DNA from: Octopus vulgaris
Taxonomy: Eukaryota
Assembly: GCA_951406725.2 (NCBI GenBank)
Contig: OX597831.1
Location: 29,326,001 to 29,390,000, forward strand
Direction: 5' to 3'
Length of the DNA stretch: 64,000 nucleotides
How positions within the stretch are numbered: position 1 is the first letter of the stretch; the number at the start of each line of letters is the position of its first letter. The notes below the pieces were generated by a model, which did not search any database, was not told where the DNA came from, and saw only the letters and a list, made by a program, of their open reading frames with translations. Below, one piece after another: positions 1 through 64,000 of the stretch. The translations under genes were made by a program, and so were the position numbers.

Positions 1-170
1 TGACTTCCCTTTGCAAATACTGACAGGACACAGAAAGTGTGTCTATGGCCAGCTGGAGGAGTGTGTCCTCCTGGGGCTAAAAACTACAGTAGCATCCACC
101 CTTAGGGGTTAGCCATATTGAAATGGCAAAAATACGTCACTATATATATATATATATACACACACACATA

Positions 171-1077
171 AGGATGTTTGAAAATATTTGATATCATTTC
201 GCAATCAAATAACTTTGTCACTTCTTGTTCAAATGACTTCAAATTTTAACAGTATGTGTAGAAACAGGTCAAAATTGTATGTTTAATGTTTGATATGTTT
301 ATCTTTTCGGGTATAGAAATAGCGTTCAGTGGAAGAGAAAAGGCGTTTTGTGTGTTGGCGTATGCTCGAACACAGTCGAACAAGACTGTGCAGCGTGCAT
401 TTGTGAGATGGCTCTCTAAGAAGTCACCAACGGCAATGCAGATTTGGACATGGCGCAAAACATTCAAATAGGAAGGCTGTCTGTGCAGGGCAAAAGGATC
501 TTGACGATCAACATCGGAAGAGACAGTCGAGCGGGTTCGTCAAATACTCTAGCGAAGTCCCAAGAAGTCTGGAAACCCAGATTCCTCCATCGACAGTTTG
601 GCGCGTCCTGAGGAAACGCTTGCTAATGAAACCCTACAAACTGCAGCTCCTTCAGGCCATTACGGCGAATGACAAGCGAAAGAACAAACAATTCTGTGAT
701 GATATACAAAAGACTTTGAAGAAACCGAGTTCAAGGAACTTCTTGTTTTCAATGATAAGGCCACATTTCATACGAATGGCAAAGTCAATAATCATGATGT
801 TCGCATTTGGGGCGAAGAAAATCCGCATGCCACAATATAACATGAGAAGGACTCACCAAAAGTGAATGTGCTCTACGCCATCTCCAAGAAACATCTTCAT
901 GGCCCGTTTTTGTGAAATCGTTCATGGAATCCACATACCTTTGAATTTCTCATTCAAATTTTGGGGAATAAATCTTATGTTGCTCAACATTAAGCCTGTT
1001 CAGTTTAATTTGTTTTGACCATGTAATTTCTGTGATATTTACATCTCAAATGATAACAAATTTTTTGAAACACCCTG
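171..1077 (+). mobile_element. Decayed, internally deleted Tc1/mariner-superfamily DNA transposon
   Basis: Imperfect TIRs (left AGGATGTTTGAAAATATTTGATATCATTT; right end reverse-complemented CAGGGTGTTTCAAAAAATTTGTTATCATTT), flanked by TA. Frameshifted transposase: N-terminal HTH-like FCVLAYARTQSNKTVQRAF, then MKPYKLQLLQ, ATFHTNGKVNNHDVRIWG, DSPKVNV and HLHGPF. Confidence 0.85.
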
Positions 1078-1284
1078 TATATATATATCATACACACACA
1101 CGCGCGCGTACACACATCTTATTGCGAAATGCTCGTAGGTACTCGAGTTCTTAGAATTGTTTAGAATAATTTTTATAGCTTATTTTTATTGTTTCTGTAG
1201 GATTTTTATTTAGTAACTCACTCTGCATGTATGACTCAGTGTCTGTGAATCTAGTTCTACTTTATACAATAATCTATCTATCTG

Positions 1285-1469
<185 letters not shown>

Positions 1470-1796
1470 GTACGCATATCTACATATGCACATTTATACA
1501 TGTTTTCCGATTCACATATTTACACTCACTCACTCACTCATTCACTCACTCACTCACTCGCTCACTCATTCACTCACTCGCTCACTCACTCACTCACTCA
1601 CTCACTCACTCATGTGTTTATTTACCGACTCTTGCAATTCACACAGTTCGAAATATGATTTCGAATGTTGCATGTCTCCTGGGAAATATGATCGACGGAT
1701 TCTATACAGATTCTAGTCATACATACATGCACGCATACATATAAACGTGTATACTCACATACACAGAAATATACTTTCATATATATACAATAATGT

Positions 1797-2043
1797 GGAG
1801 GCGCGTGGCTTAGTGGTTAGGGTGTCAGCACCATGATCGTTAGATTGTGGTTTCGATTCCTGGACCGGGGGCGACGCGTTGTGTTCTTGAGCAAAAACAC
1901 TTCATTTCCCGTTGCTCCAGTCCACTCAGCTGTCAAAAATGAGTAACGCTGTGAGGGACTGGCGCCCCGTCCAGCTGGGGAACACATACGCCATAGAAAC
2001 CAGGAAACCGGGCCCATGAGCCTGGCTAGGCTTTAAAGGGCGC

Positions 2044-2047
<4 letters not shown>
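1797..2047 (+). mobile_element. tRNA-derived SINE, family B (full length, (ATT)n tail)
   Basis: A box TGGCTTAGTGG, B box GGTTTCGATTCC, central TGTGTTCTTGAGCAAAAACACTT, ends in a simple-repeat tail. Related fragments at about 4150-4197 (-), 26590-26715 (+) and 63440-63523 (-). Confidence 0.8.
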
Positions 2048-2116
<69 letters not shown>

Positions 2117-2530
2117 GCTGTTTGGTAAGTAGCTTGCTAACCAACCACATGGTTCCGGGTTCAGTCCCACTGTGTGGCATCTTGGGCACGTGTCTTCTGC
2201 TATAGCCCCGGGCCGACCAATGCCTTGTGAGTGGATTTGGTAGACGGAAACTGAAAGAAGCCTGTCGTATATATGTATATATATATAAGTGTGTGTGAAT
2301 ATGTTTGTGTGTCTGTGTTTTTTCCCCTAGCATTGCTTGACAACCGATGCTGGTGTGTTTACGTCCCCGTAACTTAGCGGTTCGGCAAAAGGGACCGATA
2401 GAATAAGTACTGGGCTTACAAAGAATAAGTCCCGGGGTCGATTTGCTCGACTAAAGGCGGTGCTCCAGCATGGCCGCAGTCAAATGACTGAAACAAGTAA
2501 AAAGAGTAAAAAGAGTAAAGAGAAAGAGTA
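2117..2530 (+). mobile_element. tRNA-derived SINE, family A (CORE-like, internal microsatellite)
   Basis: Matches the more than 10 other copies in the window: GGTTCAGTCCC B box, CTTGGGCA core-like segment, internal (TA)/(TG) tract, 3' ...CAGTCAAATGACTGAAACAAGTAAAAGAG tail. Confidence 0.9.
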
Positions 2531-2875
2531 TACAATGTACATAGACGCGTAAGCATATATACAGATATATTGTGCATGTATGTGCATTAACAAGGCGAAA
2601 TCAGAATCGGTGGATTTGAACATGAATATCTCACACAGTTAATGGCCAACTCTATACTTACATGAATGTCTACTCTATCATTTCGTGTCAAACTCGGAAA
2701 ATATGTATCCAATAAAAAAACTGGGTCCATATAATCGCTCAAAAGCCTTGAAATGCCTACTTACGCTTAACTAAAACTCAATGAGCGAAACCAATGATAA
2801 CAAAATAAATGAGGATTGTAAAATCGGTACATTTAATATTATCACTACTGTACTTTTCCTGCCACACACTGTTGG

Positions 2876-3030
2876 TTGTGGCCATGCTGTGGCACCGCCT
2901 TAAAGGTTTTAGTCGAACAGATCGATCTCAGGACTTATTTTTTAAAGTCTGGTCCTTATTCAGTTGGTTTCTTTGTCATACAGCTTAGGGGATGTAAACA
3001 AAGCAACACCAGTTGTCAAGCGTTGGCGGG
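2876..3030 (-). mobile_element. SINE family A, diverged 3' half
   Basis: Reverse complement of the GCGGTG...CAGCATGGCC and CTTGACAAC segments. Confidence 0.7.
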
Positions 3031-3061
3031 GTACAAACACGTCACGAACAGAAAAAAACAC

Positions 3062-3092
<31 letters not shown>

Positions 3093-3114
3093 TGTATGTA
3101 TATGTATGCATGTA

Positions 3115-3247
<133 letters not shown>

Positions 3248-3248
3248 T

Positions 3249-3655
3249 GGCGCAGGAGTGGCTGTGTGGTAAGTAGCTTGCTTACCAACCACATGGTTCC
3301 GGGTTCAGTCCCACTGCGTGACACCTTAGGCAAGTGTCTTCTGCTATAGCCCCGGGCCGACCAATGCCTTGTGAGTGGATTTGGTAGACGGAAACTGAAA
3401 GAAGCCTGTCGTATATATGTATATATATATTTATATATATGTATGTGTGTGTATATGTTTGTGTGTCTGTGTTTGTTCCCCTAGCATTGCTTGACAACCG
3501 ATGCTGGTGTGTTTATGTCCCCGTCACTTAGCGGTTCGGCAAAAGAGACCGATAGAATAAGTACTGGGCTTACAAAGAATAAGTCCCGGGGGCGATTTGC
3601 TCGACTAAAGGCGGTGCTCCAGCATGGCCGCAGTCAAATGACTGAAACAAGTAAA

Positions 3656-3658
<3 letters not shown>
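3249..3658 (+). mobile_element. SINE family A, full length
   Basis: GGCGCAGGAGTGGCTGTGTGGTAAG head through the GAAACAAGTAAAAGA tail. Confidence 0.92.
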
Positions 3659-3686
<28 letters not shown>

Positions 3687-3793
3687 ACGGGAAGCTTTAT
3701 GAAAATAGACAAAAGACGAAGGCAGGTGGAAAACAAACGAACAATTGTATTAGTATGGCGCTCATATATATATATATATATATACACATAAAT

Positions 3794-4015
3794 ATACGGC
3801 AAGAAGAAAATGGAGGGGATCCAGAGGTATCCCCTCCATTTTCTTCTTGCCGTATGAATTAAGGGTAAAACCACTTGTTACCTTCGCCCATTTATTAAGC
3901 TCAGTAGTGTAATTGCCACGCAATAACCAAAACTTGTGTATTAATAATCGGATATTCTACCAGCAGTATATTGGATAAGTTGGTTGGATTCACAACCTCT
4001 AACTCTCTTTGAATT
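3794..4015 (+). mobile_element. PLE-like terminal fragment with a 27-bp perfect hairpin at its 5' end
   Basis: 3794-3820 is the reverse complement of 3829-3855 (8-nt loop). The downstream part shares TATCCAATATACTGCT and ATGGGC.AAGGTAA motifs (opposite strand) with the hammerhead-bearing element at 39335-39850. Embedded in (TA)n. Confidence 0.6.
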
Positions 4016-4049
4016 ATATATACATATACACATATATACATATATATAC

Positions 4050-4114
<65 letters not shown>

Positions 4115-4322
4115 TATATAAACATATATATACATACATATATATTGTTTGTTCTCGAGCCACGCCTGGCTCATTAGGTTTCCCGGTTTCCTTGGCGTAT
4201 ATATATATATATATATTTAAATGAAACTGATCGCTTCCAGGATTCTTTGCCAGGAATCGAAAACTTAGTCGAGATTTTCCTGTAAGCTTCTTTCCATTGT
4301 TCCTGGCACTCGTACTTGGAAA

Positions 4323-4706
4323 TTTATGAGAGTCAACTATCATACTTAGATAAGTTCTATTCTTTAAGAGAACATATTGGTTAAATTCAGTACAGGAGAG
4401 ATAAAAGCATTCACCTTCTTTTGTTCTGCTGGCCTACTTCCAGATTTCGAACATGTATAAATACAGAACCCAAACAGAACTAATTCTTTTTCAGTCGGGC
4501 TTCTTTTAGCTTCAATCCACCAAATTCACTTGGAAGAGTTTTGGTCGCCCCACGGCAATAGTAGAAGACACTTGTCGAAGGTGGCATACAATGAGATTGA
4601 ACATGAAATCATATGGTTGAAAAACAAGCTTCTTACCTACATACCCACGCCTGCATCTACTCACTAAACAAGCTTTTAATTTATAGATTTGCTTTTAGCA
4701 CGCATT
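4323..4706 (-). repeat. Segment (unique DNA plus decayed SINE A 5' half) duplicated in inverted orientation at 7348-7737
   Basis: Near-identical reverse-complement match read directly from the sequence. Confidence 0.92.
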
Positions 4707-5257
4707 TGCTTTTATGTGAGAAATTAGCCGCGTTTCAGCGAGAAATATACATTTTTTATAATGTTGTAAAATGGTTTTAATAGTATTGATATATCATTGA
4801 TATCGCTAGTTATCGATCTCAGCTATTAAATATATTTTTATGTGATAAATAGGAATAAATATGAAAATGAAAATAAAATTTGCTGAAATTAGATTTTGTG
4901 AGATAAACGAAGGTTGGCTTTAAATTCCCGTTAGGTGAGTGCAAGTGTATTTATGTGTGTGGGTATGTCAGTGTATGTTCATGAGTATGAATGTATGTAT
5001 GTGTGTATATATATGTATCGGCATGTGTGGGTATGCTCAGTATGTACGGAAATGCATGCATAGTATATATATATATATTATATATGATATATATACATTC
5101 ACGTACATGCATGAACATACCTACACATACCCATACATCATACATATATATACACATATACATATGTGTGTGTATGTGTATGTGTGTGCACGCGCATGTG
5201 CGTATATGTACTTTGTGAGATGAAATAAAGTTTGGCTTTAAATCCATACTAGTGTTA

Positions 5258-5298
<41 letters not shown>

Positions 5299-6395
5299 GT
5301 ATATGTGTTTGTAAAAGTATATGTGGCTGAATGTATGTATATGCGTATGCATGCATGTATGCGTGTGTATGCATGCCTGTATGCGTGTAGGTATTCATAT
5401 GCTATGTATGTGTGTGTATGTACATCTGTGTCTAAGCGTTTATACTTGTGCATATATGTGTGTATCAGTGTGCATGTGTATGTGCGTGTGTTAGTATACG
5501 TGTGTGTGTGCGTGTGTGTGTGCAGGAGAAAAAGGAGAAGTTTCTGTGAAATCATTTTAGCATTCTAGAGACTTGCATGAACACACACACACACACACAT
5601 ACACACACACACACACACACACATACACACACATACACACACACACACACACACACTCACACACACACATTGCTGCCTTATCCTAGAAATCTATTGAAAT
5701 CTATAAATGTGATCGTGTGTTTTTTGTGTAAGTGTGTGTATGACTATAAATGCGTGTGTGAACAGATATCTAATTAAGGGAACTTTTAGATACATTAATA
5801 GAAAAATCGTCTAATTTCTCTCTCTCTCTTTGTGTATCTATCTATCCATCTATCCCTGCACACACACACACACACACATATGTAAATACATATGTACAAT
5901 ACACACACGCATACACTCACACACACACATAAACTCACACACACATGCATTCACACTCATACACTCACACACACATACACTCACACACGCATACACTCAC
6001 ACATACACACAGAGTGTAAAATAAAGCAGCGACGGACAATTTGCTTCCAGTTTATCTCTGTAGTCTTTATATATCTACACGCGCACCCACACGCGCAAAC
6101 ACACATACATGTACTATGCCTGCATACATACACTCACAACTCAATACGCCTATTTATGCGGATACACATACACACACATACGCATATACATATATTATAT
6201 ACATACATACATAAATACATACACACACACACACATTTATACACACCTGAAGTCTGATTCATAGTCAGTGCCTCCCCCACCACACACATCCTCACCCTTT
6301 GTTACAAATTAGCGTAGACTTATATTATTATATCCCATAATTACATCTTTTATATCTCGTTGCAAACGATACAATCATCTCGGTGAATTCAAAGC

Positions 6396-6427
<32 letters not shown>

Positions 6428-6515
6428 TAATAATATTTCTTTAAGAAATATTGTTTAATTCTGTTTGATTATTTATTAAAAATATGTATTTATTTTACTA
6501 TTATTGTTATTATTG

Positions 6516-6595
6516 TTGACCTGAGGAGTGACTATATTTTTAAATTTAATTGTAATTCAAATTGAAGATATAGCCACGAAACGTACGTAGTCTAT
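6516..6595 (+). ncRNA. Minimal type-I hammerhead ribozyme motif (PLE-type)
   Basis: GAC-CTGAGGA(6521-6527)-long stem II GTGACTATATTTT/AAGATATAGCCAC-GAAACGTACGTA-GTC. Palindromic stem III ACGTACGT; predicted cut after GUA (6589); stem I only about 3 bp. Confidence 0.75.
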
Positions 6596-6732
6596 TTACT
6601 AATTATATACTGTTTATTTATCATTATGTACTTTAATGTGATCTAGATAAATGTTTTATATATTTTATTTCTTCTATATGGTGTGATTTACATATATCAT
6701 TGTTTGAATTACATAATAGTGGTTTTTCTCTA

Positions 6733-6818
<86 letters not shown>

Positions 6819-6833
6819 ATATGTGTGTGTATA

Positions 6834-8475
6834 CAGGGTGCGTAAGTTATTTGAGGACATACCTTTTTTACTCATTACTGCATTGTTTTGGCTAACTCTG
6901 TATAATCTTTGTTTCAGAAAATAATAATGGCAGACAATCAGCTTACTCAAGAAATGAAGAGACTTGCTGTTATTGAGATTATAAAGGCTGAGCATAGCGA
7001 TTTAGAAATATTTCAATTTTTAAAAGTTCCTTGATCTTTCGTATACAAAGTTTGTAAGAAGCCAGAGACTGAAGATAGAAACGTATGACCAGTATTTAAG
7101 CACAAAAAGCGTTCTAAACACTCTGAAAGCATTAGAACAACTGAATTTATCCAGCAAGTTCAACAGACAGTTGATTACAATCCCAGAAAGTCCATGATAT
7201 CAATTGCAAAAGAACATCATGTGTCAGAAGGAACGGTCAGAAATGTTGTCCACGATGATATCAGATATAAGTCTTATATGATGAAGAAAGGTCAATTTGT
7301 CAGAAAAAGCAAAAGAAAATTACTACATCAAATCTAAAACTGAAACAATGCGTGCTAAAAGCAAATCTATAAATTAAAAGCTTGTGAAGTGTTCAGTGAG
7401 TAGAGGCAGGCATGGGTATGTAGGTAAGAAGCTTGTTTTTCAACCATATGATTTCATGTTCAATCTCATTGTATGCCACCTTCGACAAGTGTCTTCTACT
7501 ATAGCTGTGGGGCGACCAAAACTCTTCCAAGTGAATTTGGTAGATGGAAGCTAAAAGAAGCCCGACTGAAAAAGAATTAGTTCTGTTTGGGTTCTGTATT
7601 TATACATGTTCGAAATCAGGAAGTAGGCCAGCAGAACAAAAGAAGGTGAATGCTTTTATCTCTCTTGAACTGAATTTAACCAATATGTTCTCTTAAAGAA
7701 TAGAACTTATCTAAGTATGATAGTTGACTCTCATAAAACTGAAACATCTAGCAGAAGGAGATTTGATTTGGTTTTTCTCAAACGAGAAAAACTTCGACCA
7801 AGATCAAAAAGTTAGCAGAATAAATAACAGATGGTTACGTGCAGAGCCTTCTGAAATTCCAAGTGTTTTGCATACAAAATTTCCTGCAACTGTCATGGTT
7901 TTAGGGATTGTCAGCAATGAAGGACATGTGATGCCTCCTTATTTCTTTCCACAAGTCAACTCTGCCGCCTACATTGAGGTCCTGGAAGCAATTGTCAAAC
8001 CCTGGATAGACGGTATATGCAATGGAAGGCCGTATGTGTTTCCGTAAGACTCTGTACTATCACACATGGCTCTAGTAACACAGGATTGGATGGCTGAAAT
8101 TTTTCCTGATCACATAACCCTAACATTTGGCCTCCTAATTCCCCAGATCTCAATCCATTGGACTATTACATGTGGAGCGTTGTTGAGAGAGAGGTCAATG
8201 AACACGCCCATGACACCAAAGATTCTTTGAAAGCTGCCATAGTCAGAGTAATGTTCAAGATGAACCAGGACTACTTGATTCGAGCATTTAGATGGTTTAG
8301 ATCTCATAGAAGTAGATGTTGAAGCTGAAGGTGGCTTTATTGAAATAACATTATAGAAAAGAAGCCTTATTTTTATCTTCATAGCATTTTTTGATAAATA
8401 AAGTTATTATCTGTTATTATATGTCTATTTTTTTTTATAAACATAAATCTGTCCTGAAATATCTTACGCATCCTG
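6834..8475 (+). mobile_element. Decayed Tc1/mariner DD37D (maT-type) transposon, interrupted by a 390-bp insertion
   Basis: TIRs CAGGGTGCGTAAGTTATTTGAGGACA / CAGGATGCGTAAGATATTTCAGGACA with TA flanks. Transposase motifs WFFSNEKNF, VMVLGIVSNEG, DSVLSH and WPPNSPDLNPLDY; about 37 residues between the 2nd and 3rd Asp after correcting one frameshift. Confidence 0.92.
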
Positions 8476-8513
8476 TATATATATTTATAAATATACATTT
8501 ATATATGTATATA

Positions 8514-8554
<41 letters not shown>

Positions 8555-8857
8555 GTGTGTGTGTGAGTGAGTGTGCGCGTGTATCTGTGTGTGCGTGTGT
8601 ACGTTTACATAGTTTAAATATGTTATCTATCACAGAACAAAGGTCTAGAAAAGCAAACAATTCGTATCAGGTAAGATCGCAACATCTGTGCTGTGATAGG
8701 CTGAAAGGAATATCTCAGGTGTTTAGATCACAAGAGATCAATAAAAGACTGGCTCAGAAATGCTCATAATGGTTATGATGAATATCTATATTATTGGTAT
8801 TAGATAATAGGTTAAAGCATGTCATGATAGGTGAAATCCAAAGCTAGATGTGAAGAA

Positions 8858-9038
8858 GGAAGATGTGCAGGCAGACACAGTTATTTCAAGTGTAGCAAGA
8901 CTAGATGCGCGCAGCTGGTACGCTCCTTGCACTTTTCCTCTGAAGATGTAATAGACTGATTACGGACTGCTAGCAGAAAATTGTACCAGCGACGCATCAG
9001 TTCTTGAAACAGCTGTAGGATATACCTGCATATCTTCC
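8858..9038 (+). ncRNA. Decayed type-I hammerhead with an upstream inverted arm
   Basis: TCCT-CTGAAGA(8940-8946)...GAAACAGCTGTA(9006-9017)GGA, palindromic ACAGCTGT; stem I register is off by 1 nt. 8858-8890 is an imperfect reverse complement of 9003-9038. Confidence 0.55.
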
Positions 9039-9283
9039 GTCTTGTTTTCCAGCTTTGGATTTTACATATGATGATCTGGCTTAACTTACTCATGTTGATA
9101 ATACGGACTTATCTTAAAACAGTTCCAGGAGAATACCGGATTATGTCACAACCACTACGAGTATACTTTTATTCTATTATTATTATTATTATTATCATTA
9201 TGCTTGATTGAGGCACTGCTTATTGCCAATCCTAATTTAGGCAGATATATCATCTCTGCATTTTTGTTTGCACTTCAAGTTAA

Positions 9284-9372
<89 letters not shown>

Positions 9373-9374
9373 CA

Positions 9375-9614
9375 TTCTTTTACTCTTTTACTTGTTTCAG
9401 TCATTTGACTGCGGCCATGCTGGAGCACCGCCTTTAGTCGAGCAAATTGGCCACAGGACTTACTCTTTGTAAGCCTAGTACTTATTCTATCGGTCTCTTT
9501 TGCCGAACCGCTAGGTTACGGGAACGTAAACACACCAGCATCGGTTGTCAAGTGATGTTGGGGGTGGGGACAAACACAGACACATAAACATATACACACA
9601 TATACATACTTATG

Positions 9615-9685
<71 letters not shown>

Positions 9686-9847
9686 GACGGGCTTCTTTCA
9701 GTTTCTGTCTACCAAATCCACTCACAATGCCTTGGTCGGCCCGAGGCAATAATAGAAGGCTCTTGGCCAAGGTGCCACGCAGTGGGACTGAACCCGGAAC
9801 CACGAGGTTGGCAAGCAAGCTACTTACCACACAGCCACTCCTGCGCC
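9375..9847 (-). mobile_element. SINE family A, full length
   Basis: Reverse complement of the family A consensus with an internal (TA)n. Confidence 0.92.
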
Positions 9848-9878
<31 letters not shown>

Positions 9879-9881
9879 AAC

Positions 9882-10024
9882 AAAATTTTATATGGAGTTA
9901 TCCAAGGTTTCGCGCTCACAAAGCTCAAAGCCTTGTGGACTACTCGTCAATGGAGTCTAACAAGTCGTCCATAAGGCTTTGGTTCTGTGGGTGGGAAACC
10001 TTGGGTGACTCTATATAAAATTTT
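9882..10024. repeat. Imperfect about 63-bp-arm hairpin overlying a decayed hammerhead
   Basis: 9882-9944 pairs with 9963-10024. The + strand reads GGAGT-CTAACAA-...-GAAACCTTGGGTG-ACTCT (stem I intact, core mutated); the - strand arm keeps TTGACGA...GAAACC. Confidence 0.7.
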
Positions 10025-10433
10025 CTTGTAATAATTACTGCTCGACTTTTTAGAGTGTTTCTTTCTGATATATGCTTCTTTTTCTTATTAACTGTATATA
10101 TATTCATAATTATTATGTGCATAAACAATTCTAAAATTTACATAATTTAAGAATGCAACACTTCAAAAGTAACGATAATAATAATAATAATAATAATTAT
10201 AAATTCAAATGTGTGTGTGGGTGTGTTTTATACGTTTTCACTTCTTAAAAATTATGACACTTAAAGGAAGAGTACTGCGTCATTCTGAATAACAACTTGT
10301 CTAAACCCCCCCCACACACACACACACGCACATATTTGCATATGTAATTATTATTATTATTATTGTTGTCATTATGCTTGAAGTGTTGAATATTAAAATT
10401 ATGATTTTCATAACATTAATAGCGTCAGCACAA

Positions 10434-10863
<430 letters not shown>

Positions 10864-10973
10864 AGTTTCTATTTTACTGAGGTCACGAACGTTCAGTACA
10901 GTTAACAAAAAACATATTGAATTAGTGTAGTGAAATAGTTAAGATATTGAATACATAAATGGAGAAAGAAAAA

Positions 10974-11022
<49 letters not shown>

Positions 11023-11321
11023 AACACATACATGCATATATATATATATATACATATATAATTGTGTGTATGTATAGATATGTGTGTGTGTGTTGTGTGT
11101 GTATGTATCTGGAAATTAATTTAAAATTAAAAACAATCCTTTTACACAATATTTTCTCAGCTGCGATAAATTGATTGTTGAATTACAGGGTGTTAAAGAT
11201 AGGCCAATACAAGTGTTTGTGTATACATGTCTTTGAATGTTTTATGTATATCTAAAAAATATATACATAAACGCACATACATACATATACATATATATAT
11301 ATGGCAGATATAAACAGGTTA

Positions 11322-11400
<79 letters not shown>

Positions 11401-11676
11401 TTACATATAAGTCTACACATACACACTCATATACATTTAGATATCTACCATAGATAAATATAAACAGACCAGAGATTCAATATAATGACGTATTTGTCTA
11501 CTGTTTGTGTATTAATATATATTTAAAAGTATTCGTCTTCTGGGGCTAAGTATAAACATACATAAATATATATATATACATACATATATAAATATGTGTG
11601 TATATGCGTGTTTGTGCGTATTACGATAGATGTAAAATATACACATATCTATGCATATATATATATACATACATAT

Positions 11677-11752
<76 letters not shown>

Positions 11753-11827
11753 ATTATTATATGTAGAAAAATACAAACTGGGACAAGACCGCAAAACACT
11801 TAGAAGACGATACAAAAAACACGGACG

Positions 11828-11876
<49 letters not shown>

Positions 11877-12009
11877 CATATATATGTTTTATTTATAAGC
11901 ATGTTTTTGTGAGTGTATATTCGTGTGTACATATTGGTGTATACGTGAGTGAGGGTACTTATGATTGTGTGTATATATGTTACCATGTGTTAAACAGTAA
12001 GTGTATATT

Positions 12010-12231
12010 TATTTCTTTATTACCCACAGGGAGCTAAACATAGAGGGGACAAACAAGGACAGACAAAGGGATTAAGTTGATTACATCGATCCCAGTACAT
12101 ATTTAATCGACCTCGAAATTACGAAAGGCAAAATCGCTCTCGGCAGAATTTGAACTCAGAACGTTACATCAGACGAAATACCGCCAAGCATTTCTCCCGT
12201 AATGCTAACGATTCTGCCAGCTCGCCACCCT
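12010..12231 (-). mobile_element. SINE family C
   Basis: Reverse complement of the GGCGAGCTGGCAGAA...GAGTTCAAATTC...TTTGCCTTTC head shared with 50983-51132. Confidence 0.85.
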
Positions 12232-12237
12232 TTAAAT

Positions 12238-12441
12238 ATTCTTTTGTACTCTAAGCACAAGGCCCGAAATTTTTGGGGAGGGGGCCTATAGATTAGATCG
12301 ACCTCCGTACGCAACTGGTACTTAATTTATCGACCCCAAAAGGGTGAAAGGCAAAGTTGACCTCGGCGGAATTTGAACGTAAAGACAGACGAAATATTGC
12401 AAAGTATTTCGCCCGGCGTGCTAACTTTTCTGCCAGCTCGC
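12238..12441 (-). mobile_element. SINE family C, alternative 3' tail subfamily
   Basis: Same head; tail ...AAAATTTCGGGCCTTGTGCTTAGAGTACAAAAGAA, also seen at 60490-60660 and 61868-62013. Confidence 0.82.
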
Positions 12442-12519
12442 TTTACTTAGTGTATAGTAATGTATATTATTTTATGTCGGCGTGTAAATATATAAACATA
12501 CATTTATGAATGTGTAGTG

Positions 12520-12593
<74 letters not shown>

Positions 12594-13006
12594 CTGTGTG
12601 TGTGTATACGTACATATATACATTTGTGTGTGTATATATGTATGTACGTATGTTATATATGTGCGTATGTGCATTTATGCATGTGTATATGTATGTATAG
12701 AACTGCGTACGTATGCTGGTTTTTGTGTATGTATGCATACATATATATATATATATATACATATATACATATATATATACATATGTGTGTGTGTGTGTGT
12801 GCGTAGGTTTGTGTGTGTGTATTTGTAGTAATGTATGCACGTGTGTGTTATGTATTTATGTATGTATGTATGCATGCATGCATGTATGTCTGTAAGTATC
12901 TATGTGTGTATGTATGAATGTATGCATGTATCTGTGTGTGTTTGTGTTTGGCTATGCATGCTTGTGTGTCGGTATGTACGAGCTGTTTCATACACACACA
13001 CACACT

Positions 13007-13053
<47 letters not shown>

Positions 13054-13104
13054 GATCACATGTATGTGATTATGTGTATATAAATGTACGTATGTCTCTC
13101 TCTC

Positions 13105-13152
<48 letters not shown>

Positions 13153-13468
13153 TATATATGTATGCACGTGTCCACCTTAACATATATGTATTACAAACAG
13201 TGTTCTTTATATTTTTCTTTCCAATTTAAAAATAATATCCCAGATTAAATTTATTTCCAAGATGAATTTGTTTATGGAACGTTCCAGACGGTGTGAAAAC
13301 TATAAATAAATTTTCGGGATTTGGATAAACACACATATGGAATGTGATATGAAGATATACGTATACATACATATAGGCTTACATGCATACACAAGCACAC
13401 ACATAGTTATACAATCACACATTCGTAGTCCCGTTCTCACGTATGCACGCGCGTCAAAGATAACACGT

Positions 13469-13500
<32 letters not shown>

Positions 13501-13544
13501 TGCATTTATGAATGTATGTACGTACGTATGTATCAATCTATCTA

Positions 13545-13610
<66 letters not shown>

Positions 13611-13745
13611 GAGGGCATTATACATACATGCCAGAGGGCATTATACATACATGCCACACGCTAAGAGGGACAATTAGTCATTTCTACCAAAAATTTTACT
13701 AATCCCACCGAATGCAATTTTTCAAAGTAAGACATTTAAAAATAT

Positions 13746-13793
13746 AGACCTGTATCACAGTGATTTCATACTTACGTATTCATCAGCAGGCCT
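13746..13793 (-). ncRNA. Type-I hammerhead ribozyme (inverted copy of 14108-14155)
   Basis: Exact reverse complement of 14108-14155. Confidence 0.8.
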
Positions 13794-14107
13794 GGATGTA
13801 TGTATAATGCCCTCTATATATAAATTAATATGTTCAATAAGAAATAATTATTTTCGAAATTTTTTCTCTTATGAGGTCTTTCACGCTATCTACCTGACAA
13901 TTTCTTGTTAAGTTTTCCTTATTAAGTAGTTGTCCTTAATTGCTAAATTTTTATTCCGAAAAAACTTTTCCTTTCCCGAAATGCAATTCGTAAAAGTCTG
14001 CCATTTACCGGATGTAATATATGTAAACTCACCCATGTGCTTCGTTGAGGTTGATCAGTTAGCTGATCGACTTAAGCGAGGCAGGGTCGTTTATTTATGA
14101 TACGTCC

Positions 14108-14155
14108 AGGCCTGCTGATGAATACGTAAGTATGAAATCACTGTGATACAGGTCT
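14108..14155 (+). ncRNA. Minimal type-I hammerhead ribozyme, intact core
   Basis: Stem I AGGCCTG/CAGGTCT (7 bp), CTGATGA 14115-14121, stem II ATAC-GTAA-GTAT (GNRA loop), GAAA 14134-14137, stem III TCAC-T-GTGA, predicted cut after AUA (14148). Confidence 0.85.
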
Positions 14156-14522
14156 ATATTTTTAAATGTCTTACTTTGAAAAATTGCATTCGGTGGGATT
14201 AGTAAAATTTTTGGTAGAAATGACTAATTGTCCCTCTTAGCGTGTGGCATGTATGTATAATGCCCTCTGGCATGTATGTATAATGCCCTCTGGCATGTAT
14301 GTATAATGCCCTCTATATATAAATTAATATGTTCAATAAGAAATAATTATTTTCGAAATGTTTTCTCTTATGAGGTCTTTCACGCTATCTACCTGACAAT
14401 TTCTTGTTAAGTTTTCCTTATTAAGTAGTTGTCCTTAATTGCTAAATTATATATATATATATATATATAGGTAGATAGATTGATACATACGTACGTACAT
14501 ACATTCATAAATGCATACATAC

Positions 14523-14569
<47 letters not shown>

Positions 14570-14584
14570 CACACACACACATGC

Positions 14585-15180
14585 ATATATGGGTACAGGA
14601 CGTCACCAAAAGTAAACAAGATGAACTATACGAAAGCAAATGAGTTCAATACGCAAACAACGAGAGAAACAAATGGAAAACAGGACAAGTAACATCAAGA
14701 ACGACCCTTCATCATTTGTCGGCTGTCTATCTACTCCTCATTTCGAGCAATGAACGACAATATGAGACTTCGAAGACAGTTGCTCCATAAGTACCAAAAT
14801 AAAATTTGGGATTTATGGAGAGTCAAAGTTGGGAACAAAAACAGGACAGTGGTGGCATACAAGGAAACCGAAAGAAAACAAACATGGAAGGTCGTTAGAT
14901 CAGAACGACGGTAAAATAACGAACGCTGGAGAAATATTTTCTTTGACTAGAGAAAAGTTAGAAGAGAGAGAGATCGGATACGTGCTGTCCTTAAAACAGT
15001 CCGGAAAGAAAAGAAGGATGATCAAGTGAAGAAGAGAAAGATGGACAATGGTCACGTGTGATCAACGAGAGCGAGAGAAACGGAGAGAGAGAGAGAGAAA
15101 ACGGTGAAGGGGAGGAAAAAGGAAATTACAGAAAGGATGAGAGAGAAAACAATAGAGAGTCGAATCAAAAAGACAAACTT
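14585..15180 (-). mobile_element. PLE-like family P2 (CT-rich body plus terminal repeat with permuted hammerhead)
   Basis: Homologous to 32100-32625 (+); a short terminal fragment also lies at about 15872-15928. Confidence 0.65.
14704..14766 (-). ncRNA. Candidate non-circularly permuted hammerhead (C3>A variant)
   Basis: The - strand reads CTCAT-A-TTGTCG-ttcatt-GCTC-GAA-ATGAG-15 nt-CGACAA-ATGATGA-A-GGGT. Confidence 0.55.
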
Positions 15181-15222
15181 ACTTGGCGTTCAATCAAATA
15201 ACATAAATAATATATATATATA

Positions 15223-15385
15223 GGCGCAGGAGTGGCTGTGTGGTAAGTAGCTTGTTTACCAACCACGTGGTTCCGGGTTCAATCCCACTGCGTGACACCC
15301 TGGGCAAGTTTCTTCTACTATAGCCTCGGGCCGACCAAAGCCTTGTGAGTGGATTTGGTAGACGGAAACTGAAAGAAGCCCGTCG
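15223..15385 (+). mobile_element. SINE family A, 5' half only
   Basis: Head to GAAGCCCGTCG, then (TA)n and a Helitron-type element. Confidence 0.88.
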
Positions 15386-15387
15386 TA

Positions 15388-15419
<32 letters not shown>

Positions 15420-15428
<9 letters not shown>

Positions 15429-15796
15429 GGCAGTTTGTCTGTGCGTGTTTCTGTGTGTCTGTTTGCTTGTACCCTCACCCTGACCACGGCTTTCAACCGA
15501 TTCTGATGAAACTTGACACACACATAGCCCAATGTCATAATTCAAAACTAACGCAGCGAAAATTTTGAAAAGTTCCCCCAGTTCTGAAATAAATCGATAA
15601 ATTCGACATGGGGTCGAGAATCAGGAATACGAACCACAAATAGTCTAGGGGACGCAACTCTACCTTTTTTAAATCTCAAAAAAAAATTTACCATCATTTT
15701 TTTTCCATTTTTTTGCTACTTTTTGGCTATAACTCTCTAAAAATGCTTTATAGTTATTTCCTTACAAACCTGAGCAACGCCGGGCGATACTGCTAG
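15420..15796 (+). mobile_element. Non-autonomous Helitron-type element
   Basis: 3' hairpin CCTGAGCAACGCCGGG followed by about 8 nt and CTAG|T; near-identical inverted copy at 19159-19534. Confidence 0.8.
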
Positions 15797-15861
<65 letters not shown>

Positions 15862-16152
15862 CTCTGTATGTATGCATATATGGGTGCAGGACGTCACTAT
15901 CAGTAAACAACATGAAATACGAAAGCAAATGTGTTGTTCAATATTGCTGCTAATTAATGGTCCGTTAACGAATTTATCCCATATTACTGTTCACCGCAAC
16001 CAACAAAGGACTTCATTATTACGATGGTGATGAAGTCTGAGGTGGAAAAGGATGCGAGGTAGCGATTATACAACCCAGTCAGACTACAATGGCATAGTGG
16101 TTAAGAGCGCGGGATACTAACCCAAGATTCCGAGTTCGATTCCAGGCAGTGA

Positions 16153-16816
<664 letters not shown>

Positions 16817-16873
16817 AATGATAATAATAATAATAATAATATTAATATTAATAATAATAATAATAATATTAAT

Positions 16874-16956
<83 letters not shown>

Positions 16957-17007
16957 CATCGAAAAAATACCTTAGGAATGAGAACCCAGGTTCGAAATTT
17001 CCCCCAA

Positions 17008-17053
17008 GACACCTAATGAAGGCTGGAGGGTATATCACCCGAAATGTTGTGTT
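17008..17053 (+). ncRNA. Decayed minimal hammerhead in the SINE-like tail
   Basis: GACAC-CTAATGA-A-GGCTG..CACCC-GAAATGTT-GTGTT. The sister copy at 35703-35740 has CTGATGA and GAAAC, so the two-copy consensus has a canonical core. Confidence 0.6.
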
Positions 17054-17423
17054 AACAACAAACAAGATGAGGACAAACATCCTTCAAATGTAAATAATGT
17101 AAGTAATGTCTCCCATTATCTTGTGGCACCGTTGATCATTTACTGATAAGCTTGGTGTCGGTTGTAGATCTCCACTGACCATTCACCCGTCATTACCACC
17201 AACACCACCACCACTACCACCACCACCAGTATATATTCATAAATATGTGGGTGCATCGGGTAAACCTCACCTGTCCTCCCCTTTACACTTCATATTGACA
17301 TTTCTGTGATTACGATCCCTATTGATCGAAAACCAACCCCCTTTTTTTTTACCCCCAAAAGAAAAGCTCTACCTTGTAATTTGTTCTGTCTGTGTGCAGC
17401 CCTGTGTGGCTAATAAAGAAACA

Positions 17424-17500
<77 letters not shown>

Positions 17501-17677
17501 CTTTTATCTCTCTCTATCTACACACACACACATATATATACATATGTGTGGGTGTGAGCATGTATGTGTGTGCATGTGTATGTGTGTGTATGGTGGTGTA
17601 AATGTGAATATACGTATGTATATATGCACACACATTTAGATAAGTATTTATATGTACACACAAACACACATACGCAT

Positions 17678-18245
<568 letters not shown>

Positions 18246-18700
18246 ACACACAATAGCGTGCGCGTACATCAACTGATAATATGAGTTAGTTTTGGGATGT
18301 TCACAATTTTAAAATCAACTAATAGCAGTAAAATCTGCCCACCTCAAGCTAAATAAACAATGTAAAACGTTCAATTTTTCGCCTCACGTAACACCAGACG
18401 ATCGATCCGCCATTTTGTGAGGATTAGTTTTCTAATTACATTTTTGCCTCCAAACGATATTTCAAGCAGACACACACGCACGCACACTCATACACATACA
18501 CACAGATTCACTCTCACACATACACACATACACATACACACATTACACATCACACATACATATATAACATAATATAACAATAATATTTGTAGTATATAGC
18601 ATATGTACATATGAAATATATGTGCATACGTACATGAATATATACATAAATATAAATACATACATGCATACATGCATACATACATACATACATACATACA

Positions 18701-18836
<136 letters not shown>

Positions 18837-18961
18837 TAGATATATATTTATAGATAGATATAGATAGATAGATAGATAGGTACATAGATAGATATAGATG
18901 TATATACATATATATACATATAGTCATGAGTACACATACATGTAGATATGTTTATATATAT

Positions 18962-19002
<41 letters not shown>

Positions 19003-19158
19003 CATACACACAGAGGCATATATACTCACTCACACATGATTATATGTATGTGCTTACATTATGTATACCCTCAAACACTCACGCGCTACAACACATATTT
19101 ACGCACATACATGCATACACACACACACACACACGCACATATATATTTATATAATATA

Positions 19159-19534
19159 CTAGCAGTATCGCCCGGCGTTGCTCAGGTTTGTAAGGGAAAT
19201 AACTATAAAGCATTTTTAGAGAGTTATAGCCAAAAAATAGCAAAAAATGATGGTAAATTTTTTTTTGAGATTTAAAAAAGGTGGAGTTGCGTCCCCTAGA
19301 CAGTTTGTGGTTTGTGTTTCTCATTGTCGACCCCATGTCGAATTTATCGATTTTTTTCAGAACTGGGGGAACTTTTCAAAATTTTCGCTGCGTTAGTTTT
19401 GAATTATGACATTGGGCTATGTGTGTGTCAAGTTTCATCAGAATCGGTTGAAAGCCGTGGTCAGGGTGAGGGTACAAGCAAACAGACACACAGAAACACG
19501 CACAGACAAACTGCCGTTTATATATAGAGAGAGA
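19159..19534 (-). mobile_element. Non-autonomous Helitron-type element
   Basis: On the - strand: A|TC 5' end, subterminal hairpin, CTAG|T 3' end, no target-site duplication. Confidence 0.85.
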
Positions 19535-19712
19535 TGCATGTATATATATATATTCAGCTAAACACTACATCTAATTTCGTCTGCAATATTTTCAAGTCAA
19601 AGGAACCAAAAAATTTACAACGATGCAATTAACAATAATACTAATGCTATTAATAGTAGTCATAGTAGTAATAGCAGCTGTAACAGCGGCGGCAGCAGCA
19701 GCAGCAGCATTA

Positions 19713-19760
<48 letters not shown>

Positions 19761-19800
19761 CAACTACTACTATTACAAATAATAATAATGATAATAACTA

Positions 19801-19890
19801 CCCTTATCAGACGGGTAGTCATGATGGGTATACTGGGCTTCGTGTATTTTACCCCAGTGTCACTTTGATGGCAAGCACTGCTCTCTCACA
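19801..19890 (+). mobile_element. 5'-truncated copy of the 555-bp (AAT)n-associated element
   Basis: CCCTTATCAGACGGGTAGTC...CACTTTGATGGCA matches 16726-16816. Confidence 0.85.
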
Positions 19891-19991
19891 CCATAACAAG
19901 AACAACAGCAACAACAACAATAATAATAATAATAATATTAGGAGTAGTAGTATTAGTAGTAGTTGTAGTAGTAGTAGTAGTAATAATAATG

Positions 19992-20041
<50 letters not shown>

Positions 20042-20123
20042 GAGAACGAAAAGAAGAATAAGAAAAAGTAGGAGAGGAAGAAGAAAAGAAAATAATAATA
20101 ATAATAATTCGTTAATAATGATA

Positions 20124-20159
<36 letters not shown>

Positions 20160-20603
20160 GTGATGATGATAAAATAATAACAATAATAATGAGGAGGAGG
20201 AGGAGAAGACTAGGAGGAGGAGGAGATGGAGAAGGAGGAGGAAGCTGATGATGATGATCTTCAAGACGAACAAGAAAAAAATGTATATTTAAGAAAATAC
20301 AAAATGTTGGAAAAGAACAACACAAGAGCAAAAAAAAAAAATCCAAAATAAAACAAAAATCATCACCTAGTCCTCTCCCCACCTGACATTATCACCCTTG
20401 GTAAAAAAAAGCTAAAAATATTAAAAAAGGGAGAGAAAACAGGAAGTCAGATTAAAACAACTTCCTTCTTTGCTACATGACAAACAAATAGTTTAGTTTC
20501 CTTGTCATGTAGAACAACAAGCCATTTGCACCTGTTAACACCTGCAGTTTACATACACCAAAATATTTCACTTGAGTCTGCAGTGTATATATATATATAT
20601 ATA

Positions 20604-20654
<51 letters not shown>

Positions 20655-20789
20655 TTGTGTTTGTGTGTGAGTGTGTGCATAGTGGTATATGCATAGTTAT
20701 GTGGTGAATGCATGAGGTTACTGTATACGAATGATAATTGACTTCTTTTCTAAGTATTCATAGATGAAAGAACAAGCTTATTGTCGCTG

Positions 20790-20832
<43 letters not shown>

Positions 20833-21349
20833 TGTATGTATGTGTACGTATGTGTGTGTGTGTATAAATAACGTAACCTGCTCACATACATATATGTAAA
20901 TGTAGCTTGTGTCATAAATATATGTGTGTGTGTGTGTGTGTGTGATTTATTGACGTCATACGGAGCTAGAAACTTTGAAAGAACGAGAAATAATAATTTC
21001 TCTTGTTTTTAGAATGGAGGAACTTGTAGCAGATAGAGCTATAAATATCTGTGTGTAAATGTTAGGTTAAAAATCCCTTTGCAAATAAAAAGACAAAGAA
21101 TGATGGCCAAATAATAACACGTAGAACGAATGTAATTATATGGAAAATAGCATAAGCCATTTCCGTATTGTAATCAGTTCTTGTCTTTACAGCCGTTTCA
21201 AATGATCGACGAATGGTTGATATAATAATGAATGTCATGCAAGCAGCTGCAATATTAAGGCACTATCACTCATAAACATAAAAGCAAAGTTAGTATCTAT
21301 AAGCATAAATAATTTTAGCTGAGCATCTCCGTGCGCCAGATTCACAATT

Positions 21350-21880
21350 CAGTGATCCCTCGTTTATCGCGGTAGATTGGTTCCGAGACCGGCCGCGATA
21401 ACTGAATTTCCGCGAAGTAGGGACACCATATTTACAGTATTTATTTAACATGTATCTGGACTTTTAAAACCCTCCCTGTGCTGTTAAAAACCCACCCATT
21501 ACAGTAGTGTATTAATAACAAGGACAACTGTTAAGCAATAACACTTTAGATTTTAAAAAATAAAGATTGTTACTGTACTCAACACGAAAGAAGTTGAAGT
21601 AAAATTTGAATGATGATGGTGATGAATTTGCTACGCAGTAGAAATGATGATAATGAAACTGACGGCGGTGCCCTTTCCAAAGGTGCAACTGTAGTAGTAG
21701 CAGTAGGAACTGGCTCTTTTTTGCGAGGCTGTAAAAGCATTGTGATAGGAAGTTGTTGCCGCTGCTTTTTTTTTCCGTTCAAAGAGCATCTTGTAGGGAT
21801 TTATGGCTTCGTCGACCTTGTTGCAAAATTGCACAGAACGAACCATATCGTCGTCCCATTCCTGTGACCCCTCTTTCAAT
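21350..21880 (-). mobile_element. pogo/Tigger-like transposon 3' end
   Basis: Tigger-type terminus CAGTGATCCCTCGTTTATCGCGG. The - strand peptide QEWDDDMVRSVQFCNKVDEAINPYKMLFERKKK(Q)RQQLPITM resembles pogo/Tigger transposase C-terminal tails. Confidence 0.65.
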
Positions 21881-22605
21881 TCTTTGGGAAGTGCCGTGGA
21901 GCTTCGTCGGCGTCCAACCACTGAGCTGAGCGTCGCCGGTTGTCGTAAAGAATCCACTTTTCATCGCAAGTCACAATCCGGTCGAGAAACGGGTCGTTCT
22001 TGTTGCGTAAAAGAAGGGAAGACGACACTTCAAAACGGTGTTCTTTTTTTGGTTGTCGTTCAATTCGTGCGGCACCCATTTCTCAAGTATTTTTGTTTTT
22101 CCAGTCTATTTCATGTGGTTGGAAATTGTCGTATACGTTACGTTTAAATCAGAATCAAGCTCTCGAACAGTTGTGCGTGAATTGGCTTCGACTAAGGCTC
22201 TTAGTTGATCGTTGTCAACATCCGATGGCCGACCACTACGCCTATCAACTTCAAGACTCTTGTCACCGCTACGAAATTTCTTGAATTACCATTGTGCTGT
22301 ACGTTCATTAGTGGTTCCTGGGCCAAACGCACCGTTGATATCGCGAGCTGTTTCAGCAGCTTTTCGGCCAAGCTTGAACTGGAATAACAAAATTGTGAGA
22401 ATTTGCTTTTTGTCCATGTTGTATTCAACGTTCCGGAAAAATTGGATTAATTATTCAAAAAGAAAAAGAGTAACACGATTAGGTAGAGCGAAAAATGGGC
22501 TTCAAAATGACATATAAAGTCAAAGTAATTTAATGAAAATTAATTTGAAAATACATCATTTAAAACCAAAATTAAAAATTCCGCAAAAACTTTCTTGACA
22601 ACCTA

Positions 22606-22606
<1 letters not shown>
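21881..22606 (-). mobile_element. mariner transposon 5' half, decayed
   Basis: TIR TTAGGTTGTCAAGAAAGTTTT with TA; peptide FKLGRKAAETARDINGAFG...RSGRP...WVPHEL...FLDRIVTCDEKWILYDNRRRSAQW with stops and frameshifts; the catalytic 3' half is missing. Confidence 0.92.
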
Positions 22607-22668
<62 letters not shown>

Positions 22669-22737
22669 TATATTTACGTTTTATACATATATTTTTACAC
22701 ACAAATATGCAGTCGGAAATGAATGCATCTATCTATA

Positions 22738-22825
<88 letters not shown>

Positions 22826-23745
22826 GATCTATCTATCTATCTATACATACATACATACATACATACTTACATACACACACACACATATATATAGGTACAT
22901 GTATATTCATTAATATGCATTACATATATGTGTGCGTATGTATATACTTCTTTGTGCATGTTTTATATATATCATTATATATTTTAGTACCTTATTTTAT
23001 AACTTGTATATATATGAATATATACATATACACACACACATATATACATATATACGCATACACACACATGTATATATGCATTCTATGCATCTATGTATTT
23101 ATTTATTTATTTTTATCTGTATATGTATATATATTCATGTATGTACTGTATGTATGTATGTGTGCATGTATGCATGTTTGTCTGTCTGTCTATATATATA
23201 TATATGTATGTATGTACTGCATATATGTGTGCATGTATGCATGTTTGTCTGTCTGTATATATATATATGTATGTACTGTATATGTGTGTGTATGTATGCA
23301 TGCATGCATGCATGCGCAAGCGTGTGTGCGTGGGAGTCCAGAATCCATGATAAGCGATCATCCAGTCACTCTTGAGCCAATTACGATATAATCACCGGCT
23401 GACTAATGTCCGTTCTCTTGTAATGTCGTCCATTGGTGGATGTTTTTGTGACTGGCTCATTGCAGCAAGAAGCCAATTAGCACTGGTCACTGGCCACTGA
23501 CGACCGTCTCATGATAGTCCTAACTGACCATAACTGACCGTAATCATTGGAACAAATCAATAGGTTAATAGAATATTTACGTTTCTGTTCTATCATTATT
23601 TATCTATCATTATTGTTGTTGTTGATGTTGTTGTTGTTGTTTCGGATCTTTTATTCTGACATTCTGTAATTCAGTGATCTTTAACGTCTTCTTTTTATTC
23701 CTTCTTCATTACTAAATACGCTTGTCTGTCTGTCCGTTTGTCGCC

Positions 23746-23834
<89 letters not shown>

Positions 23835-24051
23835 CATCCATCCATCCATCTATCCATCCATCTCTATATGTATGTATATGTGTATGTATGTATGTATGTA
23901 TGTATGTATGTATGTATGTATGTATGTATGTATGTATGTATGTATCTATCTGTCTGTCTGTCTGTGCATCTGTGTGTCTGTGTCTGTCTGTCTGTCTCTG
24001 TGTGTATCTGTCTATTTATATGTCTGTTTGTCTGTCTGCATGTCTATCATC

Positions 24052-24103
<52 letters not shown>

Positions 24104-24170
24104 CTGCGTGTGTACCGTTGGCGATTTTTTTCCCTCTGTCTTCCCTTCTCTGGATCTTTCCTTCTCCTAT

Positions 24171-24205
24171 GTTTCCGACGAAGAGCTCCGCTCGAAACAT
24201 TAAAC
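24171..24205 (+). ncRNA. Decayed minimal hammerhead within an about 200-bp PLE-like fragment (about 24110-24308)
   Basis: GTTT-CCGACGA-A-GAGC-TCC-GCTC-GAAACATT-AAAC: stems I and II intact, U4>C and G16.2>A. Confidence 0.6.
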
Positions 24206-24306
24206 CCTCCTTCTTTCCTTCTTTCCTGAGCGTCCAATAATACTATATTTGTTCTACGTCCTCGCGTTGTTGTGTTTTTTTTGTGCTTTCATGTTTGGAT
24301 TAACTT

Positions 24307-24337
<31 letters not shown>

Positions 24338-24384
24338 TTATATATGTGTGTGTGTTTGTATCTCTGTCTCTCTCTCTCTCGCTC

Positions 24385-24447
<63 letters not shown>

Positions 24448-24603
24448 GTGTGTGTATATGTATGTATGTATACTACCACGAAACACACGTCTTCTTATTT
24501 ATAAATCGATTTATCTGTCTGTCTGCGTGTCGCTTAATCATCATCATCATCATAATCATCATCACCATCATCATCATCATGATATATTTATACCTATATT
24601 TAT

Positions 24604-24649
<46 letters not shown>

Positions 24650-24849
24650 ATGAGTGTATGTGAGTGTCTCTGTGTGTATACGCGCGCACACACAACACAC
24701 ACCTTCCTATATATAAATCTATCGATCGATCTTTCTATCTTTCTATTTATCTAGCAATCGATCACTCGATCTAGCTAGTCATCGGGATATGTAAGGCATA
24801 TACGTAACTAAATATGTAGGTGTGCATAAGTATATACATGTATGCGTAT

Positions 24850-24890
<41 letters not shown>

Positions 24891-25125
24891 AGTGGGTTTA
24901 CGTGTTTGTATGTGTCAATTTAATCTCCCGTTATCTCACACAACCTACCAATCATCATCTTTCGTCTGTATTACCTCCTACTCTCGACCTTTCTCCACCT
25001 ACCCCTTCTACCCATCATTCTCTGCCGTCTCCACCCCGCCCACAGTCCGCTCTCCATCTCTGACATCTGTCATTATTTGTACTGTTACGATAACCATTCA
25101 TTATTACCGTAGCCTTTGTTTATGC

Positions 25126-25163
<38 letters not shown>

Positions 25164-25375
25164 TTGAAAGAGAGAAAATGAGAGAGAGAGAAAGAAAGAA
25201 AGAGAGTGAAAAAAAGAGGGACATACGCACGTACACAAATGCACACACACACAGACATATACATACATGCTTACACACCTTGTGAACACACACGCACACA
25301 TATATACATACATGCTTACACTCACGTTGTGAGCATATATGTATATATATATACATACACACACACACACACACT

Positions 25376-25417
<42 letters not shown>

Positions 25418-25622
25418 CACACACATACATATATTATATATATATTTCTATATCTATCTACACACACACACACACAGATATATATATATATATATAATAA
25501 CACGTATATGTACATATATGTAAGTATATATATATGTGTATGTATATATATATATTATACACACATATATACATATATATATACATATATATACATATAT
25601 ATGCATATACCTATATATGTGT

Positions 25623-25658
<36 letters not shown>

Positions 25659-26044
25659 GATATATAAACACTCGCACATAAATATTTTCTTTCTTCTAAT
25701 CAACAACCTGGTTGAACACGAGGAAACAATACCGCCATTTTAACTGTTATTTCTGTTTCATGTTTTTTGCATAAAAAGAAAGCAAATCAAAAAAGAAAAG
25801 GAAAAAAATCAAAGAAACAAAAAACAAAAAGAAGCACATCCGTGTTTGATAATTATTCTAATTAGGAATCTGAAGAGTTATTCTTTACCAGTTGCAGGTG
25901 CATAATGCATGGTATGCACCTGTTAAATTATGTTCATAAAACACAACTGACTGCTCTGGGCTAAGAATATTAACATATTTAGATGATGTATGAGATTTTT
26001 GTCTGTTTTACATTGGGAGGGAGTTTTGTGTAAGCTTTTGTGTA

Positions 26045-26485
26045 GATTTGAGCGGATCTGTGTGCCTTTCTGTAGACCTTGCGTATCTGCGTAGGTTTGT
26101 GGGCCTGTGTGCTTCTGTAAGTCTGTGTGTCTATGTATGGTTTTGTAGTTCTGTGGGTTTCTGTGTCTATGTATTGTCGGTTTGCTTGTTTGTATGGGTT
26201 TTAGGGTTATTATATTTCTATAGTTTGTGGGTCTGTGTGTTTATGAGTTTGGGTATTTGTGTGACTGTATGCCTGTGTGTTGTGGGCCCGTGTGGGTTTG
26301 CGGATCTATAGGTCTGTGTAGATCTGGTGGCCTGTGTAGGTCCATGGGTCTGTGGATTTGTGTTTTTGTGCAGGCCTCCAGGTTTGTGTGTTTATGAGGA
26401 TCAGTGTGTCTGCATATCTATGTGTTGTTGGTTTATAGCTCTGTGTTTCTATAGTCTAGTGGATCTGTAGGTCTGTGTTTGTGTG
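26045..26485. repeat. Degenerate TG-rich minisatellite-like tract (TGTGGGTCTG-like units)
   Basis: Recurring GGTCTGTG/GGTTTGTG words; low complexity. Confidence 0.5.
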
Positions 26486-26492
26486 TGAATAT

Positions 26493-26547
<55 letters not shown>

Positions 26548-26736
26548 TGCATGAGCTTGGGTCGGTGTGAGTCTGTGTGTATGTATGCTACGAGGGCCAA
26601 AAGCCTAGTAGTCGTAGTGTAACACTCACGGTCGCAAGGTCGTGGTTTCGACTTCCAGTCCGGGCGGTGCGTTGTGTGCTTGAAAAAAATCATCTTATTT
26701 CACGTTCCACTCCAATCTCTTCGACATCTGAAGTGC

Positions 26737-27152
26737 GGCGTAGGAATGGCTGTGTGGTATGTAGCTTGCTTACCAACCACATGGTTCCGGGTTCAGTCCC
26801 ACTGCGTGGCACCTTGGGCAAGTGTCTTCTACTATAGCCTCGGGCCGACCAAAGCCTTGTGAGTGGATTTGGTAGACAGAAACTGAAAGAAGTCCCTCGT
26901 ATATGTGTGTATATATGTATGTATGTGTGTATATGTTTGTGTGTCTGTGTTTGTCCCCCCCCCAACATCACTTGACAACCGATGCTGGTGTGTTTACGCC
27001 CCCATAACTTAGTGGTTCGACAAAAGAGACAGATAAAATAAGTACTAGGCTTACAAAGAATAAGTCCTGGGGTCGATTTGCTCGACTAAAGGCGGTGCTC
27101 CAGCATGGCCGCAGTCAAATGACTGAAACAAGTAAAAGAGAGTAAAGAGTAA
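26737..27152 (+). mobile_element. SINE family A, full length
   Basis: Consensus match; preceded by a family B head fragment at about 26590-26715. Confidence 0.9.
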
Positions 27153-27321
27153 ACCATGCACCTGTACAGGCAATAGCAATTTGATGGGAAGAATGAGGTC
27201 AATGTGCAGATCAAATATTTGATCACTATAAAACAAAATCATCTGAGCAGGAGGTTCAGTAAGAAATTGTTGAACCGTCTTTCTCGAATCGTGCGTTGTG
27301 TGTTTCTGAGTTTATGAGTAA

Positions 27322-27834
27322 CTAGCAGTATCGCCCGGCGTTGCTCGGGTTTGTAAGGGAAATAACTATATAAGCATTTTTAGAGAGTTACTTCCCTTAT
27401 AGATGCCAATTCGGGCTTTCTTAGCCATTTCTGTTTTGGTGTCTTCAAGCCATGAAGTCGTTGTTCTAAAAGAACGCTGGTCTCCTTGACAACGCTATAC
27501 GACGTTGATTTCCTTACACTCCCTTCCCCACAGCTTCACGAGGGAAGGAAGAAGGGGGAGAAGCAAACAGGTGCAGGTGTGACCATGGACGCCAACTCCG
27601 CCGCCATCGACACACGAAAAATTATGCATTAAAATGGAATAAAAAATGATGTTAAATTATTTTAAAAATCGTAGACTCATCGTAGACGCGCGCTAATACC
27701 CAGACGGGCTCGATATGAATCACGACTATAAGATACCCGAATTTGGTTAAACTGCACCGCAAAATGTGGGAGTAGTTAGGAATCTAAATCGAAGGGGACA
27801 GACACTCACACAACTACAGTTTTATATATATAGA
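27322..27834 (-). mobile_element. Non-autonomous Helitron-type element, second subfamily
   Basis: A|TC...CCCGAGCAACGCCGGG...CTAG|T; shares only the 3' about 70 bp with the 15.4 and 19.2 kb copies. Confidence 0.82.
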
Positions 27835-28433
27835 TTTACGCCATGATTGAAGTATTTCTTGAAGTGTTTGTTGGTAGTCGTTTGTTTTAGTATTGTTTCA
27901 TGCTGGTCAATTCAAAATATATTAAATCCTGTAATATCTTCTACAAAGAATGATAAGGTAACACGTCTACTCACATGTGTTTGTGTATGCGGGAATATCT
28001 GTCTGTGCGTCTTTCTGTCTGTGCGTCTTTTTGTCTATCTGTCTGTCTGTCTGTATGTATGTATGTATGTATGTATGTATGTATGTATGTATGTATGTAT
28101 GTATGTATGTATGTATGTATGTATGTGTAAGCGTGTACGTATGTGTGCATACATACATAAGCACTACCTGGGTATGTATGTTTACACACATGCAAATATA
28201 TATCTATCTATCTATAAATATGTGTGTGCGTATATGAATATGTTTTTGCGCATGTATGTACGTATATATGTATACAAATATAGATAGAAAGATAGATAGA
28301 TAGATAGTTAGCTAGCTAGCTAGCTAGCTAGATAGATAGATAGATAGACTTAAATACAGATATATACACTTACTTTCATACGTATATATACCTCCACACA
28401 TTCGCAATGTACAAATACTCTCATATGTGGGTG

Positions 28434-28475
<42 letters not shown>

Positions 28476-28478
<3 letters not shown>

Positions 28479-29754
28479 CGTATACATTCGATCCTTTTCC
28501 CAAGTAATCTAATGCTCGTAGCTTAGTTTTTCCTTGGGGCTGGCCGGATCGGAGCGATCTCAAGATTAATCAGCCGAAATTGCGAGGATGATCCGGTTCT
28601 TGACTGAAGATTGAAGGCTTCGAATGTCCCGTCCGTGTTTTTTGTATCGTCTTCTAAATGTTTTACGTTCTTGTCCCAGTTTGTATTTTTCTACATATCA
28701 TATATATATATATATGATATGTAGAAAAATACAAACTGGGACAAGAACGTAAAACATTTAGAAGACGATACAAAAAACACGGACGGGACATTCGAAGCGT
28801 TCAATATATATATATGATATGTAGAAAAATACAAACTGGGACAAGAACGTAAAACATTTAGAAGACGATACAAAAAACACGGACGGGACATTCGAAGCGT
28901 TCAATCTCCAGTCAAGAACCGGATCATCCTCGCAATTTCGGCTGATTAATCTTGAGATCGCTCCGATCCGGCCAGCCCCAAGGAAAAACTAAGCTACGAG
29001 CATTAGATTACTTGGAAAAAGGATCGAATGTATACGAAACAAGGACAGAAAAACGGACGATGCCACACGAATATAAATACAAAAAACAATAATAGTAATA
29101 ACAGGACAAAAACAGCGGGTGTCTTACGACTATAGACAGTACAACTAGTTTTAGCTGGCGTATTTGAAAAAAAATGCCTTTTCCGGCAGACGAAGACAAC
29201 GATGTTCTCGTGGCGCTGGTTAGAAGCTGAAAGGCTGGTTGACCAGCGGTCACGTGAGAGGAAGAGAGAGAGAAAAGAAAGGGGGCAAAGGAATCAAAGA
29301 GAGATAGAAAAAGAGGGACGAAGGCACCAAAGGGGGAGAAGAGAGAGAAAGAAGGAATTAAAGAGGGAAGAAGAAAGAAAGCGTGCCAAGGATTGGCTTG
29401 GCGACAGAATCAGTGAGGTGCAAAGTGAGAAAGACAGAGAAATGTGAGAGAGTGGGGGAAGTGGAGAACAAAGAATCAGAGGCAAGAAAAGAGAAAAGGA
29501 GGAGAAGTAGAGAGAGAAAGAGAGAGATCAAAGTAGAGTGCAAAGTGTAAAAGGCAGAGAAATGTAGGAGAGAGAGACAGTGTTATAGGGTCGTACCAAA
29601 TTGAAAGGAATATGTACTTACATACAAGGCCAAAGGGGGTACGGGCGTCGCTATATATATTATATGTAGAAAAGACAAACTGGGACAAGAACGTAAAACA
29701 TTTAGAAGATGATACAAAAAACACGGACTTCAGTCAAGAACCGGATCATCCTCG

Positions 29755-29757
<3 letters not shown>
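28476..29757. mobile_element. PLE-like family P1: inverted and tandem terminal repeats plus GA/CT-rich body
   Basis: 28476-28700 is the reverse complement of about 28813-29039; partial direct copies at 28713-28805 and 29663-29757; solo fragment at 11760-11832; units separated by (TA)n. Confidence 0.78.
28554..28619 (+). ncRNA. Candidate non-circularly permuted hammerhead, intact core
   Basis: GCGAT-C-TCAAGA-ttaatc-AGCC-GAA-ATTGC-14 nt-TCTTGA-CTGAAGA-ttgaa-GGCT. Confidence 0.6.
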
Positions 29758-29794
<37 letters not shown>

Positions 29795-29923
29795 TAAGTA
29801 GGTGAATGAATTATCCTAGCATGGAAAATTCGTTTAACCGATACCTGGGTAGCAAATTCACGTCATGTGTCGAGAGTAAAGGAATTTTGTTAAAATCTTC
29901 GTTCGACTCCATTCTTTCATTTA

Positions 29924-30059
<136 letters not shown>

Positions 30060-30519
30060 ATGAGCTTCCACACAACGTAGCTTCCACGTAACGAAATGGT
30101 TCGGGAAACAACGATCGACAGAATAAATAAGTACTGTGGTCGATTCGTTTGACCGAAACTCTTCACGGCGGTGCCCCAGCATGGCCGCAGTCCGATGACT
30201 AAAATGAGTAAAGGCTAAGAGAGATATCAAGATGTTCATCGAAACCCCACATATTACAGGGGGTCAGAGGCCCTTAATACCCTCCTCACTAACCACTCGA
30301 ACACCACGCCAATATGCTATAATTAGTCCAGAACCAGTTTATAAGCCATGTTTACTTAGGAAGAGACGGCAATGTCGGGTGGGCGAAAAATCTGCGGAAT
30401 AATCCGTCTGAGCGGTTTATTCCGGTGTTGATTGACATCAACGAAAACTATTTGTTGACTTAGCCAAGAGAAACTGTATTTGCTTAAGAAAGTAAACATC
30501 AAAAAACAACAAAAATTTA

Positions 30520-30980
30520 CATAGCATACATATATACATACATACAAACACATACATACATACGTACATACGTACATACATACACACACATACATACATA
30601 CATACATACATACATACATACATACATACACACACACACATACATACATACATACATAAATGCTTACATACATACATATGTACATACAAACATACATACA
30701 TACATACATACACATACACACATACATACACACAAACATACATACATACATACAAACATACATACATACATACACATACATACATACATACATACATACA
30801 TACATAAATACATACATACATACATACATACATACATACATACACATACATACATACATACACATATATACATACATAAACACATACATACATACATACA
30901 TACATACATACATACATACATACATACATGCATAAATGCATACATACATACATACACAGACACATGTACACACACACACA
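30520..30980. repeat. (ACAT)n/(AC)n compound microsatellite
   Basis: Direct reading. Confidence 0.97.
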
Positions 30981-31215
30981 AATAAACAATAAGCCAAATT
31001 ATTTGAAAGAGGCTAACATTGTAATCTCACTGTTTGGTCAACAGAATTGCTAAAAATAGCAGTTGAATCTCTCTTAAAGCACATACTGTAATATTAAACA
31101 TGAACAGAAGAGTCTTCACTAAAACAATTTTGTTCAAATGTTTTTATTATTTAAAAAAATTTTTCATTTTATTGTATCAGGACTTACCTGCGGCGAAACA
31201 ATAGCAAAATATAAG

Positions 31216-31275
<60 letters not shown>

Positions 31276-31858
31276 GTGTATCTGTCTGCCAGTCTGTCTG
31301 TCTGTTTGTTTGTTTGTTTTTCTGTCTGTTTGTCTGTCTGTATATGCGTGTATCATATTTATTATATACATTTTGGCAGTGACCCAGCATGGACACAGCC
31401 TTAGGGCTGAAGCGTGTAGAATGATAAAAAGAATGTGTGTGTGTGTACGACTGTATATATATACTCAGTATAGCACATAATAATTCATTGCTATTATGCT
31501 AAAGTGTCGTAAGTCCAAAACGTTGCTTTTTCAGAAAAAGAAAAATTAGTTTCGCCATTCCATAAAAAAAGACATTGTACTACATTTGACAATTTATGAT
31601 ATCTTGGCATTTGAAGCAGCTGGAGATACGATAGTTTGACCAAAAGAACCCGCCATTGCAAGCAAAAATAAATATTGAAAGTAAAAACGCATTAGGCGAA
31701 ATTTGGACATAGGACAGTTTAACATAATAGCAACAAATTACATGCTATTATGGAATACCGTGTATTCCATATATTGAGTAGATATACAATATATAACAGA
31801 TATATTATACATACACATAACACCACACATAAACACACACACACACACACACACATAT

Positions 31859-32086
31859 GTATTTCTTTACTACCCACAAGGGGCTAAACACAAAGGGGAC
31901 AAACAAGGACGGACAAAGGGATTAAGTCGATTATATCGACCCCAGTGCGTAACTGGTACTTAATTTATCGACCCCGAAAGGATGAAAGGCAAAGTCGACC
32001 TCGGCGGAATTTGAACTCGGAACGTAACCATAGACGAAATACGGCTACGCAGGTTGCCCGGCGTGCTAACGTTTCTGCCAGCTCGC
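31859..32086 (-). mobile_element. SINE family C, near full length
   Basis: Reverse complement of the family C consensus. Confidence 0.88.
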
Positions 32087-32099
32087 ATATATAGTATCA

Positions 32100-32216
32100 G
32101 GACTCTTCTTTTTTTCTCTCTCTCTCTGTCATTGCTTACACGTGACCATCGTCCATCTTTCTTGTTCCTCAATTGACAATGTTACTTTTCCTGCACGGAC
32201 GTTTAAACGAGCGAAC

Positions 32217-32255
<39 letters not shown>

Positions 32256-32790
32256 ATCTTTTCTCTTAAAAAAACAAAAATATTTCTCCCAGCATTCACT
32301 ATTTTCCTCTCGTTCTGGTCTAACGACGTTCCATTTCTCTTTTCGTTCGGTTTCCTTGTATGTCTCCAGTATCATTTTTTTTTTGTTCCCAACTTTGATC
32401 CTCCATAAATCATAAATTTTATTTTATCATTTATGCGAGCAACTGTCTTTGAAGACTCATATTGTCGTTGAATGCAGGAAATGAGGAGTAGATAGACAAC
32501 CGACAACTGATGAAGAGTCATTTCTCTGTGTTAACTTGTCCTGTTTTCCATTTGTTCCTCTCGTTGTTTACGTATTTCATGTTTTTTGCACTGTTGGTGT
32601 CGTCCTGTACTCATACATGCATGAACTAGGGACAGCTGATGAAGGGGATTTTTCCTTGTGTAGTTCGTCTTGTACTCTGTTTTTTCGTTGTTAAAAAAAT
32701 GGTCAGTTCCATGCTGTTTTTACTTTTTCGTTTCTCGTTGAGTTCTACGTCTATTTGTGGTGTCCTGTACACACGTATATATATATTTAT
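32100..32790 (+). mobile_element. PLE-like family P2 copy plus a tandem 5'-truncated terminal repeat
   Basis: Homologous to 14585-15180 (-); a second GACA.CTGATGAAG.G unit starts at about 32629. Confidence 0.62.
32456..32518 (+). ncRNA. Candidate non-circularly permuted hammerhead (stem II decayed)
   Basis: CTCAT-A-TTGTCG-ttgaat-GCAG-GAA-ATGAG-15 nt-CGACAA-CTGATGA-A-GAGT. Confidence 0.55.
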
Positions 32791-32876
32791 ATATGCATGT
32801 ATATATACATGTAGATGTAGGTACGTACATATATGTTTGTATGTATGCATATATTTTATTTATTACACTATACATA

Positions 32877-32909
<33 letters not shown>

Positions 32910-33363
32910 GATATTATATATTATTTATTATTTATTATATATATCTATATATATACATACACATACACACACACACATACATACACACACACACACACAT
33001 ATATATATGTAAGGAAAAACCTACTTGGTGTACCTGTGTGTGTGTGTGCGTGCGCGCGCGTTTATATATATATTCAAATGAACACCTGCGACAAGAGCTG
33101 GACTTTCCTCTATCTATACTATAACAAATACACAACTTATTTATACTTAATCCAAGGTACTTCTGCGTTTCTCTCTTCTGTAAATTTACTATATTTTATT
33201 TGTTATCACCATTATTTATTTATTATTATTATTTTTTTTTTTTGGAGGGACATGTTTACCTAATGTGTCACAAGTTTCTGACAGTGTCCCTTGGTAACAG
33301 ACACGCGTGGAAAACATACATATATAAATATATACATATATAGGTATGCATATATAGGACACT

Positions 33364-33427
<64 letters not shown>

Positions 33428-33756
33428 CATACACTTTAATTAGTGTTGCAGTCAAATGTTAGAATCTATACGGCTTGCTCTACTAGTATTTCCAGTCTGT
33501 AATTAGTCTGTCTTTTCTCTCTTTAATTCGCTGATGGCGTCGATGATGACGACGACGACGACGACGATGATGATGATGATGATGATGATGATATATGATG
33601 ATGATGATAATGACGACAACGATGAGAAGGACGATGACTACGACGATGATGATGTTGATCATAATGGTGATGATGATGAAGACGATGATGATGACGGTGA
33701 TGATGATAATGGTTGTGGTGGTGATGATGATGATGATGATGATCTTTTGTGCTATT

Positions 33757-34243
<487 letters not shown>

Positions 34244-34857
34244 ACACAATCCTGAAACTTTCGTTTTTAGTTTTATCGATCCCGAACAGATGAAAAGTAA
34301 AGTCGATCTCGGTAAAGTTTCAACTTTGTAGACGGACGAAATGTCGCTAATCATTTTATCCGGCGCGGTAACGTTCCGCGGGTTTACCGCCTTAATACTA
34401 ATAATATCTTTATTAACTACAAAGGTTTATATTAAGAAAAACATTTTGGACACTACAGGAAAAAACATGTATGTGTGTGAGTGTGTGAATGTGTGTGAGT
34501 ATGTGAATGTGTGTGTGTTATTGTGAGGATTTAGTGTGTAAACAAGATTAACAAAATTATGAAAGAAAGAGGGAAATCAACAATGTGTAATCTTCAATAG
34601 GGAGACGTTCGGGTGCTACTCGCTGTAAAACTCCATAAAAAATATCATGGGTACCCTGACGTTTGGGACAGGTGCCTTTTTTTCCTTTCCTGTTTTATTT
34701 TTCAGCTACAAGCGTATGCTCAGGGTAGGCCCGTTCACTCGCACCGTTCTCGCCATTTTCAACCACCTTTCAGCTAACTGGCTAGAAGACAACAATTCCC
34801 TCTCTACTCTTATTTTTCAAATGAAACTTGGAGAAGGTGAATAAATAAATAAATAAG

Positions 34858-35626
<769 letters not shown>

Positions 35627-35754
35627 CAATAATAATAATAATAACAACGACAACATCGAAAAATACCTTAGGAATGAGAACTCAGCTTCGAAATTTCCCC
35701 AAGACACCTGATGAAGGCTGGAGGGTATATCAACCGAAACAAGATAAGGACAAA

Positions 35755-35880
35755 ACTATTGAAAGGTTGCAAGACGCAACGAAAATATTAGGAAAATAAA
35801 AATTTTAAAAAAAGTGGAAATTTTACCGGTGAGTGTGTTATATTATAAGGCGCAAAAAGAAAATGGCTCTCCCCAGACAC
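35755..35880 (+). mobile_element. Short insertion with a 17-bp target-site duplication, probably a 5'-truncated LINE 3' end
   Basis: AACAAGATAAGGACAAA at 35738-35754 and 35881-35897; ends an ORF as ATKILGK*. Confidence 0.55.
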
Positions 35881-36534
35881 AACAAGATAAGGACAAATAT
35901 CCGTCATTTGTAAATGATGTAAATAATAAACATGAGTAATAATTAAAAGCAATAACAATTTGCAAAAATTCCTCATGAGTGGGGAGAATGTCACCCAGGG
36001 GAAACAAAGGGATCCCACAGATCCCGAGCCTCACCGGGCATACAATAGCAAGTGATCCTCTCTCTTCTCTGCTCCTCAGTGAACAAGCGCTAACGTACGG
36101 CTAGCCAACTCACTCGGACCTACAATATCCTCGCCGCATTCATTCATCTTTGAACAAATTTACTAGAGATGGGGAGCAGCACGTCCCTCTCAACCGTCAT
36201 TTAGCTTCACGATTGAAATTTTAAAAAAGTTGCTCGCATTCAACTGTTTTGTTATGTCCTTGTTGCTCACTCCAGTTGTTTCCAAAGCGACAATCTGGTC
36301 ACGTTTTGCTTTCGACGCAATGTCTGTTTACAAAATTGCTTTAGGCGAACGAAACAACAGACACATGAACAGGAGACATATGCAGATCTTTATGTAAAAA
36401 TGTAGATATTACATAAACCCAGGAAAAGCTTTAAACATGGGTAAATCTTTCTGGGACATCCTGTTTGTGTGTGTATGTGAGTATGTGTGTGTGTATCTAT
36501 CTATCTATCTACCTATCTATCTATCTATCTATCC

Positions 36535-36703
<169 letters not shown>

Positions 36704-36777
36704 TATGTGTATGTGCCTGTCTGTGTCTGTGTATATATATAAGCATATATATGCATATATATGTATATGTATATATA

Positions 36778-36820
<43 letters not shown>

Positions 36821-37139
36821 GCACACACGCCTACATACATACAGACTCATACGCACACACACACATACACACATACACACACACACATACGCATTAGCTA
36901 CCCCACCCCTTCACTTTTCCACTAGTCTTGTAACTTACTGGACACAAACACGAGAAAATATCAAAGGAAAAGAAAATGGCCGCCGAAAATGATTAAACTC
37001 GTTTCCTCAACACGTCTCACTCCACCACATCACCAACCGCTCTTCTCTCCTCCCAATCCCAATTCTCATACTCTCTCTATTCGTCTGTCCTTCAGTTCAA
37101 CCGTCCGTCTGTCTGTGTGTCTGTCTGTCAGCATATAAG

Positions 37140-37885
37140 TCTCTATGTATGCATGCATGTCTGCTTGTACGTAAGCATGTATGTATGTATGTGTGTATGT
37201 ATGTATGTGTGTATGTATGTATGTATGTATGTGTGTATGTGTGCATGTATGTATGTGTGTATGTATGTATGTGCGTATATATGTATGTATGTATGTATGT
37301 GTGTGTGTGTATGTATGTATGTATGTATGTATGCATGTATGTATGTGTGTATGTATGTGTGTGTATGTATGTATGTAAGTATGTATGTATGTGTGTATGT
37401 ATGTGTGTATGTATGTATGTATGTATGTATGTATGTGTGCATGTATGTATGTGTGTATGTATGTATGTGCGTATGTATGTATGTATGTATGTATGTATGT
37501 ATGTATGTGTGTGTGTGTATGTATGTATGTATGTATGTATGTATGTATGTATGTATGTATGTATGTGTGTATGTATGTGTGTATGTATGTATGTATGTAT
37601 GTATGTATGTATGTGTGTATGTATGTATGTATGTATGTGTGTATGTATGTATGTATGTATGTATGTATGTATGTGTGTGTGTATGTATGTATGTATGTAT
37701 GTATGTATGTATGTATGTATGTATGTATGTGTGTATGTATGTGTGTGTATGTATGTATGTAAGTATGTATGTATGTGTGTATGTATGTGTGCATGTATGT
37801 ATGTATGTATGTATGTATGTATGTATGTATGTATGTGTGTATGTATGTGTGTATGTATGTATGTATGTATGTATGTATGTGTGCC
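37140..37885. repeat. Long (ATGT)n/(GT)n compound microsatellite
   Basis: Direct reading; a similar tract lies at 38070-38625. Confidence 0.97.
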
Positions 37886-37963
37886 TGTGACTTTCTATCT
37901 ATATCTGTCTATCTATCCAAACAATTATCCTCCTTTCATCCATTCATCCATCATCTCTCTCTC

Positions 37964-37998
<35 letters not shown>

Positions 37999-39235
37999 TT
38001 CTCCATCTCACTCCTTATCTATCTTTATATGCATACAAGTGCGTGTATGTGTCTATGTAAAGTAAGGTGATGTATGTATGCATGTATGTATGTGTGTGTG
38101 TATGTATGTATGTATGTTATGTAGGAATGCATGTATGTGTGTATGCAAAGTATGGTAACGTATGTATGTATGTGTGTGTATGTATGTTATATAGGAATGC
38201 ATGTATGTATGTAAAGTAAGGTAATGTATGTATGTATGTATGTATGTGTTTTATGTAGGAATGCATGCTTGAAAGTATGTATGCATGTATGTATGTATAT
38301 GTGTGTGTATATTTGTATGTATGTATGTATTTATGTATATATGTTTGTATGTGTGTATGCATGCATGTATGTATGAATGTATGTATGTATATATGTATGC
38401 ATGCATATATGTATGCATTCATGCATGTATGTATATGTGTGTGTGTGTATGTTTGTATGTATGTACATGATGTATGTGCAGTAATATATATGTATTATAC
38501 ATGCGTGTATGTGTGTATGTAAAGTAATGTATGTATGTATGTATGTATGTATGTATGTATGTATGTATGTATGTATGTGATGTATGTATGTGATGTATGT
38601 ATGTATTTATGTATGTATGTATATATGTCGGTAGGTAGGGACACGCAGTTTCCACCTGAACACTAACTTTTTCCTACACTTCTCCCGTTTTTAAACATCA
38701 CGCTCTGTTCACTGCACTTTTAAAAAAATAATTCTATACACATACATAAATACTTATACAGATATACACTATAAACACACGCACACGTGCACTCATACAT
38801 ATGCATATGCCCTTACATACATAAACTCACATATACGTAACACACACACACATACACACACATACACATAAATATATGTAAATATACACACTCACACACA
38901 CATGCATACATAAAGCTGTGATTATCTGGCTCCTGTGTGTATGTATGCACGTGTTTCAGAGTATATATATATATGTGTATGTATGATATAGCATCCGTGC
39001 AAATGATATCGCCCCACAGGTGGCGCTGTCTATGCAAGTCTGTCACATTTATGTCAGCTATCTTAACTGGAGACCTAGACAAAGACTCCATCGTTGATCC
39101 ACCATTCGCGTATAAGACTTAGAAAAATTTCTTATTTGTGTGTGTGTGTGTGCGTGTATGTGTGTGCATGTGTGTGCGTGTGCATATGTGTGTATGTGTG
39201 TATATGTGCGAGCTCGCGCCCATTCGCTTCTGTTT

Positions 39236-39277
<42 letters not shown>

Positions 39278-39280
39278 ATG

Positions 39281-39336
<56 letters not shown>

Positions 39337-39717
39337 AATTGAGATAGGGGTTATAAGTGCAACCCTCCATGGGATAACATATATCCAATATACTGCTAGT
39401 GAAGTACCCAACAAAGTTAATACATAAATGTTAAGAATTGCGACGCAATTAATTCATTTACTGTATTATATGGGCAAAGGTAAAATGTTTTACCACAAAT
39501 TAATAATACAAAATAATAAAATGGTGAAACACATCTAAATCAATGATCAACTACCAGATAATACCCAATCACATAATTTATTAAACCACTAAATATGAAC
39601 ATTAAGGTCAAACATAATAATATAGAACAAAACAATGTACATGAAAGAGTAATATGATACAATAAGTACAGTATGTATAAGTGAATATAAATAAATACAA
39701 ATATAAATATAAACTAC

Positions 39718-39844
39718 ATCTTACAGCTGTTTCGGCCATGCAGATATGGGTGTCTCATTATGCTCATATTAACCATGTGTAATAGGTCAATATGTAGGTA
39801 TAAATGAGACACTTACAAAAATATCCCAAGGCCTCTTCAGAGAT
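39718..39844 (-). ncRNA. Type-I hammerhead ribozyme with long stem II, intact core, in an AT-rich PLE-like element (about 39335-39900)
   Basis: The - strand reads ATCT-CTGAAGA-GGCC...GTGTCTCATT/AATGAGACAC...GGCC-GAAACAGCTGTA-AGAT; palindromic stem III; GUA cut site. Confidence 0.85.
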
Positions 39845-40323
39845 TATGAAATACACACTAAATTAAATATGAATATCAGAGGAGGTACACCCATACAAGA
39901 GTGGGTACATACCCATAATATATAATATACACATACATATGAGTGCATATACTCATACACCTATACATATATATATATATTTACATATACATAATAATAT
40001 AAATCAATATACATACATATGTTCTATATTCAATGTTACAGTTGGTCAACATAATGTTATGATATTACAATGTAGAAAACATACACATATTCATATTCAA
40101 ATGCAGATATACAAAGTCAAGAGTACATTATATTAATTTACAAAATGTCATTAGTATTAACATCATTACTATTATCATTACCACTATTGCTACTAATATC
40201 ATTATTATTATTAATAATAATAATAATATTAATACCAGCAAAACAATATATGCATCACACGGTTAGCAACATAATAGCAAAAACAACAACAACAATAATA
40301 CTACAGTACCATGCAAAGCATTA

Positions 40324-40359
<36 letters not shown>

Positions 40360-40441
40360 TGTATGTATGTATGTATGTATGTATGTATGTATATATATAT
40401 ATATATGAATGTATGTATGTATATATATATATGAATGTATG

Positions 40442-40542
<101 letters not shown>

Positions 40543-40588
40543 ATGTATATATGGTAAAGGAATAAATGAATATCTTATGAACTTCTTT

Positions 40589-40670
40589 AGCTTACAGTTG
40601 TTTCTGCTCTAAAAATTCAGTGTACTCACAATTGAGTGCTTAGGTAACACTTTATAGCTTCATCGGAGTC
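40589..40670 (-). ncRNA. Decayed type-I hammerhead
   Basis: The - strand reads GACT-CCGATGA-AGC...GCA-GAAACAACTGTA-AGCT. Confidence 0.5.
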
Positions 40671-40824
40671 TCAACTATAATAGAATCAGCTGAAAGTTAA
40701 TGAAGCCTATAACGTAATTGTTTATGTCATCTCATATTCTTATAACAGTTCTGTACTCGATTAATGCTTCGTTCTGAAGCAGATGGGTATTGAGTTCTAC
40801 ACCAGATTATTTCTATCGCACTGC

Positions 40825-41229
40825 GATTGTGAGTAATTAGCTTGCTTACGAGCCACAAGGATCCCGGTTCAGTCCCACTTCGTGGCACCTTGGGTAAGTG
40901 TCTTCTACTATAGCCTCGGGACGACCAAAAATTTGTGAGTGGATTTGGTAGACGGAAACAGAAAGAAGCGCGTCGTATATATATATATATGTGTCTCCGT
41001 GTGTGTGTGTGTATTTGTGTGTGTGTGTATGTATGTGTGTCTGTGTCCCCCGCTTCATCGCTTGACAACCGATGTTGGTGTGTTTACATCCCCATTACTT
41101 AGCGGTTCGGCGGAAGAGACTGATAGAATAAGTACTAGGCTTACAAATAATAAATCATGGGGTCGATTTGCTCGACTAAGAAGGCGTTGCTTCAAGATGG
41201 CCGCAGTCAAATGACTGAAACAAGTAAAA

Positions 41230-41232
<3 letters not shown>
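40825..41232 (+). mobile_element. SINE family A, diverged
   Basis: Consensus match. Confidence 0.85.
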
Positions 41233-41279
<47 letters not shown>

Positions 41280-41367
41280 AGAGTTTACGCAAAAAACAAA
41301 AGACGAAGACAGGTGGTGTACAAAACAAGCAGATGTATTAGTATAACGTTCAGGAATAGAGAAAGTA

Positions 41368-41401
41368 TTTTACGTTTCGAGCCTACGCTCTTATACAGAA
41401 A
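41368..41401 (-). ncRNA. Decayed minimal hammerhead in a PLE-like fragment (about 41277-41455)
   Basis: The - strand reads TTT-CTGTATAA-GAGC-GTAG-GCTC-GAAACGTA-AAA; a related terminal fragment lies at 3688-3763. Confidence 0.5.
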
Positions 41402-41502
41402 GGGACACAGAAAAAACAAGGAGAGAAAAAAATGTGGCTAACGATCTATCATGGCGTCTGTTAGTTAATAGGTTAGTTACTCCACTAACAATTTTATCCA
41501 CC

Positions 41503-41546
<44 letters not shown>

Positions 41547-41906
41547 CTATATATATATATATATATATATGTAGCTAGATCGGTAGATAGATAGATAGAT
41601 AGATATGATATGATATGATACGATAAGTACGTATGCATATACATGAATATATACGTACATATATGCATATCTTACATATATACATAGTTACACAATCACA
41701 CATTTGTATGCATGTGTTTGTTTATGAGAACAGGCCTTACAGCTACAATAAACTTGACACACCAGGAAGTAAAATGTGTTACGCTTATGTGCTTTTTGTG
41801 ACTTTTATAGACTTAGTCCTGCTTCGTTTCCCTGATTCTCCTAAAAGTGATACAGAAATAGCTTGGCAAAATCCATCCAATAATACATACATACATACAA
41901 ACATAT

Positions 41907-41959
<53 letters not shown>

Positions 41960-42286
41960 CGCATACATATATACATACATATATGCAGGCATATGTGTAC
42001 GTGTGTCTGTGTTTGTCATAGATTAACTGCATATAACCACACATACACATTCGCACATACATATGCACTCATACATATATATATGTATATATATATGTGT
42101 GTGTGTGTTTCTTTGTGTGTATATGTATGTAGGCGCACACTCAGAGGTACACATATATAAACACACACGCATACACATATGTACACAGATTTATAGATTC
42201 CTAGCATTTCTACAAAAATCAGACAAAATCACACTCACACACACACGTATAGTATATGTATGTGTGTGTGTACATATATGTATCAA

Positions 42287-42697
42287 CAAAGTGTTCGGGC
42301 TAAATTTGACAGTTTGCATAAAAGAAAAAGAAAACACAATAGTAAAAGAAAACGGCTGGGGGATAAATTTGTTACTGAAGTAACTAACCTATTAACGAAC
42401 AATAACAAGAAAGGACCCAACCAGTGCGTGTGTTTGTTATTATTGGCATAATGCCCCTCCCAAGGTTCAATAGTAAAACACAGTATCCTATCCAAAAGTA
42501 CAAATAGTTTGGAAAAAAAAAATTATCAACTAGGCGCAGGAGTGGCTGTCTGGTAAGTAACTTGCTTACCAACCACATAATTCCGGGTTCAGTCCTATTG
42601 CGTGGCACCTTGGGCAAGTGTCTTCTACTACAGCCTCGGGCCGACCAAAGCCTTGTGAGTGGATTTGGTAGACGGAAACTGAAAGAGGCCCGTCGTA

Positions 42698-42748
<51 letters not shown>

Positions 42749-43770
42749 GAATATGTATGTATGTATGTGTGTGTATATGTTTGTGTGTCTATGTTTGTTC
42801 CCCCAACATTGCTTGACAATCGATGGTGGTGTGTTTACGTCCCAGTAACCTAGCGGTTCGGCAAAAGAGACCGATAGAATAAGTACTAGGCTTACAAAGA
42901 ATAAGTTCTGGGGTCGATTTGCTCGACTAAAGGCGGTGCTCCAGCATGGCCGCAGTCAAATGACTGAAACAAGTAAAAGAGTAAAAGAGAGTAAGAGTAG
43001 ATTGCGGCTGGGGGATAACAGTTTCATCAAAATAGCCGCCCTCAGCTTCCACCACAGGCTCAAGGCGGCTCTAGAACCGGGCCCATTTGTTCGTTAATGT
43101 GTCCCTAGTAAAATCTTCGAACACCTTCTTTATCTTGGTCACCAGCTCGGCCTTAGTGCTGCAGGCTGAGCGGTTGCTATCTTTCTCTACCGTGCCTTAC
43201 ACTGAGTAATCCATAGGGTTACAATCAGGGAAATTAAGGGGCCGGAAAGTGGGGATAGTGAAGTCGTAGACTTCTCCGATAACCATTTCTGATATTTCCA
43301 GAAGTTTAGCAACGAGTCCAATCCTGCTGCCACACATATGGCCTTCCGGCAGCAACCTTCCCCAGCCAGAGATTCATAGTCTCCAGCAGCTCTGTAGAAC
43401 CGTTTGAATTGAGTCCAAGCCCATGTTCAAAGAGTTGGGGTGGCATGACGTTATTCGTATTAGAGATAAACCATTACATCTTGTGGGAACTTGGCTTTGA
43501 TGATGTCCATGTCACGTGGTACAGCCTTTACTGAGTTCACACAGAATTTGACCAGAAGTCATAACGTCGGCATTTTGATGTCCGGCGCAAATCCTCAATT
43601 TTCCCAATGTTCAGATGGGTTCCAGTACTCCATGTCAGCTAAGCTTTTCTCGACTACAACTTTAATCTTTATGCTCTCCAACGCTGTTGACTTTTCACCA
43701 ATACATTAAACTGTTCCTGAAAAAAAAAAATGAAACATAAAAAATCATAAGATTTAGCCCGAACACCTTG
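42287..43770 (-). mobile_element. Decayed, deleted Tc1/mariner (maT-like) transposon with a nested insertion
   Basis: TIRs CAAAGTGTTCGGGCTAAAT / CAAGGTGTTCGGGCTAAAT; the - strand gives PLNFPDCNPMDY and EAEGGYF remnants. Confidence 0.8.
42533..42998 (+). mobile_element. SINE family A, full length
   Basis: Consensus match. Confidence 0.92.
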
Positions 43771-43795
43771 TATGTATGCACAATTGCATGCACAC

Positions 43796-43833
<38 letters not shown>

Positions 43834-43907
43834 ACTCACACACACACACCACACACACATACACACACACACACATGTGTCTGTGTTTAAACACATATTA
43901 ATGTGTC

Positions 43908-43951
<44 letters not shown>

Positions 43952-44012
43952 TATGAATATATATATACATATATATATATATATACATATATATGCATAT
44001 ATATATATATAC

Positions 44013-44090
<78 letters not shown>

Positions 44091-44137
44091 GAAGATATGT
44101 ATATATATATATATATATATAGATATATACATATCTT

Positions 44138-44169
<32 letters not shown>

Positions 44170-44619
44170 AATATAAATAACAAAAAAGTCCTCTAAACGA
44201 ATGAGCATGGCTATTTCCGGTATTTGATTATCTGTGCGGTTTTAATGGCGTCTCCTTGCGTTGGAAAACTACCTTCCAGTTGTTACATATTCTCTCAACG
44301 AAAACGGCGGATTTCCTCATTTTATTTCTTTGTTGATTTTGTTAGTTTATATTTCTTGTCTTCTGCGACTTCGTTTTTCTATTTCTTCCTAAACATCACA
44401 TATATTTTTCCCTTTGAGATTTGCTTAAAATAACGCTGTATATATAAGTATATATACATATATGAATATAGTACAATATTCATAAATTCTTAAGTTAATG
44501 TCCAACGGGCAAGCTTCGATATGTTTTTTTTTTATTCAAAAGTATTTTTTTAGCCTAATATCAACACGCTTTTATTTATAGTTTTATTTCCTTCCAGTTA
44601 AACAGTTCCAAAAAGCAAT

Positions 44620-44667
<48 letters not shown>

Positions 44668-44847
44668 ATCTGTATATTTATGTACAAAAATATATGCATA
44701 TATATATATATATGCATATATATATATACATAAATTAAATAATAAACGTAGAAATTTATATTAATCAATTAAAACCAGTGGCTTAGCATATTTAAAAATT
44801 GTGTTACATACAAAATTAAGAGGAAAGGCCACTAAAGTGAACACCTA

Positions 44848-45017
44848 ATATGCTAAACATAGACGTCAAATCGCCATTACCACGAAGAAAGTGTTCTCAA
44901 GAAAATTCTCAGCAAAACGCCAAAATGTAAAAATGAGCAAGACAAATGAAAATATAAGAATTTCTTGAGAATACATTCTTCGTGGTAATGGCGATTTGAC
45001 GTCTATGTTTAGCATAT
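44848..45017. repeat. Inverted repeat, about 61-bp arms with a 47-bp spacer
   Basis: ATATGCTAAACATAGACGTCAAATCGCCATTACCACGAAGAA... is reverse-complemented at 44957-45017. Confidence 0.9.
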
Positions 45018-45696
45018 CTATATGTGTGTGTGTCATTCTGGTAGAATGAGACCAGCCTGCCTTCTCACCTCAATCTCAAATTTAAACAGTAGACACACTT
45101 CAACGAGCCTTGCACTGGTTAAAGGAATATACAACCCCCCACACATTGGCCAAGGCATCCTCTTCTTGAGGCAGTTCCTCTTCCTAAGGCAGTTAGAAAT
45201 CCTCTCTCTTTTCAAAACAGAAGTATTTCACTTTCTTCTTTACCATACTTCGGAAAAAACTCCTCAGGCAAAGACGCACTCTTCATTGTGACACGTTTCG
45301 ACCATATTCTTTCCTTTTTGAACAGTTCACATTCAATACCTCTCGGAACACTAAATAAAGATAATATTTAGTAGTGGCTGTTGCTGATATTCTCACTGTT
45401 GTTTATACTATTTCATACATTGAAGCTAACGTTCCCAACATTATTCTATTTTTGTAATGCGAGACTTTAACTTTTAGTACTCTCCTTTCTTTCTCTTTGA
45501 TCGATTGTCATGTTTTCTCCTTTGTATTTCAGTTGCTGTTTTATATATCTTTTGAAAAACAATTGAAAGGAGTCTTTTCTAACTTTTTAACCATCAAAAC
45601 TACTCTTACGGTGGCACTTATCTTCTCCTGTTATCAATGAAATTGCAATGCTTCAAACAGAGCGAATATCCGAATGGACGCTTTGGACGCTTGCCA

Positions 45697-45727
<31 letters not shown>

Positions 45728-45956
45728 AAATAAAATAAAATAAAATTAAGGTTAACAAAACAATGTCAAAGACAAACCATTCTACAGACCCTGAATAGAA
45801 GGGATGTGTGGAATTAAAGAAATCCAAAATAAACCGAAAAAAATCCAATGCAAATCGGAAATGGAAAAATCAGAATTTCCATTAAGTAATTCAGGTAAAA
45901 ATTCCTTTCTTAGCGGGAACTCTATGAAAGACATACATCCACTGGCCGCCACATTC

Positions 45957-46005
<49 letters not shown>

Positions 46006-46162
46006 ACAAAAGATAAATTATGTTGGTGTTATCATTCATATCCAACGACCGTTGAAAAATCTTAAAGATTTACAAGACAGAAGGAGAAACAGAAAGCTTT
46101 GAATGTATATGTTCTATGAACGCCCCATACACACACGCCTATATATATATATATATATAAAT

Positions 46163-46210
<48 letters not shown>

Positions 46211-46214
46211 TTAT

Positions 46215-46269
<55 letters not shown>

Positions 46270-46636
46270 TATATATAGACATATATATATATATATACAT
46301 ATTCATTTATACAAACACACACACATATGGGTCTGTTTGTGCGCGTGTATGCGTATCTATATCTATATATCTATAACTCTCTCGCTATGTGTGTGAGCCT
46401 GTGTGTGCGAGTGTGTGTGTGCCTGTCTGTACGTGTGTTTTTCTTAATTTTCCACTATATGCATATATATTTATATATATGAATACACACATATATACAT
46501 ACATAAAAGCATGTGTATATATGTGTGTGCATCTGTATATATATAAATATGTATATATATATGCATATATATATATAGACATACATACAGACAGGCAGAT
46601 AGATAGATATGCACACACATAGAGAGAGAGCAAGCG

Positions 46637-46729
<93 letters not shown>

Positions 46730-47918
46730 TGAGCAATATTTGCAACAGACTATAACGTCATCTTAGAGACAGTAACATCTTCTGACTCATAACTCCAGTA
46801 TGTAGCGGGCCTTTTTCGATAATTCAACCCACAAAATATTCTCTTGGCTGTGTGTGAGAGAGAAAAAGAGAGAGAGAGAGAAAGAGAGAGAGTGTGTGTG
46901 TGTGTGTGTATGTGTTTGCGTGTGTGCATGTATTGATTCTCGTCTGAGTGCGAATATTAGTCGTTCATATTGGCATCTGTGTGTGTTTGCGTGTCTATGT
47001 ACGTGTTAATGCGTGCGTGTACACGTCCATTTACGCTTGCATGTGAATCTTCATTTATATTTTGTGTGTGTGTGTGTGTGTGTGCATGCGTAACTTTGTG
47101 CGTATGTGTACGTTTGAACGTATGTACGTGTATCTTTTCATGTATACGTGTACAAATTTATGCGTGTCTGTGTATGAGTGTGTGTGTGTTTGTATTTTTA
47201 TATGTATATGATCCCTTGTGCGTATGTATGTGTATTTTCTCGTGTATGCATGCGTAAATTAAGCATGCGTGCGGCTCTTTGTGTGTATGTATGCGTGCAA
47301 TCGTGATCGTATACGTATATCTTTGTATATATATGGATCCGTATCACTTCCTGTTTGTGTGTGTGTGTGAGTGTGTGTGTTTGCACATACTTACACACAC
47401 GGTTGTATTCGCTTTTTCACGTGTTTACACGAGCACGTGCGTGTGTGTGTGTGCGCGCGTGCATCCATGCGCGCACTTGTATGCGTGTATGTCTTGCACG
47501 CCCGTGCGTGCGCTTGCGTGCTTCCTATTTAATATTATTCTTGCGTATGCTGGTTTGCACGCATGCATTTGTGCATTACGTACGCGTTTGTGCACGCGCA
47601 TGCGTACACGTGATTGAGTTCGTTTGTAGATTTAAAACACCCCTCAAGGTGTTTTGTGGAGTGGATGATAAATTAGAGAAAAATTGCACGTCATAGCCTC
47701 ATCTATGGCTGTGTGGAGGTGGCTGGCGTATGGGGGGTGTGAGTGTGTGAGTGGGTGTATATATGTGTGTAACGTGTATGTGCATTTGTGTGTGTGTATG
47801 GTATATGCGTGTGTGTGTGTGACTGTGTGTGTGCACTGATGCATGGAGATGCAGTGAGTTTCTTGAAAGCCTATTTGCATGCTAACATGCATCCAAGTTT
47901 CTCTTCTTCGAGTTTGTG

Positions 47919-47950
<32 letters not shown>

Positions 47951-48004
47951 CACATATATATCTGTGTATGTATGCTTGTGTCTGTATCTGTCTATATGTG
48001 CATG

Positions 48005-48035
<31 letters not shown>

Positions 48036-48051
48036 ATATGCATATGTGTGC

Positions 48052-48084
<33 letters not shown>

Positions 48085-48341
48085 GACGCACGCACGCGCA
48101 TGCATGCACACATATACATAATATACATAAATATGTGTGTGTGCATGCGTGTTTGTGCGCGTGCGTGTGTGCGTGTGCGCGTGTGTATGTACGTCCATAT
48201 ATAGATTTATATGTATGTAGGTTTGTATGTATATATGTATGTGTTTGAATGTATGTATATGTATATATGTATGTATGTATATATGTGTGTATGTATGCAT
48301 GTGTGTGTGAAACACTACAAACTGCTGTTTATCTTAAGTTC

Positions 48342-48388
<47 letters not shown>

Positions 48389-48893
48389 CATACATGCATG
48401 CATGCATACATACATACATACATACATACATACATACATACATACATGCATACATACATACATATATACATACATACACACGCCTATGAAAAGGGAGAGA
48501 GAGAGAGAGAGCAAGAGAGAGAGAGTGAGAGAGAGAGAGAAAGAGATAAAGAGAGACAGAGAAAGAAAGAGATAAGTCTTTGCGTGATATGTAATATCGC
48601 AATATTTCGCCGTATGCTACATAACACAACAACCGTCTCCTTCTAATCTCCGAAAGTCACGGCACCGTGTCTTCGTAATCGCCAACGATTCCAGGCGATA
48701 ACCAAACACGTCCATCACCGAGAAAAGATAGATTGTGTGTTGTCTGTAACAGTTGAAATATCGGCGTCCTATGTGTTATTGGACATCCGTGATCTGTCTG
48801 ACCAACAAACTGAGTCAGCAAGCTTCCTTTTTCCTCTGGCAGGTTTCGGATATCGGCGCCATTGAAGGGTAACTGGAATGCGTTGAGATAAAT

Positions 48894-49137
48894 CAGTGGG
48901 CCCCAAACTTTTTCAGTCTACCCCCCCACTTGGCACCTAGGCCACGTTCCTAGCACCCCGCCCAACTCCCAACCACAAACATGGACCGGCCATTTTCTGT
49001 AGCAAATTATAAATAACAACCGCATTTCTCAAATAAAACGTAAACCTCATTAATCCATTATTTTGTTGTTTTTACATCCATCGTACCCGCCGCTCTTAGG
49101 CCACCCCAATATTACCCCATTTTTCTACAACGTACCC
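48894..49137. mobile_element. Possible hAT-type MITE end
   Basis: Starts CAGTGGGCCCCAAACTTTTT; no clear partner TIR found. Confidence 0.35.
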
Positions 49138-49148
49138 TGGATCTTTCT

Positions 49149-49328
49149 TATTTCTTTATTGCCCACAGGGGGATAAACACAGAGGGGACAAACAAGGACA
49201 GACAAAGGGATTAAGTCGATGAAAGGCAAAGTCAATCTCGGCGGAATTTGAACTCAGAACGTAACGGCAGACGAAATACGGCTAAGTATTTCGCCCGGCG
49301 TGCTAACGATTCTGCCAGCTCCCCGCCT
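49149..49328 (-). mobile_element. SINE family C (internal deletion) with an 11-bp target-site duplication
   Basis: TGGATCTTTCT at 49138-49148 and 49329-49339. Confidence 0.88.
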
Positions 49329-49390
49329 TGGATCTTTCTGTCCCCCACTCTTGGGTACCCTCTGGATCTTTCCACTCCACTGAATCTTTT

Positions 49391-49608
49391 CTCCAGTCCA
49401 CCCAGCTCGCAAAAATGAGTAGTACCTGTAATTCAAAAGGACCGGCCTTGTCACACTCTGTGTCACCCTGAATCTCCCTGTGAATTGCATTAAGGGTATA
49501 CATGTCTGTGGATTACTCAGCCACTTGCATGCTAATTTCACGAGCAGGCTGTTCTGTTGATCGGACCAACTGGAGCCCTCGTCGTCGTCGTATCTGACAG
49601 AATACCAG
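49391..49608 (+). mobile_element. SINE 3' part (family B-related centre, different tail)
   Basis: CTCCAGTCCAC.CAGCT...AAAAATGAGTA shared with 1915-1945; tail shared with 63340-63432 (-). Confidence 0.6.
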
Positions 49609-49889
49609 TTTTAATTCTTCTACAGCAGAAATTAGATACACCCGCTCAAAATTTCATTACCATCAACAGCAGAAAGTAGTTTTATACAACAATCTATCTT
49701 TTGTTAAAGAATATCATGTTTGAAACTATTTTCTGTCGAGATATGCAGAGTTTATTGCAGAAAATGCCAGAACTATTTCTGGAGGATATTTAACATCAGT
49801 ACCGAAATAAACAGGAAATTTAATTTCGCAGTTAAAAATTTAAAACACGTTTTAAACTCACAGTTTAATCGTCTAATTTATTATTTTAT

Positions 49890-50309
49890 TCTTTTATTCT
49901 TTTACTTGTTTCAGTCATTTGACTGCGGCCATGCTGGAGCACCACCTTTAGTCGAACAAATCGACTCCCAGGACTTATTCTTTGTAAGCCTAGTACTTAT
50001 TCTATCGGTCTCTTTTTTTCCCGAACCGCTAAGTTACGAGGAGGTAAACACACCAGCATCGGTTGTCAAGCGATTGGGGGGGGGGACAAACAAACTCACA
50101 AACATATATACACACACACACACATATATATATATATACATATATACGATTGGCTTCTTTCAGTTTCCGTCTATTAAATCCACCCACAAGGCTTTGGTCG
50201 ACCCGAGACTATAGTAGAAGACACTTGCCCAAGGTGACACGCAGTGGGAATGAACCCGGAACTGTGTGGTTGGTAAGCAAGCTACTTACCACACAGCCAC
50301 TTCTGCGCC
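49890..50309 (-). mobile_element. SINE family A, full length
   Basis: Reverse-complement consensus match. Confidence 0.9.
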
Positions 50310-50434
50310 TAACCACACAAAAAGTACAATTAGTTGTTTATATTGGTTTTATCTCTCTTGACTGTTGTTGTTAGGTTTTAAACAACACTACAGGCAGTTT
50401 TCTTGTCAGTGACTGCATGAATAATCCCACTATA

Positions 50435-50617
50435 CGTGGGGGGATGGGGTTGCTGAAAAGTTCCTGGCTTTAAGGGTATCGCGAAAGGCCTAGTAGGAGG
50501 CCCAAATATCCCAGTTCCTTTTCATGGCTTAGAAAAACTGAATAACCGCTGCAATAAGTGTGTGAATCTGAGAGGGAAATATGTTGAATAACCCAGAAAC
50601 TTTTCAGCCCTTCTTTG
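50435..50617 (+). mobile_element. mariner-derived MITE
   Basis: TIR-like GCTGAAAAGTTCCTGG / CCAGAAACTTTTCAGC; retains the mariner C-terminal remnant RCNKCVNLRGKYVE*. Confidence 0.7.
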
Positions 50618-50982
50618 TATTATAAATGAAATACTCTACAATAGCGATCCAAAAGCTGACAAATATCAGCCCTGTTCACATATATTAGTGAAATCCCGCC
50701 CCCGCCATTATGAATGTGAGCACAAAATGAGATTTCTCACCATATAACTATTAATATTAATGAAAACTCAATATCTCGATATTAATATTAATGAGAACAC
50801 AACATTAATATTAATGAGAACCTTCTCTCTTCGTCATGGTGTAAGTTTTAGCCTTAGCTCTTGCATAGTAGACCTAGCAAGGCGTCTCTCGGTTTTGAGT
50901 ACAGACACGTACATCTTCACCGGCGATGCTAAATCGCTCCAGATCTTGTGAGAAGGTGGCGTGGTATGCCTTATTGTATCTT

Positions 50983-51132
50983 AAGGCGGCGAGCTGGCAG
51001 AAACGTTAGCACGCCGGGCGAAATACTTAGCGGTATTTCGTCTGCCGTTACGTTCTGAGTTCAAATTCCGCCGAGGTCGACTTTGCCTTTCATCCTTTCG
51101 GGGTCGAGAAATTAAGTACCAGTTACGCACTG
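50983..51132 (+). mobile_element. SINE family C, 5' part
   Basis: AAGGCGGCGAGCTGGCAGAA...GAGTTCAAATTCC...AAGTACCAGT; a diverged fragment also lies at about 52075-52238 (-). Confidence 0.88.
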
Positions 51133-51385
51133 TTTCTATGTCTTTTCTTTTCTTTTTTCTTATCTTTGACAAAAAGTAACAATTGAAACGTCAGATTCTT
51201 GCCTGTTTCTTCCAATGGTGTATTCAACTTCACTGTACGCTTGTTTGTTTGTTGTTTATTCGCTTTATATTTCTACACTTTCCATACACTTTCCTTGCTT
51301 GTCTCACGCGTAATAGTATTGTTTGTTTGTTTCCACTTTGCTTCAGATTTTGCTGTTATTTGTGAAGAGAGGATTATTTTACCTA

Positions 51386-51907
51386 CCGTAAATCCTCGAG
51401 TATAATCCGCATTTTTTCCCCAAAATTTAAAGGTCAAAATCTCTAGTGCGTACTATATACGAGGTTAAAAATGAAAATTATTTTCTAAGCAATGTCCGAG
51501 TTTCTATTTGGTGTCCGGCAATGTTTATTCATGCGCATTTTGTGATGCCGGGCGCAAAAATACCTTAAGCTAAGCCTGAAAGCAATGAAGTCATAAAAGA
51601 ATCATCCATAACTTGCAGTAAGCAACATTTATTAAGATAAAAGTATTCAGAACACAGAATAACATGTCACAAAAACAATTTGCAAACATATTTACATTCC
51701 CATATAACAGTTAAGAACATCACCATTATTGTATTACGCATGCGCGGAAGTGTTTGTTCGACTAGGTGCTGCTGGCTTAATTACGCACGACTCAAGTTAG
51801 AGAAGGGGTGCGTATTATACACAAGGTTTAGGTTTTTCAGAAGTACAGTCCCCTAAAAATTCCCTGCGTATTATACTTAAGGGCGGACTATACTCGAGGA
51901 TTTACGG
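51386..51907. mobile_element. pogo/Tigger-type non-autonomous element (MITE)
   Basis: TIRs CCGTAAATCCTCGAGTATA.TCCGC at both ends; TA target duplication. Confidence 0.9.
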
Positions 51908-52524
51908 TATTTGCATCCTTACGCTTAAGTAGAATTTATTCACTGCTACTTGACCAACACACGAAATCGAAACTGTTCTATGTACCGTGTAACCAAAAGC
52001 ATATTCAGACTCTCTCACAAGCCTTGCACAAGTAACCCAGATCAATATTTAAGACCTGAAGCCGAAGGGAGAAAAAGTTACGGCCCAGGACCTTCACTAA
52101 TATTTTCTTTAATTCACCCCGGGACAGATGAAAGGCAAAACTGATCACTGACGGATGTAGACCCAGACCTTGAACCAGAATAAACAAAGCAAGGCATATT
52201 TGTCTGATGCTGTAACGATTCTGGTAATGCAACGCCTTATGTGTCTGTCTGTGTGTCTACAGACATACAGATACATGCATACAAACTCACAGATACATAC
52301 ATACGCGCGTACACATATGCACACTCACACACGCCAGTATTTATCTTCAAAAGCTAAAATTCCAAACCAACCATTCAACACACACACACACACACACACA
52401 CCTGCGTGCATGTATACATCTACATATACACATGCATGTGCTTATGCGTATATACACGTGAGCTTTTGTAAATAGGTTCACGTATATATAAGTTCATATA
52501 TGTTTATGTATGTGTGTGTGCACG

Positions 52525-52593
<69 letters not shown>

Positions 52594-53446
52594 GCACTTT
52601 TTAAAATAACAATCGATAAAAACAAATGTACAGTAACAATAACAATAACAGCAGCAACAACAACAGCAAATAAGACGAAAAATATTTTTTTTTAAATTCT
52701 CAGAAAAACAGACCAGAAACAAAAATAACATCGGAACTATAATATAAACGATAAAAAAATATATTAAAAAAGTAAGCAAAACCAAACAAAGCGAGAAAAG
52801 AAGCAAGAAAGAAGAATAAAGTTCTTGCTAAAGGATTAAACGATATTGAATCTAACACCGGAAGCCACTTTAAAATTACCCTAAAATTTGCCAAATCCTA
52901 AATAAATAATGAAATCCATAAAGGAATAAAATGGCTGCCTGTTTCCTGTTGGCTCTCTTATCTAACACAGTTTCATGACGTGTTCGTTTGTAAGAAGAAA
53001 AATGACGGCCTTACATTCTCTGTATGAGATGAACTCCTAATACTGTATGCACTGTGTTCACCTTACTTTAGCTTCTGTTTAGATTGATCTTTTATGCTAT
53101 GTTCTTGTTTTCTTCCGATAGAATTGCTGCATGTGTGGTGGTGGTGATAGTAGTGGTGGTGGTGGTGTGTTATGTGGTGTTGTATGTATGACGTGTGTGT
53201 GTGTGGGATGAGGTGACGTAGTAAATAACAAGGTAAAGAAAACAGAGGAAAAGAAATATAAAGAAAGACACAATGATAAATGCATGTATGTTATCAATGC
53301 ATATATATTAACTAATTATATGTATGTTTTTATATATGCATATTATATCAAAGGATGTATGTATGTATGTATGCATAAATGTATGTATGCACGCATGTAT
53401 ATTTATATGCATCTATATTATGTCAATTTATGTATGTATAAGTGCA

Positions 53447-53500
<54 letters not shown>

Positions 53501-54445
53501 TGTATATATATATATATATAGATGTAGATAGACAGGGATAGAGAGAGAGAGAGAGAGGTAGAGAGAGAAAGTGCGAACAAAGAAGAAAGGGTGCGTATAA
53601 AGTAATAAAAAGCAGGTAATTTTGTGAAGTAGAGATCGACCTGAAATCAAAGGAATCTCATATCAATGGAAGTCGCCGTTTGCTTTAGATTTCTCGAATA
53701 ATAAGTTTTATTTTTGTGTGTGGGGGGTCCTCTCTGAATGTCCCTAGGTGATTGCCTTCCATTTGGGACACAGATACATACATATTCCCTCACACACATA
53801 TTTATACACACATCCATCATTAAAAAGATATATGTATATATATATGTATTTGTGTGTGTGTGTGTGTGAGTGCGTGTGTTTTCTTCCACAACACCGCTTA
53901 ACAACCGCTTTGTTTACGTCCTATTAACCTAGCGGTTCGGCAAAATAGACTGATAAAATAGGAATCAGTCTTTTAAAACCTCCTGATATCAATTTGTTCA
54001 ATTAAAATTCTTGAAGACTGTGTTCCAGTATGACCGCAGTCTAATGACTTAAATAATGATGAAAGTTAATATATATATGTATGTATATATATATGTATAT
54101 ATATATATATATGTGTGTGTATATATATATATGTATATATGTATGTATATATATATGTATATATATATGTATGTATATATATATATGTATATATATATAT
54201 GTATGTATGTATATATATATGTATATATATATGTATATATATATATTTATGTATATATATATATATGTATATATATATGTATATATATATATGTATAGAT
54301 ATATATATGTATATATATATATGTATGTGTATATATATATGTATATATATGTATATATATGTTTGTATATATATATGTATATATATATATGTATGTATGT
54401 ATATATATATATATATGTATGTATGTATATATATATATATATATA

Positions 54446-54680
54446 CAGGCATACCTCACCCTACGTCGTTAATTGGTTCCAGGAGACACGACTTAAGTAG
54501 AATTAATTTGTCTCTAGGCTAAGCTAGGCTGAATTTACTTGTCTCCAGGCTAAACCGATAATAACCATTCCCAGTTCTGTACTTTATTTCTGAATGCATT
54601 TTCAATAAAACATGGTTAATAAAAAACTATTTTAAGCTTACAAACAAATAATTTTTATTTTTTAATACAGTACAGTAAAA
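54446..54680. mobile_element. Possible Tigger-like terminus
   Basis: TA|CAGGCATACCTCACCCTACG...TTGGTTCCAG; the other end was not found. Confidence 0.45.
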
Positions 54681-55390
54681 AAAAGTCATCTAAATTTACG
54701 AATACAATATGGCGGTGTTTACCGTACATCGCGGACGCCTTATTTATGAATGCGGTTTGCAATAAGACTTGGTAATATAAAAGCCTTTTTTTTAAGCTTA
54801 AAAATCAAATTCAGTAATTATTATTATTTTGCAATAGTAAAAAAGAACAAAATTATTTTAAATTTACCAATACGTACATTTACCAATACGTACATACAAT
54901 TTGGTGATTTACATCGCGGATCACACAGTTGCAAGATATGTTCAAAGGAGAAATCTCACAATATTGGCCTTTCCGTCCCATTTTATGTAAACAACAAACC
55001 AACTTCAACTTCGTGGTACATAACCAAATTTTTCCTTCAGGAATCTCAACAATGTCTCTACCTTTCTCTTGATACATCACAAATGAAAAGCATTTCCGAT
55101 AATTTACAACAGTTTGGACCACTTACAGATGGGTTTGTCATATTGATTTGGTTTTTAGTACAAAAATTTAAAGAAATAGCCATCGTTCAGCTTTTGTCCA
55201 TCCCGTTATGACTAACACATATTGTGTTGTATATATACACCTTTCTGACAAATACATTGAAGGATTGTTATCATAGTACCTGTTGCTGTTGTTGTTGTTG
55301 GTGTTGTTGTTGTTGTTGCTGTTGCTGTTGTTATTATTATTATTATTATTATTATCACTATTATTATTATTATTATTATCATCATCATCA

Positions 55391-55449
<59 letters not shown>

Positions 55450-56166
55450 CTTTATCATGATTGTTATATTTCCTCTTCATTGACAAATTACAGACAAAAC
55501 ACACACACAAACAGACACACACACACACCACCAGTCCAACCACCACCAAGACCACGGCGAACCCTCCTATCACAACGCCCACCTTTCCCCCCATGACAAC
55601 CACCACCAGTCACCCCCAATCCTCACCGCCACCACGCAAATTACAAAACCACACGAACATTTACCACCTCCACAAATAGACGTAATTCACAAAGAGAACG
55701 CGTTAAACAACGTCCAAACATATAAAAACAGCGCCAAAGAGAGAGAGCCGAGCTTTCATCTCTCCGGAAGCGACAAGTCAATCAACTTCCGTTCTCAATT
55801 ACAAACCAATGTAAATGTCTACTTCATAATTTTACATAATCACGAATATATTTATAATCCTTTATGTAAACGGTGTGTGGTATGTGGGTATATGTGTGAA
55901 TATATGTATGTGCGAATATGTATGTATGTATGTATTTATGTATGTGTGTATGTATGTATGTATGTATGTGTATGTGTGCGTATTCGTATATACATTTATG
56001 TTAACATAAGCATATCAATCTTGAATATATATGAATATATGTACGCACGCACAAATGCATTTATATATATATATACATAATTATGTGTGTATATATATAT
56101 ATATATATATTTTTATATACATATATGTATATACACACCCGTGAATCGATGAATACATACACACAC

Positions 56167-56222
<56 letters not shown>

Positions 56223-56790
56223 CTGTGTGTGTGTGTGTATGTGAGTGTGTGTTTGTATGTGTATGTGTTTGTTTAATCTCGTACATCCAGAGATGTTTGC
56301 ACGTTCAAAACTCCCTCTCTTGTAGCTTTGCATTTTCTTTAACTGTTGTATTTCTGTTTTATTCTTGAAGTTGTTGCTGCCGTTACAAACCTTCCTTTCT
56401 TTCCTTTCCTTCACAAAATGCTTCTTCGATCGTTTACTAATTAGGTGCAATTAGTAATCCGACCCATCACGAAAACTCACACCCAACTGAGGTACACGTG
56501 CTTTCTCAACCATTTTGCGGGGTGACAGTTACATGTTAATCGCGGCCCTGATCTGCGCTAGAAACTAAGGCTTTTGTTGGAAACAAAAACCAGTAAAAAA
56601 AATGGTCTGTTGACTCGCTTTGATGCTCCTTGTTTATTTTCCGGGATCCCTTATGCAGTGTATGAATGTATGTATGTGTGTATGTATGGATGTATGTATG
56701 TATGTATGTACACTCACACATATATATATATGTATATATATACACACACACACACACACACATATATTTGTATAATATATACACGTATGC

Positions 56791-56828
<38 letters not shown>

Positions 56829-56868
56829 ATAATAATTCTCTAAAAGGGATATAGACAGTAACTGCTCG

Positions 56869-57090
56869 ATAACATAAGGGACTAAAGCCATCTGAATATG
56901 GCTAGGGACAGGGCAGGGTGGTGGGGGTGTTACTGTTGCATTTAGCCCCAGGCGAACATCGACGTCACCAGAAAGGCTCTGTCGAGCCTTTCTGGTGACG
57001 TCGATGTTCGCCTGGGGCTAAATGCAACAGTAACACCCCCACCACCCTGCCCTGTCCCTAGCCATATTCAGATGGCTTTAGTCCCTTATG

Positions 57091-57094
<4 letters not shown>
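56869..57094. repeat. Perfect palindrome, 111-bp arms with a 4-nt loop
   Basis: 56869-56979 is the reverse complement of 56984-57094; a related diverged sequence lies at about 52-140. Confidence 0.95.
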
Positions 57095-57125
<31 letters not shown>

Positions 57126-57130
<5 letters not shown>

Positions 57131-57643
57131 ATACAATATGTTACATTACTCGGTAGTCAAGATAAAACTCTGAGTTTCAGATGCCGAAGTGGAAATCCAC
57201 AACACCATCTCTTCCTGAGATGGTGTTGTGGATTTCAGAGTTTTATCTTGACTACCGAGTAATGTAACATATTGTATAGATAAATTTCCTCTATTTACAT
57301 AATATTGAGGTCTCTTTCTTTCTTTTGTTATCTTACCGTTTTATCAATAAATCACCTCCCGGACGACGTTATTCTCAACTAAGAGCTAATACGACCTTTT
57401 TGGGATTATCGCCTAACATCGGTTGAGGACTCTCACAAACAAAAGAATCTAATATGGACGCATATCACATAGATTATTCTATGAAAGGAAGAGATGGTGT
57501 TGTGGATTTCCACTTCGGCATCTGAAACTCAGAGTTTTATCTTGACTACCGAGTAATGTAACATATTGTATAGATAAATTTCCTCTATTTACATAATATT
57601 GAGGTCTCTTTCTTTCTTTTGTTATCTTACCGTTTTATCAATA
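57126..57643 (+). mobile_element. PLE-like insertion: inverted arm, partial repeat, spacer, full repeat
   Basis: 57126-57216 is the reverse complement of about 57486-57576; 57217-57349 is directly repeated (with a 20-bp deletion) at 57491-57643; (TA)n flanks. Confidence 0.75.
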
Positions 57644-57699
57644 TATATATATATATATATTTAAATGCATACGTGTATATATTATGTATGTATATACAT

Positions 57700-57908
57700 A
57701 CTCTTTACTCTTTTACTTGTTTCAGTCATTTGACTGCGGCCATGCTGGAGCACCGCCTTTAGTCGAGCAAATCGACCCCGGGACTTATTCTTTATAAGCC
57801 CAGTACTTATTCTATCGGTCCATTTTGCCGAACCGCTAAGTGACGGGGACGTAAACACACCCGCATCGGTTGTCAAGCAATGCTAGGGGGACAAACACAG
57901 ACACACAA

Positions 57909-57967
<59 letters not shown>

Positions 57968-58220
57968 TACGACAGGCTTCTTTCAGTTTCCGTCTACCAA
58001 ATCCACTCACAAGGCATTGGTCGGCCCGGGGCTATAGCAGAAGACACTTGTCCAAGATGCCACGCAGTGGGACTGAACCCGGAACCATGTGGTTTGTTAG
58101 CAAGCTACTTACCACACAGCCACTCCTGCGCCTATCTGCGCCACACAGCCACTCCTGCGCCTATCTGCGCCACACAGCCACTCCTGCGACTATCTGCGCC
58201 ACACAGCCACTCTTGCGTCT
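57700..58220 (-). mobile_element. SINE family A with a tandemly amplified 5' end
   Basis: 29-bp unit CCACACAGCCACTCCTGCGCCTATCTGCG at 58112, 58141, 58170 and 58199 (partial). Confidence 0.9.
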
Positions 58221-58226
58221 AATATA

Positions 58227-58284
<58 letters not shown>

Positions 58285-58548
58285 TCTAAGTTTCTCTAAA
58301 GAAGACTACGGTAGCGGTACTGGATATTAATAGTTATGGCCAAGCTAATATGGCAGTCCATAAATATAGGACGAAAGCTGCCGTTGATTAGCTCCAAGAG
58401 GCCATCGCCTATAGCTAGCTATACGACGCACGAATCTGTGTCCATTATAACCTTCGAACAGGGGAGGTCAGCCGCTTCCCCTTGCTGGTCAGGCATCTGC
58501 AGACTTGTTTCAGGGTATTTGCATTTTATCAATTCTGGGTTCGGCTAC

Positions 58549-58591
58549 TCTGCATTGATGAAGGGCAAATAACCTGAAATATGTCTGCAGA
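58549..58591 (+). ncRNA. Type-I hammerhead (C3>U variant) with an upstream inverted arm at 58491-58533
   Basis: TCTGCA-TTGATGA-AGG..CCT-GAAATATGTC-TGCAGA; GUC cut site; 6-bp stem I. Confidence 0.7.
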
Positions 58592-58605
58592 TGCCTATGT
58601 ATATA

Positions 58606-58787
58606 GGCGCAGGAGAGGCTGTGTGGTAAGTAGCTTCCTTACCAACCACATGGTTCTGGATTCAGTCCCACTGCGTGGTGCCTTGGGCAAGTGTCTTCCA
58701 CTATAGCCTCAGGCCGACCAAAGCCTTGTGAGTGGATTTGGTAGACGGAAACTGAAAGAAGTCAATCGTATGTATATGTATGTGTAC

Positions 58788-58829
<42 letters not shown>

Positions 58830-59042
58830 CTGTATTTGTCCCCCCAACATCGCTTGACAACCGATGCTGGTGTGTTTACGTCCCCGTAACTTGGTGGTTC
58901 GGCAAAAGAGACCGATAGAATAAGTATAAGTCTTACAAAGAGTAAGTCTTGGGATCGATTTGCTCGACTAAAGGCGGTGCTCCAGCATGGCCACCGTCAA
59001 ATGACTGAAACAAGTACAAGAATAAAGGAATAAAAGAATAAA

Positions 59043-59045
<3 letters not shown>
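58606..59045 (+). mobile_element. SINE family A, full length
   Basis: Consensus match. Confidence 0.9.
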
Positions 59046-59077
<32 letters not shown>

Positions 59078-59090
59078 GGATTCGATATAT

Positions 59091-59185
<95 letters not shown>

Positions 59186-59515
59186 TAATGCCGCGATATG
59201 CGAGTTAATTTATTCCCAGAGACTGCTCTTAAAGCGGAAACTTGTAAAACAGAGCAATAATTTCCATAGTAGCAATGTTATAAATAGTAATACGTTCCCA
59301 GAAAAATGCTTTACCAATAAAATTTATTGTAGTCGTAAATAAATGGCAATAAAACATTGGCAGAATGTAAAGAATGTTTTATGTAAGGTAAGAAGATTGT
59401 CAAGATCATTTATGACAACAAAAAAAATGTTATAATCGTTTTCTGAATCACTTTCATTCGCACTAGCTGCGTTGAAAACTTGGATCTTGTGCACAATATA
59501 CTCACACATATAATT

Positions 59516-59553
<38 letters not shown>

Positions 59554-59620
59554 CCATACATGTGCACACACATGCATGTATGCATACATACATACATATA
59601 TGTATATGTGTGTGTGTGTC

Positions 59621-59696
<76 letters not shown>

Positions 59697-59861
59697 AGAA
59701 AAAAGAGAAAATAAGAGAAAAAAATCAATCAGAAAGGAACTCTATCTCACTCAAAATATCTTTTGATAAGCATAACATATGCGCAACCGGTAAAAAGAAC
59801 TTTCACCTAATTAAATACACTCTCCCTTACTTAAATTATTTTTTAGCATTTTCTTCATTTC

Positions 59862-59910
<49 letters not shown>

Positions 59911-59913
<3 letters not shown>

Positions 59914-60102
59914 ACTAAAATTCCATAATTATGAGTATAATTATAATTAGGGTACCTGCGTGAGTTGTTGAGTATTGCTGTCTGGGAAATTTTCTTATGG
60001 TAGTGAAATAGTTAACTGCTTCTTCTAAATTTCGGTATGTGGTGAAGCAATTTGCTGAACCCTAATTATAATTATACTCACAATTATAAAATTTTATGTA
60101 TA
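59911..60102. repeat. Imperfect inverted repeat, about 43-bp arms, abutting (TA)n
   Basis: TGAGTATAATTATAATTAGGGT / ACCCTAATTATAATTATACTCA. Confidence 0.8.
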
Positions 60103-60178
60103 AGTTTACCGATAATGGTTCTTTTAACATGGCGAACTACTTGGTAAAATTATTAATTATTAATTATTGATTTTACCC

Positions 60179-60237
<59 letters not shown>

Positions 60238-60261
60238 TACTATTACTATTATTACTGTTAC

Positions 60262-60297
<36 letters not shown>

Positions 60298-60394
60298 TAT
60301 TATTACTATTATTATTATTATTATTATTATTATTGATATGTATATATATTTTTATCTAGTTTCAGCTCACAAGCTGTGGTTATGCTGGGGCACC

Positions 60395-60438
<44 letters not shown>

Positions 60439-60489
60439 TAAATAGATCGATAGACTCATAGATAGATGGATAAGTATGTATACAAATAT

Positions 60490-60660
60490 ATTCTTTTCTA
60501 CACTAGGCAACAGGCTCGAAATTTTGGGGGAGGAGTTCAATCGATTAGCTTGACCCCAGTACGCAACTGGTACTTAATTTATCGACCCCGAAAGGATGAA
60601 AGGCAAAGTCGACCTCGGCGGAATTTGAACTCAGAACGTATAGACAGACGAAACACCGCA
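60490..60660 (-). mobile_element. SINE family C, 3' part
   Basis: Reverse-complement match; an opposite-orientation copy lies at 61868-62013. Confidence 0.8.
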
Positions 60661-60894
60661 TCTATACAAATGTATTATGGATATAAAAAATTACAGATAT
60701 ATATCTCATACGGCATTAGTAGGCCCGAGGCTATAGTAAAAGACACTCGCCCAATGTACCACGCAGTGGGACTGAACCCGGAACCATTAAGTTGTGAAGC
60801 AAGCTTCTTACCACACAGCCAAACCTACGCCTACGTATATATGCATACATTTGTATACGCACACAAATGCAAATATATATAGATATACTCTCTC

Positions 60895-61102
60895 TTTTCT
60901 TTCTTTTAATTGTTTCAGTCATTTGACTGCGACCATGCTGGAGCGCCGCCTTTAGTCGAACAAATTGACCCTAGGACTTATTTTTTGTAAGCCTAGTACT
61001 TATTCTATCAGACGCTTTTGCCGAACTGCTAAGTTACAGGGACGTAAACACACCAGCATCGGTTGTCAAGCGGGACAAACACAGACACACAAAAACATGC
61101 AC

Positions 61103-61150
<48 letters not shown>

Positions 61151-61302
61151 GACGGGCTTCTTTCAGTTTCCGTCTACCAAATCCACTCACAAGGCTTTGG
61201 TCGGCCCGAGGCTATAGTAGAAGACACTTGCCCAAGGTTCCACGCAGTGGGACTGAACCCGGAACCAAGTGGCTGGTAAGCAAGCTACTTACCACGCAGC
61301 CA
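60895..61302 (-). mobile_element. SINE family A (extra fragments at 60720-60812 and 62050-62135)
   Basis: Reverse-complement consensus match. Confidence 0.88.
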
Positions 61303-61366
61303 TTCATATATATATATATGCTCACAGAAACACCAACGCACCAACGCACCAACACACTAACATACC

Positions 61367-61401
<35 letters not shown>

Positions 61402-62221
61402 GCGCCGCATTCATAAAGTTATGAAATTCAATATGTCTACTTTAACCAGTTCCATGTTACCTAATATAGAGTTGCATGAAATTCTAAAATTCGTTGATGA
61501 ATGGTAAAGAAGGCGGACATGTATATTTTGATTAATTTGCTAATGAATATGAAACATTTCCTCTAATTAATGTGAGACGGTTAATGAGCTCGGCCAAGGT
61601 TCTTTGAAGTAATTATACGACGCCTTATTAACATCTCGACTTTTTGACATTTCGCTATTTTCCACTGTTATGTCGCCATGACCAACACGTACAAAAACTC
61701 AAATACTGTCACATAGTCAAAGACAAAGACAGACACGGTCTGGAAATCACACATACACATCTACACTTGGGTATATTTGTATATATACACGAATAGGCGC
61801 ATTTGCTCCTATGTCCGTTCAAATGGCACATGGTAAAATTGCTCAGCGGCTAGAAAGAATAATTAATATTAGTGAGATCGATTTTCCCGCCGAGGTTGAC
61901 TTTAATCCTTTCGGGGGATCGATAAATTAAGTACCAGTTGCTTGCTGGGATTGATCTAATCGACTGTCCCCCGCCTAAAGATTTCGGGCCTTGTGCGTAG
62001 AATAGAAAAGAATACTCGTGATGTACGTATGCATGCATGTATGTATGTATTCTTCTATTCTTTTACTTGTTTCAGTCATTTGGCTGCGGCCATGCTGGAA
62101 CACCGCCTTTAGTCGAACAAATCGACGCCAGGACATTCATATATATACATGCATATTTATACGCATGCGTCTATGTATGTATGTATGCATATGAGTGGGA
62201 GTACATATGCACATATGTATT

Positions 62222-62252
<31 letters not shown>

Positions 62253-62437
62253 ACATATATATATATGTATATATATATATGCGTGTATGTACGCATGCGT
62301 GTATGTATGTACGTATGCATATGTGCATGTGGGTACATATGCATATATGTATTCATATATATATATATGGATGTATGTATGCATGCGTGTGTATGTGTGT
62401 ATACATATATGTGTGTGGGTACATATGAACATATGTA

Positions 62438-62486
<49 letters not shown>

Positions 62487-62918
62487 GCATGTATGTATGC
62501 ATGCGTATATGTATTTACGTATGCATATGTATATGCGGGTACGTATGTACATATGTATGCATGTGCATGTATGTGTGTTGATTTACGTGCATGTATTAGT
62601 GTATGCATCTATATATTTACGTTTATACGTGTATGTATCTATGTCTGCATCTATGTTTGCATCATGAATGCTGTTGGTAATCATAACCTATTACGCGCGC
62701 GAGCGCACACACTCACACACACACACACTCACACACACACAAAAACATGCTCACACACCTATATGTCGGGTCACCGGCAAGCAAGCAGGAGACTCCATTA
62801 AACATGCTTGGCTTTACTCTTATTCAGTAATTGCATGGCTTGAGATGTTCAGCAGCTGATCACTTGATATCAACTAGTACGCTCAGAGAAACAAATAAAA
62901 AATGATAGAAAGACAGAC

Positions 62919-63041
<123 letters not shown>

Positions 63042-63339
63042 CAGATAGACAGAAAGAGACATAGACAGAGAGAAAGAGACAGAGAGAGACAGACAGACAG
63101 ACCTACAGAGACAGACAGAAAAGAGGTCTTTCTGTTTCTAAACACCTTTGAGGTCTTTCAGTTTCCAAACATGTTTTGAGAGATATGTAGCAATATTTTT
63201 ATTTCATTTCTGATGTAGGAACATCTGAAATGTATATAAGATGGAAATAAATATATACAATTCATCGTGAAGGTAATAAATACACTCACCCAGGTATACA
63301 TTATATGTGTAGTTACCTAACATTTACATACAGTCTCTA

Positions 63340-63523
63340 ACTGGCAGCCTGTAGGGTACGACGACGAGTATTCCAGTTGATCTGACCAGTGAAATAGCCC
63401 GCTTCTGAAACTAACTTGCAATTGGCTGAAGTGTTATGATCAAGAACACAACACGCTACCGGGTCCGGGAATTGAAGTTATGATAATGAGTGCAACACTC
63501 TAACCACTAGGCCATGCGCCTTC
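63340..63523 (-). mobile_element. Internally deleted SINE (family B-type head)
   Basis: The - strand reads GAAGGCGCATGGCCTAGTGGTTAGAGTG...TTCAATTCCC...TGTTGTGTTCTTGA. Confidence 0.65.
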
Positions 63524-63562
63524 ACGTATTACACACACACATACACATATATACATACATAT

Positions 63563-63735
<173 letters not shown>

Positions 63736-63761
63736 GAAGCATGACTGTCACCACTACTACA

Positions 63762-63806
63762 GGAACCTGAAGATTGCAGAATTTAATGCATGAAAGTACA
63801 AGTTTC
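63762..63806 (+). ncRNA. Decayed minimal hammerhead between (TA)n tracts
   Basis: GGAAC-CTGAAGA-T-TGCA..TGCA-T-GAAAGTACAA-GTTTC; U16.1>A. Confidence 0.55.
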
Positions 63807-63940
63807 AATCAGAATGAACATTTAACATTCTATTCTATTATTTTATTTTATTTTATTTTATTATATTATATTATATTATATTATATCATTATAAGATATA
63901 AATAAAACGTGAAAATCAGACAAGGTTGGAATTGCTTTTA

Positions 63941-64000
<60 letters not shown>

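Follow-up and report, generated by a model that had tools for sequence, protein, structure and literature searches.

A candidate split-core hammerhead ribozyme with helices between A9 and G10.1 in Octopus vulgaris repeats and at the 3′ ends of Naiad elements

Canonical hammerheads (types I, II, and III) of Penelope-like elements and retrozymes have a circular block order and lack a pseudoknot in the core. Non-circular permutations have also been described and shown to cleave, and the related types SGC and CSG cleave in vitro (PMC10085705). Type-SGC (HRIMA-1 and variants) has the block order S-G-C, a short linker between stems I and II, and an extra helix that connects the far ends of these stems, whereas type-CSG, which the same paper reports from two metagenomic sequences only, has a reversed cyclic order. 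Eckert et al. (2023) take the link between A9 and G10.1 as holding at most 1–2 extra bases (PMC10085705). The pseudoknot hammerhead and pistol form stem II as a pseudoknot of about 6 pairs, and A9 leads straight into G10.1 (PMC11300833).

Naiads insert into (TA)n targets and show 5′ truncation, partial tandems, and inversions, which is the pattern reported for Penelope-like elements (PMC8557442). Craig et al. (2021) reported that Naiads proliferate without canonical hammerheads, flagged eight families, including one of Octopus vulgaris, as "HHR_half_core", and asked whether hammerheads merely parasitise Penelope-like elements (PMC8557442). The non-coding, tandem, hammerhead-bearing derivatives of Penelope-like elements known as non-LTR retrozymes carry type I hammerheads, and a 2026 preprint on animal retrozymes treats type I only (bioRxiv 10.64898/2026.07.22.740005). 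One 2026 paper mentions hammerhead variants "containing additional helices". Our literature search, which had most subscription journals and the supplementary alignments of PMC10085705 outside its scope, found no permuted hammerheads in Naiads or animal genomes, no helices in the A9–G10.1 link, and no tested precedent for two helices opening that link.

We analyzed a 64,000-nt stretch of the Octopus vulgaris genome (hereafter the window), in which an initial annotation had reported a permuted hammerhead in a repeat family, P2. The P2 motif has neither the circular block order nor the pseudoknot-free core of the canonical types. It shares with type-SGC the block order, the short stem I–stem II linker, the extra helix (ext in P2), and the predicted cut, and it differs in that the uninterrupted block C of type-SGC, with at most 1–2 nt from A9 to stem II, is lacking. 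With type-CSG it shares the reversed cyclic order, but the chain is opened elsewhere; with the pseudoknot hammerhead and pistol it shares stem II as a pseudoknot, but the connectivity is different. Its predicted layout is outside the six published hammerhead permutations. Hammerheads in Penelope-like elements and non-circular permutations were already known, and what appears new is a split core with helices A and B at Naiad ends.

P2 copies in the window and in the genome

The features of the window that bear on the motif are as follows.

32103–32622 (+): P2 element, 5′-truncated and non-coding, about 520 of ~670 nt
32397–32402 (+): helix A 5′ strand, GACCCU in the family and GAUCCU (decayed) in this copy
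32403–32436 (+): hairpin B, whose last base lies directly before G10.1; closing pair broken in this copy
32437–32441 (+): stem II 5′ strand GAGCA, with G10.1 at 32437
32443–32448 (+): 5′ strand of the connecting helix (ext), CUGUCU
32449–32455 (+): purine-rich loop strand joining ext to stem III, GAA opposite AGUA
32456–32460 (+): stem III strand CUCAU, with U16.1 as its last base
32461 (+): H17 (A); cut predicted 3′ of this base from hammerhead analogy and 5′-end mapping
32462–32467 (+): stem I strand UUGUCG, 3′ of the predicted cut
32473–32477 (+): stem II 3′ strand, UGCUC in the family and UGCAG in this copy (C11.1 lost)
32478–32485 (+): G12-A13-A14 (GAA, 32478–32480) and stem III strand AUGAG (32481–32485)
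32486–32499 (+): loop strand and ext 3′ strand, AGACAG in the family and AGACAA in this copy
32501–32513 (+): stem I strand CGACAA (32501–32506) and core CUGAUGA (32507–32513)
32514–32519 (+): helix A 3′ strand, AGGGUC in the family and AGAGUC in this copy; "stem II" of the initial annotation
32622–32775 (+): copy of sister family P3, 5′-truncated, adjoining the P2 3′ end and retaining only the stem I strand, core, and helix A strand
14580–15210 (−): second P2 element, near full length; ribozyme 14703–14824, H17 at 14761, core C3>A
28476–28700 (+): P1 inverted partial copy, ribozyme complete, H17 at 28559
28804–29760 (−): P1 full unit with a partial copy upstream; core CUGGAGA

The loop at 32449–32455 is loop-E/kink-like. 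A scan for the strand order on both strands of the window gave three matches, of which two were the P2 copies and one was P1 at 28559. The strands placed by the initial annotation at 32456–32518 and in the minus-strand copy, stems I and III, and the lesions of both copies (C3>A; stem II GCAG) were borne out on reading the sequence; the feature itself is wider (32397–32519), because the stem II partner GAGCA lies upstream. The losses in the 32.4-kb copy are C11.1 (C11.1>G), a second stem II pair, one helix A pair, and the closing pair of hairpin B, and the 14.7-kb copy has the single core lesion listed above; both copies are decayed and probably inactive. Among the 150 of 709 Rfam matches listed for the window (E ≤ 5), all were microRNA models on microsatellites and inverted repeats, and the self-repeat search of the window was dominated by microsatellites.

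We searched the Octopus vulgaris genome (2.8 Gb, 227 contigs) for further copies. The P2 unit is ~670 nt long with fixed ends, (TA)n flanks, and no ORF. A search with a 161-nt P2 query yielded 2,725 candidates at first look, and the 40 that were scored were 89–93% identical to it without the self match. A fixed pattern that demanded an intact core, stem III, and both stem II strands gave 226 exact matches against 0 for the reversed control, far above chance, and a loose pattern for the whole motif class gave 24,175 matches against 5,172 for the control. The core and stems I–III were intact in only 10 of 56 sampled P2 copies. The majority sequence of these 56 copies has the hammerhead core (CUGAnGA, GAAA, and UH), which the 32.4-kb window copy also retains. 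The core is flanked by stems I, II, and III with G10.1-C11.1 and A15.1-U16.1; stem II pairs upstream and not downstream as had been drawn.

P1 (about 830 nt) and P3 are, judging from their copies, younger sister families of P2 with unrelated helix sequences. The top P1 copies are 98–99% alike and the P3 copies 96–99%, which suggests recent mobility of both families. All three families occur as 5′-truncated copies, partial tandems, and inversions, and an array on contig C6 (85539723–85545581; L054–L059) consists of about eight P1 units placed head to tail, all of them carrying a complete ribozyme. The P families resemble the non-LTR retrozymes as non-coding tandem units with a hammerhead in each, and they differ from them in having units of 670–830 nt with the permuted motif instead of type I.

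Strand order and helices of the split core

We assembled 18 representatives, namely 8 families or subfamilies from the Octopus vulgaris genome and 10 metagenomic loci, to compare the helices. The strands follow the order A5′ - hairpin B - II - ext - III/UH/I - II′/GAAA/III - ext - I/CUGAnGA - A3′. The initial annotation had paired GCUC of stem II with the downstream GAGU (GGGU). The family strand at this downstream position is AGGGU in 32 of 50 P2 copies, and it forms 4 pairs, 2 of them wobbles, with the stem II 3′ strand (−1.5 kcal/mol). With the upstream GAGCA, by contrast, UGCUC pairs perfectly (−5.4 kcal/mol). Upstream stem II has at least 5 Watson-Crick pairs in 17 of the 18 representatives, against 25 of 300 cross-family pairings and 275 of 3600 shuffled sequences, and its first pair is G-C in all 18, as G10.1-C11.1 demands. 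The downstream assignment of stem II is thus replaced, while the non-circular order and the predicted cut 3′ of A32461 stand from the permuted architecture as first proposed.

Ext starts 0–3 nt from upstream stem II and has at least 5 pairs in 16 of 18 representatives. The loop between ext and stem III is GAA opposite AGUA in P2 and P4, and in P1 and N1 it matches a kink-turn. At some loci (L277 and L282), only 0–2 nt separate stem III from ext, which would strain a single-molecule fold.

The strand directly after A9 pairs with a far-upstream strand to give helix A (GACCCU/AGGGUC in P2), and hairpin B occupies the stretch from helix A up to G10.1. Since the strand that follows CUGAUGA closes helix A beside hairpin B, two helices would stand between A9 and G10.1; by the same pairing, the strand previously labeled stem II belongs to helix A, and the free ends of the RNA lie within helix A. 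An unconstrained search for helix A gave a weak result (12 of 18, against about 30% in the nulls). The constrained test for helix A with hairpin B was positive in 14 of 18 representatives, against 51 of 302 and 143 of 720 in the nulls; the pair was not found in P6, P4, N1, and L340, and the N1 result was still negative after L072 had replaced L067 as its representative. These values, together with upstream stem II, are what separates the motif from an uninterrupted type-SGC block C.

Covariation was observed for stems I, II, and III, ext, helix A, and hairpin B, as had been claimed across repeat families. CUGAnGA, GAAA, UH (H never G), and G10.1-C11.1 are retained in all 18 representatives while the helix sequences vary, in a scan that itself required the core. 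In 13 aligned P1-group copies, 88% of the cells of the four-helix model are paired and 12 of 24 pairs are changed on both sides, and 0 of 500 shuffles reach the observed count of cells with two-sided changes, a comparison in which the kinship of sequences alone can beat shuffles, the cross-family null being the stronger test. Upstream stem II of this group is 82% paired and shows compensation in 3 of its 6 pairs, and ext is 86% paired.

Occurrence at the 3′ ends of Naiad elements

The "HHR_half_core" entries of the published Naiads, including that of Octopus vulgaris, correspond to the split motif described here (PMC8557442), and a motif taken from the published Octopus Naiad consensus has 137 exact matches in the genome against 0 for the control. 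We read by eye 24 of 54 published Naiad consensus 3′ ends (300–600 bases each, with identity assigned via table order). The split form was seen in 8 of them (two octopus, squid (decayed), coral, hydrozoan, box jelly, comb jelly, and acanthocephalan), the complete CSG form in 3 (Nbra-3, Hpol, and Smim, from two nematodes and a spider), and nothing clear in 13.

We then fetched 80 metagenomic Naiad-like loci, set aside 15 with a tail shorter than 200 nt, and scanned 65. Non-circular hammerheads were found in 12 of the 65 tails (10 split and 2 CSG, the latter in L304 and L324), none was canonical, and the controls gave 0 of 390 (reverse strands, 0/65; shuffles, 0/325). By eye, L346 (3010–3130) has a CSG hammerhead in which 23 nt forming two hairpins are inserted between A9 and stem II, and it is, on its sequence, a natural intermediate between CSG and the split form. 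If so, CSG, CSG with an insert, and the split form would make a natural series for RNA permutation via tandem duplication, in which the order of events is not claimed. At the Rfam gathering score, no match was obtained in 20 loci, L274, L324, and L346 among them. A quick RT tree (81 rows) placed the split forms on several deep branches, and their clustering did not reach significance (a value as low in 45 of 500 shuffles).

No motif match was found in 53 of the 65 tails, most of which were without any CUGAnGA, so the motif is not universal in Naiads. These motif-negative tails might hide another ribozyme; no Rfam match was found in 17 such loci. Oyster and ark-clam Naiad ends (PMC8557442, File S5) share a different GC-rich structured tail, and the motif of these bivalve ends was absent from the 80 metagenomic loci. 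A search of viral contigs yielded no Naiad relative.

Within the Octopus vulgaris genome, Naiad RT matches are followed by the motif at a distance of 0.8–1.4 kb in 5 of the 30 close loci, for which 1.5-kb flanks were covered, and in 1 of the 20 distant ones. Locus L188 contains the broken remains of an ORF with an N-terminal GIY-YIG, CxC, DK, and RT, after which come the N1 motif and (TA)n. The Penelope-like link that had been suggested is thereby given for the Naiad clade through N1, a sister family of P2, and not for P2 itself, which has no such ORF. A junction of P1 or P2 with an autonomous RT plus GIY-YIG element, proposed earlier as a check, was looked for and not found: none of P1, P2, and P3 stood at the 3′ end of an ORF at 20 GIY-YIG-match and 50 RT-match loci, and the upstream extension of their copies stopped at a fixed non-coding 5′ end. 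P2 has the (TA)n target, 5′ truncation, and partial tandem and inverted copies of Naiads, and the shared motif and insertion style place it on the Naiad side; the (TA)n target alone is not specific to Naiads, since an intact family with a C-terminal endonuclease in the same genome also ends in (TA)n. Every Naiad RT match in the genome is broken, with a longest open frame of 292 aa, though P1 and P3 are young.

An abundant, intact Penelope-like family (L178–L186, e.g. L179:2961–6100) has a 784-aa ORF that joins an RT to a GIY-YIG at its C terminus, and its 3′ end consists of a type I hammerhead with the core UUGAAAA (U3-A8 in place of C3-G8), a palindromic stem III, and (TA)n. We discarded it as the motif's source on account of this ordinary type I layout; it may be the enzyme that mobilizes P1, P2, and P3.

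Predicted cleavage and alternative readings

We mapped the 5′ ends of P1, P2, and P3 copies with queries from downstream of the predicted cut, excluding one locus-edge copy, three P3 copies whose start coincides with that of the query, and seven ends located past +40. The interval from 0 to +24 relative to the predicted cut held 34 of 97 ends, that from −25 to −1 held 7 of the other 63 (Fisher p 7e-4), and the start of three P3 copies coincides exactly with the predicted cut. By family, the ends after and before the cut numbered 15 and 1 in P1 (p 0.004), 10 and 2 in P2 (p 0.09), and 9 and 4 in P3 (p 0.53), the pile-up being significant alone only in P1. Many ends show AT microhomology to the (TA)n target. 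The pile-up is a hint of cleavage in vivo and fits run-off of a reverse transcriptase at cleaved RNA, and it could also come from stalling of the enzyme at the structure, from AT microhomology, or from non-independent copies of a short master. In assembled contigs of four sequencing runs each for P1 and P2, no spliced joins or ends were found in the presumed-RNA runs, a result that is uninformative on cleavage and expression.

On this evidence, we consider activity of the family as a ribozyme very probable for some assembly state, and probable, with less assurance, for the single-molecule form. For P2, we favor with the same restrained confidence a non-coding parasite repeat whose split-core hammerhead, in intact copies, likely folds on itself and likely cuts 3′ of H17. 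The arm of ext and stem III would bend at the purine-rich loop, and its apical loop would dock on the two flanking strands at the base of the same molecule, building the standard core, with helices A and B taking the place of the A9–G10.1 link. If both ribozymes of a partial tandem cut, a unit-length RNA template might then be freed for a Penelope-type reverse transcriptase supplied in trans, and reverse transcription off the cut end would leave short copies that start at the site.

The same secondary structure could instead require two copies for activity, joined in a tandem transcript or meeting in trans, with the apical loop of one docking on the flanking strands of the other, and solo insertions in host genes would then not cut. 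We regard this as unlikely, though a serious competitor. The links between stem III and ext are very short or one-sided in L277, L282, and L340, the arm length varies widely, and the insertions occur as partial tandems and arrays. Minimal Penelope hammerheads were reported to cleave as dimers (Lunse 2017), in the crystal of the pseudoknot hammerhead, coaxial stacking carries the helix beyond stem II away from stem III (PMC11300833), and Eckert et al. raised the same geometric puzzle (PMC10085705). However, SGC ribozymes cleaved during transcription (PMC10085705), stems I and II remain at 4–8 pairs as in pseudoknots, and the loop match in P1 and N1, with an ext mostly of 5–11 pairs, suits a fold-back. 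Minimum-energy folding, which is nested and has pseudoknots outside its model, does not discriminate between the two: P1 and L274 form the arm of stem III and ext, and P2 and N1 copies give alternative hairpins without it.

A conserved but non-catalytic fold of ribozyme descent, serving as a handle for a retroelement protein or as a pause site, would accommodate the interrupted core, and pausing of a reverse transcriptase at a stable structure could yield the 5′-end pile-up too; we consider it improbable, given that the core elements persist in all 18 representatives of the core-based scan while the helices turn over, and that the three P3 copies begin precisely at the predicted cut. An ordinary type-SGC ribozyme with stem II built from the strand directly after CUGAnGA, for which 4 pairs can be formed within 2 nt of A9 in P2, P3, P4, and L275 (4 of 18) and at least 4 pairs within 6 nt in 8 of 18, is very improbable, since this pairing is weaker than the upstream one in every case and missing in 10 of 18, the P1-group downstream stem is 58% paired with 418 of 500 shuffles as high, and the strand pairs better in helix A.

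Returning to the split-core ribozyme, we lean slightly towards the broad reading that it represents a seventh hammerhead architecture, a five-helix catalytic junction (I, A, B, II, and III) caged by a kinked arm. It would serve as the active ribozyme in a large part of the Naiad clade, in hosts that range from comb jellies and corals to octopuses, would occupy roughly 19,000 sites in this genome, would set the 5′ end of the retrotransposition template, and possibly cuts only in tandem. If this holds, a rearranged ribozyme at Naiad 3′ ends argues that cleavage belongs to the Naiad cycle and closes the gap stated by Craig et al., non-circularly permuted ribozymes gain their first known host and biological role, and the A9–G10.1 link of the best-studied ribozyme core can hold whole helices, which would make it a new engineering port.

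A donor-like GTAAGT is located near the 5′ end of P1, P2, and P4-type units, and an acceptor-like pyrimidine-AG stands directly before stem II in P3 and P4; the sites noted are window 15180–15190 (−) and 14790–14805 (−) and the P3/P4 loci L095 and L128, and the contigs gave no spliced join. Elsewhere in the window, a 152-aa frame at 407–862 (+) resembles a Tc1/mariner transposase fragment. A SINE-like repeat of 400–480 nt has more than a dozen copies (2114–2519, 3249–3686, 9350–9850, 26737–27153, 42531–42994, 49885–50311, 57650–58135, 58596–59074, 60873–61320, and others). Clustered near-perfect inverted and direct repeats (98–99%) at 56869–57646 are possibly another Penelope-type insertion.
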